NCBI GenBank assembly: GCA_963805625.1
Contig: CAWDVE010000013.1
Span: 192,001 to 256,000 of the forward strand
Direction of reading: 5' to 3'
Length of the DNA: 64,000 nucleotides
Origin: an uncultured Candidatus Rokubacteria bacterium
GTDB lineage: Bacteria > Methylomirabilota > Methylomirabilia > Rokubacteriales > DASRDR01
The position numbers and the translations under genes are program-made. Under the pieces are notes generated by a model, which saw only the letters and a list, made by a program, of their open reading frames with translations, searched no databases and was not told where the DNA came from. This document shows positions 1-64,000 of the stretch, in pieces (the stretch's first letter is position 1; each line of letters starts with the position of its first letter).

Positions 1-49
1 CGACCCGCCCAGCCAGCCGCCCCTCGCGTGAGGCGCCGGATGGCATCAT
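1..49 (-). CDS. N-terminal fragment of a probable SDR oxidoreductase (runs off the window start)
   Basis: ATG at 49, 7 nt after the DHDPS-like stop, reads MMPSGASREGRLAGRV, like the typical SDR start (RLxGKV/RLxGRV). Only 16 codons are visible. Confidence 0.4.
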   Translation of the reverse strand, partial: MMPSGASREGRLAGRV

Positions 50-56
50 CGAGTCC

Positions 57-998
57 CTACAGCAGATCCGCGTGGATCAGCGCCCGTCGGATGAGAACTC
101 GCTCGTCGTCCGATGCCGGAGGGAGCGGGGCTCGGACCACCGCGTTCTTCAGCACCCCCTGGAAGACCAGCGCCTCCTTCATCCGCACCCGGTAGTTCCG
201 GAGAGGCGGCGCGTAGATCGCCTGGCACAGCGGGTCGAGGCGGTCTCGCAACGCAGCGCCCGCGACCAGGTCTCCCCGGCGCACGGCGTCCAGCATCGCG
301 ATCTGCGGGGCGGTCGCCGTCGCCCCCATTCCGAGGAGTGCACCGTCGGCCCCGAGAAGATAGGACTCGTAGATGAAGGTGTCGTTTCCGGTCAGGATGG
401 CGAGCGGCCGCGGGAATGTCCGGTTCACCCGCACGATCTGCAGGAAGCGCGTGGCGTCGAAGCTTGCTTCCTTGAGCCCGACCACGCCCTCGAGCCCGGC
501 AAGGAGGCGCAGCGTCTCTGCCGGGTAGACGACCCCCCCGAACTGAGCGGGCCGATGGAAGAGGATCACCGGGAGCCCGCTCGCCTCGACGATCGCCCGA
601 TGATAGTCGACGGCCGCTCGGGCCGGCAGCCCTTCTCCGCCGAATGCCCGCGGCGGGAAGATCAGGAGACCGGCCGCCCCCGCTCGGCTGGCGCTCCGCG
701 CCTGGGCCACCGCGTCCTCCGTGAACTCGCTAATGATCCCGGCGACGACGGGCAGCCTGCTACCGACCCTCCGCACGACCCGCTCGAGCACCTGGGCGCG
801 CTCCTCCGGGTAGAGAAGCTCACCCTCCCCCGCGCTCGAGTTCACGACGATCGCCTTCGGGCCGTCCTCGGCAATCCAGCGGACGTAGGTGTCCATCGTG
901 TCCAGGTCGATCGCCCCATCGTCCCGCATCGGCAGCACGGGCGCCGCGATGTAGCCCATGACGTCGAGCGTGCGTACGGTCCCCATCGCGTCATTCAT
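57..998 (-). CDS. Dihydrodipicolinate synthase/N-acetylneuraminate lyase superfamily enzyme (non-canonical)
   Basis: DDGAIDLD, SSAGEG, LPVVAG, Schiff-base Lys in GLKEAS, LLGADG. Start reset to ATG 998, which overlaps the permease stop (ATGA). Confidence 0.85.
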   Translation of the reverse strand: MNDAMGTVRTLDVMGYIAAPVLPMRDDGAIDLDTMDTYVRWIAEDGPKAIVVNSSAGEGELLYPEERAQVLERVVRRVGSRLPVVAGIISEFTEDAVAQARSASRAGAAGLLIFPPRAFGGEGLPARAAVDYHRAIVEASGLPVILFHRPAQFGGVVYPAETLRLLAGLEGVVGLKEASFDATRFLQIVRVNRTFPRPLAILTGNDTFIYESYLLGADGALLGMGATATAPQIAMLDAVRRGDLVAGAALRDRLDPLCQAIYAPPLRNYRVRMKEALVFQGVLKNAVVRAPLPPASDDERVLIRRALIHADLL

Positions 999-1828
999 CC
1001 TTTCACTGCGCCGGCGGCCAGGCCGGTCGCCAGGTAGCGCTGCACCGCGAGCCCGAGGATCGCCGTCGGCAGGAGCACGAGCATCCCCGCGGCAGCGACG
1101 CGATCCCAGTACACCGCGCGCTCCGTGATGAACCCGGAGATCATGACGGGCAGCGTGCGCGCGCCGCGTCCCGTCAGGATCACCGCGTAGATGAAGTCGT
1201 TCCACGAGTAGAGGAACGTGAGGACCGCGGTCGCCGCGATTCCCGGCGCCATGATGGGAATCACCACGCGCCACAGGGCCTGGAGCCGTCCGCAGCCGTC
1301 CACCTGGGCCGCTTCCTCCAGCTCCACGGGCACCCGCAGCACGAAGCCCCTCAAGAGCCACACGCTGAGCGGCAGCGTCAGAGAAATGTGGGTGACGATG
1401 AGACCGAGCTGGGTGTCAAGGAGCCCGAGCCGGGAGTAGATCACGAAGAGGGGGATGATCATCGCGATCGGCGGCATGACGTGGACGCACAGCACCGCGA
1501 GGGACAGCGACTCCCGCCCGTGATACCGAAACCGCACGAAGCTGTACGCAGCCGGCAAGCCCAGCGTGATGGCCCCGGCGCTGCTGCACACGGCCACCAC
1601 CAGGCTGTTCCTGAGATATCGCGCGAACGGATGGAGCGTCAGCACCTCGCGGTACCCGGACAGGGACGGCGTGAACAGCCAGGCGGGCGGGAGCTCAATC
1701 AGCAGCGTCTCCGGCAGGATCGAGAGCCGAACCAGCCAGAGGATCGGGAAGGCCACGTAGCCGACGAGCAGGACGCTCCCGGCCACCATGGCCGCCCGGC
1801 GAAGTCTCTGCCAACCCGGTCCAACCAA
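995..1828 (-). CDS. Carbohydrate ABC transporter permease (MalG-like)
   Basis: EAA loop ELEEAAQVDG, FLYSWNDF, TLPV, GLAAGAVKG C-terminus. Start is TTG 1828 or ATG 1789. Confidence 0.9.
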   Translation of the reverse strand: MVGPGWQRLRRAAMVAGSVLLVGYVAFPILWLVRLSILPETLLIELPPAWLFTPSLSGYREVLTLHPFARYLRNSLVVAVCSSAGAITLGLPAAYSFVRFRYHGRESLSLAVLCVHVMPPIAMIIPLFVIYSRLGLLDTQLGLIVTHISLTLPLSVWLLRGFVLRVPVELEEAAQVDGCGRLQALWRVVIPIMAPGIAATAVLTFLYSWNDFIYAVILTGRGARTLPVMISGFITERAVYWDRVAAAGMLVLLPTAILGLAVQRYLATGLAAGAVKG

Positions 1829-1830
1829 GG

Positions 1831-2817
1831 CTAGTCTCCCCGCACACCGCTCGACGTGCGGTAGTAGACGACGGCGACCGTCGCCATGGTCAGCACCATC
1901 CCGACGGCGACCGCCGCCGAGTACCCCATCTGTCCGTAACTGAACGCAAGCTTGTTCACGAGGATGCTGAGTGTCTCGGTGGACTCCGCCGGCCCTCCGC
2001 CCGTCATGACGAAGACGATGTCGAACACCCGAAACGTCGCCACGAATCGCCAGAAGATCGCCACGAACACGACGGGCGCCAGCAGCGGGAGCGTAACGTG
2101 GAGGAAGCGGAGCGCCGCCCCGGCCCCGTCGACCCGCGCCGCCTCGTAGTACTCCTCGGGAATCGACTGCAGACCGGCAAGAAGCAGCAGCGTCACGAAG
2201 GGCGTCTGGTTCCACACGTCCGTGACGATCACCGCGATCATCGCCCACGGGGTCGCCGCCAGCCAGACCACGGGGTCCACCCCGACCCGACCGAGCGCGT
2301 AGTTGACGATGCCGTAGGAATAGTTGAACAGGATCCGGAAGGTGATCCCCAACACCACCGGCGTCAGCATGAGCGGGAACAGAGCAATCGCGCGGAGAAG
2401 GCGTCGTCCCGGTAACCGCTGGTTCAGAAACAGGGCGATCGCCATGCCCAGGGTCAGCTCCAGGGTCACCGCACCCATCACGAACACGCTGGTCTGGGTC
2501 AGGGCATTCCACACGAGCGGGTCTTGGACCGCCGCCACGTAATTCGCGACGCCGACGAACCTGCCCCCCGTCGAGAACTCGAAGAGCTGCATCTGACGGG
2601 TACTCAGATAGAGCGAGTACAGCACCGGGTACAAGAACACCGTGACGAGAAACAGGAACGTGGGCGCGATCAGCATGTACGGATACAGGCGGACTATCCG
2701 GATCCGCCGGCCGGCGATCGCTTGAGTTGGCGGCATTCGGCCGCCCCCGGCGGCCGGCCTGGATGCCGTACCAGCCGGCGCCTGGGCGTTGCCCGTGAGC
2801 ACTCCAGCCGCGCTCAT
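1831..2817 (-). CDS. Carbohydrate ABC transporter permease (MalF-like)
   Basis: FVGVANY, LAGLQSIPEEYYEAARVDGA, MTGGGP; multiple TM segments. Confidence 0.92.
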   Translation of the reverse strand: MSAAGVLTGNAQAPAGTASRPAAGGGRMPPTQAIAGRRIRIVRLYPYMLIAPTFLFLVTVFLYPVLYSLYLSTRQMQLFEFSTGGRFVGVANYVAAVQDPLVWNALTQTSVFVMGAVTLELTLGMAIALFLNQRLPGRRLLRAIALFPLMLTPVVLGITFRILFNYSYGIVNYALGRVGVDPVVWLAATPWAMIAVIVTDVWNQTPFVTLLLLAGLQSIPEEYYEAARVDGAGAALRFLHVTLPLLAPVVFVAIFWRFVATFRVFDIVFVMTGGGPAESTETLSILVNKLAFSYGQMGYSAAVAVGMVLTMATVAVVYYRTSSGVRGD

Positions 2818-2824
2818 GGCTGGC

Positions 2825-3604
2825 TCAGTTGATCGACATGCCCCCGTTCACGTTCAGCGTCACGCCCGTGATCTCGCGCGCGTCGTCCGATGCCAGGAAC
2901 GCGATGGCTGCCGCGATGTCCTCGGGCTGCTGGAGCCGCTTGAAGGGCGCGCCCTGTATCTGCTGCTCGATACGCTGCTCCTTGCTGATTCCGAAGTGCT
3001 TCATGTATCCACGCCCGATGTCCTCTGCCATGAGGGTGGGCACGAAACCGGGGCAGACTGCGTTGACGTTGATGTTGTAGGGCGCCAGCGCGATCGCGGC
3101 AGACTGGGTGAGGCTGATGACACCCATCTTGGCCGCGCCGTAAGTCATGCAGTTCGGGACCGGCACGCGGGCCGCGGTCGAGGATAGGTTGACGATCTTT
3201 CCGCTGCGCCGGGCCATCATGACGCGGGCCGCCGCCTGCAACCCGAAGAACACGGCCTTCAGGTTGATCCCCAGGATTCGGTCGTAGTCCGCCTCTGTGA
3301 TCTCGAGGAGCGGCGCGATGTGCTGGACGCCCGCATTGTTGACCATGACATCGAGCTGGCCGAGCTCCGCCACGACGCGCTCGACCATCGCGCCAACCTG
3401 CGCAACGCTGGTCACGTCAACCGTCATCTCCGCGACGCGCCGGCCGGTCTTGTTCCGCACGGCGACGGCCGCCTCCCGCATCAGCGTCGGATTGATGTCC
3501 GCCAGCGCGACGTCACTGCCTTCCTCCGCCAGGCGGAGGGCCGTGGCTCGCCCGATGCCACCACCGGCGCCCGTGATCAAAGACACCTTGCCCTCGAGAC
3601 GCAT
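2825..3604 (-). CDS. SDR family oxidoreductase (polyol/acetoin dehydrogenase-like)
   Basis: TGAGGGIG, NNAG, YGAAK catalytic motif, VNAVCPG; SD AAGGAG upstream. Confidence 0.92.
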   Translation of the reverse strand: MRLEGKVSLITGAGGGIGRATALRLAEEGSDVALADINPTLMREAAVAVRNKTGRRVAEMTVDVTSVAQVGAMVERVVAELGQLDVMVNNAGVQHIAPLLEITEADYDRILGINLKAVFFGLQAAARVMMARRSGKIVNLSSTAARVPVPNCMTYGAAKMGVISLTQSAAIALAPYNINVNAVCPGFVPTLMAEDIGRGYMKHFGISKEQRIEQQIQGAPFKRLQQPEDIAAAIAFLASDDAREITGVTLNVNGGMSIN

Positions 3605-3631
3605 GCACCACTCCTTCCGTTGGGGTCAGAT

Positions 3632-3679
3632 GGGAGCCCGGTCGATCCGCCGCTGACAGCCGGACCGGCTCGGGCTCCC
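3632..3679 (-). other. Imperfect GC-rich hairpin between the binding-protein gene and the SDR gene (mRNA stabiliser/attenuator-like)
   Basis: GGGAGCCCG (3632-3640) pairs with CGGGCTCCC (3671-3679), with partial inner pairing. Confidence 0.4.
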
Positions 3680-3695
3680 GGAGACCGAACCACGC

Positions 3696-4994
3696 CTACT
3701 TCAGATATCCGCCTTCCTTCAGGATCCGGGTCCACTCTGCCGCGCAGTCGTTCATCGCCGCCTCGGGGCTCTTCTTCAGGTTCGCGGCGAGGTTCACCTC
3801 TCGCGCCCAGACCTGTCGGAGCTGCTCCGTGTGGGGCATCCGCGGGAACAGCGTGGCGAACGTCATCGTCTCCGCCATCAGCGGGAAGTCCTTCCGGATC
3901 TTGAGGACCTCGGGGTCGCTGTATACCGCCTTCTGGACCGGGTCTCCCCCGTTTACCGCCCAGATGGCGGCGCCTTCCTTCGAGGCGAGGAAGCTCAGGA
4001 ACGTCTTGGCCGCGTCCTTGCGGGTCGAGCTGACGGGCACGATCCAGCTCTCGGCGCTCATGAAGGCGCCACGCTTGACCGTGTTCCCCTCGCGGCGACC
4101 CGGGACGACCGTCGCGGCGATGTCCTTGCAGATCTTCGGGCTCTTGTCACAGGACGTGAGCAGATCGAACGCGGCCGACCACTGGACGGCCATCGCCGCC
4201 CGCTCCGCCTGGAGGTACTGGTTCTTCTCGAGATAGCCGATCGCGTCCGAGTCCGGCGGCGCCAGCTTTTCGGTGCGAAGAATGTCCACGAAGTACTTGA
4301 GGGCGGCGATGCCCTGCGGGCTGTTCATGACTGGACGGTTGTTCGCGTCCAGCCACGTGCCCCCGAAGCCAAGGAAAAACGTGGCGAACTCGATCCCGCC
4401 GCTGATCCCGGGCACGCCAGTGCGAAGGACGGTGCCGTAGCGCTCCACCTTGCCGGCGGCATCCACCTTCTGCAGCTTTCTGAGCGCCGCGAGATACTCG
4501 TCCCAGGTCTGGGGCACTTCCACGCCGGCTGCCTTCAGGAGGCTCGGCCGGTACCACAGGTAGACGGGGTGATACTCCGTTGGCAGCCCCCATAACCGTC
4601 CCTCGAACGTGCTCGTCTCGAGCCCTTTGAGGTCCGCCAGCTGCTCCTTCGTGAGCATGGTGTCGACTGGGGCCATGGCGCCCGCCTTGGCAAACTCGGG
4701 GACCCACTCGCCGGGGAGCCACACCACGTCCCACGCGGGAGCCTTCGACAGAAGTGTCGTGCTCACCTTGGACCGATAGGCGTCCCGCGCGATCTCGTCG
4801 ATCTCGACCTTCAGGCCCGTCTTCTGCGCGATGATGGGGGCGGCCCGCTTCAGGTTCTCGGCTTCCGGGCTCGTCCAGACGGCGATGACAACCTCCTTGT
4901 CCGCCGCCACGGAGGCGCCCGGCAGGAGGCAGGCAGTCACGAGCGCGACGAGGAAGAAGACGCCGAGGGCCCGGCTCGACATGCGACGCTGCAT
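3696..4994 (-). CDS. Sugar ABC transporter substrate-binding protein
   Basis: Signal peptide ending ASVAA, WDVVW, LWGLP, LWYR, PQTWDEY family-1 SBP motifs; SD AAAGGAG. Confidence 0.9.
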   Translation of the reverse strand: MQRRMSSRALGVFFLVALVTACLLPGASVAADKEVVIAVWTSPEAENLKRAAPIIAQKTGLKVEIDEIARDAYRSKVSTTLLSKAPAWDVVWLPGEWVPEFAKAGAMAPVDTMLTKEQLADLKGLETSTFEGRLWGLPTEYHPVYLWYRPSLLKAAGVEVPQTWDEYLAALRKLQKVDAAGKVERYGTVLRTGVPGISGGIEFATFFLGFGGTWLDANNRPVMNSPQGIAALKYFVDILRTEKLAPPDSDAIGYLEKNQYLQAERAAMAVQWSAAFDLLTSCDKSPKICKDIAATVVPGRREGNTVKRGAFMSAESWIVPVSSTRKDAAKTFLSFLASKEGAAIWAVNGGDPVQKAVYSDPEVLKIRKDFPLMAETMTFATLFPRMPHTEQLRQVWAREVNLAANLKKSPEAAMNDCAAEWTRILKEGGYLK

Positions 4995-5082
4995 ATTCGC
5001 TCCTTTCGGCTGAATCGGGAGTGTGTCAGGTGCCCGGTGACGGTGGATCAGGGAACGACGCGATGTCCTCCGTGCACGACGG

Positions 5083-5946
5083 CTACACGGAACCCAGAAT
5101 CTTGACCGCTCCAGCGTGGCAGCGCCGCGCGACCTCCAGGGGGTTCTCGCGCCACAACCCCTGGCTCAGGACCTCGACGACGAAGTACCCGGCGTAGCCC
5201 TTGTTCAGCACCCGCGCGACGATCTCTCCGAGCGGACCGGCCCCTTCCCCGGGAGGTAGCCGTCCGTCGTCCAGTGCCTGCTCGCGCGGCCCGGGTGGCA
5301 CGTCCGCCAGGTGGACCAGATAGAGGCGCTCGCCCGGGATCTCGTCGAGCATCTCGAGCGTCGAGCCGCCGCGGTGGAAGTGGAAGGTATCGAGCAGGAG
5401 ACCACCGTTGTGGCAGTCGGCCCGACGCACGACCTCCCAAGCTTGGGCTAGCGTGTGGAACCGCGGGGCGAACCCGAGGACCTCGAGAGCGACCCGCACC
5501 TCGTGGCGCGCAGCCATCTCGCAGATGCGCCGAAAGTCCCGTACCGCCTCGTCGACGGTGCCCTCGTCCTCGTAGGCCGAAATGGCCGCGACCGTGTCGC
5601 CACCCAGGGCTCGGGTCCAGCCGAGCAGGCGATCCGCCCGCGCAAGCAGCTCGTCGTCCGAGACACCCTCGGGCCGCTTGAAGGTGTTGAGGAGCGGCAC
5701 GCCCCCAGTGAACTGCCATTGCATCAGGGAGCCGGTCTCCGAGATGGTGAGCCCGTGTCTCTCGTTGAGCCGCCGGACGTCGGCGATGGTCCGGTCACCC
5801 GCCACGTACTCCTCGACCTCGACTCCCCGCAGCGCCCATGCGCCGAAGCCGGCGCGGGCCGCCAGCTCGGCCTTCTCCTCGAAGCGACCGACCGGCCTGA
5901 GCGTCCCCGCGTGAAGGCTGAGGCGCTTCGGGTCAACGTTCCTCAT
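5083..5946 (-). CDS. Sugar phosphate isomerase/epimerase (xylose isomerase-like TIM barrel, IolE/IolH-like)
   Basis: VALEV, LLLDTFHF, VHLAD, RLPPGEG, VVEV metal-binding motifs. Start reset to ATG 5946. Confidence 0.85.
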   Translation of the reverse strand: MRNVDPKRLSLHAGTLRPVGRFEEKAELAARAGFGAWALRGVEVEEYVAGDRTIADVRRLNERHGLTISETGSLMQWQFTGGVPLLNTFKRPEGVSDDELLARADRLLGWTRALGGDTVAAISAYEDEGTVDEAVRDFRRICEMAARHEVRVALEVLGFAPRFHTLAQAWEVVRRADCHNGGLLLDTFHFHRGGSTLEMLDEIPGERLYLVHLADVPPGPREQALDDGRLPPGEGAGPLGEIVARVLNKGYAGYFVVEVLSQGLWRENPLEVARRCHAGAVKILGSV

Positions 5947-6036
5947 GGTCTCTTCATAATCCGGTCGCGCTCCCTCGCCATCCGGAGTCGCGACCTCGAA
6001 CTCCTTCTGATCCGATGCGGAACCTCTGCGTTTGCG

Positions 6037-6214
6037 ATCTGATATACCAGATTGAGATGGCAAACTGATATCCCAGTCTCAAGGCCGTTGTCAAGCCGGT
6101 CGCGGATGGCCAGCAATCACGGAGCCAGTGCTCTCGTGCGAGACGGTCGGCGTACGATTCGGACCCCGAGGGAGGATGCGCGCTTTGACAGCCCGTTAGT
6201 CGCTGTGATATCAG
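6037..6214. promoter_or_regulatory. Divergent promoters with probable GntR operators
   Basis: Near-palindromes ATCTGATATACCAGAT (6037-6052) and ACTGATATCCCAGT (6064-6077). TTGACA-N16-GATATCAG occurs on both strands (- strand from 6094, + strand from 6185). Confidence 0.6.
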
Positions 6215-6221
6215 AGCAGGC

Positions 6222-7070
6222 GTGCCAGGCGTGAAGCATCCGAGGGAGCGTGCGCGAGGACGGGCCCTCCCGCCCTCACGGACCCTGCCGTCACGACCTC
6301 AGAGTCTCAACGAGCTCGTCTACCTCGAGCTGCGCCGCCAGATCCTGTGGGGTGAGATCAGGGCCGGAAGCGCGCTGTCGGTGAGGAGGCTCTCGGAGGA
6401 GTTCAGCGTGAGCCCCATGCCGGTCCGGGACGCCATCCGGCGGCTCGCTATCGAGGAGCTGGTAGAGGTCACGCCTCGGAGCTCCACTCGCGTCAGCCTC
6501 ATCTCGCCCGACACGGTCCGGGAGATTGCGGAGATCCGGAGCCGGCTGGAGGCGCTCGGGGCACGCCTGGCCCTGCCTCACCTGACGGCTGCCGACGTGG
6601 AGCGTCTGCGGGAGCTCGTGAAGGAGATGCAGGTGGCGGCCGCCCGCAGTGATCCAGAGGATTGGCATCAGGCGAACGCCGAGTTTCACCGCGTTGTCAT
6701 CCACCGCTCCGGTAATCGCCTGCTGGCGCGCATGACGGAGGGGCTGTGGGACCGGAGCATCCGGCACTTCAGCGGGCGGGTGCTGAGCCAGGCGCACTTC
6801 CGGCAGCTCCGTGACAAGGAGCATCAGCGAATTCTTCAGGCGATCGTGAAGCGTGATCCGGATGCGGTCGAGGAGGCCTGGCGCCATCACGTCTATCAGT
6901 CCGGGCTCGAGACCGTGGATTACCTTCGTTCCCTGGCGGTGAGCACCGTCTCATTCCTCGAGCGTCGCGGGCTCGCGCCTGGCGCGTGGTCGGAGGCGCA
7001 GACGGAGCGCAGGCCCCGTGGCCGTGGGCCGGGACGATCCGTCGTCCGACGCCTCCGACCCGCCGACTGA
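6222..7070 (+). CDS. GntR family transcriptional regulator (FCD domain)
   Basis: wHTH LSEEFSVSPMPVRDAIRRL; FCD motifs NAEFH, SGN, EH..I. Confidence 0.92.
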   Translation: MPGVKHPRERARGRALPPSRTLPSRPQSLNELVYLELRRQILWGEIRAGSALSVRRLSEEFSVSPMPVRDAIRRLAIEELVEVTPRSSTRVSLISPDTVREIAEIRSRLEALGARLALPHLTAADVERLRELVKEMQVAAARSDPEDWHQANAEFHRVVIHRSGNRLLARMTEGLWDRSIRHFSGRVLSQAHFRQLRDKEHQRILQAIVKRDPDAVEEAWRHHVYQSGLETVDYLRSLAVSTVSFLERRGLAPGAWSEAQTERRPRGRGPGRSVVRRLRPAD

Positions 7071-7175
7071 TCGCCCAGCCCGTCGAGCCGTGCGGCGACC
7101 GTTCACGGTGTCGCGGCCTATGATGAGCGAGCGCCCGGCAGGGTCCCCCGGCCCCGATCGACAAGGAGCCCGCGC

Positions 7176-8303
7176 GTGCGCGTGACCGATCTCTCGGTGC
7201 GGCTGTACCGCATACCCCCGCCCATCCGCATCCAGGACTCGATCCAGCGGGTCGCCCACTGGGAGTGGATCGTCACCACGGTCACCACCGACGCGGGCCT
7301 GACGGGCACCGGATTCGCCTACACGGGCGGTCTCGGCGGCAGCGCGATCCGGGAGCTGGTGGACACCTATCTCGCGCCCCTCGTCCGCGGCCAGGACCCG
7401 CGAGACGTGGAGCGGATCTGGACCCGATGCTGGTGGGAGCTCCACTCACTCGGCTCCGGCGGCCTCACCCGGTACGCCCTCGCCTCGGTCGACGTCGCGG
7501 TGTGGGACATCCTGGCCAAGCACGCCGGCGTTCCGCTCTACCGGCTGCTCGGCGGGGCGCGCGACCGCATCCGGGCCTACGGCAGCGGCATCAACATGCA
7601 CCTCGACGGCGAGCCGCTCCTCGACCAGATGCGCGGCTTCCTCGACCGCGGCTACCGCGCCGTGAAGATGAAGGTCGGGCGGGACAACCCCGAGGAGGAC
7701 GTGGAGCGGGTGGGCGCCGTCCGGCAGCTGGTGGGCCCCGAGGTCCTCCTCATGCTGGACGCCAATCAGAAGTGGACGGCGGGCGAGGCCATCCGGCGGG
7801 CACGGATGCTCACCCGCTTCGCCCCGTTCTGGCTGGAGGAGCCGGTGCTGGCGGACGACCGCATCGCGCACTGCCGGGTACGGGAGGGCGCGGGCATTCC
7901 TCTCGCGGCCGGCGAGACCATGTACACGCGCTACGAGTTCGCCGACTTCATGCGGAGCGGCGCCCTCGACGTCGTCCAGGCAGACATCGTGCGGGTGGGC
8001 GGCTTCACCGAGTGGCTGAAAATCGCGAAGCTCGCGGAGAGCTTCAACCTACCGGTGGCGCCTCACTTCGTCCTAGAGCTCTCGATCCACGGACTGTGCG
8101 CCGTGTCGAACGGACTGATCCTCGAGGACCTGCAGGGCGGGTCGTTCACCGACCTCGGACTTCTTACGGAGCCGATCCGGGTCGAGCGGGGCGAGCTCGC
8201 TCCTCCGGCCCGCCCGGGTCACGGCATCGTCCTCGACGACGCGGTGCTCCGCCGCTACGAGGTCACTGGCAAGCCGACCGACGTGGCGCCGACGCGCAGC
8301 TGA
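7176..8303 (+). CDS. Mandelate racemase/muconate lactonizing enzyme family (probable acid-sugar dehydratase)
   Basis: DVAVWDILAK..GVPLYRLLGG, KMK, LDAN, WLEEP, GE, PH, PGHG; SD AAGGAG. Confidence 0.9.
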   Translation: MRVTDLSVRLYRIPPPIRIQDSIQRVAHWEWIVTTVTTDAGLTGTGFAYTGGLGGSAIRELVDTYLAPLVRGQDPRDVERIWTRCWWELHSLGSGGLTRYALASVDVAVWDILAKHAGVPLYRLLGGARDRIRAYGSGINMHLDGEPLLDQMRGFLDRGYRAVKMKVGRDNPEEDVERVGAVRQLVGPEVLLMLDANQKWTAGEAIRRARMLTRFAPFWLEEPVLADDRIAHCRVREGAGIPLAAGETMYTRYEFADFMRSGALDVVQADIVRVGGFTEWLKIAKLAESFNLPVAPHFVLELSIHGLCAVSNGLILEDLQGGSFTDLGLLTEPIRVERGELAPPARPGHGIVLDDAVLRRYEVTGKPTDVAPTRS

Positions 8304-8387
8304 AGGCTATTCCCCCGCGCTTCAGCCGCCGACACATCCTCGCGGGGTGCCAGGCCGGGTGGTCTCTCCGAGCGCGGCGCCCGCTGC

Positions 8388-9347
8388 CTACGTCTGCCCG
8401 GGCAACGCGGGCGCACCATCGGCATACGGCTCGAGCGCGGCGTACACGACGGTGTTCCGTGGCGTCGCCACACCGAGCTCGCGACCCATCCGGGACACCG
8501 CGCCGTTGATCGCCTCGAGCTCCAATCGCCGCCCCTCAACGAGGTCGAAGTACATCGAGCCGCGGGCGGACGGATTGGCCTCGGCCAGCTTGCGAAGCCA
8601 CTCGAACAACTCCTCAGCCCTACCCTTCGGCAATGGAACTCCCTTGGCACGTCCGACAGCCGCCACCTCTTCCATGAGACCCCGCGCCAGGGCCGCGGTC
8701 GGTGGACGCGAGAACAGCGGACCGAGAGGCAAGCGTGTCAACGATACGAGCCCGAGCGTCACGCTGGTGAGCACGAGCTTCTCCCGGATCTCGCGGCGGA
8801 TGTCTTGGCTGGCCTCGGTCTCGATCCCACCTCGGAGCAAGCCGTCACGCAGGAAGTCGCGCAGGTCGTCCACCCGCCGACTGGCGCCGCCCGAGCGCTC
8901 TCCGAACTTGACGTGCATGCGTCGCACCTTCTGCGCGACGACTCCGGGCGCGACGAGCGTCCCTCCGGCAACGGACACGCACCCAAGCACGGGAGCCTCC
9001 CCGACCACTGCGGCGACCTGCTCCGCCGCCTCCACGCCGTTCTGAGGCGGCAGGATCACCGTCCGCGGCCCGACGAGTGGCGCGGCGTGATGGGCCGCCG
9101 CCTCGACGTCGTAGGTCTTCACACAGAACCAGACCAAGTCGACGGGGCCGACCTCGCGCGGGTCGTCCGTAGCGCCGACCTTGAGATTGAACTCACCCTC
9201 GGGAAGCAGTTTGACGGTCAGCCCATTCGCGCGGAGCGCTTGCAGATTCGCCCCGCGAGCGATGAAGGTGACATCCTTGCCGGCCCGGGCCAGAACCCCG
9301 CCTATCAGTCCACCGACCCCACCGACGCCAAGAACGGCAACGCGCAT
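8388..9347 (-). CDS. panE: 2-dehydropantoate 2-reductase (ketopantoate reductase family)
   Basis: GVGGVG, CVKTYD, QNG, EKL, SMYFD, ELEAING. Confidence 0.85.
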   Translation of the reverse strand: MRVAVLGVGGVGGLIGGVLARAGKDVTFIARGANLQALRANGLTVKLLPEGEFNLKVGATDDPREVGPVDLVWFCVKTYDVEAAAHHAAPLVGPRTVILPPQNGVEAAEQVAAVVGEAPVLGCVSVAGGTLVAPGVVAQKVRRMHVKFGERSGGASRRVDDLRDFLRDGLLRGGIETEASQDIRREIREKLVLTSVTLGLVSLTRLPLGPLFSRPPTAALARGLMEEVAAVGRAKGVPLPKGRAEELFEWLRKLAEANPSARGSMYFDLVEGRRLELEAINGAVSRMGRELGVATPRNTVVYAALEPYADGAPALPGQT

Positions 9348-9368
9348 GGCTGACTTCTCCGCTGGCCC

Positions 9369-10841
9369 CTAGCTCGACGGGCCGAGCGCGGCCAGGAGCC
9401 GGTCGATGAAGCCGCCGAACGCACCGTTGCTCATGACGAGGACGATGTCCCCGGGCCGGGCGCCGTCGGCCACGGCGCGGACCAGCCGATCGACGTCGGC
9501 CTCGGTGCGAGCGTCGACGCCCCGGGCCCGAAGGTCGGCGACGACCCGATCGGCGTCGAGCCGCTGATCCGCGGGCACCATGTCGTGGGGCTCCGGCACC
9601 TTGAGCGCGACGCACGCGGCGCCGGCGAGAGCCTCGACGTATTCGTCCTGGTGCAATCGACGGCGGCTCGTGTTCGACCGGGGCTCGAACGCCGCCCAGA
9701 GCCGCCGACCGGGGAAGCGGGCCCGGATGGCGGCGATCGTCGCGCGGACGGCCGTCGGGTGGTGGGCGAAGTCGTCGATGACGACCACCCCACCTACCTC
9801 CCCACGCACCTCCTGCCGACGGCGCACCCCCGTGAAGGTCGCGAGGCCCCGGGCGATCTCCTCGAACCCGAGCCCGAGAGCCCGTGCCGCGGCCACGACG
9901 CCGAGCGCGTTCTCGACGTTGTGGGCTCCGCCCCCGGGCAGGGACGCGACCCCGAGGGCGCGGTCTCGCTCCAGGACACCGAAGCGAGCACCCGCCGGCT
10001 CGTGCACCAGGTCGGTCGCCGCGTAGTCCACCCCGGACGCGTCGCCAGAGCTCGCCGGGAGCCCGTAGGTCACGACTCGGGCGGCAGAGGCCCGCGCGAT
10101 CCGGAGCGCGTTCGGGGACGCCGCGCTAACCGCGAGGCAGCCGCCCGGCGGCAGGAGGCGTACGAACCGCTCGAACGCCGCCTCGTAGTGGGGAAGGTCC
10201 CGGAAGATGTCCGCGTGGTCGAACTCGATGCTGGTCAGGATCGCGGTGCGCGGGCGATAGTGGAGGAACTTCGGCCCCTTGTCGAAGTAGGCCGTGTCGT
10301 ATTCGTCCCCCTCCACCACGAAGTGCGGGCCCGCGCCGAGCCGGTAGCTCGCATCGTAGTTCCGCGCGACCCCACCGACGAGGAACGACGGGTCCCGGCC
10401 GGACGCGGCCAGCACATGCCCGAGGAGCGCCGTCGTCGTGGTCTTGCCGTGCGTCCCCGTCACCACCACAGAATGGCGCTCCCGCAGGAAGAACGCGCCG
10501 AGCGCCGCGGGAAAGCTCATCTGCGGCAGCCGTCTCGCGCGCACCTCCGTGGCCTCCGGGTTCACCCGGCGGATCACGTTGCCGATCACGACCAGGTCGG
10601 GCTTGACGATGTCGAGGTTGGCGGGGTCGTAGGGGGTCAGGACCGGGATCGCCCAGGCGCGGAGCATGTCGCTCATCGGCGGGTAGACGTTCTGGTCGCT
10701 TCCGGTGACCTCGTGGCCTGCGGCCTTCAGCATGCCGGCGAAGGCGCCCATCCCCGTCCCGGCGACGCCGATCAGGTGGATCCGCCGGGTCGTGACGGGA
10801 TCAACGTCGTCGAGAACGAGGCCGTCGTCCGGGGTCGCCAC
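9369..10841 (-). CDS. mpl: UDP-N-acetylmuramate:L-Ala-gamma-D-Glu-meso-DAP ligase (murein peptide ligase)
   Basis: GVAGTGM, GSDQNVYPPMS, GTHGKTTT, EGDEYDTAYFDK, DDFAHHP, FEPRSNT, MSNGAFGG. Confidence 0.93.
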   Translation of the reverse strand: MATPDDGLVLDDVDPVTTRRIHLIGVAGTGMGAFAGMLKAAGHEVTGSDQNVYPPMSDMLRAWAIPVLTPYDPANLDIVKPDLVVIGNVIRRVNPEATEVRARRLPQMSFPAALGAFFLRERHSVVVTGTHGKTTTTALLGHVLAASGRDPSFLVGGVARNYDASYRLGAGPHFVVEGDEYDTAYFDKGPKFLHYRPRTAILTSIEFDHADIFRDLPHYEAAFERFVRLLPPGGCLAVSAASPNALRIARASAARVVTYGLPASSGDASGVDYAATDLVHEPAGARFGVLERDRALGVASLPGGGAHNVENALGVVAAARALGLGFEEIARGLATFTGVRRRQEVRGEVGGVVVIDDFAHHPTAVRATIAAIRARFPGRRLWAAFEPRSNTSRRRLHQDEYVEALAGAACVALKVPEPHDMVPADQRLDADRVVADLRARGVDARTEADVDRLVRAVADGARPGDIVLVMSNGAFGGFIDRLLAALGPSS

Positions 10842-10857
10842 GAGACGAGCGTATCAC

Positions 10858-11832
10858 TCAGCGGATCAGATCAGCGAGCTCCGGGACTACCCACTGGGGC
10901 CGCTCGCCCCGCTGGACGCGGGCGATGTTCGCGTAGGCGTTGCCGAACCGTCGCGGCCAGCTCTGCCAGGTCGGGCCGGCCATGTGCGGCGTCAGGACCG
11001 TGTTGGGCGCCGAGAGCAGCGGATCGTCCACTGGCGGCGGCTCCGCGGACAGGACGTCGAGCCCCGCGCCGCCGATGCGCCCGCTGCGGAGCGCCTCGGC
11101 GAGGGCGGCTTCGTCGACCAGCTCGCCGCGAGCGGTGTTCACCAGGACCGCCGTCGGCTTCATCCGGCCGAGGGCCCGCGCATCGATCAGGTGCCGGGTC
11201 GCGCTCGACAGGGGCACGTGCACGGTGACCACGTCCGCACGGGCGAGCAGGTCCTCGAGCGACACGAAGGCCACCCCGAGGTCACGCTCGCGCTCCGCGG
11301 GGAGGCGGACCGGGTCGTGGTAGATCAGCGTCGACTCCCACCCCCGGAGCCGCAGGGCGACCTCCTGGCCGATCCGGCCCATCCCCACGATTCCGATCGT
11401 CGAGCTCCACAGCTCGTAGAGCCGCTTCACCCCCGAGCTCCAGCACCCGGCCCGCACGCTGGCGTCGAGCTCGGTCAAGTGCCGGAGGGTCGCCATCATG
11501 AGCAGGATGGTGTGCTCGGCAACCGCGATGGCATTAGCACCCCCGTTGACGGCGACGGGCACGCGGGCGGCCCGGGCACCCGCCAGGTTGAACCGGTCGT
11601 ACCCGACGCTCAGAAGCTGGACAAGCCGGAGCCGCCGGGCGCCGGCCAGCGTCGCGTCGTCGAGCGGGCCGATGAAACCCATGAGGTAGTCCGCGTCGGG
11701 CAAGGCGTCGGCGAGCCGGTCGGCCGGGACCAGCCGTAGCTCGAACCCGGGAGGGAGCATCTCTCGCCCGATGGCGACCACGTCGGGCTCGAGGTTCCGA
11801 TTCGGCGGCATCAGGATGACAGGATCGGGCAT
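10858..11832 (-). CDS. D-isomer specific 2-hydroxyacid dehydrogenase
   Basis: AVAEH, GMGRIG, VNTARG, GLDV, EP, LTPHMAG; SD GGAGGAG. Confidence 0.9.
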   Translation of the reverse strand: MPDPVILMPPNRNLEPDVVAIGREMLPPGFELRLVPADRLADALPDADYLMGFIGPLDDATLAGARRLRLVQLLSVGYDRFNLAGARAARVPVAVNGGANAIAVAEHTILLMMATLRHLTELDASVRAGCWSSGVKRLYELWSSTIGIVGMGRIGQEVALRLRGWESTLIYHDPVRLPAERERDLGVAFVSLEDLLARADVVTVHVPLSSATRHLIDARALGRMKPTAVLVNTARGELVDEAALAEALRSGRIGGAGLDVLSAEPPPVDDPLLSAPNTVLTPHMAGPTWQSWPRRFGNAYANIARVQRGERPQWVVPELADLIR

Positions 11833-12002
11833 GACTCCTCCAGGTTGAGCGGTCCGCGTTGTCGGAGTGGAGACGGATTCGGTATCGCAGGGGCGATCTC
11901 ACGATGCGGCACCCGACGGTTCCGGTCCATTGCCGGGCGGTCGTTCTCCGCGGCTCCCGGCAGGTGCGGCATTCGAGTCGCCACGCCTGGCGAGCGGCAG
12001 TC

Positions 12003-12629
12003 CTATCCGGCGGCGTCTCCCTTCGGCGCGGCCTTCCGCACGAGCTCCTCAAGCGCTTCGTATGGCTGCGCGCCGACGACGCCGTAGCGGCCGGCGACGA
12101 ATGTCGGCACGCCCGTGATGCCGTACTGGCGCGAAAGCGCCCAGTCCGCGTCGACCGCGTCCTTGAACGTCCGCCGCTCCAGCACCTCTCGAGCACCATC
12201 GACCGACAGACCCAGGCGCTCGGTGATGTCCAGGAGGACCGCAGGCCGGGAGATGTCGCGGATCTCGACGAAGTAGGCTCGAAACAGAGCGTCGTGCATG
12301 GTCTCGCCGCCGGGCTGCGTGTCGGCCCACTTGCCGAGCTCCTGGGCGAGGCGGCTGTTGTACGTCATCGTGCGCTCCCCGTAGGGGAGCCCCTCGGCCG
12401 TCATGCGCGCCTTCATCTGGGCGTGCATCGCTCGCAGGTCGAGGTTGCGCCCGGCGAAGAGATCGGCCAGCGCGCGACCCTCCGCGGGAGTCTCCGGGTG
12501 CAGCGGAAAGTGCACCCACTCGATCTTCACTCCGTGCTCCTTCCTGAGCCGCTCAATACGCACGGTACTGAGATAGCACCAGGGTCAGACGTAGTCGGAG
12601 AAGATCCGCATCGTCACTGGCTGGATCAC
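12003..12629 (-). CDS. DsbA/FrnE-family thioredoxin-fold oxidoreductase, probable selenoprotein (UPWC active site, TGA at 12585-12587)
   Basis: SD GGAGG then GTG 12629 reads MIQPVTMRIFSDYV-TGA-PWCYLSTVRIERL in frame with the 12003-12563 ORF. This matches the FrnE SDxxCPWC motif. FPLHP, ITGVPTF and GAQP are also present. Confidence 0.88.
12552..12572 (-). promoter_or_regulatory. Putative bacterial SECIS hairpin
   Basis: 12 nt after the UGA: CUCAGUAC-CGUGC-GUAUUGAG, an 8-bp stem (one G-U) with a 5-nt loop carrying GU at loop positions 2-3. Confidence 0.7.
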
Positions 12630-12792
12630 GGCGCCTCCTGTCGTTCAGTGGCCTCGCGATCACCGGGCGTCGCGCGGCCAGCAAGGAGCTCGAGACGTTC
12701 CACCTCTCCCTTTTCATTCTAACTGCTCCGTCCCGGGCGCCGGGCGTGAAGGCGACCCCGGCCGCCCCTCTCGCCCGCGGGCAATATGTGTC

Positions 12793-12822
12793 TTGTCTCG
12801 GAACGGCTCCCCTCCGTATAGT
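12793..12822 (+). promoter_or_regulatory. Candidate sigma70 promoter of the sulfotransferase-GT2 pair
   Basis: TTGTCT-N18-TATAGT upstream of GTG 12849. Confidence 0.4.
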
Positions 12823-12848
12823 CGGCAAGTGATGCGGGTACTGTCTCC

Positions 12849-13976
12849 GTGAACGAGTCGCTCGGGCGCCGCGTCTTCAATCACACGCTGTCCACCTTCT
12901 TCCTGGGTTCGGATGTACCCACCTGGCGGCGGCTGCTCCGTGACAACCGTCCCGCCGTGGATTCCGAGTTCCTGCCTCGGGCAAGCCTCATCACCGCGGC
13001 GAGCCTATACAACTCCGTGATGCAGGCCCGCGAGGAGAGGCGTTTCGGGACCGCCGTCGCGACTGTGACCGTGCCGCCACCGGTGATCGTGCTGGGCCAC
13101 TGGCGCAGCGGGCTCGCCCATCTGCAGCGGCTGCTCGCGCTGGACGATCAGTTCGCCTTCCCGAACCTCCACCAGGTTCGCCACCCGCGCACGTTCCTCT
13201 CGACCGAAGGGACGCACACTCGACTGACCGGCTGGATGCTACCGGCTCGCCACCCGAGCAACGGCTTGCCCGTCGCCCACGCGCTGCCCGAGGACGACGA
13301 GTACGCCATGGCCAACCTCACGGGCGCCTCGCCGTATGTCGGAGGACTCTTTCCCCGGCGGCGCGCGCACTACATGGCGACGTACCTCACGCTGGACTCG
13401 GCATCCGCCCCCGAGGTCGCTGGCTGGAAGCGGGCACTGGGCGGGTTCGCCCGCAAGCTCACCTGGAAGTGCGGGCGGCGCCCGCTCGTCCTCCGGTCCC
13501 CGCTACACGTCGGCCGGCTCCGGCCCCTGCTGGAGGTGTTCCCCGACGCGAGGCTCCTGCACGTCTGCCGCAACCCCTACGCGGTCTTCCGTGTCACCTG
13601 CAGCTCGACCGCAGCCGCCGGGCCCTACAACCGTCTTCAGCGCGCACCGGCGCTCGACGTGCCAACCTATGTGCTGGAGCGCTACACGCGCCTCTACGAC
13701 GCCTACTTCCGGGAGCGCGCGTCCCTCCGCCCGGGTCAGCTTCACGAGGTCCGGCTCGAGGACATCATCAAGAATCCGATCCGTACGTTGAGCGCGTCGT
13801 ACGAGGCCCTCGCGCTGCCGGGATTCGACCGCGTCCGGCCCCGGCTCGCGGAGACGTTGCGCGACGACCCGGGCCTGGACGCCGGTGTCGGCGCCGCTGA
13901 GTTGGAGCCGTCGCTCCGGGCACGGGTGGGCCGAGCCTGGCGTCGAAGCTTCGAGACCTGGGGTTACCCTTGCTGA
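12849..13976 (+). CDS. Sulfotransferase-family protein (Stf3/Sulfotransfer_3-like) with degenerate PAPS motifs
   Basis: PPVIVLGHWRSGLAHL, PEDDE, LRSPLH, HVCRNPY, W...FETWGY ending typical of the family. Confidence 0.8.
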   Translation: MNESLGRRVFNHTLSTFFLGSDVPTWRRLLRDNRPAVDSEFLPRASLITAASLYNSVMQAREERRFGTAVATVTVPPPVIVLGHWRSGLAHLQRLLALDDQFAFPNLHQVRHPRTFLSTEGTHTRLTGWMLPARHPSNGLPVAHALPEDDEYAMANLTGASPYVGGLFPRRRAHYMATYLTLDSASAPEVAGWKRALGGFARKLTWKCGRRPLVLRSPLHVGRLRPLLEVFPDARLLHVCRNPYAVFRVTCSSTAAAGPYNRLQRAPALDVPTYVLERYTRLYDAYFRERASLRPGQLHEVRLEDIIKNPIRTLSASYEALALPGFDRVRPRLAETLRDDPGLDAGVGAAELEPSLRARVGRAWRRSFETWGYPC

Positions 13977-14938
13977 CCCCCGGACGCGCCGCGATGTCGG
14001 CCATCGTGATCTCGCGCGACGACGAAGCCATCATCACGCGCAGCGTGGCGTCCGTCGTCGGGCAGGTCTGTCCAGAGCCCGTCGAGATCATCGTAGTGGT
14101 CTCCGGGCACGATGGGACGGTGCGGGTGGTCCGCGAGCGCTTCCCGGAGGTGACCGTGATCGCCCTACCGCGCCCCGCCCTGCCCGGCGAGGCGCGCAAC
14201 GCCGGGTTGCGAGCCGCCCGGGGCGAGTTCGTCAGCTTCCCGGGGTCGCACGTGGAGCTGCCGCCCGGGAGCCTGACCGCCCGCCTGAATGCGCACCGGC
14301 AGGGATTCGCGATGGTCACCGGAGCCACGCTGAACGGCACGACGACGCCGGCGGGCTGGGCCAGCTACTTCCTCGACCATTCGGGGAACCTGCCACACGG
14401 CGAGCCAACCGCGCTCCGCACTCCGCCGGCCCATTGCTCGTACACCCGGGAGGCTCTCGCTCGGGTCGGAGGCTTCCCTGAGGGCGTGCGCGCAGGTGAG
14501 GACACCTCCGTCAACACGGCGCTCTTCGACCTGGGATACCGGGCGCTCCGCGACCCGCGAGTTCTCCTGATCCACCACAGTCCCTGCCGCACGCTGCGCC
14601 TGCTGCTCCGGCATCACTTCGCGCGTGGGCGGGGTGAGGGACAGGTCGCGATGCGCGAGGCAGCCCGGACCGGCGTCTGGCGGGATGGCTTCAGACGGCT
14701 GTGGCGTCTGACCCGCTTCGAGCCGACGATGCGGCTTGCGGAGATCACCCGCCGCGTCATGACATCGGTCGAGCCGTACCCGAGCTCCTACGCGCGTGCT
14801 CTGCCCCTGGTCTCCCTCGGGGCCTGGGCGGCCTGGCTCGGCATCTGCCACGCGGTCGCCCGGACTCGTCGCGAAAGCGGAAGAGCTTGGGCGGTCCCCG
14901 CGCTCGGATCAGCCCGCCGACCCGATCTCGACGGCTGA
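13970..14938 (+). CDS. Glycosyltransferase family 2
   Basis: SAIVIS, EIIVV, ARNAGL..ARGE, VGGFPE, GEDT, H..RGRG. Confidence 0.85.
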   Translation: MLTPGRAAMSAIVISRDDEAIITRSVASVVGQVCPEPVEIIVVVSGHDGTVRVVRERFPEVTVIALPRPALPGEARNAGLRAARGEFVSFPGSHVELPPGSLTARLNAHRQGFAMVTGATLNGTTTPAGWASYFLDHSGNLPHGEPTALRTPPAHCSYTREALARVGGFPEGVRAGEDTSVNTALFDLGYRALRDPRVLLIHHSPCRTLRLLLRHHFARGRGEGQVAMREAARTGVWRDGFRRLWRLTRFEPTMRLAEITRRVMTSVEPYPSSYARALPLVSLGAWAAWLGICHAVARTRRESGRAWAVPALGSARRPDLDG

Positions 14939-16540
14939 CGCGCTCCTGAGGTGCAGGATCTTGCCGCTGGCCGTCGCGGTCGGCGGGCGGCGCTCAACCT
15001 CGAGCAGCCCGGCCTGGCGCCACTGGAGCGCCATGACGCGCTCGGCTCCCGATCCCCCGCCGATTGCGTCCAGGAATGCGCTCTCCACGAAGCGCTCGTC
15101 CAGCGGGCCGATCGCCGGGTGGACGCGCAGGATCAACCGGGCCTCGCCGCCCGCCGCTTCAGCCTCGACGAGCTGATAGTCGGTCGGCCCGCCACCGAAC
15201 CGCGCCGGCAGGACCTCGTCGAGCACCCGCGTCACGTCCGCGTCGTAAAAGGTCATCCCGCCCGCCGTGAGCTTCTCGAAGCTCCGCACGTGTGCGAGAT
15301 GAACGCTCCAGCCGAGGATGCCGAGTGGGCAGCGGCACGTGCGCGTCGTGAGACGACCCCGGTCGCCCAGCGAGGCGTTCAGCAGAACCACGGGCGCCGT
15401 CGGCCTGAGAGCGGTCGCCAGCAGGCCGTCCTCAGGCAGACCCGAGCTCCCGGCCGCCCCACCGGGCTGGATCAATGCCACCCGGTCGAGCTGCACGTGG
15501 AGATCGGCCGGCGCCTCCGGCGCGAGGCACTCGGTCGCGATCCCTCCAGCCTCCGTGCTGGCGTAGCCGGACATGACCTCCAGTCCCGACGCCCGCAGGG
15601 CCGCATGGCGGGCCGGAGTGAGCGGCTCGCCGCCCACCGTCAAGACGCCGCCACGTAGATCCAGGCCCGCGGCCCGAGCCGCGCGGCAGAGCAGGATGGC
15701 CGGACTGACGAAGGACACGAGATGCGGGACTCGGCCAGCACGCAGGGTGTCGGCCATCCAGCGGGCGATCGGGAGCGGATCATCGAGCGTCGCGAGCTCG
15801 GGGCGAGGCAGGGGCGCTCCGGCGAGGAGACTCACCCAGCGCAGGGCGAGACTGCTCCACGCGTAGCGCGCGTGGAGCCCTGGCGCACGCGGGTCGACCT
15901 GTAGGAAGCACCGCTCCGGTCGGGCTCCGAAGCAGGCCAGGTGCGTCATCTGCACGATAGCGGAGCTCCCCGGCACGGTCCACACCGCGTGGCGCCAGCC
16001 CCGGCTGCCCCGCGCCTCGAACGCGAGGCACGTGTCCACCGCGCAGTCGCGGACATGACGGAGATCCACCGCGACCGCAGTCGCGGCCCCGCGGCTCCCG
16101 CTCGTGTATCGAAGCAGGTGCGCCCGCGACAGGGGGTTCCGGAGCTGACCCGGCTCGATGCGAAAAGCGACCGCGCCGCGAACGACCGGCCGCCGACCCT
16201 TCAGCTCGTCCACGGTGAGATAGACACCCTGACGGAAGAGGATCGCCAGGGTAGCCTCGAGGCCTTCCCGCGCGACGAGACCCGCCAGATCGCCGCCCTC
16301 GATGCCGGCCGCACGCAGGAGTTGTAGGTAGGGGCTCGCCGGCTGAGCGAAGATCGCATGCCGCATCAGCTCGAGGAAGTCGGCCGCACGCCGCGCGATC
16401 CGCGCGGCGACGGTCCGCCGCGCCTGCTCGGCATCGATCGGGCGCCAGAGGATCGTCGGCAGCGTGGCGAGAAACCGTGCCCCCGCCAGGAGTTCGCTCG
16501 AGGTGAAGCCCGGGCCGGCGCCGGGGACCTCGCTCGGCAT
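14909..16540 (-). CDS. Adenylate-forming enzyme, phenylacetate-CoA ligase (PaaK)/CapK-like
   Basis: YTSGSRG, GGEPL, GYASTEAG, LGDRG, C-terminal SGKILH. Start reset to ATG 16540. Confidence 0.75.
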   Translation of the reverse strand: MPSEVPGAGPGFTSSELLAGARFLATLPTILWRPIDAEQARRTVAARIARRAADFLELMRHAIFAQPASPYLQLLRAAGIEGGDLAGLVAREGLEATLAILFRQGVYLTVDELKGRRPVVRGAVAFRIEPGQLRNPLSRAHLLRYTSGSRGAATAVAVDLRHVRDCAVDTCLAFEARGSRGWRHAVWTVPGSSAIVQMTHLACFGARPERCFLQVDPRAPGLHARYAWSSLALRWVSLLAGAPLPRPELATLDDPLPIARWMADTLRAGRVPHLVSFVSPAILLCRAARAAGLDLRGGVLTVGGEPLTPARHAALRASGLEVMSGYASTEAGGIATECLAPEAPADLHVQLDRVALIQPGGAAGSSGLPEDGLLATALRPTAPVVLLNASLGDRGRLTTRTCRCPLGILGWSVHLAHVRSFEKLTAGGMTFYDADVTRVLDEVLPARFGGGPTDYQLVEAEAAGGEARLILRVHPAIGPLDERFVESAFLDAIGGGSGAERVMALQWRQAGLLEVERRPPTATASGKILHLRSASAVEIGSAG

Positions 16541-16586
16541 CGAACGCCCCTTTCGATCGAGATCCACGCGGCTCAGGACCGAGGCG

Positions 16587-17789
16587 TCAGGCCGGATCGA
16601 GGGCCGCGACGAGGGCGTCGTGGAAGCGGGGTCGGAAGTCGTTGATACGCACCTCGGCCCGGCCGCGGGGCCCCGCGGTCCGGTTCGTGCAGAGCGCAAC
16701 CACCAGCCGGCGGCTCAGATCGACCCAGAGGCTCGTCCCCGTGTAGCCCGTGTGGCCCACCGCGCCGGGAGGCCGATCGCCGAGACGGTGGCCGGCCGAG
16801 CCGGCCGGGCGAGAATCGCCGGGCCGGCGGGTGTCGAATCCGAAGGCACGCGTGCTCCCCGGCGTTTCTGCGTCACGCGAGAGCGCGCGCGCCCAGCAGG
16901 ACGGCGGCGCGAGCCGCCCCGCGCCACCCCAGTCGTCCAGGATCGCCTGACCAAGGTCTGCCAGCTCGGGGGCGGTTCCGAACAGACCCGCGTGGCCCGC
17001 GACGCCGTCCATCACCCATGCGTTGTCGTCGTCGACCTCGCCCGCAGGAGACGGGTGCGGAGCGAAGGACTCCCAGAGCCCCTCCTGCCCCGGGGCCGGC
17101 TCTCGGGGTCGCGTTCGCCCGGTCGGCGCGATGACGGGTCCGTGCGACGGCGCGGCGAGTGCGCCGACCCGGGATGCCTCCGGCGGGCGGCCAGACAGGC
17201 GATGGTAGCACACGCTCAGTCCGAGCGGCCTCACGACGTGCTCGACGAACAGCGCGTCGAGCGGCGCCCCTGCCGCGGCGGCAAGGAGCTCTCCGAGCAC
17301 GACAAACCCCACGTCGCTGTAGAGAGCCCGCACGCCGGGCCGCGCCTCGGGAGCCACCGCAAGCGCGCGGGCGACGGTCTCGGCCCGGGCTGCGGCCCGC
17401 ACGCCAGGAGGGCACCCGGGCTCGAGCAGCGCAGGCATGCCCCGGAGCACGGGCACGAACAGCGGCGCGAACCCCGGGAGACCAGCCCGGTGGGTGAGGA
17501 GATCCCCCAGCGTCGCGCCAGCGCGCCCCACCGCGGCAGCGGGCGCGAGCCGCCCCACGGGAGTCTCCGGGCCGAAGATCCCATCGCGCCAGAGCGTCAG
17601 AAAGATCGCGGCGGTGGCAACCGGCTTGGTGAGCGAGGCGAGGTCGAACACGGTGTCGAGAGTCGTCTCACCCGCCACCAGCGCGAGGACGCGACGTCCC
17701 TCGTGGAGCGCGACCGCCGCCGCGCACGGGAAGACGCCAGTCGCGACTCCCTCGTCGAGGAGCGCCTGGAGGCGCGCGGCCCCCGTCAC
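16587..17789 (-). CDS. Serine hydrolase, beta-lactamase class C/AmpH-like family
   Basis: FDLASLTK (SxxK), LLTHRAGL, YSD, GVAGHAGLF, GHTGYTGTSLW. Confidence 0.88.
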   Translation of the reverse strand: MTGAARLQALLDEGVATGVFPCAAAVALHEGRRVLALVAGETTLDTVFDLASLTKPVATAAIFLTLWRDGIFGPETPVGRLAPAAAVGRAGATLGDLLTHRAGLPGFAPLFVPVLRGMPALLEPGCPPGVRAAARAETVARALAVAPEARPGVRALYSDVGFVVLGELLAAAAGAPLDALFVEHVVRPLGLSVCYHRLSGRPPEASRVGALAAPSHGPVIAPTGRTRPREPAPGQEGLWESFAPHPSPAGEVDDDNAWVMDGVAGHAGLFGTAPELADLGQAILDDWGGAGRLAPPSCWARALSRDAETPGSTRAFGFDTRRPGDSRPAGSAGHRLGDRPPGAVGHTGYTGTSLWVDLSRRLVVALCTNRTAGPRGRAEVRINDFRPRFHDALVAALDPA

Positions 17790-19789
17790 CCGACGCGCTT
17801 CTGCTTCCGGGCGAGGTAGTCCACGAGGACGTACTCGCCCAGCCGATCCGGCTGGACGAAGAACGCGCGACCCCGGTTGATCCGCGACATCTCACTGACG
17901 AAGCGGACCAGCCCGGGGCTGTCCTCGAGCATGAACGTGTTGATCGTGACGCCCTCACGCGCGCAGCACACCACCTCGGCCTGGGTGAGCTGCCAGGTCC
18001 GCCGGGTGGTGGGGTAGTCGAAGTAGGCCTCGTTGCCCTCGAGGTGAGCGGTAGGCTCGCCGTCCGTGATCATGACCACCTGGCGGTTCCCGCCTCGATG
18101 ACGGCCGAGCAGTCGACGCGCGAGCTGGAGCGCGTGCTGCATGTTCGTGCCGTAGTGGCGGTCGGTGAGGACGACGGACGGCACGTCGTCGGGATCGAGC
18201 TCCCGCGCGTAGAGCGAGAACCCGATCACGTAGAGGGCATCCTGCGGGTACTGCGCTCGGATGAGGGCGTGGAGCGCCAGGGCGACCTTCTTCGCCGCGG
18301 TCCAGCATCCGCGGTAGATCATCGAGCGGCTCATGTCGAGGAGGAGCGCGGTGGCACACCGCGTCGACAGCTCCGTGCGGCGGACGGCGAAGTCGGCCGG
18401 TTCGAGGCGCAGCGGCAGGCCCGGGCCCTGTCGCCGCAGCGCGCTCCCGAGCGTCTCACGGAGGTCGAGCAGGAACGGGTCGCCGAACTCGTACACCTTG
18501 CTCTCGTCCGTCGGATCGCCGCCCGCCCCGCGCGCGTCAACGGGATGCCGACCCGGCCGGTCCCGCCTGAGCTGGCCGAGCACCTCGGCGAGCGCGCGCT
18601 GGGCGATCTTGCGGATCGCTTGCGGCGTCAGCACCCACTGGCGTCCTCGCTGCTCGAGATAGCCCGCGGCCTTGAGCGTCTCGGCGAGACGCCGGAGCGC
18701 CTCCGCTTCCTCGGCGGCCTGCTCGCCCAGCGCTTCTCGCACCGCCGCGGGATCGACCCGGTCGACGCGCCCCGTTCGGTCGGCGTCCTGGAGATCCTGC
18801 TCCAGCCGGTCGAGGCCGTGGAGCTCGCGCATCAGCCGCAGGGCCTCCTGGAGCGAGAGGGGCGTGTCGCCCTGCGTCCGGTACCGCCGCGCGCGCTGGC
18901 CAAGGCCGAGCCGGTCGAGGTGCTCGCCCAGCTCGGCGAGGGCTTCCTGCATCCCGGGGTCGTCGAGCATCGCCTGCTGGAGCGCCTCGAGCTCTCGCCG
19001 CTGCTCCGGCGTGAGGCTCTCGAGGAGCGACTGGAGCTGGGCGGACTGGCGCGCCAGCCGGTCCAGCAGCTGGTCGAAGCTCTGGACGCCGGGGAACATC
19101 TGGCCCCAGCGGTCCATGAACCCCTGGACGTCGGGCTGCCCGCCCGTGGCCTGCTGGCGGAGGAGGCGATTGAGGTCGCCCAGCATGTCCCGGAGACCCT
19201 CCGTCCCCTGGGAGCCGAGCCCCTGGAGCCCCTGCTTCAGCTGGCCGAACAGGCTCTGCGTCATCTCCTGGCGAAGCCGGAGCATCAGCTCCTGGAACTT
19301 CTGCCAGGCCTCCGGATCGACGAACTGGTAGTCCTGGAGCCCGCGAACGGCGCCGCCGAGATCCTCCGGCAGCGCGTCCAGCGCCGCGCGACGCTCGGCC
19401 GCGATGCGCTCGAGCTCCTGACGATGGGCCTCGGCCCCCGGCTCTTTGCCCTCGGCCGCCTGTCGCGCGGCGTCAACGCGCCGGTCGATCCCCTGCCGCT
19501 CCGTGTCGAGGACGTCTTGAAGCTGCTTGCGGAGATCGCCAAGGACATCGCCCAGGTCGTGACGGTCGAGGAGAGATTGGCGTTCCCGTCGAAGTCGCTC
19601 GAGGAGGTCGCGCAGGCCCGGCACCTGTTCCCCGTCACGCGTGCGGAAGCCCTGACGGAGGAGCTGCTCGAGCGCCCGCCGGAGATCCCCGTCGGCGACG
19701 AGGTCGTCCGCCATCGCCGCGAGGAGGTCGTCCGCGTCGAACTCCGGGAGCGACTGGGAGCCGTCCCAGCGGGAGTAGCGGCTCCTCAC
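17786..19789 (-). CDS. VWA domain protein (Rv0959-like partner of the AAA+ ATPase)
   Basis: Begins RYSRWDGSQ; MIDAS DMSRSM, GTNMQHAL, ITDGEPTAH. GTG 19789 overlaps the ATPase stop (GTGA). The N-terminal part of the 1009-aa ORF is shadow. Confidence 0.85.
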   Translation of the reverse strand: MRSRYSRWDGSQSLPEFDADDLLAAMADDLVADGDLRRALEQLLRQGFRTRDGEQVPGLRDLLERLRRERQSLLDRHDLGDVLGDLRKQLQDVLDTERQGIDRRVDAARQAAEGKEPGAEAHRQELERIAAERRAALDALPEDLGGAVRGLQDYQFVDPEAWQKFQELMLRLRQEMTQSLFGQLKQGLQGLGSQGTEGLRDMLGDLNRLLRQQATGGQPDVQGFMDRWGQMFPGVQSFDQLLDRLARQSAQLQSLLESLTPEQRRELEALQQAMLDDPGMQEALAELGEHLDRLGLGQRARRYRTQGDTPLSLQEALRLMRELHGLDRLEQDLQDADRTGRVDRVDPAAVREALGEQAAEEAEALRRLAETLKAAGYLEQRGRQWVLTPQAIRKIAQRALAEVLGQLRRDRPGRHPVDARGAGGDPTDESKVYEFGDPFLLDLRETLGSALRRQGPGLPLRLEPADFAVRRTELSTRCATALLLDMSRSMIYRGCWTAAKKVALALHALIRAQYPQDALYVIGFSLYARELDPDDVPSVVLTDRHYGTNMQHALQLARRLLGRHRGGNRQVVMITDGEPTAHLEGNEAYFDYPTTRRTWQLTQAEVVCCAREGVTINTFMLEDSPGLVRFVSEMSRINRGRAFFVQPDRLGEYVLVDYLARKQKRVG

Positions 19790-21180
19790 GCCTTGTACCG
19801 GGGCCCGCCGGGGCCGCGGTCCTTGTTGAGCTTCCGGTTCAGGTGCAGGCCCTCGAGCACGAACTCCACCGCGGCGGCGACGCGAGCGGGGTGGCCGGCG
19901 GCACCGAGCCGCGACATCGCAGCGCCGAAGCCGGCCGCCCGCCCGGCCTGGCGCTCGTAGTCGGCGGCGGGCATCGCCTCGCCCACTTCCCACGTGAGCC
20001 CGCGGCCGAAAGCCTCGAGCAGCTCGCCGAACATCGTGGCCTGGAAGTGCCGGTTGAAGACCGTGAGCACGGCCTTCTGGGCGAGCCGCTCGACCACTTT
20101 TGCCTCGTCCCCGTCCCCCGCCGTCTCGAGCTCGATCTTCCCGGCCGTCGACGCGAGCGTGGCGCCCAGGTCCGAGACCCTGGGCACGGCGAGCGGCTCG
20201 CGGAGCCGCACCGCCCGGCGAAGCGCGTTCGACACGAGGTTCTCGTAGTTGCAGATCGACACGCGGACGCTGACGCCGCTCCGCTGGCTGATCTCGGCGC
20301 TCCGCCGGGCGAGGTGCGTCAGCTCGGCGACGATCTCCTGCATGTACGCCGGAACCTCGACCTGGTAGCCTTCGGGGGCGAAGCGCGTGGCCTCCTGCTC
20401 CACGATGCCGATCTCGTGGGCGAGCGTCCGCGGGTAGTGGGTACGCACCTGCGAGCCGAAGCGGTCCTTGAGCGGGGTAATGATGCGCCCGCGATTCGTG
20501 TAATCCTCCGGATTCGCCGAGGCGACGACGAGAAGATCGAGCGGCAGGCGCACCAGGTAGCCCCGGATCTGGACGTCCCGCTCCTCCATGATGTTGAGGA
20601 GCCCCACCTGGATGCGCTCGGCGAGGTCGGGGAGCTCGTTGAGGACGAAGATGCCGCGGTGCGTCCGCGGGAGCAGTCCGTAGTGGATCGTCAGCTCGTC
20701 GGCGAGGTACCGGCCCTCGGCGACCTTGATCGGATCCACCTCGCCGATCAGGTCGGCGATCGTGATGTCGGGCGTGGCGAGCTTCTCTCCGTACCGGCGC
20801 TCCCGGGGCAGCCACTCGACGGGGGCGCGGTCGCCCAGCTCGGCGACGAGCTCGCGCCCGGCCTTGCTGATGGGCTGGAGCGGATCGTCGTTGACCTCGC
20901 TGCCGGCGAGCGCCGGGACGGCCTCGTCGAGGAGCGACACGAGCGACCGGGCCAGGCGGCTCTTCGCCTGGCCTCGCTCCCCGAGCAGGATCAGGTCCTG
21001 GCCGGACAGGAGCGCGTTCTCGACCGGGGGAAGGACGGTCTCGTCGAAGCCGACGATGCCGGGAAAGATACGCTCGCCGCGCTCGAGCTTCCGGATGAGG
21101 TTCTGACGGATCTCGGTCTTGACGGAGCGCGGCGCGTAGCCTGTCTGCCGAAGCTCGCCGACGGTTCTCGGCTTCGTCAT
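19786..21180 (-). CDS. Mg-chelatase-subunit-I/MoxR-like AAA+ ATPase (Rv0958-like)
   Basis: GERGQAKS, EKLATPD, NELPDLAERIQV, SANPEDYTNRGRIITPLKDRFG. Confidence 0.9.
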   Translation of the reverse strand: MTKPRTVGELRQTGYAPRSVKTEIRQNLIRKLERGERIFPGIVGFDETVLPPVENALLSGQDLILLGERGQAKSRLARSLVSLLDEAVPALAGSEVNDDPLQPISKAGRELVAELGDRAPVEWLPRERRYGEKLATPDITIADLIGEVDPIKVAEGRYLADELTIHYGLLPRTHRGIFVLNELPDLAERIQVGLLNIMEERDVQIRGYLVRLPLDLLVVASANPEDYTNRGRIITPLKDRFGSQVRTHYPRTLAHEIGIVEQEATRFAPEGYQVEVPAYMQEIVAELTHLARRSAEISQRSGVSVRVSICNYENLVSNALRRAVRLREPLAVPRVSDLGATLASTAGKIELETAGDGDEAKVVERLAQKAVLTVFNRHFQATMFGELLEAFGRGLTWEVGEAMPAADYERQAGRAAGFGAAMSRLGAAGHPARVAAAVEFVLEGLHLNRKLNKDRGPGGPRYKA

Positions 21181-21192
21181 GCCCGCGGTCTC

Positions 21193-21221
21193 ACTATGCG
21201 GCGCGGGAGGGCTCGTGTCAA
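21193..21221 (-). promoter_or_regulatory. Candidate sigma70 promoter of the AAA+/VWA operon (very short leader)
   Basis: TTGACA-N17-CATAGT ending 12 nt upstream of ATG 21180; no SD. Confidence 0.5.
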
Positions 21222-21311
21222 ACGAACGCGCCCGGTCCCTTTCCCGGCGCGCGAGGCCAATGCTACACTGCCCGTCATCGAGCCACCCGAAGCGCGGTAG
21301 GAGGTGCCACT

Positions 21312-22904
21312 GTGACCACTCGCCTGACCCGTATCCTCGTCGCTTCGCTCGCCCTGATGTGGCCGGGCTTCGCCTTGGCCCAGGGCAAGGACGTCACCCT
21401 CACCTATCTCGAGGGGCAGGTCGTCACGACGATCGACCCCGCCAAGCACACCGACGAGAGCTCCCATCACGCGATCATCAACATGTACGATCCCCTGCTC
21501 TACCCGAAGGTCGCTGAGGGGTCGATGGAGCCCGGCCCGCACGTCGCCGAGTCCTGGCGGGTGACCGACGGCGCCAAGACCTATACCTTCCAGATCCGGA
21601 AGGGCATCCGCTTCCACGACGGCAGGGAGCTGAACGCCGACGACGTAGTCTTCTCCTTCCAGCGGATGGTCGCCCTGAAGAAAGGCTTCTCGTGGCTCTG
21701 GAACGGCGTCCTGACCTCCGAGCAGGTGCGCGCGGTCGGCCCGCAGACGGTGGTCTTCACCCTGAGCCAGCCGTACGCGCCGTTCCTGTCGACGCTGACC
21801 CAGCTTTTCGTCGTCAACCGGGACCAAGTGCTGGCCAACAAGAAGCCGGGGCCGTATGGCGACGCCGGAGACTACGGCGAGGCGTACCTCGGGGACAACG
21901 TGGCGGGCTCGGGCCCCTACACGAAGGAGTCGTGGGACCGGGCAACCACGCTCGTCATGAAGGCCTTTCCGGGCTACTGGCGGGGGTGGAAGCCGAACCA
22001 GATCACCCGCGTGATCTACCGCACCGTGCAGGAGGAGGCGACCATGCGGACGCTCCTCCTCGGCGGGCAGGCCGACATGATCGATCAGTGGCGCACGCCC
22101 ACCACCTTCGAACAGCTCAAGAAGACCCCGGGCATCGTGGTGGACGAGACGCCGAGCGCTCAGCTCTATCACATCGAGCTGAACACCCAGCGGGCACCGC
22201 TGTCGGATGTTCGCGTTCGCAAGGCGCTCGCCCTCGCGTTCGACTACAAGACGGCCATCGACCAGGTGTTCAAGGGTGCGCTACTGGCGCGGGGCCCTCT
22301 GCCGAACCGGGTCTACGGCCACAGTGAGAAGGTTCAGGCCTACGCGCAGAACATCGAGCAGGCCAAGCGTGAGCTGGCGGATGCGGGGGTCAAGCCCGGT
22401 CAGCTCGCCTTCGATTACTGGTTCCCGACGGGGAACGAGCTCGGTCGGCAGATCGGGCTCCTTGCCCAGGCGAACTTCGCGGCTATCGGCGTCAAGCTAA
22501 CCCTCAAGGAGACGCCGTGGGCGCAGATGGTCCAGGCGGCGGCCACTGCCGAGACCAACCCCGATGTGGCCTCGATCTTCGACACGCTCAAGTATCCGCA
22601 CCCCGACAGCCACACCTACGGGATGTACCACCCTAGCGCATGGGGAAGCTTCCGGACGATCAGCCGTTACAAGAACGACGAGGTCACCCGGGTGCTGGAG
22701 CAAGCGCGCGCGACCGTCGAGCGCGATGCACAGCTCGCGCTCTACAAACGGAGCCAGGAGCTGGTCGTCCAGGACTACCCGAGCATCTACGTGGCCAATC
22801 CGCTCCACCGCATCGCGTTCCGCGACTACGTCAAGGGCTATCGCTACGTCGGTCTCCTCGGCTACGACGTGGCGTTCTACGACTTCACCATCGAGAAGAA
22901 GTAG
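21312..22904 (+). CDS. Peptide/nickel ABC transporter substrate-binding protein (family 5)
   Basis: Signal peptide ending ALA-Q, TYTFQIRKGIRFHDG, GSGPY, RVRKAL; SD AGGAGG; extended -10 TGCTACACT at 21261. Confidence 0.92.
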   Translation: MTTRLTRILVASLALMWPGFALAQGKDVTLTYLEGQVVTTIDPAKHTDESSHHAIINMYDPLLYPKVAEGSMEPGPHVAESWRVTDGAKTYTFQIRKGIRFHDGRELNADDVVFSFQRMVALKKGFSWLWNGVLTSEQVRAVGPQTVVFTLSQPYAPFLSTLTQLFVVNRDQVLANKKPGPYGDAGDYGEAYLGDNVAGSGPYTKESWDRATTLVMKAFPGYWRGWKPNQITRVIYRTVQEEATMRTLLLGGQADMIDQWRTPTTFEQLKKTPGIVVDETPSAQLYHIELNTQRAPLSDVRVRKALALAFDYKTAIDQVFKGALLARGPLPNRVYGHSEKVQAYAQNIEQAKRELADAGVKPGQLAFDYWFPTGNELGRQIGLLAQANFAAIGVKLTLKETPWAQMVQAAATAETNPDVASIFDTLKYPHPDSHTYGMYHPSAWGSFRTISRYKNDEVTRVLEQARATVERDAQLALYKRSQELVVQDYPSIYVANPLHRIAFRDYVKGYRYVGLLGYDVAFYDFTIEKK

Positions 22905-22913
22905 CGCCCCCGC

Positions 22914-22942
22914 CCGGGGGCGGCGACGACCGCCGCCCCCGG
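22914..22942 (+). other. Perfect 12-bp hairpin after the SBP gene (mRNA stabiliser/partial terminator)
   Basis: CCGGGGGCGGCG-ACGAC-CGCCGCCCCCGG with no U-tract. Confidence 0.6.
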
Positions 22943-22948
22943 CTCCCC

Positions 22949-23947
22949 ATGCACGAATTCCTCATTCGCCGGCTCGCCCAGGTCGTTCCCACCATCCTGG
23001 GACTCCTGGTCCTGATCTTCGTGGTATCCCGGGTGATCCCCGGCGACCCCGTCCGGCTCACCCTCGGCCCCGAAGCCACGAAGGAGCAGATCGCAGCCTA
23101 CCAGGAGAAGCTCGGCCTCGATCGTTCGCTGCCCGCACAGTTCGGGTACTACGTGGCCGGGCTCCTCCGCGGGGACCTCGGCGAGTCCATCCGCACCTAC
23201 CGGGACGTCCGCCTGGATATCCGGGATTTCCTGCCGGCGACCGTCGAGCTGGTGACAGCCGCGCTCCTGGTCGCGGTGTGCCTCGGTGTGCCCTTCGGGA
23301 TCCTGTCGGCGGTGTATCCGAACACGTGGGTGGACAACCTGAGCCGGCTGGTGGCGGTGCCCGGCGTGGCCCTGCCCCGTTTTTGGGTCGGCATCCTCCT
23401 GCAGGTGGGGCTCGCCTACCAACTCGGTCTCTTCCCGATCGTGGGCCGAGCATCGCGCGCGCCCCTGTCGATCAGCGGGCTCTACCTGCTCGACGCGGTG
23501 CTGACCGGTGACGGTGTTGCCTTTCTCGACGCAGCCTGGCACCTGGCCCTCCCCACCCTGACGCTCGCCCTACCGACACTGGCTCAGGTCGCGCGCCTCA
23601 CTCGCGCCGCGATGATCGACGTGCTGCGGCGGCCCTTCATGCTCGTCCATGCCGCTTACGGTGTGCCCCCACGCCGCCTCGTATGGCGCTACGGTCTGCG
23701 GAACGGCCTGACATCAATCCTGACCCTCGTGGGGATGACCTATGGGGCGCTGATCGAGAACGCCTTCCTCGTCGAGGTGGTGTTCTCGTGGCCCGGGCTC
23801 TCCGCGTATGGCGCAGCCGCGGTCCTCGCCAAGGACTTCAACGCGGTGGTGGGCGTCACCCTCGTGGTCGGGCTCTCGTTCGTCCTCGCCAATGTGCTGG
23901 TGGACCTCCTGTACGGCTATGTCGATCCCCGCATCCGCTACAACTGA
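22949..23947 (+). CDS. Peptide ABC transporter permease (DppB-like)
   Basis: MHEFLIRRL, PGDPV, GDLGES, PATVEL, VEVVFSWPG, DPRIRY. Confidence 0.92.
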   Translation: MHEFLIRRLAQVVPTILGLLVLIFVVSRVIPGDPVRLTLGPEATKEQIAAYQEKLGLDRSLPAQFGYYVAGLLRGDLGESIRTYRDVRLDIRDFLPATVELVTAALLVAVCLGVPFGILSAVYPNTWVDNLSRLVAVPGVALPRFWVGILLQVGLAYQLGLFPIVGRASRAPLSISGLYLLDAVLTGDGVAFLDAAWHLALPTLTLALPTLAQVARLTRAAMIDVLRRPFMLVHAAYGVPPRRLVWRYGLRNGLTSILTLVGMTYGALIENAFLVEVVFSWPGLSAYGAAAVLAKDFNAVVGVTLVVGLSFVLANVLVDLLYGYVDPRIRYN

Positions 23948-24824
23948 CCTGCCCGGAGTCCTCGCCGACGCCCGGTCGCGGCGGCCGGCCCGGTGGGTCC
24001 GTCGGCTGCTTCGCAATCCCCTGTCGGCGGCTGGGGCGTCGATCGTCCTCCTCCTCGTGGGCTGCGCGCTCGTGCCAGGGCTCCTTGCGCCCTTCCCGGA
24101 GGATGCGGGGCCAAGCGTCCACTTCGATCGGGCCTCTTGGCCTCCCGACGCTGTCCACTGGTTCGGGACCGACGAGGTGGGCCGTGACATCTTCAGCCGC
24201 ACCGTGTACGGAGCCCGAATCTCCCTCGCCCTCGTCGCGGTGGTGCTCGGAATCGCGCTGGGCGTCGGAGTGCCCCTCGGCTTGATTGCCGGCTACTGGA
24301 ATGGGCGCTGGCCGAGCGCGGGAATCATGCGCGTGACCGATGTCTTCCTTTCCGTACCGCCCCTCGCCCTCGCCCTCGCGGTGACCGCCGCGTTCCGCCC
24401 GGACCTCGGGAGCGCGATGGTGGCCATCTCGTTCACGTGGTGGCCGTGGTTCACCCGGCTCGTCTACGGCGAGGTCCTGTCTCGGCGGGAGGAGCCATAT
24501 GTCGAGGCCGCCCGGGCTCTCGGACAGCACGACGGCGTGATCCTGATCCGTGAGATCCTGCCCAATGTGGTCTCCCCTGTGGTGGTCAAGGCCACGCTCG
24601 ACGTGTCCTTCGTGATCCTGCTAGGCTCGGGTCTCGCCTTCCTGGGGGTGGGTGCCCAGGAACCCACCCCGGACTGGGGGGCCATGGTGGCACGCGGTCG
24701 CACGTTCCTGCCCGCCCACTGGTGGATGTCCACCATGCCGGGGCTGGCAATTTTTGTGGCGGTGATGGGGTTCAATCTACTCGGGGACGCGCTCCGCGAC
24801 GCCCTCGATGTCTGGGACCGGTGA
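23919..24824 (+). CDS. Peptide ABC transporter permease (DppC-like)
   Basis: HWFGTDEVGRDIFSR, YVEAARALG, EILPN, PDWGAM. Start uncertain. Confidence 0.9.
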   Translation: MSIPASATTDLPGVLADARSRRPARWVRRLLRNPLSAAGASIVLLLVGCALVPGLLAPFPEDAGPSVHFDRASWPPDAVHWFGTDEVGRDIFSRTVYGARISLALVAVVLGIALGVGVPLGLIAGYWNGRWPSAGIMRVTDVFLSVPPLALALAVTAAFRPDLGSAMVAISFTWWPWFTRLVYGEVLSRREEPYVEAARALGQHDGVILIREILPNVVSPVVVKATLDVSFVILLGSGLAFLGVGAQEPTPDWGAMVARGRTFLPAHWWMSTMPGLAIFVAVMGFNLLGDALRDALDVWDR

Positions 24825-24861
24825 GAGCGCGCGACGGCCTCTGCCGGTCGGAGAGGGATCG

Positions 24862-27800
24862 ATGACTCGGTCACGTGACCGCTACCGTGTGGGTGTCGAC
24901 ATCGGTGGGACCTTCACGGATTTCGTCCTCGTGGACGGGGAAACCGGGCGCGTGCGCCTCCACAAGTGCCTCACCACACCCAAGGACCCCTCGGCAGGCG
25001 CCCTCGAAGGCCTGGAAGAGCTCCTCCGGGCGGCCGGCCTCGGGTTCGTCGAGGTCGGTGCCCTGGTCCACGGCACCACCCTAGTGACCAACGCGATCAT
25101 CGAGCGGAACGGGAGCCCGCTCGGTCTCCTGACGACGCGTGGGTTCAGGGACGTCCTCGAGATGGGAACCGAGCAGCGCTATGACATCTACGATCTGTTC
25201 CTGCGCTTCCCGGAACCGCTCGTCGGGCGGGCCCTCCGCCGGGAGGTCGACGAGCGTCTGGACCGCGACGGGCGCGTGGTCGTGCCGCTCGACCAGGAGC
25301 AGGCCCGCCGCGAGGTCGCCGACCTCGTCGAGGCCGGGATTGAGGCCCTCGCCGTCTGCTTCCTCCACGCCTACCGCAACCCGGCCCACGAGCGCGCCGT
25401 GGCCGACATGGTCCGGCGCGAGTTCCCCGGCTTGGCCGTGTCGCTCTCCTCCGAGGTCGTCCCCGAGCTCCGGGAATACGAGCGGAGCGCGACCACCGCG
25501 GCCAACGCCTACGTGCAGCCCCTCATGGCCCGGTACGTCGCCAAGCTCGAAGCCGCCCTCGCCGAGCGCGGCTTCGCCGGGCGCTTCTACCTGATCCAGT
25601 CCGCGGGCGGCATGACGCCGCCCGCAACCGCGCGGCGGTTCCCGATCCGCCTCCTCGAGTCAGGGCCGGCCGGCGGCGCGCTGGTCGCCGCCTTCTTCGG
25701 GCGGCAGGTCGGCCACCCAGACGTTCTCGCCTTCGACATGGGCGGGACCACCGCCAAAGCCTGCCTCGTCCAGGACGGCCGGCCCGACGTCGCGCCGGCC
25801 ATGGAGGCCGCGCGTGTGCACCGGTTCAAGCGGGGCAGCGGCCTCCCCATCAAGGCGCCCGTGATCGATATGATCGAGATCGGGGCGGGTGGCGGGTCGA
25901 TCGCCCACGTCGACGCCCTAGGCCTCCTCAAGGTCGGTCCGCGGAGCGCGGGAGCCGACCCGGGGCCGGCCTGCTACGGGCTCGGAGGGAAAGAGCCGAC
26001 GGTAACCGACGCAAACCTTCTGCTCGGCTACCTGGACCCGGGGTTCTTCCTCGGTGGGCGCATGCGGCTCGATCGGCCGGCGGCAGAAGGAGCGGTGGCG
26101 GCGCTCGCCGGAGAGCTCGGCCTCGATCGGATGGGCGCCGCGTGGGGCATCTACGAGATCGTGTGCGAGAACATGGCGGCCGCCGCGCGGGTGCACATCG
26201 TGGAGAAGGGCCGCGACCCGCGCCGGTACGCGATGGTGGCCTTCGGAGGCGCAGGGCCGGCGCACGCGGCGCGCGTGGCCCGCATCCTGGGCATCGGGGA
26301 AGTCATCGTGCCGCCCGCCTCGGGCGCCGCCGCGGCCCTCGGCTTCCTGGTCGCGCCGATCAGCTTCGAGTTCGTCACCTCGCTCCCGGGGGTGCTCGGC
26401 GAGCTGGACCTCACGGCGGTCAATCGCCTCCTCGGCGACCTGGAGGCGCAGGGGCGCGCCCTTCTCACGGAGGCCGGCGTGCCAGCGACCGACGTCACCG
26501 TCACGCGGCGTGCGGAGATGCGCCTTCTCGGGCAGGTCCACGACATCGCGGTGGCGCTTCCGGCGGGTCCGCTTCGGCATGATGACCTCCCCGCGATCGA
26601 GGCCGCCTTCGTCGCCGAGTACGGGCGGCTCTACACCCACGTCTACACGGGCACCGTCATCCAGGCGATCAACTGGCGCGTCCTCAGCGCCGGGCCGGCT
26701 CCCACCGTCCACGTCGGCGGTCAGGACGGCGTGATGGCGGGTGCCACCGCACGGAAGGGCGACCGCCCTGCCTACTTCCCGGAAGCCGGAGGCTTCGTCT
26801 CCACACCGGTATACGACCGGTACGCGCTGGCCCCGGGTGAGATCCTCCTCGGCCCCGTCATCGTCGAGGAGCGCGAGTCCACGACGGTGGTGCCGCCGGG
26901 CGACCGGCTCGAGGTGGACCCGCGCGGAAACCTCCGGATCCGTGTCGCCCGCACCACCTCGCTCGAGCCCGTCGTACCGGCGGGCCTCGACCTCATCCAG
27001 GCGATCGCGCGGATCGAGGCCGACCCGGTCGGGCTCGAGATCATGTGGAGCCGGCTCATCAACATCGTCGAGGAGTGCTGGCTGACCGTCTGGCGAACAG
27101 CCTTCTCCCTCATCATCGGCGAGGCGCAGGACTTCGCCTGCGAGCTGCTGGACCCTCGGGGCAACTCGCTCGCCCACTCGCCACGGGCGATGCCCGTTTT
27201 CAACCTGACCCTCCCCCGCGCCGTGCGCGCCATCCTGGAGCGGTTCCCGGCCGAGACGCTCGCCCCCGGCGACGTCCTGATCACCAACGATCCGTGGATC
27301 TGCGCCGGGCACCTGTTCGACGTCGCCATCGTGACGCCCGTGTTCCGGGACGGCCGGGTGGTCGCCATTCTCGGGACGATCGGCCATGTGACGGACATCG
27401 GGGGCACCCGGGACAGCCTGAGCGCGCGCGAGATCTACGAGGAGGGGTTCCAGATCCCGCCGATGAAGCTCTACCGGGCCGGAGAGCCGAACGAGGATCT
27501 CTTCCGGCTTCTGGCCGAGAACGTCCGCAAGAGCGAGCAGGTCCTCGGGGACCTCCACGCGCTGATCTCCGCCAACGCCACCGGGGCCCAGCGACTCCTG
27601 GCCTTCATGGAGGAGTACGGACTGGAGGATCTCGAAGCGCTGGCGACCGTGATCCAGGACCGCTCCGAACGCGCGATCCGCGAGGCCATTCGCCGGGTGC
27701 CGGATGGCACCTACCGGAGCGAGATCTGGAACGACGGGCTCGGCACGCCGCTCCGCTATCCCATCACGGTGACGGTAAGGGGCGAGACGATCGACGTCGA

Positions 27801-28731
27801 CTTCGCGGGGGCCCCGCCCCAGCAACCGCGGGGCGGCTCGAACTGCACCTACAACTACACGGCAGCGCACACGGTGTACCCGCTCAAGTGCATCCTGTCG
27901 CCCAGCGTGCCCAGCAATGCCGGGTGCTACCGACCCTTCCGCGTGACGGCCCCCGAGGGCAGCATCCTGAACTGCACGAAACCCGCCTCGGTCAACGTGC
28001 GGACGCGAACAGGCTGGTACATCGCGCCGAACCTGTTCATCGCGCTGGCGGGGGCGGTGCCGGATCGGGTTCAGGCGTTCACGGGTCTCCCGGCTTCCAT
28101 CACCTTGTACGGTCAGGGCCCGGACGGCCGCTTCTACAGCGACCACCTCTTCCAGGGGGGCGGCCAGGGTGCTTCCGCCCAGGGCGACGGCAAGTCGGCG
28201 CTCCTCTGGCCGACCAGCGCCGCCAACACGTCGGTCGAGCTCTTCGAGACGCGAACCCCGATCCTGGTGCTCGAGAAGCGCTATCTCTCGGACAGCGGCG
28301 GCCCCGGCCGACACCGCGGTGGGCTCGGCCAGGTCGTCCGCGTGCGGAAGCTCGCCGACGACGGCCGGCCGGCCTATGCCGGCCTCTTTCCCGATGGCGT
28401 GCTGACGCGGACGGCAGGCCTCTTCGGGGGTCGTGCGGGCGGCGCCGTGCGGGGGGTGCTCCTCGACGCCGCCGGCGCGGTGGTCACCGACTACGGGGTG
28501 GGGAGCCTGGTTGCCCTCGAGCGGCCCAACCAGATCCTCGAGCTACGCCTGGCGGGCGGGGCCGGATTCGGCGACCCGCGGGAGCGGCCGCTCGAGCTGA
28601 TCCAGCACGACCTGGACCACGGCTACGTCACGCCGCGAGCGGTGGTCGAGGACTACGGCTGCAAGGTGGCGGCGGACGGACGCGTCGTCCCGGCCACCGG
28701 CTCGCGTATGTCAGACGACCCAGCGCGGTAG
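24862..28731 (+). CDS. Fused hydantoinase A/B (ATP-dependent 5-oxoprolinase/N-methylhydantoinase family)
   Basis: GVDIGGTFTD, HGTT..TNA, SGPAGG, DMGGTT, GPRSAGADPGPACYG, then B part NDPW..GHLFD, DSGGPGRHRGG, GGAGFGDP. Start reset to ATG 24862. Confidence 0.92.
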   Translation: MTRSRDRYRVGVDIGGTFTDFVLVDGETGRVRLHKCLTTPKDPSAGALEGLEELLRAAGLGFVEVGALVHGTTLVTNAIIERNGSPLGLLTTRGFRDVLEMGTEQRYDIYDLFLRFPEPLVGRALRREVDERLDRDGRVVVPLDQEQARREVADLVEAGIEALAVCFLHAYRNPAHERAVADMVRREFPGLAVSLSSEVVPELREYERSATTAANAYVQPLMARYVAKLEAALAERGFAGRFYLIQSAGGMTPPATARRFPIRLLESGPAGGALVAAFFGRQVGHPDVLAFDMGGTTAKACLVQDGRPDVAPAMEAARVHRFKRGSGLPIKAPVIDMIEIGAGGGSIAHVDALGLLKVGPRSAGADPGPACYGLGGKEPTVTDANLLLGYLDPGFFLGGRMRLDRPAAEGAVAALAGELGLDRMGAAWGIYEIVCENMAAAARVHIVEKGRDPRRYAMVAFGGAGPAHAARVARILGIGEVIVPPASGAAAALGFLVAPISFEFVTSLPGVLGELDLTAVNRLLGDLEAQGRALLTEAGVPATDVTVTRRAEMRLLGQVHDIAVALPAGPLRHDDLPAIEAAFVAEYGRLYTHVYTGTVIQAINWRVLSAGPAPTVHVGGQDGVMAGATARKGDRPAYFPEAGGFVSTPVYDRYALAPGEILLGPVIVEERESTTVVPPGDRLEVDPRGNLRIRVARTTSLEPVVPAGLDLIQAIARIEADPVGLEIMWSRLINIVEECWLTVWRTAFSLIIGEAQDFACELLDPRGNSLAHSPRAMPVFNLTLPRAVRAILERFPAETLAPGDVLITNDPWICAGHLFDVAIVTPVFRDGRVVAILGTIGHVTDIGGTRDSLSAREIYEEGFQIPPMKLYRAGEPNEDLFRLLAENVRKSEQVLGDLHALISANATGAQRLLAFMEEYGLEDLEALATVIQDRSERAIREAIRRVPDGTYRSEIWNDGLGTPLRYPITVTVRGETIDVDFAGAPPQQPRGGSNCTYNYTAAHTVYPLKCILSPSVPSNAGCYRPFRVTAPEGSILNCTKPASVNVRTRTGWYIAPNLFIALAGAVPDRVQAFTGLPASITLYGQGPDGRFYSDHLFQGGGQGASAQGDGKSALLWPTSAANTSVELFETRTPILVLEKRYLSDSGGPGRHRGGLGQVVRVRKLADDGRPAYAGLFPDGVLTRTAGLFGGRAGGAVRGVLLDAAGAVVTDYGVGSLVALERPNQILELRLAGGAGFGDPRERPLELIQHDLDHGYVTPRAVVEDYGCKVAADGRVVPATGSRMSDDPAR

Positions 28732-28843
28732 TCGCGAGACCCACCCTTCATCGGGGTCCGGCCGCGGGATCGGTCACAGATGACGCTCCACCCCCGGATG
28801 GACGGGCGTTGACCCACGGCGTGCGACCCCCGCAGCCGCGCGT

Positions 28844-29776
28844 TCAAGCCGCGACGGCGGGCTCCAGGAAGGACAGCGTGCCGGCGCCGCCGTCGAGGCG
28901 CGCCCGCGTGCCCAGCGCGACCGGCACGTTGACCGCGTCATGGCCGATGGGAAGCCCGCCGACGCACGGAAGGCCCGTCTCTCCCGCCAGGCTCCAGAGC
29001 ACGTCGCGAAGCGTGAACTCACCGCCCGGCTCCTCGCAGTCGGTGAAGTCGCCGAGCGCCAGGCCTGCCACGCGCCCGAAGACCCCCGCGAGCCGGAGAT
29101 GGGTCCACATGCGGTCGATCCGGTATGGCCGCTCCCCCACGTCCTCGAGGAGCAGCACCGCGCCGGTGAGGTCCGGCAGCCACGGCGTGCCGAGAAGGCG
29201 GGTGAGGATGGAAAGGTTGCCGCCCAGAAGCGGCCCCTCGGCGACACCGCCGATGATCGGTGTCCCGCTAACGGGCGCGGGCGGGGCCGCACCGTCCTCC
29301 AGAATCGCGAAGAAGCGTTCCATGACGGTCGACGGCTGCGTCGCGAGCTGGGTGACGACCGGCCCGTGAACACTCACGCGACCGCAGACCTGAAGAGCGG
29401 CGTGCAACGCCGTGATGTCCGAGAATCCGACTAGCAGCTTGGCGGGGCCGGGACTCGAAGGGACGCCACCGGCGATCGGCCACACACGGGGCAGGAGCCG
29501 CATGCTGCCGTAGCCGCCACGCGCCGCCACGATGCCACGGATCCGGGGGTCGGCGAGCGCCGCCACGAGCTCCCCCCGGCGCCTGCCATCGTCTCCGGCG
29601 AGATACCGGACGCGGCTCAGGAGGCCGCAATCCCACGCCACCTCGTACCGGCCGGCGAGGATCCGGAGGCCCGCGTCGAGGCTCTCGCGATCGAAGGGCC
29701 CGGCCGGCGCGACGACGGCGACACGATCCCCAGGCGCGAGGGCGCGAGGCTTCACGAAGGGCGCCGGTCCGCTCAC
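28844..29776 (-). CDS. ldcA: LD-carboxypeptidase (peptidase S66)
   Basis: VAPAG, YLAG.D..R, RGGYGS, GFSDIT, GGNL, LEDVGE, IGH (Ser-Glu-His triad). Confidence 0.92.
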   Translation of the reverse strand: MSGPAPFVKPRALAPGDRVAVVAPAGPFDRESLDAGLRILAGRYEVAWDCGLLSRVRYLAGDDGRRRGELVAALADPRIRGIVAARGGYGSMRLLPRVWPIAGGVPSSPGPAKLLVGFSDITALHAALQVCGRVSVHGPVVTQLATQPSTVMERFFAILEDGAAPPAPVSGTPIIGGVAEGPLLGGNLSILTRLLGTPWLPDLTGAVLLLEDVGERPYRIDRMWTHLRLAGVFGRVAGLALGDFTDCEEPGGEFTLRDVLWSLAGETGLPCVGGLPIGHDAVNVPVALGTRARLDGGAGTLSFLEPAVAA

Positions 29777-29864
29777 GCCACCGACTCGAGACCCGGCGCA
29801 CGCACGCGGATCATCTCCCCGAAGGTATCCTACCTCATGAGCACGACGACGCCGGCGGAACCGA

Positions 29865-29899
29865 GGACTCCGCGCCGCCGCGAGGACGGCGCGGAGTCC
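29865..29899 (-). terminator. 13-bp hairpin downstream of the HtrA gene
   Basis: GGACTCCGCGCCG-N9-CGGCGCGGAGTCC, 23 nt after the stop; weak U-tract. Confidence 0.55.
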
Positions 29900-29922
29900 C
29901 CAAGCCGGCCGAACTGACGGAA

Positions 29923-31374
<1,452 letters not shown>

Positions 31375-31471
31375 CGGTCTCTCTCCTTCGCGTGTGCTCG
31401 GGCGCGCCGGGCCGGCGACATGCCGGACGCCGAGGCGTCGCCCAGATCTGCCCTCGATCATGAACGCCGAA

Positions 31472-31500
31472 GATGAGAGGCCGATGAGAACTGGATGAGA
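31472..31500 (-). promoter_or_regulatory. Triple direct repeat (TCTCATC x3, 11-bp period), probable OmpR-family binding site upstream of degQ
   Basis: GATGAGA at 31472, 31483 and 31494 on the + strand, between the kinase stop and the degQ start. Confidence 0.7.
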
Positions 31501-31506
31501 TCTTTC

Positions 31507-32913
31507 TCAGGAACGGGGCAGCCGGATCGTGAAGCGGCTCCCCGCCCCGGGGGTCGACTCCACGGTCAGGGTTCCGCCGTGGGCCGCTACGATTGATCGG
31601 GCGATCGCGAGACCGAGCCCGGTGCCCTCCGTCTCCCTCGCCCGGGCCGCCTCCAGCCGGACGAATGGATCGAACACCCGCTCCACGTCGGCCGGCGCGA
31701 TCCCCGAGCCGCTGTCCTGAACGGAGATCTCCACCCAGCCGGACGCCGACACGGCCGAGATCTCCACCTTGCCGCCGGACGGCGTGTACCGCACGGCGTT
31801 GTCGACCAGGTTGAGGAGCGCCCGCTCGAGAGCGACCGCATCGCCCGTCACGCCGGTGGGCTCCACGACACCGAGACGGACGGTCACACCGCGCCCCTGG
31901 GCCAGCCGGGCGCCGGCATCCAGCGCCCCGAGGACGAGCGCCTCCAGATCCACCGGTCCGGACCGCACCAGGCCGCCCGAGGAGGCCCGCGACAGCACGA
32001 GAAGGTCCTCCGCGAGCCGAACGAGCCGCTCGACGCTCTCGAGGGCCGACTTGAGGACGCGCCGGTACTCCTCGGGCGACCGGTCCGCACGGAGGCCCAC
32101 CTCGAGCTCCCCGCGGAGAGCCGTCAGAGGCGTGCGGAGCTCGTGCGCCGCGTCGGCGGCGAATCGCCGCACCTGCACGAAGGCCGCCTCGAGCCGGACG
32201 AGCATCGCGTTGAGGGTCTCCGCCAGGTGGTCGAGCTCGTCCCCGGCCCCGCGAACGGGGATCCGCTCGGTCAGATCCGCCGCGGTGATGCGCCGGGCGG
32301 TCCGGGACATCGTCCCGACCGGGGAGAGGGCCCGGCGCGCCACGAGCGCCCCGCCCGCCGTGGCCAGGCCGAGTCCGAGCGGTATCAGGGCGAGCAGCGT
32401 CCGGAGGTACTGGTTCAGCGCCTCGTACGTGCGCCGAAGCGGGATACCGACCTGGATCAGATTGACCAGACGCCCGTTCCGCATCACCGGCATCGTGAGC
32501 ACGCGTACCGGCTCGCCCGACTCCGTCTGGACCGTCTCGAATGTCGGGAGTCCCCGCCTGGCGTTGGCCCGGGCCTCCACGGAGAACGGGAGCACCCGGG
32601 ATCCGGCCGCGGGGGTCTCGGGATCGGTCACGCCTTCCGGATCGAGGAGCCGCAGGAACCTGTCGAAGAAGTCGGGGCCGAGGAGCGCGCGGAGCCTGGC
32701 CTCCGAATCCGTCAACGCCGAGCCCCGAGGGTAGCCCGTGTCCCTCACCACCTGCGCGACGACCAGCAGCGTGCTGTCGACGTCACTCTGAAGCGTCCAG
32801 CGAAGCGCGGCATAGGACAGCGCGCCGAACACGAGGAGGATCGCGAGGAGGACGCCGCCATACCAGAGCGTCAGCCGCGCGCGAAGGCCCAGCGCCTTCG
32901 CCCGGGGACTCAC
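31507..32913 (-). CDS. Sensor histidine kinase (2 TM, HAMP, HisKA, HATPase; CusS/MprB-like)
   Basis: LRARLTLWY, DELDHLA..N, AAHELRTPL, NLVDNA, DSGSGI, GTGLGL. GTG 32913 overlaps the RR stop. Confidence 0.93.
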   Translation of the reverse strand: MSPRAKALGLRARLTLWYGGVLLAILLVFGALSYAALRWTLQSDVDSTLLVVAQVVRDTGYPRGSALTDSEARLRALLGPDFFDRFLRLLDPEGVTDPETPAAGSRVLPFSVEARANARRGLPTFETVQTESGEPVRVLTMPVMRNGRLVNLIQVGIPLRRTYEALNQYLRTLLALIPLGLGLATAGGALVARRALSPVGTMSRTARRITAADLTERIPVRGAGDELDHLAETLNAMLVRLEAAFVQVRRFAADAAHELRTPLTALRGELEVGLRADRSPEEYRRVLKSALESVERLVRLAEDLLVLSRASSGGLVRSGPVDLEALVLGALDAGARLAQGRGVTVRLGVVEPTGVTGDAVALERALLNLVDNAVRYTPSGGKVEISAVSASGWVEISVQDSGSGIAPADVERVFDPFVRLEAARARETEGTGLGLAIARSIVAAHGGTLTVESTPGAGSRFTIRLPRS

Positions 32914-33587
32914 GGCTCGACCCGCAAGACGTACCCGGCGCCCCTCGTCGTGTGGAGCAGACGCACCTCGCCAGGGAGATCGATCTTCCGTCGGAGATAC
33001 CCGACGTACACGTCGATGACATTGCTCTCCGGATCGAAGTCGATGCCCCACACGTGCTCGGCGAGCAGGGGGCGGGTGAGCACCCGGCCCGCGTTGCGGA
33101 GGAAGTACTCCAGGAGGGCGTATTCCCGCGCAGTCAGCGAGATCGTGCGGTCCCCCCGCGTGACCTGGCGTGTCGCGGGATCCAGCCGGAGATCCAAGAG
33201 CTGGAGAACCGGGGGTCGCTGTGCGGCGCGGCGCCGAAGGAGGGCACGCACGCGCGCGAGGAACTCGTCGAACGCGAACGGCTTCGTGAGGTAGTCGTCC
33301 GCGCCCAGATCGAGGCCCGCGACCTTGTCGGGCACGCTGTCGCGAGCCGTCAGGAGCAGGACGGGCGCGGCCATGCGGTGGTCCCGCAGCGCGCGAAGGA
33401 CGGCGAACCCGTCCCGCTTCGGGAGCATGACGTCGAGCACGATCAAGTCGTAGGACGTGCCCCCGAGGGCCAGGTCGAGGGCCGCCGCCCCGTCCGTCGC
33501 GACGTCCACGGCATACCCTTCCTCTGCCAGCCCCTGGCGTATGAAGCTTGCGACCTTCCGCTCGTCCTCGACGACCAGGATGCGCAT
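32910..33587 (-). CDS. OmpR/PhoB-family response regulator
   Basis: MRILVVEDE, LDVMLP, LTA, GADDYLTKPF, NVIDVYV, RGAGY. Confidence 0.95.
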   Translation of the reverse strand: MRILVVEDERKVASFIRQGLAEEGYAVDVATDGAAALDLALGGTSYDLIVLDVMLPKRDGFAVLRALRDHRMAAPVLLLTARDSVPDKVAGLDLGADDYLTKPFAFDEFLARVRALLRRRAAQRPPVLQLLDLRLDPATRQVTRGDRTISLTAREYALLEYFLRNAGRVLTRPLLAEHVWGIDFDPESNVIDVYVGYLRRKIDLPGEVRLLHTTRGAGYVLRVEP

Positions 33588-33763
33588 GGTGTCCGGATGG
33601 CCGGGCACGGCCGACCCCGGTCTCCGCGCTCCATTGTACGCACGGCGTCATGGGCCCCAGACTCCGGGCCACGACCCACGCCTGCCGATACCGAGTCGAG
33701 CGGCGCCCTGCTAGACTGAGGCGCTCGCGTCGACCCCCAGGCCCCACGCCCCGGAGGACACGA

Positions 33764-35215
33764 ATGGCCGGCTTCGCCGAATACGAAGCGTACGACGCCC
33801 TCGGTCTCGCGGACCTCGTCCGCCGCCGGAAGGTCACACCCACGGAGCTGCTGGACGCCGCGATCGCCCGAGTCGAGGCGCGGAACCCGACGGTGAACGC
33901 CGTGGTGTTTCCGCTGTACGACTACGCCCGGAAGGCGATCGCCGACGGCTTGCCCGACGGGCCGTTCCGAGGCGTTCCGTACCTCCTGAAGGACCTCACC
34001 GCGTCTCTGGCCGGGGTGCGGACGATGCGCGGATCGCGTTTCTTCGCGGACACGCCGCCCGCCGCCGCCGACAGCGAGCACGTCGCGCGACTCAAGCGCG
34101 CCGGGCTCGTCGTCTTCGGGCGGACGAGCACGTGCGAGCTCGGGCTCTCGCTGACCTGCGAGCCCCAGCTCTACGGTCCCACGAGGAATCCCTGGGACCC
34201 GACCCGCATCTCCGGCGGCTCGAGCGGCGGCGCCGCTGCGGCCACGGGCGCCCGCATCCTGCCGATGGCGCATGCGAGCGATGGCTTCGGGTCGATCCGC
34301 GCGCCAGCGGCCTGCTGCGGGCTGGTCGGGCTCAAGCCCACGCGCGCCCGGAACACGATGGCGCCCTATATGGGCGAGGGTCTGGGCGGACTCTCGACCG
34401 AGCACGCCGTGACGCTGACCGTCCGCGACTGCGCGGCGCTCCTCGACGCGACCGCGGGCCCGGGGGCGGGCGACCCGTACGCGGCCCCACCCCCCGCCAG
34501 GCCGTTCCTTGCCGAGGTGGGCGCCGCGCCCCGCCGCCTCCGGATCGCGTGGACGCTGCGCACGCCGAACGGCGCGCCCGTCGATCCCGCGTGCACGGCG
34601 CTCGTCCGGGAGATCGCCGCGCTCTGCGCCGACCTCGGCCACCACGTGGCCGAGGCGGATCCCGACATCGACCGCGACGCGGTCGTCCCCACCTTCCTGA
34701 CGATCGCGACCGCCAACTCGGCGGTGAACGTCCGGAGTCACCCGACAGCGGGCCGGCCGCCCCGCCGCGGTGAGGTCGAGAACGTCACCTTCGACACGGC
34801 AGCGCGCGGAGAGCACGTCGCGGCCCAGGACTACGTCCGGGCCACCCAGGCCGCTCACCGGCTCGGCCGCCAGATGGCCGCCTTCCACCAGAGCTACGAC
34901 GTCTTGCTCACCCCGGGGCTCGCGACGCCGGGCGCCGTTAAGCTGGGGTGGATCGACATGATGCTCGAGGAGGTGGACGAGTATTGGCGGCGGGTATTTA
35001 CGTTCTCGCCATTCACCGTGTGGTTCAACATCACGGGCCAGCCCGCGATCATGCTTCCCGTGGGCCAGGTGGAAACGGCCGGTGCGCCGCGCGGCCTGCC
35101 GCTGGCGGTCCAGCTCGCGGCACGCTTCGGCGACGAGGCGACGCTCTTCCGGCTGTCAGCACAGCTCGAAGGCGCGCGCCCCTGGTTCGACCGGAAGCCC
35201 GCCCTGGCTGGCTGA
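33764..35215 (+). CDS. Amidase signature family enzyme
   Basis: [31 protein letters not shown]; SD GGAGG. Confidence 0.92.
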
Positions 35216-35293
35216 GCGAGGGACCTCGGGCACGCTTGGACCCGGGCGCTCCGAGGGCTCCGTCGGTCCTGACCGGACCGGGGTGAGCCAGCC

Positions 35294-36403
35294 CTACCGG
35301 CGCCGGAACAGCAGCACGGTGGCGATGCCTGCCGCTCCGAGCGTGGCGTAGAGGAGTCCCGGCGAGCCGGTCGCGAGCAGTGTGGTGGCGGCCAGCGGAC
35401 CAAGGAAGCCCGACCCCACGCGCGCCGCATTGATGATCCCGATCGCGCTGGCATCGGCGCGCCGCGCGACCTGCGCGACCATCAGCGGGAAGAACGGAGC
35501 GATCGCCAGGGACTGTACCCCGCGCAACACGACGAAGGCCCAGAAGGAACGCGTGCTGCCGAGCAGCACCAGCGCGATCGACGACGCCACCAGCAGTCCC
35601 GCCAGGAGGCGCCGCTCCGAGATCTGCTCGGCGAGGACCGGCGCCGCCAGGCCACCCACGGCCGCCGCCGCGCCGGCGACGAAGATCAGGAGGCCGCTCG
35701 CCTCCACCAGGTCGTCCATGCCCACGCCGAGTCCCGGCAGCACCCTGGGGAGGACCGCCGCCAGGAACGTTTCCTGGGACGAAGCCACGAGGACCAGAGC
35801 CGCCACGAGGGTGATGTCCCGGGTCAGCATCCGCCGGCTCGCGCCGGCCTCGTGCGGCACCGCGGAAGGGCTCGGCATGCCCCATTGGAGGAGCGACGCC
35901 GAGATCACCAGCACCATCGCGCCGATGAGGTAGGTCAGCCGGAACCCGAGCCGCGCGGCCGCGACGGCTCCCGGCAACGGCCCCACGAGGGTACCGAGGA
36001 CCAGGGCCGACTGGATCGCCGCCAGGCGACGTCGCATGACTGTCGGGTCCGACTCCCGGCCGGCGATGACGAAGGCCAGTGTGGAGAACGATCCGACGGT
36101 GCCGAGCAGGAGGCGCGCGATGAGGAGCTCGATGACCGAGTGAGCCATGGCCGTGGCCAAAAAGCCCAGCCCCTGGAGCGTCTGGACGAGGACGCACACG
36201 GCCTTGGGGTCCGTCCGCTCCCCGTAGCGCGCCCAGATCGGCCCCGTCACCACCGCCGCCAGCGACGGGACGCCGAGGATCCAGCCCGTCCAGGCGAGCG
36301 TCCCCGCCGGCCCGGACGTGCTCAGTCGCTCGACCTGGAAGGGCAGCGCCACGAACACGAAGCTCCACGCGAGGGAGCCCAGGAAGGTGACCGCGATCAG
36401 CAC
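35294..36403 (-). CDS. MFS transporter (DHA1/MdtG-like)
   Basis: About 12 hydrophobic segments, PIW...G.R, ARLLLG, VGP..G. Confidence 0.82.
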   Translation of the reverse strand: MLIAVTFLGSLAWSFVFVALPFQVERLSTSGPAGTLAWTGWILGVPSLAAVVTGPIWARYGERTDPKAVCVLVQTLQGLGFLATAMAHSVIELLIARLLLGTVGSFSTLAFVIAGRESDPTVMRRRLAAIQSALVLGTLVGPLPGAVAAARLGFRLTYLIGAMVLVISASLLQWGMPSPSAVPHEAGASRRMLTRDITLVAALVLVASSQETFLAAVLPRVLPGLGVGMDDLVEASGLLIFVAGAAAAVGGLAAPVLAEQISERRLLAGLLVASSIALVLLGSTRSFWAFVVLRGVQSLAIAPFFPLMVAQVARRADASAIGIINAARVGSGFLGPLAATTLLATGSPGLLYATLGAAGIATVLLFRRR

Positions 36404-36541
36404 GGGGTCAGACTTTGACTTCTAAACAATCAGCGTGGGTCAGGCTTTGACTGCTGGGCAATTCCGGTTCCGACCCGCTCGGGACCCGGGGCCCCGGAGC
36501 ACGCCCAACCAGGAACGTTCAGAAGTCAAAGTCTGACCCCG
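36403..36541. mobile_element. 139-bp non-autonomous inverted-repeat element (MITE/REP-like)
   Basis: 25-bp terminal inverted repeat CGGGGTCAGACTTTGACTTCT(A/G)AAC at 36403-36427 and 36517-36541 (24/25 match), plus a degenerate third copy at 36437-36455. It fills the whole argC-MFS gap. Confidence 0.65.
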
Positions 36542-37543
36542 CTACGGCCAGAGCGGGAGGCCGGTTAGTCCCGCCGTCTCCGGCTGACCCGTCATGAGGT
36601 TCGCGTTCTGGACGGCCTGGCCCGCAGCGCCCTTGCCGAGGTTGTCCAGGGCGGCGATGGCCAGCGCGAGGCCCGTCTCCCGGTTGACCGCATAGGCCAC
36701 GAAGACCACGTTCGATCCGGTCGTCCACTTGGTCCGGGGACTCCGGCCGCCCTCTATCCGCACCACCCGGACAAACGGCTCGTCGCCGTACACGGCCCGG
36801 GCGGCTTCCTCGAGCCGGGCCGCGGTCACGACGCCCCGCGGCCGCGCGTAGCAGGTCGCGAGGATCCCGCGCGTCATCGGGACCAGGTGCGGGGTAAAGG
36901 CGAGCGTGGCCCGCCGGCCGCCGAGCCGCGTCAGGGCCTCCTGCATCTCCGCCGCGTGGGGATGGTCGGCAAGGCCGTAGGCCAGCACGTCCTCGTTGGT
37001 CTCGGCGTAACCGAACCCGCCCGCCCCACCGCCGCGGCCGGCGCCGCTCACGCCCGTCTTGGCGTCGATCACGAGGCCCTCCGGCTCCACCAGCCCCTCG
37101 GCGACGAGCGGCGCCAGCGCCAGCAGCGCCGCCACCGGATAGCAGCCCGGGTCCGCGACGCGGGATGACCGCGCGACGGCGGCGCGAGTGCCCGGCAGCT
37201 CGGTCAGCCCGTAGGTCCAGCCGTCGACGAAGCGGTGGTCTCCGCCCACGTCGACGACCTTCACGTCCCGCGGAACCCGCGCGAGCGGCTCGCGCGACTT
37301 GCCCGTCGGCAGCGAGGCGAAGAGAACATCGACGCCGTGGAGCTCCTCGGGGACGAACGGCTGAATGACGAGACTGCCCGTCGGGTGCCCGGCCAGAGCC
37401 GGGAACTGCTGAGAGAGCCTCTGGCCCGCCGTGGTCTCACCGCTCGCGTAGACGACCTCGAACGCCGGATGGCCCACGCAGAGTCGCAGGAGCTCGCTCC
37501 CGCCGTACCCGCTCACCCCGACGATGCCGACCCGCGCCCCCAT
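36542..37543 (-). CDS. argC: N-acetyl-gamma-glutamyl-phosphate reductase
   Basis: GVSGYGG, YGLTEL, A(D)PGCYP, GVSGAGR, FTPHLVPMTRGI, DNLGKGAAGQAVQNAN; SD GGAGGAG before ATG 37543. Confidence 0.93.
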   Translation of the reverse strand: MGARVGIVGVSGYGGSELLRLCVGHPAFEVVYASGETTAGQRLSQQFPALAGHPTGSLVIQPFVPEELHGVDVLFASLPTGKSREPLARVPRDVKVVDVGGDHRFVDGWTYGLTELPGTRAAVARSSRVADPGCYPVAALLALAPLVAEGLVEPEGLVIDAKTGVSGAGRGGGAGGFGYAETNEDVLAYGLADHPHAAEMQEALTRLGGRRATLAFTPHLVPMTRGILATCYARPRGVVTAARLEEAARAVYGDEPFVRVVRIEGGRSPRTKWTTGSNVVFVAYAVNRETGLALAIAALDNLGKGAAGQAVQNANLMTGQPETAGLTGLPLWP

Positions 37544-37678
37544 GGTCCTCTCCTCCTGACGAGCACCCATGGTAACGGCAGCCCCGCGGCGAGGCAATCA
37601 GGAAGCCGCTATACTGGGCGGGCGCGGGCCTGCCGACCCGCCGCGTTCACCGCTCGGCCACCGACACGAGGACACGCC

Positions 37679-38587
37679 ATGCAGATCGGGCTCTGCCTTC
37701 CCCACTTCGGCCGCCCTCTCGAGACGAGCCGCCTCCTCCAGGTGGCGCAGCGGGCGGACGCCCGGGGCCTGGACTCCCTCTGGGTGACCGACCACGTCAT
37801 CGTGCCGAAGGACGTCTACATCATCTACCGAGAGGACATGCTCGACCCCCTCGCGGTGCTGCCGTGGCTCGCGGGCGTCACCGAGCGGATCATGCTGGGG
37901 AGCAGCGTGATCATCCTCCCCTACCGGTCCCCGCTGCCCGTGGCCAAGCTCCTGGCCAGCGTCGACGCGCTCTCGGGCGGCCGCCTGATCTTCGGCGCAG
38001 GCGTCGGCTGGATGGAGGGCGAGTTCGCGGCGCTCGGCGTGCCCTTCAACGAGCGCGGCAGCCGGACCGACGAGGCGCTCGAGCTCTTCCAGAAGGTGTG
38101 GACGGAACGTGAGCCCGAGATCGATACGCGGCGTCACCGGCTCCACGGACTGGTCGCCTCGCCGATGCCGCTCCAGCGCCCGCGGCCCCCGATCTGGATC
38201 GGGGGCGCCAGCGAGGGCGCGTACCGCCGCGTGGCGCGCTTCGGCGAGGGCTGGCACTCGACCGCCGCGACACCGGAGGCGTTCCGCCAGGGTGCCGATG
38301 CCGTCCGGCGCTTCTGGACCGACGCCGGCCGTCAGGGCGCTCCGGTGCTCTCCCTCCGGATCCCCTTCTGGCTCGACGAGATCCACCGGCCCGGATCGGA
38401 CATGGGCTATCTCCGCGGCCGCCCCGCGATCCACGGCACCACGCGGCAGATCGTCGAGGCGCTTCGCGAGTTCGCCGCACTCGGCGTGAGCCACGTGGCC
38501 CTCGACGTGTCGCTGACGACATATCCGGCGATCCTCGAGACGATCGACGTCCTCGCCCGAGAGGTTCGGCCAGCGCTCGGCGGATGA
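37679..38587 (+). CDS. LLM-class (luciferase-like, probably F420-dependent) oxidoreductase
   Basis: GLDSLWVTDH, DP, LPYRSP, SGGRL..GAGVGW..EF, PLQRPRPPIWIGG. Confidence 0.88.
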   Translation: MQIGLCLPHFGRPLETSRLLQVAQRADARGLDSLWVTDHVIVPKDVYIIYREDMLDPLAVLPWLAGVTERIMLGSSVIILPYRSPLPVAKLLASVDALSGGRLIFGAGVGWMEGEFAALGVPFNERGSRTDEALELFQKVWTEREPEIDTRRHRLHGLVASPMPLQRPRPPIWIGGASEGAYRRVARFGEGWHSTAATPEAFRQGADAVRRFWTDAGRQGAPVLSLRIPFWLDEIHRPGSDMGYLRGRPAIHGTTRQIVEALREFAALGVSHVALDVSLTTYPAILETIDVLAREVRPALGG

Positions 38588-39993
38588 CGACGAATCACCT
38601 GGCGTCCGGACGCGCGCACGTCGTGGGCCGGCTCCTTCCCCACACCCGCATCGCCGCCGCGCAGCTGCTCCTCGTGGTGGCGGTCGCGACCGGCCCCGCG
38701 ACGGCCGGCGCCCAGGTGTTCCTGGCGACCCGCCCGAATCCCGAGTTCGAGGTCGGGCCGCTCTTCATCCGGGCGAGCGTCGGGCCCGCGCTTGGCCCGG
38801 TGACGGTAGACGTGTTGTGGAGCCTCGCGGTGCCGCCCACGCGCAGCGCCCTCGGTCTCGAGCAGGACATCTACCTGCTCTGGCCCGCCGAGCTCCGCGG
38901 GGAGGAGAAGCGTGCTGGCGACGCCGCGCTCGGCGAGTACGTCCGCAGCCGAGGCTTCACGGTGACGGGCGAGGGTCGGCTTCCGCTCTTCGTCGAGGAG
39001 CTCTACCCCGCGCCCGGGGCGACGTCGCCCGCCCGCGAGATCGGCACCGCACCCTTCGTGTCGTTCCGCCAGGTCGGTCTCGAGGCCCTGGGGGTCCAGC
39101 CCACCGCTTCCATGATCCGGATCCCGTGGACACCCGATCTCGTGAACCGCGTCCGCCTCATGAAGCTCCGACTGCGATTCGATGGCGCCATGAGGCACAA
39201 GCCCGCCATCTGGATCGAGGATCTCGTCCGGGGGCCACGCCACGTCCTCGCGCTGAGCTTCAACGACGTCCGGAATCCGGCGCTCTTCCCCCTCTACCTG
39301 GAGAATCGCGCCCGGGCCCTCGAGCTCGCGAGCGAGCCGTCACAGATGCTCGTGCGCTTTGGGGACGCGAAACACCTCCGCATCGACGAGATCTACCCTC
39401 GCGCAGGTACCCACGAGCCGACCGACGGGGCGCCGGGCAGCGAGACCGTCTCCGTCTTCCTGGACACCTCGGAGGGCTCGCTACCTCAGCTGCTCACCAT
39501 CCAGTTCGGATACACCTCGGGACTCCAGGCCTGGATCCCGATCGTCATTCCGCTCGTCTTCTTCCTGCTCGGTCGCTCGGCCGGCCCGATCATCGAGCGG
39601 GTTGTGCGGGCGGTCGGCCACCGCGTGTCCGCCCGCCTGCGTTTCGGGCGCGGCGCCAAGCCCGCCGGTCGGGCGGAGGGCGCGTTCCTCTCGCGCGAGA
39701 CTCTCGCACGGATCGTACCCGGGCGGACCACGCGCGAGGAAGTGCTCGCGCTGTGCGGCCATAAGACCCTCGAGGAGCAGGAACGGCTCGGCGCCCCGGA
39801 CCGGCATACCCTCGTGTACCGAGGCCGCCGGATCGTGCCGAGGCAGGAGCGGCGGCTCCTGTGGTTCGTCTCGAGGGTCGGTGACTGGGAGCTCGAGGAG
39901 CAGCAGGTCGAGATCGCCCTCGAGCAGAACGTGGTGCAGGACGTCCAGGCGCGGGTCCGCCGGGCGCGCCTCCCCCACCCCAACGCGGCTTGA
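38584..39993 (+). CDS. Hypothetical exported/membrane protein
   Basis: Signal-like segment ending AGA-Q, one TM (WIPIVIPLVFFLLG), C-terminal PGRTTREEVL..G; ATGA-coupled to the LLM gene. Confidence 0.75.
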   Translation: MTTNHLASGRAHVVGRLLPHTRIAAAQLLLVVAVATGPATAGAQVFLATRPNPEFEVGPLFIRASVGPALGPVTVDVLWSLAVPPTRSALGLEQDIYLLWPAELRGEEKRAGDAALGEYVRSRGFTVTGEGRLPLFVEELYPAPGATSPAREIGTAPFVSFRQVGLEALGVQPTASMIRIPWTPDLVNRVRLMKLRLRFDGAMRHKPAIWIEDLVRGPRHVLALSFNDVRNPALFPLYLENRARALELASEPSQMLVRFGDAKHLRIDEIYPRAGTHEPTDGAPGSETVSVFLDTSEGSLPQLLTIQFGYTSGLQAWIPIVIPLVFFLLGRSAGPIIERVVRAVGHRVSARLRFGRGAKPAGRAEGAFLSRETLARIVPGRTTREEVLALCGHKTLEEQERLGAPDRHTLVYRGRRIVPRQERRLLWFVSRVGDWELEEQQVEIALEQNVVQDVQARVRRARLPHPNAA

Positions 39994-40052
39994 CCCGAGC
40001 CGCCGCGGCTGGCCTGCGCCGGACGCGGATCGCTGCCTCTCCGAGCGCTACG

Positions 40053-40634
40053 CTACGCCTTCGGCTTGACCCAGGTCTCCGACCAGGCGAGGCACGCGCT
40101 CGACGACTGCCGGTCGCCTCGAGTCTCGGGCCAGACGCTCCCCGACGCGACCTGCCCGTTGAGCGTCACCTGGGCCGACCGGGCCGGGAAGAACGTGCTG
40201 AACACCCCGATCGGCCGGTTCGCGGACCCGGGTGGCATCGTGAGTACGAACGGGTCGTAGAAGTCGTACCAGGCGAGGACGATCTCGTCGTCGGCCGAGA
40301 CGACGCGCTCGGTCGCCACCCCGCGCGGGTCCCCGTCTCGCTCGAAGGACGCCTCGATCACCGGCAGCGTCGGGTCCGCCGTGGGCGGGAACAGGATCGA
40401 CTCGATCTCGCGCTGGAGCCAGCGCGTCATGGCGATGTTGTCGCTGTAGATCCGCGGCTTGCCCCCGGTCAGCTCCGCCTGGACGAGGAGCACGTGACCC
40501 GGGCCCGCCGGGCACCACAGCACGCGCCAGTGGCTCCAGCGGTCGGCCAGAGTCTTGCCGCCGTCGTGGCTCAGGCGGACGAAGGAGTTCTCACCGGTCA
40601 TCAGGACGTCGTTCGGGTCCACCGGAGTGGTCAT
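40053..40634 (-). CDS. Hypothetical protein
   Basis: SD GAGGAG before ATG 40634; globular, Trp-rich 193-aa product; extended -10 TGCTACGAT upstream. Confidence 0.75.
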   Translation of the reverse strand: MTTPVDPNDVLMTGENSFVRLSHDGGKTLADRWSHWRVLWCPAGPGHVLLVQAELTGGKPRIYSDNIAMTRWLQREIESILFPPTADPTLPVIEASFERDGDPRGVATERVVSADDEIVLAWYDFYDPFVLTMPPGSANRPIGVFSTFFPARSAQVTLNGQVASGSVWPETRGDRQSSSACLAWSETWVKPKA

Positions 40635-40731
40635 GTTGCGCTCCTCGTGAGTGAGTCTCGGATGAGAGTGACGGTCTCGTGCCGATCCCGGACGACGACC
40701 GGGACGTATCGTAGCACGGCCCCCGCGCGCG

Positions 40732-41958
40732 TCAGATCGGCCGCCTGGCCGCCGTGCCGGCCAGCGCGGTCGCGACCGCCCCGAGGACGCACGCCCCCGC
40801 GGCGACCGCGAAGACGGCACTCGTCCGGCCCGTGACGTCGATGACCGCGCCCGTGACGACGTCGCCGAGCGCCGCCATCCCGTACCCGACGCCGTTCATG
40901 AACCCGACGCCTGCGCCGACGCTCCGGGGGCCGAGGAGCTCCGCCCCCAGCACGGTGAACGAGGGGAACGGGCCGAACACGAGAAACCCGGCGGCGAAGA
41001 GCAGCACGAGACTGCGGGCATCTGGCGGGACGCCCATGAGCCCGAGCGTCGCCCCCGCCGCGAGGACGAGACACAGCACGATCAGCCGGGAATGGTTGCC
41101 GCCGAGGAAGCGGTCGACGGCGTCTCCCCCGGCGAGGGCCCCGAGGGCCATCCCCACCGGCAGGGCCAGCGGGATCCACGCGACCCCCGGACTCGCCGCA
41201 CTTCCGGTGCCCAGCAGGTGCGACGGCACCCACACGAGGAGACCGAGGCGGGCCCAGTTCGCGAAGCCGAATCCGAGTGACGCGAAGAGGAACGCGCGGT
41301 TCGAGAAGGCGGCGCGGAGACGGGCGCCGAGGGACGCAGTCGCCTCACCGGCCACGCTGGCGGGACGCGGCAGGGGGCCAGACTCGCCATCCTCCGCCCG
41401 CGGCGGGAGGCCGAGATCCTCAGGGCGATCCCGCGCGAACAGCCAGACCACCGCCGCACCCCCGAGGAGCAGGAGGACCGGGAGCCGCAGGACCCAGCGC
41501 CACGAGAGCCACGTGAGGACGAGCGCCGCCGCTCCGAACGTCACCACCGACGAGAAGCCGGCCGCGAAATTGAAGACGCCGAACGCCCAGCCGCGCTCGC
41601 GCGGCGCCCACCAGGCGGCGATGAGGCGGCTTGCCGGCGCGAAGCCCATCGACTGCGCGGGGCCGTTCAGGGCCCAGGGAATCGCGAGGCTCCAGAAGTC
41701 GCCGCCGAAGCTCGTGAGCCAGTTCAGGGCGCACGAGCTCACGGCACCGAGCGCGACCAGGCGCCGGCCGCCCACGCGATCCGCGAAGTGCCCACTCACG
41801 AGCTGTCCGGCCCCATAGAGGATCAGGCCGGCGCCGCTGATCCAGCCGATCTCGGTGGCGCTCAGTCCCAGCTCGGCCCGGAGCCCCGGAATCGCCCAGC
41901 CGAGGTTCTGCCGGCCGGTGTAGTAGACGAGATAGCACACGCTCGTCGCGAGGAGCAC
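40732..41958 (-). CDS. MFS transporter (GlpT/OPA organo-anion family-like)
   Basis: YLVYYTGRQN, YGAGQ..SG..ADRVGGRR, QSMG, WW..RERG, NGVGY. True start uncertain. Confidence 0.85.
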   Translation of the reverse strand: MLLATSVCYLVYYTGRQNLGWAIPGLRAELGLSATEIGWISGAGLILYGAGQLVSGHFADRVGGRRLVALGAVSSCALNWLTSFGGDFWSLAIPWALNGPAQSMGFAPASRLIAAWWAPRERGWAFGVFNFAAGFSSVVTFGAAALVLTWLSWRWVLRLPVLLLLGGAAVVWLFARDRPEDLGLPPRAEDGESGPLPRPASVAGEATASLGARLRAAFSNRAFLFASLGFGFANWARLGLLVWVPSHLLGTGSAASPGVAWIPLALPVGMALGALAGGDAVDRFLGGNHSRLIVLCLVLAAGATLGLMGVPPDARSLVLLFAAGFLVFGPFPSFTVLGAELLGPRSVGAGVGFMNGVGYGMAALGDVVTGAVIDVTGRTSAVFAVAAGACVLGAVATALAGTAARRPI

Positions 41959-42031
41959 CCGCCGCTGCGCGCGGCGGAACGCGGGGGACGCCGGCTCGGG
42001 CGAGCCTACGCGGGAGCTCCGGACCGTGGGC

Positions 42032-42604
42032 TCACCGGACGGCGGGCACGGCGGCGAGCGCCTGTCGGAACCGCCGCGCGTATCCGACCACGTCGCGGCC
42101 GAGCCCCCCTTCGGCCCGGCCCTGGCTGACCTTGACGGGCACGACGAACGGACCGTCCTCGGCGAGAATGCGATCGAACGCCTGCTCGAGCTCGGTCTCG
42201 TTCCGAGGCTCCAGTACCTTCTCGATCCCCGCCCCCCGGGCCATCTGGGCGAAGCTCGATCGGTGCGCGGTCGCCGTGGGCTGGCCGCCCGTGGTCATGT
42301 GGACCTCGTTGTCCCAGATGACCAGTGCGAAGTTCGCGGGCTGGAGCGTTGCGATCGTGCAGAGCGACCCCAGGTTCATGAGGAGCGACCCGTCCCCGTC
42401 CAGGCACACGACGCGGACGTCCCGGCGGGCCAGCGCGATCCCCAGCCCGATGGACGAGCACTGGCCCATGGCGCCAAACGTGTAGCAGTTGAGCGGCCGG
42501 TCGCCGAGGCGCTGGAGGTCCATCGTGGCCTGGCCGAGGTTCGAGACGATGACCTCGTCGGTGAGCCGACTCACGAGCAGGCGGGTCGCGGTCGCGCGAT
42601 CCAC
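42032..42604 (-). CDS. comE: ThDP-dependent decarboxylase beta subunit (sulfopyruvate/phosphonopyruvate decarboxylase-like)
   Basis: GAMG..SSIGLGIALA, DGDGSLLMNLG...DN ThDP motif, TGGQPT. Start reset to GTG 42604. Confidence 0.75.
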   Translation of the reverse strand: MDRATATRLLVSRLTDEVIVSNLGQATMDLQRLGDRPLNCYTFGAMGQCSSIGLGIALARRDVRVVCLDGDGSLLMNLGSLCTIATLQPANFALVIWDNEVHMTTGGQPTATAHRSSFAQMARGAGIEKVLEPRNETELEQAFDRILAEDGPFVVPVKVSQGRAEGGLGRDVVGYARRFRQALAAVPAVR

Positions 42605-42612
42605 GTCGCGAC

Positions 42613-43128
42613 TCAGCCGAGCTTCCCGCCGGTGAGCTCGGCGGGCAGGACGAAGGCCACGGGGAGCGACTGCGTGTAGCTCAGCTTGATGAGGCCGTCG
42701 GCCTGGGCCTCGAGGTCCGCGACGGAGCGCGGCATGACGTGCCGGATGCCCATGGCGTCGAGGAGGCGCTCGGTGGCCTGGCCCATGGGCACCTGCGCGG
42801 GATTGAACTCGCCGAGGTCGCCCCGGTGGCTGATCACGAGCACGACCGGGAGCTGGGAGGCGATGTTGAGGGAGCCCAGCGTGTTTATGCAGTTGCCGAG
42901 CCCGCTGTTCTGCATCAGGAGCGCCCCCCGCTGCCCCCCGAGCCAGGCCCCGGACAGGATCCCGAGCGCCTCCTCTTCCCGGGTCGCCGTCACGACGGTG
43001 CACGCGGGATCGGCCCAGAGGTGCTCCAGCACGTGCGAGACGATGTAGTCGGGCACCGTCGCGAAGAGGCGGATGTCATTCCGCCGCAGCACGTCCGCCA
43101 CGTGCTTGGACCAGCTCAGATCGGCCAT
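42613..43128 (-). CDS. comD: ThDP-dependent decarboxylase alpha subunit (sulfopyruvate decarboxylase-like)
   Basis: VPD, TREEEALGI..GA, LMQNSGLGN, RG..GE...AQVPMG; SD GGAGG. Confidence 0.78.
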   Translation of the reverse strand: MADLSWSKHVADVLRRNDIRLFATVPDYIVSHVLEHLWADPACTVVTATREEEALGILSGAWLGGQRGALLMQNSGLGNCINTLGSLNIASQLPVVLVISHRGDLGEFNPAQVPMGQATERLLDAMGIRHVMPRSVADLEAQADGLIKLSYTQSLPVAFVLPAELTGGKLG

Positions 43129-43183
43129 GCCTCCCCTCCCAGGCGCCGACGATAGCATGGGGCGGGGCCCCGACGGAACTCGC

Positions 43184-43879
43184 TCACACGACCGCGCCGA
43201 ACAGCGCGCCGATCACGGCCGTCACGGCCATCGCGAGAGCGCCCCAGAACACCACGCGGGCCGTGCCCGCCCACGGGCGCGCCCCTCCGACTCGGGCGGC
43301 AAGCCACCCCAGTCCGCCCAGCAACACGAGCGACGTGCTGCCCACCACCGGAGCCAGCACCGTCTCCGGGCTGAGGGCGACGGTCACCAGCGGTGCCGCG
43401 GCGCCCACGGCAAAGCTCGCGGCCGACGCAAGGGCGGCCTGCAAGGGCCGCGCACGGAGCACCTCCGAGATACCCAGCTCGTCACGAGCATGGCTCGCCA
43501 GGGCATCGTGAGCCGTCAGCTGGACAGCCACCGTGTGAGCCAGGTCCGGGTCGAGACCGCGGCCGACGTATATGGCCGCCAGCTCCGCGAGCTCCGCATC
43601 CGGCTCCGAAGCCAGCTCTTTCTCCTCTCGCCTCAGGTCAGCGCGCTCCGTGTCGGCCTGCGAGCTGACCGACACGAACTCCCCGGCGGCCATGGACATC
43701 GCGCCGGCGACGAGGCCGGCCGTGCCCGCGACCAGCACGCTCGAGGTGCCCGCGTGAGCCGCCGCCACACCCAGGACCAGGCTCGCCGTCGACACGATCC
43801 CATCGTTGGCACCGAGGACCGAAGCCCGAAGCCAACCGATGTGTGCCGTGCGATGTGTTTCAGCATGACGAGATCGCAT
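43184..43879 (-). CDS. VIT1/CCC1 family iron/manganese transporter
   Basis: WLRASVLGANDGIVS, AGAMSMAAGEFVSVSSQ, HARDELG, P.QAA..SA.SF. Confidence 0.93.
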   Translation of the reverse strand: MRSRHAETHRTAHIGWLRASVLGANDGIVSTASLVLGVAAAHAGTSSVLVAGTAGLVAGAMSMAAGEFVSVSSQADTERADLRREEKELASEPDAELAELAAIYVGRGLDPDLAHTVAVQLTAHDALASHARDELGISEVLRARPLQAALASAASFAVGAAAPLVTVALSPETVLAPVVGSTSLVLLGGLGWLAARVGGARPWAGTARVVFWGALAMAVTAVIGALFGAVV

Positions 43880-43916
43880 GGCGTTTCCCCTCACTGCCCT
43901 CTTGATGCGACACCCC

Positions 43917-43940
43917 GCACGAGTCACAGCACGAGTCACA
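43917..43940. repeat. Perfect 12-bp tandem direct repeat in the VIT1/SDR divergent region
   Basis: GCACGAGTCACA x2. Confidence 0.7.
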
Positions 43941-44110
43941 GAAAGACAACCGCGATTGTCCCGAGTCCCAGCATAGCCGGGCCGGGACCGACGGGACAAC
44001 GGAGGTTACGTGGGTTGCCGGGGCGTCTGTCACGGCTTCTCCGCCGGGTATCCTTGCGGTACTGTACGCGTCGGGCCGCGAGTGGATCCGCTCGCGGGAC
44101 GGAGGGGACC

Positions 44111-44866
44111 ATGCGTCTCGTCGGGAAGGTCGCGCTGGTGACGGGCGCCCAGCAGGGCATCGGCCGCGCCGTCGCGGTGGCGCTCGCGCGCGAGGGCGCC
44201 GCCGTGGGTGTCAACTACCTCGACGATCGCCAGGCCGCCGAGGCGGTCGCCGGCGAGGTCCGCGGCGCGGGTCGCCGCGCGTGTCTCGTCCCGGGCGACG
44301 TCGCCCGGGCGAGCGACGCGGAGGCGATGGTGGGCGCCGTGGCACGGGAACTGGGAACGCCGGCGATCCTGGTCAACAACGCGGGGGTCTTCCCGCGTAT
44401 CGACTTCCTGGCCATGACCGAGGCCGACTGGGACCACGTCCTCGACGTGAACCTCAAGGGCAGCTTCCTCTGCGCCCAGGCCGCGGCGCGGCGGATGGTC
44501 GACGCGGGGCTGAACGGCGCCATCGTGAACCTCTCGTCGGTGGCCATGCGGGGGACGCCGCTCGGAGTCCACTACGCGGCGAGCAAGGCCGGTGTCATGG
44601 GGCTCACCCGCGCCATGGCGCTCGCGCTGGCGCCCCATCGAATCCGCGTCAACGCGATCGCGCCGGGGCTCACGGACACGGCGCAACCCCGCTACGGGAA
44701 CTCGGAGGCGGAGCTCGTGGAGCTCGGCCGCCAGATCCCGCTGGAGGGCCGGATGGCGAGACCGGAGGAGATCGCCCGCGTGGCCGTGTTCCTGGCCGCC
44801 GAGGAGTCGGGCTGGATCACCGGCCAAACCATCCACGTCAACGGCGGCGCCTTCATGGGCGGATAG
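44111..44866 (+). CDS. SDR family oxidoreductase (FabG-like)
   Basis: TGAQQGIG, NNAG, YAASK, VNAIAPG; SD GGAGG. Confidence 0.92.
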   Translation: MRLVGKVALVTGAQQGIGRAVAVALAREGAAVGVNYLDDRQAAEAVAGEVRGAGRRACLVPGDVARASDAEAMVGAVARELGTPAILVNNAGVFPRIDFLAMTEADWDHVLDVNLKGSFLCAQAAARRMVDAGLNGAIVNLSSVAMRGTPLGVHYAASKAGVMGLTRAMALALAPHRIRVNAIAPGLTDTAQPRYGNSEAELVELGRQIPLEGRMARPEEIARVAVFLAAEESGWITGQTIHVNGGAFMGG

Positions 44867-44875
44867 GAGGCAGCG

Positions 44876-45697
44876 ATGCGATACCGGTGGCCGGACGGTC
44901 AGCAGTGCGCGGTGGTGCTGTCATTCGATTTCGACGCCGAATCCGGGTTCCTCTTCCGGGAGCCGGACAAGGCCAGGCGGAGCCTGGCCGGACTCGAGGA
45001 GCGGCGCTTCGGGCCCCGGGTGGGGGTCGACCGGATCCTCCGGATGCTCGACCAGCTGCGGCTCCCGGCGACGTTCTTCATCCCGGGCTGGACCGTGGAG
45101 AACCACCGTCCGCAGGCGCTCCGGATCAAGGACGCGGGCCACGAGATCGGCGCCCACGGCAACGTCCACGAGGCGGTGGACGGCCTCGACGCGGCGCAGG
45201 AAGAAGCCGTGATGCGCGCGCAGCTCCGGATCCTCGCCGATCAGCTGAGTGTGCGTCCGGCCGGCTACCGGTCGCCTTCCTGGGACGTGAACGTCCGGAC
45301 CCCGGACATCCTGAAGGCCCACGGCTTCCTCTACGACAGCTCCCTCATGGGCGACGACGTCCCGTACCAGCTCGAGACGAGCCACGGCCCGCTGATCGAG
45401 GTCCCGGTGCAGTGGATCCTCGACGACGCGCCGCTCTTCCGCCACGTGTACGGGGCCACCAACGCCATCGCCGACCCAGCGCGGGTCTTCGACCTGTGGA
45501 GCCGTGAGTTCGCGGGAATCTACCGCGAGCAGGGGTGCTTCGTCCTCACGTGCCACCCCTTCGTGATCGGGCGGGCCTCGCGGATCATGCTCCTCGAGGA
45601 GCTGGTGGCGTACATGCGCCGCTTTCCGGGAGTCTGGTTCACGACGGGCGAGGCGATTGCCCGCTGGCACGAGAAGCAAGGGCCGGCCGGGCACTGA
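44876..45697 (+). CDS. Polysaccharide deacetylase family (PuuE/HP0310-like)
   Basis: SFDFD, ATFFIPG, HEIGAHGNVH, GYRSP, YDSSLMGDD, HP..IGR. Confidence 0.88.
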   Translation: MRYRWPDGQQCAVVLSFDFDAESGFLFREPDKARRSLAGLEERRFGPRVGVDRILRMLDQLRLPATFFIPGWTVENHRPQALRIKDAGHEIGAHGNVHEAVDGLDAAQEEAVMRAQLRILADQLSVRPAGYRSPSWDVNVRTPDILKAHGFLYDSSLMGDDVPYQLETSHGPLIEVPVQWILDDAPLFRHVYGATNAIADPARVFDLWSREFAGIYREQGCFVLTCHPFVIGRASRIMLLEELVAYMRRFPGVWFTTGEAIARWHEKQGPAGH

Positions 45698-45734
45698 GTC
45701 TTCCGGCCGTGGCCGGAGCGTGAGTCCGGCCGGC

Positions 45735-47948
45735 TCAGTCCTCGTCGGCCGCCGCGCGCGCGACGGCGCCGCGATATTGGCGGAAGTGCCGCCACGCCTG
45801 ACGGAGACCCCCGACCCCGGGCCCCGGCAAGCCGGTGCGGCCCGGCTTTCGGCCCGGGCGAACCATGGCCCAGCGGCACACCGCGCCGAGATAGCGGGCG
45901 CGGGCGCCGAGTGAGTCGTGCAGGAGGAACAGCACCGCATTCCGGCTGATCGGGTCGAGCTCGTCCACCCGCTCGGCGGCGCGGAACAGGCGGCGCCCCG
46001 CCACCGTCTCGAGGTCCCGCTCGAGCCCGTCCCGCGGCGCACTGCGCAGGAAGTCCGGCGGCATCGGCAGCCCCAGCTCGCGGGACAACACCGCCGCCGG
46101 CACCCAGAATCCCCGCGGCGCCCGCATGGCGACCACCCACCGTGCCAGCCGCTCCCAGTCGAGGTCGGGGCAGCTCCGGAGGATCGCCAGGATGTCCCAG
46201 CCGGCACGGAGTCCGTGCGAGAAGCAGTGCTGCGCGCAGTGGACCACCGAGTGCAGAAGCAGGCCCTCCGGATCGAGCGTGTCGATCTCCTCGGCCGACG
46301 CCAGGGGGCGAGCGCGTCCCAGCATCTCCCCTTCTGGCAGCCCCCAGTGAGGCGCGGAGATCCGGGTGTGGATCTCCACCAGGATGCCCTGGACCGTCAC
46401 CGGGGCGAGGTGGTGCGTCGACGTCGGCCGGGCGTCGGGAACGCCGCGAAATCCGAGCTCGAGCAGCCGCCGGCGGAGGGCCGGCCCGCGGTCGGGGCCG
46501 ACGTAGAGGTCGATGTCACCGGTGGCGCGAGGCGGAACCGGGGTCCCTTCCTCGCGAGCCCGGAGGGTCAGCGCCATCCCCTTCAGCAGGACACCCCGCG
46601 CGCCGATCGAGCGGAGGCCGGCCTCCAACTGCCGGAGCACGTCCCGCTGCACCAGTTCGCGGATCCCCTCGCGCACCGCCGCTGCCCGCAAGGCCTCCGT
46701 GAAGAAGGCGGGCGCCCAGCGCGCGAGTTCCGCATCGCCCAGCGCGGGCGTGAGCGGCCGGGCCAGCCCGCACGCCGCCAGGTACGACGCCCATCGCTTC
46801 CAGTCGACGTCAGGCCGGGAGAGGATCCGCGCGGGCTCCTCCGTCCACCGCGCCCCGGGCTCCGCCGCGGCCCGGAGGAAGACCCGGGCGGCCCCCGGCC
46901 CGTTGATGTACCCGGCGTTAAGCTCGCCCCGCCGCCGGCTGTCCTGGATCACGAGCCACGCGGCCCGCCGCTCCGCGGCGAGCCCCGGGTCCACGAGCCG
47001 CAGTCTCAGCGCCGCGACCGCGCCCGCGTCGGACGTGATGTGGAGGCACAGGTCACAGATGCCGAGATAGCGCGCCCGGAACGGGAAGTGCTCGAAGCCG
47101 GGGAGCGCCCGCAGCTCGTCTCGCAAGCGGGCCGGCCCCGACGTGCGGATCGTGTCGAGGATCGGGTCCTGACGATGACGCTCCAGCAGGGTCCCGAGCG
47201 TCTCGGTCCGGAGCGAGCCGACGATCAGGGGCGACGATTCCGGCGCGAAGTAGGCCGGCCCGTTGCACGCTGTCAGGCGGCCGTCGTCCGTCACCGCCGG
47301 AATCGCGCACGCGGAGCAGAAGCCGTCCACCGCGCCGCCCATCGTCTCGGTCGGCAGGCCACGCGCCCGGCCGACCGCCTGGAGTCCGTAGAATCGCAGA
47401 CGCGTGCCGCGAAGGCCCTCGAACGGCGCGACCAGCGGGGCGAGCCCGTCCTCCCCTGCCGGCCCGGCCGGCACGACCAGGCTGATCCGGACGGGCAGGC
47501 CCACCTTCTCGGCGGCGCGGGCGATGAGGAGCGCCGGGGTCGGGCCCTGGAACTCGTCGTGGTAGCGGTCGACGCTGACGGCCAGCGAACCGAGGCCAGC
47601 CCTCCGGAGCGCCTGGACGCCGTGCCACGCCCGGGCGGCGGTGCGCCCCCAGGATCCGTTCGTCGTCAGCGACGTGGCGACGCCGAGTTGGCGCGCCGTC
47701 CGGACGAGCCGCAGGATGGTCCGAGGGCGGAGCATCGGCTCCCCGCCCGTCAGGTTGATCGCCCGGACGTCGCCTGCGGCCGCCTCACGGACACGGTCGA
47801 GAAGCTCTCGCTCCGTCGGCTCGTCCCGGAGATCGGGGCTGCTCTCCACGCTGCAGTGGCCGCATCGCATGTTGCAGCGGCGCGTCACCATGAGAGCTAT
47901 CGACGTGGCCGGCGGGAGCGTCTTCACTCGCATGCGGGCCGAGCTCAT
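45735..47948 (-). CDS. Radical SAM (YydG/EpeE-like, twitch-type) fused to an uncharacterised nucleotidyltransferase (NTP_transf_5-like)
   Basis: CNMRCGHC (47853-47876), TGGEP, TNGSWG, SVDRYH, CSAC..TACNGP..ICDLC; then LLKG..R.TGDIDLYV..VEIH and LLHSVVH. ATG 47948 overlaps the kinase stop. Confidence 0.85.
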   Translation of the reverse strand: MSSARMRVKTLPPATSIALMVTRRCNMRCGHCSVESSPDLRDEPTERELLDRVREAAAGDVRAINLTGGEPMLRPRTILRLVRTARQLGVATSLTTNGSWGRTAARAWHGVQALRRAGLGSLAVSVDRYHDEFQGPTPALLIARAAEKVGLPVRISLVVPAGPAGEDGLAPLVAPFEGLRGTRLRFYGLQAVGRARGLPTETMGGAVDGFCSACAIPAVTDDGRLTACNGPAYFAPESSPLIVGSLRTETLGTLLERHRQDPILDTIRTSGPARLRDELRALPGFEHFPFRARYLGICDLCLHITSDAGAVAALRLRLVDPGLAAERRAAWLVIQDSRRRGELNAGYINGPGAARVFLRAAAEPGARWTEEPARILSRPDVDWKRWASYLAACGLARPLTPALGDAELARWAPAFFTEALRAAAVREGIRELVQRDVLRQLEAGLRSIGARGVLLKGMALTLRAREEGTPVPPRATGDIDLYVGPDRGPALRRRLLELGFRGVPDARPTSTHHLAPVTVQGILVEIHTRISAPHWGLPEGEMLGRARPLASAEEIDTLDPEGLLLHSVVHCAQHCFSHGLRAGWDILAILRSCPDLDWERLARWVVAMRAPRGFWVPAAVLSRELGLPMPPDFLRSAPRDGLERDLETVAGRRLFRAAERVDELDPISRNAVLFLLHDSLGARARYLGAVCRWAMVRPGRKPGRTGLPGPGVGGLRQAWRHFRQYRGAVARAAADED

Positions 47949-48826
47949 GCCGGGGCGCGAGATCCCACGAGCGCCTCGACGGCCTCGGCCATCCGGGGAA
48001 GCGGTCCGCGACCGAGATCGAAGGCCGGGACGCGGTCGGCGAGGGGCGCGAGGATCCGGATGGCGTCCCCGAGCGTCCGGCGGGACCGCTGGTTCGTGTA
48101 GGGGACGAGCGCCAGCAGGGCATGCGCGGGAGCGATCTGCTGGGGGCGCGCAGGCTCGGCGACGCCACCGCGCCGGGAGAGAAACACGATGGCGGCGAGC
48201 CGCACCGCCGTGGATCGCAGGCACGGCTCGATCTCGTCGGGATGAAACAGTTGCGAGTCGGCGAGCGCGACACTGGACGGGCCGCGCATGACTCGCTCGA
48301 AGAGGTCGTCGCCCAGGAGCGCGCGGCTCGTCGACCTGAGGGACACGCGTCGCGGAGCCGGCCGTGCCTCGGCCGCCGCCGGCTCCACCATGGCAACGTC
48401 ATCGCCGAGCAACGCGGCGCCGCGCGCCCACAGCGCGCAGGCGAGCGTCGACTTGCCAGCCTCGCCACGCCCGGCGAGCAGAATTCCCCGGCCGTTCCAT
48501 GCAACCAGGGCACCGTGCGCGATCACGACGGGCGACTCCACGATCGCCGCGACCGCTCCGTACTCCACGGCGCTGACGGCTCGGGCAGCGCTCGGCACGC
48601 GCAGATCAGCGCCCGCCGAGGACCGGACCCACCACTCCAAGTCTGCCCCGTTGTCATTCAGGCGGTCGACCCGCCAGGCACGGCTCGGCTCACCCTCTTC
48701 GTGGGTCGCCCAGGGGCGGAACACGGTCGCCGCCAGGGTCCGGACGGCGGGGTCGTCGGACGTGAGCTCGAAGCGCAGGGGTCCCGCCGTCCAGCGAATG
48801 GGCGGGCCAGCAGACGCCTGGGTCAC
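47945..48826 (-). CDS. HPr kinase-related P-loop kinase
   Basis: HGALVA, Walker A GRGEAGKST, LLGDD. GTG overlaps the PqqD stop. Confidence 0.85.
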   Translation of the reverse strand: MTQASAGPPIRWTAGPLRFELTSDDPAVRTLAATVFRPWATHEEGEPSRAWRVDRLNDNGADLEWWVRSSAGADLRVPSAARAVSAVEYGAVAAIVESPVVIAHGALVAWNGRGILLAGRGEAGKSTLACALWARGAALLGDDVAMVEPAAAEARPAPRRVSLRSTSRALLGDDLFERVMRGPSSVALADSQLFHPDEIEPCLRSTAVRLAAIVFLSRRGGVAEPARPQQIAPAHALLALVPYTNQRSRRTLGDAIRILAPLADRVPAFDLGRGPLPRMAEAVEALVGSRAPA

Positions 48827-49110
48827 GAGACCGGCACGATCGCCCCGTGCCGGATCAGCTCGTCGAGGAACGACGAGACGTCTCGGACAGCGGCCTCCGG
48901 GGCCAGCGCCGGGAACCGCTCCCGCAGGGCAGCCGTGAGGTCCTCTGGGCGAGCGGGAGTGGCGAGCCGCTCCCAGAGCCGGCTGCCAGTGGGGTTCAGT
49001 ACGAGGGCACTACGGGACGTCCGGTGATAGAGCACCACCCGATCGCCGACGGGGGAAACCTCGACCTGCTCGGATCGCGCGTAGGCGGGATCCACGGCCT
49101 CGCTCACCAC
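48823..49110 (-). CDS. PqqD-family RiPP recognition element (RRE)
   Basis: 95 aa; VGDRVVLY, LNPTGSRLWERL, DV..FLDELIRHGAI. Confidence 0.88.
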   Translation of the reverse strand: MVSEAVDPAYARSEQVEVSPVGDRVVLYHRTSRSALVLNPTGSRLWERLATPARPEDLTAALRERFPALAPEAAVRDVSSFLDELIRHGAIVPVS

Positions 49111-49199
49111 GCGAGGCGCCGGCGCATCTGGCGCCCCGCCCTACCCTCCACCGTCCACATCAAGCGAATTATCGACTCCCGCATAGAGGACGTCACAGC

Positions 49200-49242
49200 A
49201 CCCTAGCATCCGGGACGCGAGGCTCGTCAAACTCGTCAACTC
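49200..49242 (-). promoter_or_regulatory. Candidate promoter of the RRE-kinase-rSAM operon
   Basis: Tandem TTGACGAG repeats followed by extended -10 TGCTAGGGT (49208-49200). Confidence 0.5.
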
Positions 49243-49248
49243 GCCAGC

Positions 49249-50490
49249 TCAGAGGCCCGCGCGGATAGCCTGCCCGAGGCGGCGGATCCCCTCGGCAATC
49301 CGTTCCGGCGGCTGGAGACTGAAGGAAAGGCGCAGGTTGTGGGTGCCACGGCCGTCGGGAAAGCACTCGGTCCCGGCCAGCGCGACGACGCGCTCCTCGA
49401 CCGCGCGCGCCTGCACCTTGGTCATGTCGGCCCTGGACGGCAGGGTCAGCCAGAGGAAGAACCCGCCCTCGGTCCGGGTCCACGTCACACCCGCCGGCAT
49501 CTCACGCGCGAGCGCCTCGTTCATCGCGTCGCGCCGCGCACGGTAGGCAACCCGGAGCGTCTCGATGTGAGCCGCGAGCCCGCCTCCCTTCATGAACGTC
49601 CCCACGACCATCGACGCGAAGCCGTTCGTGCTCCCCTCCGCCTTGAAGGCGAGCACGCGCTCGATCACGGCCGGATCGGCGAGGACGAACCCGAGGCGGA
49701 CGCCGGGCGCGACGATCTTCGAGAAGGTGCCGAGCCGCACGACGAGACCCTCGCGGTCGAGCGCGTGGAGGGTCGGGATCGGCTCTCCCTCGAACCTGAG
49801 GTCCCGGTACGCGTCGTCCTCGATGATGGGCACGCCGTGGCGCGCCGCGATGTCGAGCAGGACGCGGCGCCGGCCGAGCGACATCGTCACCCCGGCCGGG
49901 TTGTTGAACGTCGGAATCGTGTAGATGAACCGCGGCGGAGTCCCCGCCGCCTCGAGCCGCCGCACCTCTCGCTCCAGGCCCTCGACGTCGAGCCCCTCGT
50001 CGTCGAGGGACACCGGCACCGTTCGCACCCCTTGGAACCGGATGTGGTGGATCGTTCCCAGGAAGGTCGGCGCCTCACAGAGACACACGTCGCCGGAACT
50101 CGCCAGCGCCTGCACCACGAGCGCGATCGCCTGGGAGGAGCCGTTGGTCATCACGAGGCTCCCGGCCTCGACGAGCCGCCCCTCCTCGGCCTCGAGCTTC
50201 CGTCCGAGCTCGGCCAGGAGGAGCGGGTTGCCCCCGACGTTGCCGTACTGAAGCGCCACCGCGTACCTCGCCGGGTCGCGAAGCGACTCCTCCGCCGCCG
50301 CGGCAAGACCGGCAGCCGGGAACAGCGACGGGTCGGGCATGCCGTAGGCCAGCGAGATGATGTCGGGCGGGACCGCCCCCGCCCGGGGCATGGGGGTGGC
50401 CGCGCGCACGCGCGCGTTGAAGCGGTCCGGAGTCCAGGCAAACCTGCTCAACTCCGCCGTCGTGCCGTCCTGCCGCGCATCACGAGCCAT
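49249..50490 (-). CDS. PLP-dependent class I aminotransferase (2-aminoadipate transaminase LysN/ARO8-like)
   Basis: ALQYG, TNGSSQA, PTFNNPAG, EDDAY, GTFSKIVAPGVRLG, LRLSFS. Confidence 0.92.
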   Translation of the reverse strand: MARDARQDGTTAELSRFAWTPDRFNARVRAATPMPRAGAVPPDIISLAYGMPDPSLFPAAGLAAAAEESLRDPARYAVALQYGNVGGNPLLLAELGRKLEAEEGRLVEAGSLVMTNGSSQAIALVVQALASSGDVCLCEAPTFLGTIHHIRFQGVRTVPVSLDDEGLDVEGLEREVRRLEAAGTPPRFIYTIPTFNNPAGVTMSLGRRRVLLDIAARHGVPIIEDDAYRDLRFEGEPIPTLHALDREGLVVRLGTFSKIVAPGVRLGFVLADPAVIERVLAFKAEGSTNGFASMVVGTFMKGGGLAAHIETLRVAYRARRDAMNEALAREMPAGVTWTRTEGGFFLWLTLPSRADMTKVQARAVEERVVALAGTECFPDGRGTHNLRLSFSLQPPERIAEGIRRLGQAIRAGL

Positions 50491-50584
50491 CAGATGCTCC
50501 TCTCCGGGAGATCGTCAGCGTCCACCACGGTGTCCCACGGTACCAGACGGAAGGCGCGACCGCACCCATCCGCCGAGCACGCCG

Positions 50585-50950
50585 TCAGAAGCCACGGATC
50601 CTGTCGTGGAGCCGCCGCTCGCGCTTGGTCGGCCGCCCGAGTCCCGGCAGCCGGACCACGGCCTTCGGCGGGCGGACCGCCCGAGGAGGCGGTGGCGGCG
50701 AAAGATCGTCGTAGAGCGCGCGGGCCTCCGGAGCCGGACCGCGCCGCTCCGTCAACAGCTTCACCACCGCCTCACGCCGCCACTCCCCCAGCGTCACCTG
50801 GATCCGATCACCCGGGCGGATCGCACGCGCCGGCTTCGCGGCCTGACCGTTGACGTCGACCTTTCCGCCGTCGCACGCGGTCTGCGCGAGGCTGCGGGTC
50901 TTGTAGAACCGGGCCGCCCACAGCCACTTGTCGAGACGCATCGCGTCCAT
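50585..50950 (-). CDS. hslR: Ribosome-associated heat shock protein Hsp15 (S4 domain)
   Basis: MRLDKWLWAARFYKTRSLA, GRPTKRERR. Confidence 0.95.
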   Translation of the reverse strand: MDAMRLDKWLWAARFYKTRSLAQTACDGGKVDVNGQAAKPARAIRPGDRIQVTLGEWRREAVVKLLTERRGPAPEARALYDDLSPPPPPRAVRPPKAVVRLPGLGRPTKRERRLHDRIRGF

Positions 50951-51609
50951 CAGGCGTCCTGCCGTCGGGAGAGCGTCGATTCGACCGGTGGCGCCCCCGA
51001 CGCCCCCGCGGGCCGCTGGTTCAGGAGGTGCACGACAGCGCTGTCACCACGGTATTCGATCAGACTCCAGGCGGCGTAGTCCTGGGCGAGGCGAAAGATA
51101 TTACCGAGCGGCAATCCCAGAGCTTCCGCGAGGATCACGCGGTTGGTTCCCCCATGGGCGATGACGGCGATGCGCCGACCGGCATGCCGCTCGACGACCC
51201 TCCGAAGAGCGGGCACGGCGCGCGCGCGCAGTTCGGCCAGGCCCTCGCCCTCCGGGAACGGCATCGCGAATGGATCGGCGAGCCACCGGTCGCACAGCTC
51301 CGGCTCCCGTGCGTGGATCTCGGCAAACGTGAGACCCTCCCAGCGCCCCATGGCCATCTCGCGGAGCGTCGGCACCGTGACCACGCTCGTTCCGCGAGCA
51401 GCGGCAAGCGGCGCCGCGGACTGCTGCGCGCGGAGCAGGTCGCTCGCATAGACCGCCTCGATCGGCTCCGCTCTGAGGCGCTCCCCGAGCGCAGCCACCT
51501 GAGCGAGACCGCCGGGCGACAGGCCGATGTCCGTGTGCCCGAAGAAGCGCCCCTCCGCCGCGTGGAGCACCTCGCCGTGGCGGGCAAGGTACACCCACGT
51601 CGACGCCAT
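50950..51609 (-). CDS. cobC: Histidine phosphatase, alpha-ribazole phosphatase-like
   Basis: LARHGE, SDL.RA, E...G.WEG, AHGG; TGATG-coupled to cobS. Confidence 0.8.
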   Translation of the reverse strand: MASTWVYLARHGEVLHAAEGRFFGHTDIGLSPGGLAQVAALGERLRAEPIEAVYASDLLRAQQSAAPLAAARGTSVVTVPTLREMAMGRWEGLTFAEIHAREPELCDRWLADPFAMPFPEGEGLAELRARAVPALRRVVERHAGRRIAVIAHGGTNRVILAEALGLPLGNIFRLAQDYAAWSLIEYRGDSAVVHLLNQRPAGASGAPPVESTLSRRQDA

Positions 51610-52361
51610 CAGATCAGCTCCAGGAAGTCGAGACTCACGCCGAGCGTGAGGACGACGGCCTCGGTCCCCTCGACGACCGCTCCGAGCGTGTCGCCGGTGA
51701 ACCCCCCGAGTCGGTGGCGCAGATAGGCGGCCCAGGCCCATGCCATGCCACCGGTCACCGCGAGCGCGAGCGCGCCCCAAGCTCCGAGCGTCGCGATCGA
51801 GACCAACGCCGCAACCAGCCCACCCGCCACGAGGGTTGGCCACCGGGCACCCGCCGCGAGCGCGTGGCCAGCCCCTTCCGGGCGGGCGGGTCGGCCAAGG
51901 GCCACGAGCAGGAGCGGGCCCGCCCGGCCGAGGACCGGCGCCAGGACGAGCGCTCTCCAGGCGAGGCCTTCCGGCAGGCTCGCCAGTGCTGCCGCCTTGA
52001 GACCGAGCACCAGGACGATCGCGGTCACCCCGTACGGCCCGCTGCGGGCATCCCGCATGATCGAGAGCGTGCGCTCCCGGGACCAGCCCCCGCCGAGGCC
52101 GTCACACGAGTCAGCGAGCCCATCGAGATGGAGGCCACCGGTCAACCCCACCCACAGCGCGACGAGAAGCATCGCGCCGACGCCCGGAGGCACGACGCGA
52201 TCGACCGCGAACGACGCGAGGGCGAGGCACGCACCGACCGCGAGTCCGACCACGGGGAACCAGCCGGCCGCACGGCCGACGTCGCCGGCGACCCGGCTCT
52301 GCGGAAGCGGCAGGACCGTCAGGTAGCGGAAGGCGACGAGGGCACCGCCGAGGGCCGTCAT
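51609..52361 (-). CDS. cobS: Adenosylcobinamide-GDP ribazoletransferase (cobalamin synthase)
   Basis: TGGLHLDGLADSCDG, IMRD.R.G.YG, LGGFTGDTLGA..E. Confidence 0.95.
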   Translation of the reverse strand: MTALGGALVAFRYLTVLPLPQSRVAGDVGRAAGWFPVVGLAVGACLALASFAVDRVVPPGVGAMLLVALWVGLTGGLHLDGLADSCDGLGGGWSRERTLSIMRDARSGPYGVTAIVLVLGLKAAALASLPEGLAWRALVLAPVLGRAGPLLLVALGRPARPEGAGHALAAGARWPTLVAGGLVAALVSIATLGAWGALALAVTGGMAWAWAAYLRHRLGGFTGDTLGAVVEGTEAVVLTLGVSLDFLELI

Positions 52362-52425
52362 CGATCCATCGTCAGCGGAGCAATGGCCGGGTGGTCGCGT
52401 GAACCGCCCGGTGGCTCATCGGCGG

Positions 52426-53949
52426 CTAGACGGGGTAGACGCCGTTCCGGCGCGGCGGGAAGCGGTGCCGCTTGGTGCCCGCGTAGCCGAGGCGCTTGGT
52501 CAGCTCGCCGCGAAGCTCCGACGGCGGGACCACGGCGTCGACGAGCATCTCCGAGGCGAGCCGGAAGACGTCGATGTCCTTCTGGAACTCCTCGCGCCGC
52601 TCGCGCACGAACGCGGCACGCGCCTCACCCTCGAGCTCCATGATGCGATTGTAGTAGACGGCGTTGATCGCGGGCTCGGGTCCCATGATCGCGATCTGGG
52701 CCTGGGGCAGCGCCAGCACCGCATCCGGTTCGAACGCCTGGCCGCACATCGCGTAGAGGCCGGCCCCATAGCATTTCCGGACGACGACCAAGATCTTGGG
52801 AACGGTCGACTGCGACGTCGCGAAAATCATCTTGGCGCCGTGCCGGATGATCCCCGCCCGTTCGACCTTCGAGCCGACCATGAATCCCGAGACGTCCGCG
52901 AGGTATACGAGGGGAACGTTGTACGCATTGCAGAGCCAGATGAATCGCGCCGCCTTGTCCGCGGAGTCGACGAAGAGGACCCCGCCCTTGACCTTCGGCT
53001 GGTTCGCGACGATCCCGACCGCCCGTCCCCCGAGCCGCGCGAAACCGGTGATGATCTCCCGAGCAAAGAGCGCCTTCACCTCGAGCCACGAGCCCGCGTC
53101 CACGAGCCCGCGGATCACCTCGTGCATGTCGAAGTACTTCCGCTGATCGTAGGGCACGATCTCGTCGATCGGGCGGCTCGGCTCTGGATCGGCCGGCGCG
53201 ACGTCCGACACCCGGTCGCGGTGACTCTGGGGCATATAGCCGAGATACCGCCGGGCCACGGCGATGGCCTCCTCGTCGGAACCCGCCAGGACGTCCCCGC
53301 ACCCCGACTCCTCGCAGTGCATCCGCGCACCGCCGAGCGCCTCGTGATCGATCTTCTCACCGATGGCCATCTCGACCATGCGGGGTGAGCCCACGTACAT
53401 CGACGCCTTGCCCTCGACCATGATCACGACGTCCGTGAGCGCGGGCAGGTAGGCCGAGCCAGCAGGCGACGGTCCGAAGAGGATGCAGACTTGGGGAACG
53501 ACGCCCGAGAGCTGCACCTCATTGTAGAAGATGCGGCCGGCGTGGTGGCGGCCGGGGAAGATGCGGATCTGCTCGGAGATACGGGCGCCCGCCGCGTCGA
53601 CGAGGTAGATGAGTGGTATCTGGAGGCGCGCCGCCTTCTCCTGGATACGGATGATCTTCTGGACTGTCTTCTCGCCCCAGGAGCCGGCCTTCACCGTGAA
53701 GTCGTTGGCCATGACGCAGACCGGCCGGCCCAGGACCGTGCCCACTCCGGTGACGACGCCGTCGGCGGGCGTCTCGGGCTCGGCGGCGCGGGCGAGGAGC
53801 CAGTCCTCCTGGAACTCGGTGCCGGGGTCGAGGAGGAGGTTGAGGCGGTCGCGGACGAAGAGCTTGCCCTCCGCCCGGAGCTTGTCGCGGTACTTGACGT
53901 GCCCCTGCCGGACGCGCGTGATCTCGTCCCGGAGGCGCCGCTCGCTCAC
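52426..53949 (-). CDS. Acyl-CoA carboxylase carboxyltransferase (methylcrotonyl-CoA carboxylase beta/YngE-like)
   Basis: PADGVVTG, NDFTVKAGSWG, GSAY.P, LGGARMH, GIVANQP, RKCYGAGLYAM. Start GTG 53949 (possibly leaderless) or ATG 53958. Confidence 0.92.
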   Translation of the reverse strand: MSERRLRDEITRVRQGHVKYRDKLRAEGKLFVRDRLNLLLDPGTEFQEDWLLARAAEPETPADGVVTGVGTVLGRPVCVMANDFTVKAGSWGEKTVQKIIRIQEKAARLQIPLIYLVDAAGARISEQIRIFPGRHHAGRIFYNEVQLSGVVPQVCILFGPSPAGSAYLPALTDVVIMVEGKASMYVGSPRMVEMAIGEKIDHEALGGARMHCEESGCGDVLAGSDEEAIAVARRYLGYMPQSHRDRVSDVAPADPEPSRPIDEIVPYDQRKYFDMHEVIRGLVDAGSWLEVKALFAREIITGFARLGGRAVGIVANQPKVKGGVLFVDSADKAARFIWLCNAYNVPLVYLADVSGFMVGSKVERAGIIRHGAKMIFATSQSTVPKILVVVRKCYGAGLYAMCGQAFEPDAVLALPQAQIAIMGPEPAINAVYYNRIMELEGEARAAFVRERREEFQKDIDVFRLASEMLVDAVVPPSELRGELTKRLGYAGTKRHRFPPRRNGVYPV

Positions 53950-53999
53950 GCCCGGCATGGTAGCACGGCGGTCGGGCGCGGCCCGGCGTGCGCCGGGAG

Positions 54000-55265
54000 C
54001 TACTCTTCGCGGGAGCGGATCGCGATGATCAGGACGCCGGTCAGGTGCGGCAGGCCACCGATCAGAGCCGGGCGCCGGGGCGGGACGTCCATCACGGTCG
54101 CCAGCTCTCCGACCGGCCCGCGCTTGATGCGCACCAGGATCCGGACGATCGGCCGCCTGATGCCGAGCGGCTGGATCTCCATCTCGCGCCCGCCGGGGAG
54201 CGCGAAGCGCTGCAGCATGCCGACGGGCATCCGCGTCTCGAAGGCGCTCACGGGCTCATAGTGGGAGTACTGAAACACCTCCCGGAGCCGCGGCACCCAG
54301 AGCTGGAGACGGACCGGCTGGCCGCACCCGCTCTGAAGCTCCGCGGGAGGTCCCGTCCCCGGCGACGGAGCGGGGTTCGCGACGTCGGGTGTGGGCGGGA
54401 GCCCGGCCTGGGGCGCGCTACCGGGAGGGCCGCCAGGAGGACCGATCGGCGGCCCCCCCGGCCGCGCGATCCCCGCGGGCGGATTCGATGCGAACATCAC
54501 GAGCGCGTACACGCAAACCTGCTGGGCGGGCGGTCCACCCGGAGCCGCCGTCGGCGGCGGAAGGACCCCCGGTGGCGGCAGCGGGGGAAGCTGGGCACGA
54601 GCGGGCCCGACCGCGACGAGAAGCCCCACGAGGGCTGCGACGAAGAGAGCGAAGCCCGGACCGAGAACCTCGCGAAGACGCTTCCTCGCGTGGTGCAGGC
54701 GGGACATCACGGTCCCCATGGGAATGCCGAGCACCTCCGCGATCTCCCGGTACTGGAGCCCTTCGATGTCGCTGAGGATGATAATGGCTCGGTGGTGCTC
54801 TGACAAGGAATCGAGTCCTTTTCGGATTCGCTCACGGGTCTCCACACCGGTTGCAACGTCCTCAGGATCGGGATCGGTCGACGTCGCCGTGCGCTCCCAC
54901 TCCTCCGGGGGGACGTCCTCGGCGCCGAGCGATTTTGCCCGGGTGGCCCGCTGGCGTTTCCGGTCGAGTGCAACGTTCATCGTGATGCGGAAGAGCCAGG
55001 TGTAGAACGCCGAGTCCCCCTTGAAGGCCGGCAGGGCGCGGAAGGCCTTGACGAAGGCCTCCTGGGCGACATCGAGCGCCTCCTCCTGATCCCGGAGCAC
55101 CTGGTATGCCAACCGGAACACCTTGCGCTTGTACTTCTCGACCAGGGGCTCGAACGCCTCCGTGTCGCCGGCCTGGACCCGCCGGACCGCCTCGCGGTCG
55201 TCTTCGCTCACAAGGCCGACCCGGCGGGGCGCCGGGCCGGAAGGCGTCCCGCCGCCCACCGCCAT
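54000..55265 (-). CDS. ECF sigma-70 factor with C-terminal TM helix, Pro-rich linker and extracytoplasmic domain
   Basis: Sigma2 (AFEPLV..Y, DVAQEAF, FYTWLFRI..N) and sigma4 (EGLQYREIAEVLGIPMGTVMSRLHHAR), then FALFVAALVGLLVAVGPARAQ and about 190 further aa in frame. Start ATG 55265 or GTG 55211. Confidence 0.88.
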   Translation of the reverse strand: MAVGGGTPSGPAPRRVGLVSEDDREAVRRVQAGDTEAFEPLVEKYKRKVFRLAYQVLRDQEEALDVAQEAFVKAFRALPAFKGDSAFYTWLFRITMNVALDRKRQRATRAKSLGAEDVPPEEWERTATSTDPDPEDVATGVETRERIRKGLDSLSEHHRAIIILSDIEGLQYREIAEVLGIPMGTVMSRLHHARKRLREVLGPGFALFVAALVGLLVAVGPARAQLPPLPPPGVLPPPTAAPGGPPAQQVCVYALVMFASNPPAGIARPGGPPIGPPGGPPGSAPQAGLPPTPDVANPAPSPGTGPPAELQSGCGQPVRLQLWVPRLREVFQYSHYEPVSAFETRMPVGMLQRFALPGGREMEIQPLGIRRPIVRILVRIKRGPVGELATVMDVPPRRPALIGGLPHLTGVLIIAIRSREE

Positions 55266-55315
55266 CGAGTCCAGACGCCGGTCACCTTCTCAGACTCCTC
55301 GGGCCGGTCGCGCAT

Positions 55316-55759
55316 TCAGCGCCGAGCGACGCAGGCGAGGGCCGCATCCAGCCCCAGGGTGTAGCTGTGGACCCCGAAACCGGCGATCTGGCCCCGGCAA
55401 GCCCCGGCGGTGACGGAGCGGTGACGAAAGGGCTCTCGCCCGTGGACGTTGGAAAGGTGAACCTCCACGGCAGGCAGCGTCACCGCGGCGAGGGCATCCC
55501 GGATCGCATAGGAGTAGTGCGTGAGTGCGCCCGGATTAATCACGATCGCCGCAAAGCCCTGGTCCGCAGCGCCCTGGATCGCGTCGATCAGCACGCCCTC
55601 GTGATTCGACTGCCGGCACTCCACCCGGACGCCGCGCGACGCCGCGTGGGTCGCGATCGCCGCGTCGACCTCGGCCAGGGTCGTCGTCCCGTACACGCCT
55701 GGCTCGCGCTGGCCGAGCAGGTTCAGGTTCGGGCCGTGGAGCACCAGGATCGCCGTCAT
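55316..55759 (-). CDS. aroQ: Type II 3-dehydroquinate dehydratase
   Basis: [44 protein letters not shown]. Confidence 0.97.
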
Positions 55760-55967
55760 GTCGGGTCCCTCCGAAAGCCGGGTCGCCGCGCTCCCGCTCG
55801 GACAGCTTCAGGCCGCCTGGGCGCGAGCCCGCCCCATCGGAGACTAGCACAGGGGCGATCGCACCCGAGTGCGCGGTCCTATCCCCGCCCCTCTTCATTC
55901 TTCCACGGAGCGAGCCAGGCCTCGAGAGCGCGGAGACCCCAGGTGCTGGCGAGCGCCGGGATCGCCG

Positions 55968-56714
55968 TCAGTGGCCGTGGAGGCCTGTGGCCTCCAGCAC
56001 CGACTCGGCGACGTAATAGAGGAGGACGCCCCCGAAGACGGCCAGGGCGACTCCCCAGCTCCGCTCCTTGTTGACCTCGGGGATGAGGTCCGAGGCCGCG
56101 ACGTAGATCGTTACCCCGGCCGAGAGCGCCAACGCCTGTCCCACGATCCCGCTGAACAGGTTCAGGAACACCACACCGGCGATGGTCGCCAGGCCCAGCA
56201 CTGCGGAGGCCAAGAGCGCGGCCCGCCGGGACGCGCCGGATGCCAGCATGAGGGACCCGACGGCGAACCCCTCCGGGAGCTTGTGGAGCAGCACCGCCCC
56301 GAACAGGATGAATCCGAGCGGCCGGCTCACCAGGAAGCCCGACGCGATCGCCACCCCGTCGAAGAACGTGTGGATGCAGAGCCCGGCCAGGGCCAGGTAT
56401 CCCACCGCCGGGTGGACGAGGGCGTCGTGGTGGATCTCCTCCCCGAAGTGGAAGTGCGGGGTTAGCGTGTGCTCCGTCAGGTGCACCACGAAGTAGCCGA
56501 TCAGGACGTACAGATAGAGGTGGGAGCCCTTCTCCAGGCTTTCGGGCACCATCCGGAGGAACGCTACAGCGAGCATGAAGCCGGCGCCGAGCGCCAGAAA
56601 GTACTGGAGGAACGCCCGGTCCCAGTGGCGGCGCCGGGCCACGAGAGCCCCGCCCACCACGTCGGCGAGCCCCGCGACCGCCCCCAGGATCAGGGACAGC
56701 TCACGCGGGGACAC
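55968..56714 (-). CDS. ZIP family divalent metal (zinc) transporter
   Basis: GAGFML, HFHFGEE.HH, HTFFDG, HKLPEG, SAG..IYVAASDLIPE. Confidence 0.92.
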   Translation of the reverse strand: MSPRELSLILGAVAGLADVVGGALVARRRHWDRAFLQYFLALGAGFMLAVAFLRMVPESLEKGSHLYLYVLIGYFVVHLTEHTLTPHFHFGEEIHHDALVHPAVGYLALAGLCIHTFFDGVAIASGFLVSRPLGFILFGAVLLHKLPEGFAVGSLMLASGASRRAALLASAVLGLATIAGVVFLNLFSGIVGQALALSAGVTIYVAASDLIPEVNKERSWGVALAVFGGVLLYYVAESVLEATGLHGH

Positions 56715-56729
56715 GCCGGCGACCCTTGG

Positions 56730-56756
56730 ACGCTATCATTGCAAAGACGTTGCAAT
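56730..56756 (-). promoter_or_regulatory. Palindromic operator plus extended -10 upstream of the ZIP transporter (Fur/Zur-type candidate)
   Basis: ATTGCAA-N5-TTGCAAT (56738-56756) abutting TGATAGCGT (56738-56730). Confidence 0.55.
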
Positions 56757-56851
56757 ACAGGCTGTTGGGCTGTCAAGGGAAACATTCCTTGCCGCCCCGT
56801 CCTCAGATCCGGTAAGGTACCGAATTGCCGAAGCGAATTCGGCTCAACCTC

Positions 56852-58558
56852 ATGATCTCCGGCCATTCCCCGTCGTTCGGACGATGGCTGACCGGGACAG
56901 GCCTCCTCTCGGACGCAGAGCTGGCGCGGGCCGAGGCACACCGTCAGTCCACCGGCGAGCATCTGTCCGATGCTCTGGTCCGGCTCGGGCTCTCGAGCGC
57001 GGAGGAGGTGGGCCAAGCCCTGGCCCGTCACCTCGAGATCGCCTACGTCGGGCGTGAAGAGTTCCCCTCGAGCCCGCCATTCCTCCAGCGGCTGTCGCCC
57101 CAGTACATGCGCCAGTACCGCTTCTGCCCCCTCGCCGTCGAGGACGGCGTCCTCGTGGTGGCGTGTGCCGATCCAACCGACCCGACGGTCGTCGACGAGC
57201 TCCGCGGAACGCTGGGAATCGACATCCGCCTGGCCGTGGCGACCGAGACCTCGATCCTCGAGGCGATCGAGCGGTACTTCGGTGCCGGCTCGACGGCGGT
57301 CCAGAAGGTCATCGAGACGATTGGCGACGACGAGCGAGCGGACGAGGTGGGCAGTGAGGATGTCACCTCCCTCCGAGACATGGCATTCGACGCGCCGGTG
57401 GTCCGTCTGGTCAACCTCCTCATCGAGAACGCGATCAAGGCGAACGCCTCCGACGTGCACATCGAGCCGTTCGAGGACAGCCTCCGGGTCCGCTACCGGA
57501 TCGACGGCGTGCTCTTCGACGCCGAGACCCCGCCCAAGCGTCTCCGGGCTGCGATCACCTCGCGGATCAAGATCATGGCGGAGCTGAACATCGCCGAACG
57601 CCGGCTGCCACAGGACGGGCGTATCCGCATGGGCCTGGAGGGACGCCGGCTCGACATCCGCGTTTCGACCATCCCAACCCTCCACGGCGAGAGCGTCGTG
57701 ATGCGCATCCTGGACAGGGCGGCGATCCTCCTCCCCCTCGACCGTCTCGGCTTCGACGACCGCGCCCGCCGGGCGATCGAGCACGTCATCGAGCTTCCGC
57801 ACGGCATGCTGCTGGTCACGGGCCCGACGGGCTCCGGGAAGACCACCACCCTCTATGGCGCGCTCCATAAGATCAACTCACCAGATAAGAAGATCATCAC
57901 CATCGAGGATCCGGTCGAGTACCAGCTCCAGGGCATCAACCAGATCCACGTGAAGCCCAAGATCGGATTGACGTTCGCCGCCGGCCTCAGGCACATCGTC
58001 CGCCAAGACCCCGACGTGATCATGGTCGGGGAGATCCGCGACCTCGAGACGGCCGATATCTCTATCCACGCCGCGCTGACGGGGCACCTGGTCTTTTCGA
58101 CGCTCCACACCAACGACGCGCCCGGCGCACTGACCCGGCTTCTCGACATGGGCGTGGAGCCGTACCTCGTGGCCTCGGTCCTGGAGGGCGTCCTGGCCCA
58201 GCGCCTCGTCCGCCGGGTGTGTGCGGGCTGCCGCAAGCCCTACGAGCCCGACGCGGGCGAGCTCCGGGCGCTGGGCATTGACCGTGTCCCCGCGGGCGCG
58301 CGGCTGTCGCGCGGGACCGGCTGCGGGGATTGTCGCGGCACGGGCTACCGGGGTCGCACCGGGATCTACGAGTTCATGGGGATGAACGAGGAACTCCGCG
58401 GCCTAGCTCTCCGAAAGACCCCGGCACACGAGATCCGCCAGTGGGCGGTCGCTGCCGGCATGACGACGCTCCGTCAGGACGGCTGGCACAAGTGCCGCCT
58501 CGGCGTGACGACCGTGGAGGAGGTCCTCCGCGTGACCCACCAGGACTGGGAGGCGTAG
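56852..58558 (+). CDS. gspE: Type II secretion ATPase
   Basis: APVVRLVN, ASDVHIEP, ERRLPQDGR, GPTGSGKT, TIEDPVEY, RQDPDVIMVGEIRD, CxxC..CxxC. Confidence 0.95.
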   Translation: MISGHSPSFGRWLTGTGLLSDAELARAEAHRQSTGEHLSDALVRLGLSSAEEVGQALARHLEIAYVGREEFPSSPPFLQRLSPQYMRQYRFCPLAVEDGVLVVACADPTDPTVVDELRGTLGIDIRLAVATETSILEAIERYFGAGSTAVQKVIETIGDDERADEVGSEDVTSLRDMAFDAPVVRLVNLLIENAIKANASDVHIEPFEDSLRVRYRIDGVLFDAETPPKRLRAAITSRIKIMAELNIAERRLPQDGRIRMGLEGRRLDIRVSTIPTLHGESVVMRILDRAAILLPLDRLGFDDRARRAIEHVIELPHGMLLVTGPTGSGKTTTLYGALHKINSPDKKIITIEDPVEYQLQGINQIHVKPKIGLTFAAGLRHIVRQDPDVIMVGEIRDLETADISIHAALTGHLVFSTLHTNDAPGALTRLLDMGVEPYLVASVLEGVLAQRLVRRVCAGCRKPYEPDAGELRALGIDRVPAGARLSRGTGCGDCRGTGYRGRTGIYEFMGMNEELRGLALRKTPAHEIRQWAVAAGMTTLRQDGWHKCRLGVTTVEEVLRVTHQDWEA

Positions 58559-59772
58559 TGCCAACCTTCGCCTATCGTGCCGCCGACCGGACCGGGCGGA
58601 CCGTCGACGGCATGATGGAGGCCTACGACGCCAACGCGGTCGTCGAGCGCCTCCACCGGGAGCACTATTACCCGCTCCGGGTCGAGGCGACGGCCGAGCA
58701 AGGCCGGCCTGGCTGGCGCCTGCTCGGCGCGCCGCGCGTACCCTCGCGCGACGTCCTCGACTTCACGCAGCAGCTCGCCACCCTGGTGGAGGCGGGCCTG
58801 CCACTCGAGCGGGCCCTGGTCGTGCTCAGCGAGGTGTCCGCCAGCCGGCGGCTCCGGCAGATCGTGCAGGACGTGACGCAGAGCGTCCGGTCGGGATCGA
58901 CGCTCGCCGACGCGCTGGCCCACCACCAGCCACGCCCGTTCTCGCGTCTGTATGTGAATACCGTCCGTGCCGGCGAGCGCGGCGGCGTCCTCGAGATCGC
59001 CCTCCGCCGGCTCGCCGAGCACCTAGAGGGAGCCCGAGAGCTCCGCGAGGCGGTCGTCTCGGCCCTGATCTACCCGGCGCTCCTCCTCGTCGTGGGCACG
59101 GCCGCGGTCATCTTCCTGCTGACCTTCGTCCTGCCGCGCTTCGCGGTCATCCTGGCGGACCTCGGCCAGACGCTCCCTCTGCCCACGCGCCTCGTGATGG
59201 GGGTCAGCGAGGTGTTCGTGACGTACTGGTGGGCGGTCGCGGCGGTGGTGATCGCGGTCGCTGGCTTCTGGCAGGCCATGGCCCGGTCTGAGGCGGGCCG
59301 GCTCCAGCTGGACACGGGGCTTCTCGCGCTCCCGGGCGCGGGCGCGGTGCTGCGAAAGATCGAGGTGGGGCGCGCCATCCGCACGCTCGGCACTCTGCTC
59401 TCGTCCGGAGTGCCCCTGCTCGGCGCGCTCGACGTCGCCCGGGAGGGCGCCGGGAACCGCGTGATCTCGAACGCTCTCGTCGCCGTCCACGGAGGCGTCA
59501 AGCGTGGCGAGGGGCTCGCCCGGCCGATGGCCGAGACGGGCGTCTTCCCGTCCCTGGTCGTCCACATGGTGCGAGTGGGCGAGGAAACCGGTCGGCTCGA
59601 CGACATGCTCGGGCGGGTCGCCGGCACCTACGAGCGCGAGGTTCGCGTCGCGGTCCGCCGGCTGGTGGCGACGCTCGAGCCCGCCATCATCGTCGTGCTG
59701 GGCGCCGTGGTGCTGACGATCGTGCTCGCGATCCTCCTAGCGATCCTGAGCGTGAACGAGCTGCCTCTGTGA
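58558..59772 (+). CDS. gspF: Type II secretion inner membrane platform protein
   Basis: FAYRA, AGE.GG.L, ALIYP, LP.PT, VGEETG.LD.ML, LEP. Confidence 0.95.
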   Translation: MPTFAYRAADRTGRTVDGMMEAYDANAVVERLHREHYYPLRVEATAEQGRPGWRLLGAPRVPSRDVLDFTQQLATLVEAGLPLERALVVLSEVSASRRLRQIVQDVTQSVRSGSTLADALAHHQPRPFSRLYVNTVRAGERGGVLEIALRRLAEHLEGARELREAVVSALIYPALLLVVGTAAVIFLLTFVLPRFAVILADLGQTLPLPTRLVMGVSEVFVTYWWAVAAVVIAVAGFWQAMARSEAGRLQLDTGLLALPGAGAVLRKIEVGRAIRTLGTLLSSGVPLLGALDVAREGAGNRVISNALVAVHGGVKRGEGLARPMAETGVFPSLVVHMVRVGEETGRLDDMLGRVAGTYEREVRVAVRRLVATLEPAIIVVLGAVVLTIVLAILLAILSVNELPL

Positions 59773-59780
59773 GGTCCCTG

Positions 59781-60275
59781 ATGCCCATTCCGCGAAAACC
59801 CGATCGTCCGCCCTCCACCCCGCCAGGTGGACGCCGCCGCCGGCCGAGCACCCTCGATCAAGCTGGGTTCACGCTCATCGAGCTCCTGATCGTCGTCATC
59901 ATCCTGGGCGTCCTCGCCGGCCTCGTGGGCCCGCGACTGTTCGGGCGGGTGGGCCAGTCACGCCAGGCGGCCGCCCGCGTGCAGATCGAGCTGCTCGGGG
60001 CGGCCCTCGACCAGTTCAAGCTCGACGTCGGGCGCTACCCCTCGAGCCAGGAGGGGCTCCAGGCGCTCCAGCAGAGCCCCGGAAACGCGCCCGGCTGGGA
60101 GGGCCCGTACCTCAAGAAGGAGGTTCCCCGGGACCCGTGGGGGAGCCCGTATCAGTACCGGAGTCCCGGCGAGCACGGTGAGTACGACCTCTCCTCGCTG
60201 GGCTCGGACGGCGCCGAGGGAGGGGACGGCGAGGCCACGGACTTGACGAGCTGGAGTGAGGGCAAGACCCGGTGA
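59781..60275 (+). CDS. gspG: Major pseudopilin
   Basis: G|FTLIELLIV, GRYPS..EGL.AL, W.GPYL, DPWG..YQY, S.GSDG..GGDGE..D. Confidence 0.95.
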   Translation: MPIPRKPDRPPSTPPGGRRRRPSTLDQAGFTLIELLIVVIILGVLAGLVGPRLFGRVGQSRQAAARVQIELLGAALDQFKLDVGRYPSSQEGLQALQQSPGNAPGWEGPYLKKEVPRDPWGSPYQYRSPGEHGEYDLSSLGSDGAEGGDGEATDLTSWSEGKTR

Positions 60276-60733
60276 GCCCGCACGCTCCGGGACGCGACGC
60301 GAGGGGACTCACCCTCATGGAACTCGTCGTCGTCCTCGCGGTGCTGGCCACCGTGACGGCCTTCGCGCTGCCGTCCATCCGTCGCGGCAGCGAGGGTCTC
60401 CAGCTCCGGGCGGGGGCCGGCCGCGTGGCGTCCCTCCTGCGCGAGGCACGCCAGCAGGCCGTCACGCACCGGCGGCCCACGCGGGTCGCCCTCGAGCCGA
60501 ACCACCGCGGCGCCGCCCTGGCGTGGGACGGAAGCAACGAACCCCTGCGCCGCGTCGAGCTGCCGGATCGGTTCCGTCTGGAGGCATCCGCGGGCAGCGA
60601 GACCCTCACGTTCTCCTCGCGCGGACTGGTCCGCGACGCTCGGTGGGTGGTGGCGGGTCCCGGCGGCCGCCGCCTCGTCGTCGAGGTCCACGGCGTGACC
60701 GGGCGGGTGGCGGTCGCGCCCCCCGCGCCCTGA
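60272..60733 (+). CDS. gspH: Minor pseudopilin (GspH/FimT-like)
   Basis: G|LTLMELVVV, AR..A, TGRV; position in the operon. Confidence 0.85.
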   Translation: MSPHAPGRDARGLTLMELVVVLAVLATVTAFALPSIRRGSEGLQLRAGAGRVASLLREARQQAVTHRRPTRVALEPNHRGAALAWDGSNEPLRRVELPDRFRLEASAGSETLTFSSRGLVRDARWVVAGPGGRRLVVEVHGVTGRVAVAPPAP

Positions 60734-60742
60734 GCCCGTCAC

Positions 60743-61150
60743 ATGAGACCATCGGTCGGCGCCCGCAGGCAGGACAAGGGGTTCACGCTCCTCGAGGTTC
60801 TCGTGGCGCTCTTCGTCCTCGCGACCACGGTCGTGGCGGTCCTCCAGCTCTTCGGGGGCGGGCTCCGGTTAGCCCGGGCCGCTGGCGACCACGCCGATGC
60901 CGCGCTCCTCGCGAGCGCAAAGCTCGCCGACCTCGAACCTGGCCCCCTGGCCGAGGGGTCGACCGAAGGTTCGGACGGCCCGTACCGCTGGACTCGTCGG
61001 GTGACGCTCGACCCGGCGCTCCTTCCCGTCCAGCCCGACACTCCGGAGGCGATGCTCATCCGGCTGGCGCGCGTGAGCGTGGAGGTCCAGTGGGGACAGG
61101 GCCGCCGTTTCGAGCTCGCCACGCTCCGCGTCTGGCGGATCGGCTCGTGA
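60743..61150 (+). CDS. gspI: Minor pseudopilin
   Basis: G|FTLLEVLVA, YRW, V.V.VQW, ELATL. Confidence 0.85.
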   Translation: MRPSVGARRQDKGFTLLEVLVALFVLATTVVAVLQLFGGGLRLARAAGDHADAALLASAKLADLEPGPLAEGSTEGSDGPYRWTRRVTLDPALLPVQPDTPEAMLIRLARVSVEVQWGQGRRFELATLRVWRIGS

Positions 61151-61782
61151 GCTGGCGGGCGCTCCGGGCGAGTCTCCGCCCCGACGGCCGGGGCTTCACG
61201 CTCGTCGAGGTCATTCTCGCCGTGTCCATCCTTGCGGTCGTCATCCTCCTGGCCACTGCCGCGCTGCGCGTCGGCCTCCGCGCCTGGGAGGCCGGACAGC
61301 GGCGCGCGAACCTCCAGCAGGAGAGCCGCGCGCTCGTCGAGTTGGTCAGCGAGGCACTTGCAGGCGCATCGGCCTACCGCGGGCGCCTGGGCCAGAACCC
61401 CGAGCGTATCGTGCTCTTCGAGGGGGAGCCGGAGGAAGTGCGCTTCGTGACGAGCGCGCCGCCGCTTACGCTGGACAACCCGGTCGCCCCGTTCCATGCG
61501 GTCGTCCTCGGGCGCAAGGGGCAGGACGCGTTGCGGCTCATCGAACGGCTCGTGCCCTCGGACGAGCCATTCGCGCCCGGGCCCGAGCGCGTCCTGTCCC
61601 GGTCCGTCACCCGCTTCAGCCTCGCCTACCGGGACGAGGCCGGGGCGTGGCAGGAGCGGTGGGACGGCCGCGAGGCGGGCGGGCTGCCGACCGCAGTGCG
61701 GCTCGAGCTCTCGGTAGCCGGCCTCGCCCGGGCGACACCCGCGCTCGTCGTCGCGCTGCCGATGGGAAAGCAGGCCCAGTGA
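61147..61782 (+). CDS. gspJ: Minor pseudopilin
   Basis: G|FTLVEVILA, F...Y.D..G.WQERW, LPTAVRLE; GTGA coupling. Confidence 0.85.
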   Translation: MSWRALRASLRPDGRGFTLVEVILAVSILAVVILLATAALRVGLRAWEAGQRRANLQQESRALVELVSEALAGASAYRGRLGQNPERIVLFEGEPEEVRFVTSAPPLTLDNPVAPFHAVVLGRKGQDALRLIERLVPSDEPFAPGPERVLSRSVTRFSLAYRDEAGAWQERWDGREAGGLPTAVRLELSVAGLARATPALVVALPMGKQAQ

Positions 61783-62783
61783 CGCCAGCCTCGCCTCCCA
61801 ACCGGACCCGGAGCGACGCGGGGGTCGCGCTGATCGTGGTGCTCCTCCTTCTCGCGCTGCTCCTCACCATCGTCGCGGAGTTCGCCCAGGCGATGCGCCT
61901 CGAGGCGGTGACGGCGACGAACTTCCGCTCCTCGCTGGCCGAGACGTGGCTCGCCGAAGCGGGCTACCAGCGGGCTCTCGCAGAGATCCTGCCCGATGCC
62001 CTGGCGCACGAGCTCGACCCCGGCGGTGCCCTCCTGTTCCGCCGGGCTCGACTCGGCATCCCCACGATGCCCGAGCGTCTCGATCTCCGAATTGACCCGG
62101 GTCGGTTCTCGTACCGGATCACCGACGAAAGCGCGCGGCTCAACCTCAACCGGGTAACCCGCGAGGTCCTGGACCGCCTCCTCCAGGAAGCCGGCGCCGA
62201 GAAGACCGTGCGCGACGAGATCGTCGACTCGATCCAGGACTGGCGCGACCCGAACGAGGAGCACCGCTTGAACGGGGCGGAGAGCGACTACTACCTCGGC
62301 CTCGCCGTCCCTTACCGGTCCAAGAACGCGGACTTCGACAGCGTGGACGAGCTCCTCCAGGTGCGCGGCGTCACGCAAGCGCTCCTCTACGGCCGCCCCG
62401 AGACCCCTGGGCTGGCGGAGCACCTCACCGTCTTCGGCACGCGCGGCGTCAACGTGAACACGGCGAGCCCTGTCGTGCTGCGGGCCCTGGGCTTTGCGCC
62501 CGCCGAAGTAGAGGCTCTGATCGGACGCCGCCCATATGCCGATCTGACCAGCCTTCCGCCGGGGCTCCGGCGCGGCAATCTGCGGACCAACTCCGACACG
62601 TTCCGTATCGAGGCCTGGGCGGGCGGCCCGGCGCCCGCCGGCCGCGTCCTCACAGCAGTCGTCGAGCGCCAGACCGGAACGGGACAGGTCCAGGCGGTGC
62701 CTCGCGCCTGGCGCTGGTCCGAGGTCTCGCGGCTCGCCACGGCGCCTGTAGAACCCGACCCGGGCGACAAGGTGAGCCGGTGA
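61779..62783 (+). CDS. gspK: Minor pseudopilin
   Basis: G|VALIVVL (no E5), DESARLNLN, DWRD, GAESDYY, ELLQVRG, VNVNTA. Confidence 0.9.
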   Translation: MTPASPPNRTRSDAGVALIVVLLLLALLLTIVAEFAQAMRLEAVTATNFRSSLAETWLAEAGYQRALAEILPDALAHELDPGGALLFRRARLGIPTMPERLDLRIDPGRFSYRITDESARLNLNRVTREVLDRLLQEAGAEKTVRDEIVDSIQDWRDPNEEHRLNGAESDYYLGLAVPYRSKNADFDSVDELLQVRGVTQALLYGRPETPGLAEHLTVFGTRGVNVNTASPVVLRALGFAPAEVEALIGRRPYADLTSLPPGLRRGNLRTNSDTFRIEAWAGGPAPAGRVLTAVVERQTGTGQVQAVPRAWRWSEVSRLATAPVEPDPGDKVSR

Positions 62784-64000
62784 GCGACGTCGTCGGTCTC
62801 GCGCTCCGGGACGGACAGGTCGACGTCGTCGCTCTCCGGGAGAGACTGGGCGCGCGACGGCTCGTCACGGCCTTCAGCGTGCCGGCCGAGGAGGACGCCG
62901 CAGGCTCGATCCGGCGTCAGCTCCTGGAGGCCGGCGTCCGCGCCCGGCGCGCGCAGGTGGGTCTCCCTCGGCGCGCGGTGGTCGCGAAGGCAGTGGAGCT
63001 GCCCGCCGTCCCCGGCGTGGACCTCCGGCAGATGGTGGGGTTCGAGCTGGAGCGCCATCTCCCCTTCCCGCCGGCCGAGGCGCTCTTCGACCTCGAGGTC
63101 CTGGCCCGCGAGGCCGGCCGGCCGCTCCGCGTGCTGCTCGTGGCCGTCGAGCGACGAAGCCAGGAGCGGATCCGCGGGCTCCTCCGGGACGCCGGCCTCG
63201 CGCCCCGGTTGGTGGGCGTCGCCATCCACAGCCTGGCCCGTCTGGTGACGGGCGATCCCGCGCGCGGCCGGATCGTGCTCTGGCTGGAAGCGGCCGACGC
63301 GGAGCTCGCCGTCGTCGTCCACGGGCGGGTCGTCGGGAGCCGCGCCTTCCCTGTGCCGGCCGACCCCGAGGCCCGCGGACGCACGCTGGAGGCCGAGCTC
63401 GGGCGAACGCTGGCGACGCTGCCGGAGAGTGACCGGAGCGAGGTCGTGGAAGTCGTCGTCGGCGGGCTCCCTCCGCCGGCATTCGAGATCGAGAGGCTGC
63501 CGATGCGGGTGGGTATCGACGCCCCACCGGGCTTCGCGGCAATCGAGAGCGCGAGCCTGCCCGCTCTGGCCGTCGCGCTCGAGCGCGCGGGCGGGAAGAC
63601 CCCGGTGGCGAACCTCCTGCCCGAAGAGCTTCGCCCGCGCCCGTTCCCCTGGCCGCTCGCCGCCACGGCCGCGCTGGCCCTCCTCGCCTTCGGGATCGGC
63701 GCCGCGATCCCTGCCGTCACGTTCCTGAAGGAGCGGAGAGCCCTCGCGACGCTCGACGCCCGCATCGCCCGTCTCGCGCCCGAGGTCCAGCGGGCCGAGC
63801 GGCTCGCCGCCGACGTGGAGCGCGCGCGGCGCGAGCGGACGACCCTCCGCGGCTTCGAGGAGCAGGGACTCCATCCCCTGCCGGTGCTCCAGGAGCTCAC
63901 GGACACGCTACCCGGCGACGCGTGGCTGACGAATCTGTCCGTCGACCGCAGCGGGCTCGAGCTGGGCGGCTTCGCGAACGCCGCTTCGCAGCTCATTCCG
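62780..64000 (+). CDS. gspL: GspL-like (PilM-like cytoplasmic plus PilN-like periplasmic) assembly protein, partial (runs off the window end)
   Basis: Absent from the ORF track because no stop lies in the window. GTG 62780 overlaps the gspK stop and reads ..VGLPRR..ELP..FELERHLPF..NLLP..TM..LQELTDTLP..AWL..GFA..AS. Confidence 0.85.
   Translation, partial: MSDVVGLALRDGQVDVVALRERLGARRLVTAFSVPAEEDAAGSIRRQLLEAGVRARRAQVGLPRRAVVAKAVELPAVPGVDLRQMVGFELERHLPFPPAEALFDLEVLAREAGRPLRVLLVAVERRSQERIRGLLRDAGLAPRLVGVAIHSLARLVTGDPARGRIVLWLEAADAELAVVVHGRVVGSRAFPVPADPEARGRTLEAELGRTLATLPESDRSEVVEVVVGGLPPPAFEIERLPMRVGIDAPPGFAAIESASLPALAVALERAGGKTPVANLLPEELRPRPFPWPLAATAALALLAFGIGAAIPAVTFLKERRALATLDARIARLAPEVQRAERLAADVERARRERTTLRGFEEQGLHPLPVLQELTDTLPGDAWLTNLSVDRSGLELGGFANAASQLIP

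Follow-up and report, generated by a model that had tools for sequence, protein, structure and literature searches.

A radical SAM-nucleotidyltransferase fusion, a predicted kinase, and an RRE form a candidate peptide-modifying cassette with remote, partly mobile precursor genes

What could a stand-alone RRE, an HPrK-like kinase, and a radical SAM enzyme fused to a nucleotidyltransferase do together, and to what substrate? Genes for all three lie on the minus strand of the window (the whole stretch of 64,000 nucleotides that we analyzed, from an uncultured Candidatus Rokubacteria bacterium), in frames at 48823-49110 (95 aa), 47945-48826 (293 aa), and 45735-47948 (737 aa). The frames and Pfam matches confirmed a first-pass annotation in which these genes are joined by 4-nt overlaps (GTGA at 48823-48826 and ATGA at 47945-47948). 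The features are:

49200..49231, minus strand: promoter-like element, putative function (TTGACG, 18-19 nt spacing, extended -10 TGnTAGGGT)
49141..49191, minus strand: leaderless 3′ remnant of a precursor gene, 16 codons (VLYAG, the last leader residues; an 11-residue Ser/Asp/Gly tail; stop)
48823..49110, minus strand: stand-alone RRE, PqqD family (PF05402, E 2.7e-13, above cut-off)
47945..48826, minus strand: predicted HPrK-like peptide kinase, His104-Lys125-Asp142-Asp143 (PF07475 and TIGR04352, both below cut-off)
46974..47948, minus strand: EpeE/YydG-like radical SAM domain of the fusion (CxxxCxxC at 25/29/32; auxiliary-cluster Cys 211/228/298/301; Asn229 at the position of EpeE Cys223)
45735..46973, minus strand: NTP_transf_5 nucleotidyltransferase domain of the fusion, with helical flanks (PF14907, E 5e-26)

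Among the domains that had been proposed for a HMMER check, PqqD was clear, as were Radical_SAM (aa 21-137, E 5e-17) and NTP_transf_5 (aa 380-609, E 5e-26), both within the single 737-aa frame. Hpr_kinase_C fell narrowly below its cut-off (E 3.6e-7, 30.3 bits versus 33.3), and SPASM had no Pfam match in the cassette. The best NCBIfam matches were each under cut-off: YydG epimerase (TIGR04078; aa 16-312, 74.9/300 bits) and HprK_rel_A (59/200). The kinase H-K-D-D motif, named for lasso peptide kinases in the account of PMC9266682, is invariant in 25/25 aligned sequences. Since relatives show an ATG at 49107, the RRE probably starts there rather than at 49110. We rejected a 26-aa frame that overlaps the start of the RRE, as the relative G013 has no start to match it; an upstream PLP aminotransferase and a downstream deacetylase, common only within the genus, were rejected as cassette parts. 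The candidate promoter that had been proposed held up as a promoter-like element (TTTGACG…GATGCTA[GC]GGT) whose blocks are invariant in the window and three relatives (G013, G014, and G009). A consensus promoter scanner gave a different site, a 9/12 match at 49196-49168, across the apparent deletion junction described below.

The suspicion that the fusion might be peculiar to this genome, through a lost stop codon, proved unfounded, since most of the 120 fusion matches listed are 700-790 aa long and carry both Pfam domains (44%-95% identity). The full-length fusion recurs in more than 100 protein clusters from several bacterial phyla, and its loci, rather than belonging to lasso or polysaccharide clusters, sit amid unrelated housekeeping genes. 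A search for shorter forms gave 42 matches, of which the strong ones resemble contig-end or frameshift fragments and the remainder are MoaA-like. On a quick, midpoint-rooted tree of 54 chosen rows, a branch with SH-aLRT 94 sets the fused enzymes apart from the rest. The full-length fusion was absent among the best 80 matches in viral contigs, and plasmids gave no match at E 1e-20. Two Gemmatimonadota genomes have a split cassette with all four parts retained, the precursor abutting the kinase in one (G062), and the adjacent RRE is missing at some loci (L100 and L105).

The fourth part is a family of short peptides. Related loci carry one to five short genes ahead of the RRE, each encoding a leader (YxxPx[VI]E…LEREV.YAG) followed by a tail that varies; a database search gave 675 matches, and the precursors match no Pfam or NCBIfam family. 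Of the nine loci in named genomes that encode the fusion in full length, six (L016, L019, and L021-L024) have precursors directly upstream; L020, also among the nine, is cut by a contig end. Precursors occur in 9/9 fusion-bearing relatives versus 2/52 other genomes, and in an order of 121 genomes, the only genome with the fusion (G061) is also the only one with a precursor. Differences between leader codons are mostly at third positions (0.21/0.17/0.53 for positions 1/2/3). Every tail contains Ser or Thr (120/120 in the database set, 72/72 at the loci, and 78/78 non-redundant, versus a mean of 69.4 and a maximum of 77 in 20,000 shuffles). Ala/Val were also over-represented (73/78 versus 64.4 expected, P 0.0007, one of six control sets), with P values overstated because tails and genomes are related; Val/Ile/Leu/Met were not enriched (61 versus 63.2). 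Viral contigs gave zero exact matches to a degenerate precursor pattern. Short precursors whose leader is conserved and whose core varies, encoded next to an RRE and to enzymes with intact catalytic motifs, are features of RRE-dependent RiPP systems. As judged from gene content and co-occurrence, the three genes are very probably a RiPP-type system acting on these peptides, in line with the peptide-modifying role first proposed. The cassette would be a minimal four-part system (a 45-aa peptide, RRE, kinase, and one fusion enzyme), and natural tails numbering in the hundreds imply that its enzymes are tolerant.

How does it relate to known systems? The system for linear polyphosphorylated peptides (LPP) in Bacillota polysaccharide loci (LppA/B/K/S/N/D), as PMC13381572 describes it, likewise has a separate RRE, a kinase resembling HprK that phosphorylates core Ser3, an NTP transferase, several precursors with a YxxPxV leader, variable C terminus, and Ser near the leader, and no cyclase. 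In contrast to the cassette, it has a SipW-like peptidase, an MsbA-like exporter, and the leader YxxPxVLxHQxIxFETxxS; the only S24 match here is LexA, and the terms radical SAM and rSAM occur zero times in that paper's main text. Paeninodin and pseudomycoidin clusters (PadeK, PsmK, PsmN), in the accounts of PMC9266682 and PMC8498205, share the kinase H-K-D-D, the nucleotidyltransferase, and a lasso-type RRE-binding motif. Their transferase, too, can occur as a fusion, there with B2. The cassette differs in its radical SAM partner and in its Ser/Thr, which are internal and mobile in position rather than C-terminal (Ser is the last residue in 8/120 tails). As noted on first pass, lasso cyclase and B2 protease are missing: neither was found among 66 flanking ORFs of 11 loci, and the genome's one B2 sits on another contig with its own RRE. 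Besides the cassette's RRE, the genome encodes six PqqD-family proteins. The HPr-rel-A (TIGR04352/04353) and SynChlorMet (TIGR04248/04249) models gave only weak matches, well under cut-off, to the kinase (59/200 and 23.7/125) and RRE (26.4/35 and 25.3/100), and the precursors match no NCBIfam model. SynChlorMet joins RRE, kinase, and radical SAM genes but uses separate SPASM enzymes; no paper under that name was found in the literature searched. That search, of main texts, gave no description of the fusion or the precursor family, which supplementary tables of RRE and radical SAM mining could list. New here are the precursor family, the relationship to EpeE with its missing hydrogen-donor Cys, the apparent array deletion, and the precursors in mobile elements.

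The best explanation overall, to which we give a probability of about 0.58, is a maturation pathway for short ribosomal peptides with all of the following steps. The YxxPx[VI] leader would be gripped by the RRE, and the kinase would phosphorylate a Ser or Thr of the short, variable stretch that follows YAG, a step that we regard as likely. The nucleotidyltransferase domain may then add a nucleotide or sugar to the tail phosphate, and the EpeE-like domain would abstract a hydrogen from the tail backbone; we infer this order of phosphorylation, nucleotidylation, and radical chemistry. Lacking EpeE's donor Cys, the fusion would likely let the radical end in an oxidation, an elimination, or a cross-link instead of an epimerization. 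A host protease would cut after YAG. Among the 66 flanking ORFs (11 loci), no peptidase or exporter common to the loci was found that would account for tail release; one C39 peptidase exists on contig C16.

In fold comparisons of the radical SAM domain, Bacillus subtilis EpeE/YydG (PDB 8AI1-8AI6; PMC13012085) was the clear top match (Z 26.2, rmsd 3.4, 307 aligned, TM 0.80 to the target) at 16%-18% identity, and the four auxiliary-cluster Cys (C211, C228, C298, and C301) and extended twitch domain are shared. Unlike EpeE, the domain is fused to a nucleotidyltransferase, paired with a stand-alone RRE and kinase, and associated with acidic Ser/Thr tails, and it has Asn229 where EpeE has Cys223, the hydrogen donor (PMC13012085). 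This position is Asn in 36/37 fused enzymes and Cys in 81/94 stand-alone relatives; Cys occurs in 0/37 fused enzymes and in 0/57 in the top counts of the conservation alignment. Because Asn replaces the donor, plain epimerization is improbable, and the chemistry is probably of another kind; we put a non-epimerizing step on the peptide at even odds. The cassette bears on the question of which reaction an EpeE-type enzyme catalyzes once the donor Cys is gone.

It is unlikely that the pathway is the same and the enzyme is still an epimerase, with Cys214 or a conserved Tyr as its hydrogen donor, so that the tails would be phosphorylated and contain D-residues. The retained fold and cluster Cys favor this, as do the slow turnover of EpeE C223S in the account of PMC13012085 and the tail Ala/Val enrichment, which fits EpeE-like epimerization of aliphatic residues. 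Cys214 is family-specific (about 85%; 49/57 and 31/37 fused enzymes, whereas the top counts of stand-alone relatives lack it), but it is Ala or Ser in 8/57, with no substitute in three inspected, and none of the fused enzymes counted above has Cys at 229. Very unlikely is a radical attack on the conserved Y-A-G (an aryl cross-link or backbone cleavage at Tyr), with the tail only phosphorylated. In the database leaders, A22 and G23 never vary and Tyr21 is present in 118/120, and in a cassette without a protease, a radical cut could release the tail; however, at the loci, Phe replaces Tyr in 3/72 and Ser or Gly replaces Ala in 5/72, as at a protease or docking site, and EpeE takes Cα hydrogens from aliphatic residues.

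If the cassette matures short peptides, where are those of this genome? The cassette had been taken to be free of precursor sequence; this is not so, as the leaderless 3′ end at 49141-49191 remains. In G013, whose sequence agrees with the window at 95% to either side, about 880 bp carrying five precursor genes lie between the points that correspond to window positions 49194 and 49150. Thus, the array was apparently deleted, leaving the remnant, with assembly error as the alternative. In a read and contig check of samples, no contig bridged the junction by 31 letters. Contigs of X2, which may be the source sample, meet at the junction without differences, and those of X1 and X8 stop or diverge at 49180-49191, the pattern expected of an intact array. 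The left junction lies outside any repeat.

At other sites, the genome holds five intact precursors, in line with the proposal that the substrate is encoded nearby or in trans, and these would be the cassette's substrates here. Four adjoin integrase genes or fragments; one of the five sits inside a 13-kb att-bounded integrated element, and several sit in degraded elements. We offer as tentative, and rather doubtful in its entirety, the idea that tRNA-targeting integrative elements deliver substrate-only genes to resident enzymes and that an epimerase-derived radical SAM enzyme, having lost its donor Cys, carries out new radical chemistry on nucleotidylated phospho-Ser/Thr, a new RiPP class run wholly on remote, partly mobile substrates. 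If true, precursor-only cargo would be a route for uncultured soil bacteria to swap peptide products while the enzymes stay put. The array loss, the degraded elements, and the loss of most of the cassette in the relative G008 could instead suggest a decaying relic with unexpressed precursor debris. This is improbable: all three frames, their catalytic motifs, and the promoter-like element are intact, and in the remote precursors both the leader and the Ser/Thr tail are preserved, and such precursors are found again in at least five relatives whose own arrays persist. The single RNA run yielded just a scatter of short pieces, which carry no evidence on expression.

For peptide maturation, the nature of the phosphate decoration bears on what NTP_transf_5 enzymes add to phosphopeptides. 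The domain scores 92.2 bits against 31.2 in Pfam, with a Pol-beta-type fold, acidic metal ligands (D478, D480, and E525), and conserved LKG 455-457, R474, H527, and D585 (57 sequences). Its model resembles MenT1 (Z 13.0) and ANT(2″) (Z 12.3); by sequence it had 0 matches in the PDB, and Foldseek gave none at E 0.001. In the radical SAM domain, Arg185 is invariant in 37/37 fused enzymes versus 10/94 stand-alone ones and aligns with MoaA Arg192, presumably a phosphate ligand. On balance we favor decoration of the phosphate. PsmK/PsmN give phosphoglycosylated Ser, the PsmN reaction itself being left unresolved (PMC9266682), and LppN was inactive in a heterologous host (PMC13381572).

That the radical SAM domain alters a nucleotide, as viperins do, for the fused transferase to attach to the phosphopeptide is highly improbable: the fusion suggests channeling, Arg185, Arg224, and Gln190 are invariant, viperins come second among the fold classes (Z 17-18), and the LPP authors propose that LppN needs a partner making a rare substrate (PMC13381572), but EpeE scores eight Z units higher (26.2 versus 17.9) and covers the whole domain, viperin HMM matches in PADLOC are limited to aa 14-131 (with no match for kinase or RRE), NF038283 scored 57.6/180, and 30/31 scanned nearest stand-alone relatives are YydG-like. 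A structure model of the radical SAM domain with the RRE, SAM, and a remote precursor, to which we give no weight either way, scored 0.83, and a control with a replaced radical SAM domain scored 0.82.

Re-examination of the window bore out the three frames, the overlaps and the domains that the first-pass annotation had assigned to the cassette, which encodes an RRE, an HPrK-like kinase and a 737-aa radical SAM::NTP_transf_5 fusion. The fusion is real: a homologue search returned 209 relatives of 405-1290 aa, the best 120 being mostly full-length with both domains, and taxon names among these listed matches include Binatia, Vicinamibacterales, Gemmatimonadales, Abditibacteriaceae and Sumerlaeaceae. 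A scan of genomes, of which 13 out of 64 parts were covered, yielded nine full-length loci; their sources are Rokubacteria, Gemmatimonadota, Abditibacteriota, Sumerlaeota, Verrucomicrobiota and a bin whose title names Mesorhizobium. This last locus (L022, Mesorhizobium carmichaelinearum by title) has a GC content of 72%, and its taxon label is possibly wrong. The fusion occurs patchily, in 9 of 61 relatives and in 1 of 121 genomes in the order of G061, a genome from another phylum. The syntenic site in the related genome G008 (L192, G008:C6:128700-128950) retains just two short fusion pieces, the cassette being almost wholly deleted.

The kinase adjoins the fusion in 7 of the 9 full-length loci and the RRE in 8 (L020 ends at a contig edge). 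Our survey of 66 hand-picked flanking ORFs from 11 loci revealed unrelated housekeeping genes (purine synthesis, RuvB, RelA, ThiF, PdxA), together with two glycosyltransferases (one GT4, one MurG-type) and, in Gemmatimonadota-type loci, three MFS transporters; no peptidase, cyclase or exporter common to the loci was among them. The cassette therefore moves as a unit, outside lasso and polysaccharide clusters. The possibility, raised earlier, that such loci always lie in those clusters thus did not hold.

Upstream of the RRE, related loci carry 1-5 tandem genes of ~40-60 codons, the candidate precursors. A profile search matched 675 proteins, and the best 120 share a 23-residue leader block (Y-E-P-P-R-[VI]-E-x-V-L-T-P-x-x-L-E-R-E-[VI]-L-Y-A-G; six positions invariant). 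The tail behind this block is mostly 5-13 residues long and rich in D, P, G, S, T, A and V; a single tail contains Cys. Seven precursors tested had no NCBIfam match and no Pfam match above cut-off. Because the leader end, L[ST]xxEL…AG, resembles that of double-glycine leaders, cleavage after AG is suggested. All tails contain Ser or Thr (120/120 of the best 120; 72/72 from loci). After tails >50% alike or >15 residues were removed, Ser/Thr occurred in 78/78 tails versus 69.4 in shuffles (maximum 77 in 20000) and within the first five positions in 75/78 versus 57.2; among six control residue sets, Ala/Val alone was also enriched. The YxxPx[VI] leader start fits the lasso-type RRE motif (PMC13381572).

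Precursors were present in 9/9 fusion-bearing relatives versus 2/52 others, although these are kin genomes and non-independent. The two exceptions are G006 (68% complete) and G008 (weak match, cassette mostly deleted). The co-occurrence is repeated in another phylum (G061 and G062), with the cassette split into two places. The related genome G013 matches the window at 95% on both flanks and has five precursor genes, in an array of 880 bp, between window positions 49194 and 49150, where the window retains 43 bases reading as a precursor end (49141-49191), joined to a conserved promoter-like element.

Kinase residues H104, K125, D142 and D143 are invariant in 25/25 aligned sequences, and H-K-D-D is the motif required in lasso kinases (PMC9266682). 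The predicted nucleotidyltransferase (NT) domain (pLDDT 86.8) has conserved acidic ligands and is nearest in fold to MenT1 (Z 13.0, rmsd 3.2, 174 aligned) and ANT(2'') (Z 12.3). For the radical SAM domain (model pLDDT 88.0), three comparisons ranked the epipeptide epimerase EpeE first: HMM, Foldseek (E 1e-11) and VIA (Z 26.2, against 17.9 for the next fold). In EpeE, which has an auxiliary cluster, the H donor is Cys223 (PMC13012085). Alignment to 8AI6 placed fusion C228-N229 opposite EpeE C222-C223. Among 50%-representatives, the Cys223 position is Asn in 36/37 and Thr in 1/37 fused enzymes, and Cys in 81/94 stand-alone relatives; both groups have Cys at the four auxiliary-cluster ligand positions. 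In a quick tree the fused enzymes fall together on one side of a branch, and they share group-specific invariant residues (R185, G209, R224, Y233), with C214 frequent. Two stand-alone YydG-like relatives, P0324 (679 aa, two matched stretches) and P0408 (620 aa), may have the EpeE-like domain fused to something else or duplicated.

Most likely, a tail Ser/Thr would be phosphorylated under RRE guidance, the NT domain would decorate the phosphate, and the radical SAM domain would form a backbone radical resolved without an H donor. Phosphorylation has close precedent in LppK, PadeK and PsmK, and decoration partial precedent in PsmN, LppN being silent; the literature searched contained none for the donor-less step. 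The main rival, that the domain is still an epimerase using another H donor, accords with the EpeE match and shared cluster ligands and less readily with the Asn at the donor position. Lesser alternatives are radical attack at YAG, within the conserved leader end, and modification of a nucleotide. The cassette would work like the tailoring module of linear polyphosphorylated peptides (LPP) or of phosphorylated lasso peptides, with an EpeE-type enzyme joined to it, but it belongs to none of the LPP, phosphorylated-lasso or EpeE-type systems. The main texts of openly available papers that were searched contained no description of it, and it is probably a real RiPP class, apparently undescribed, made up of known parts and one altered enzyme. 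As the tails are short, acidic and unexported, the product might be a signal or intracellular ligand rather than a membrane-active antibiotic like epipeptide.

The source genome (G000) has five intact precursors at other sites, on C10 and C25, with no other RRE near any of them.

Features elsewhere in G000
C10:524204-524332, remote precursor inside the 13-kb element
C10:366087-366471, two remote precursors
C10:237461-237592, remote precursor
C25:13330-13473, remote precursor
C10:522477-535510 (L300:1-11500), 13-kb integrative element at tRNA-Leu, carrying one precursor
C12:71500-81500 (L180:7539-17476), second RiPP-like cluster

A tyrosine-integrase gene, or a fragment of one, lies ≤400 bp from four of the five (in one case the fragment has only 25 residues). 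The 13-kb element is bounded by a 39-bp repeat of tRNA-Leu and encodes integrase, HTH, AAA_25 and HTH_17 proteins; its precursor adjoins the integrase, ahead of the HTH and AAA_25 genes. Pfam detected no structural phage genes among 11 genes scanned, and the element appears satellite-like. Across 20 remote sites in nine genomes (leaving out the contig-end-cut arrays L206 and L207 and the kinase-linked L213), a tRNA lay ≤600 bp away at nine, representing five distinct tRNA loci, versus 0.9% of G000 length. Integrase sequence adjoined 5/20, and 13/20 had one or the other. Remote precursors therefore resemble genes carried by integrative elements or left behind by them. G009, a genome listed in the same genus as G000, has, besides an operon-side array, four near-identical remote precursors (L205:6084-6923) directly upstream of tRNA-Cys.

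The second RiPP-like cluster encodes a precursor of 48 aa, whose leader is of the YxxPxI type and whose end is rich in Cys and Trp, an RRE, three DUF455 ferritin-like proteins, HPrK-like kinase, NTP_transf_5, Asn-synthase-like protein, 2OG and PhyH oxygenases and an ABC transporter. PqqD, kinase-like and NTP_transf_5 modules also occur amid glycosyltransferases on C17 (L181:6763-14234) and C24 (L182:6479-14534), the latter with a small separate radical SAM gene. On C21 (L183:6611-11072), an NTP_transf_5 gene faces a PqqD-like protein and a MauE-thioredoxin fusion.
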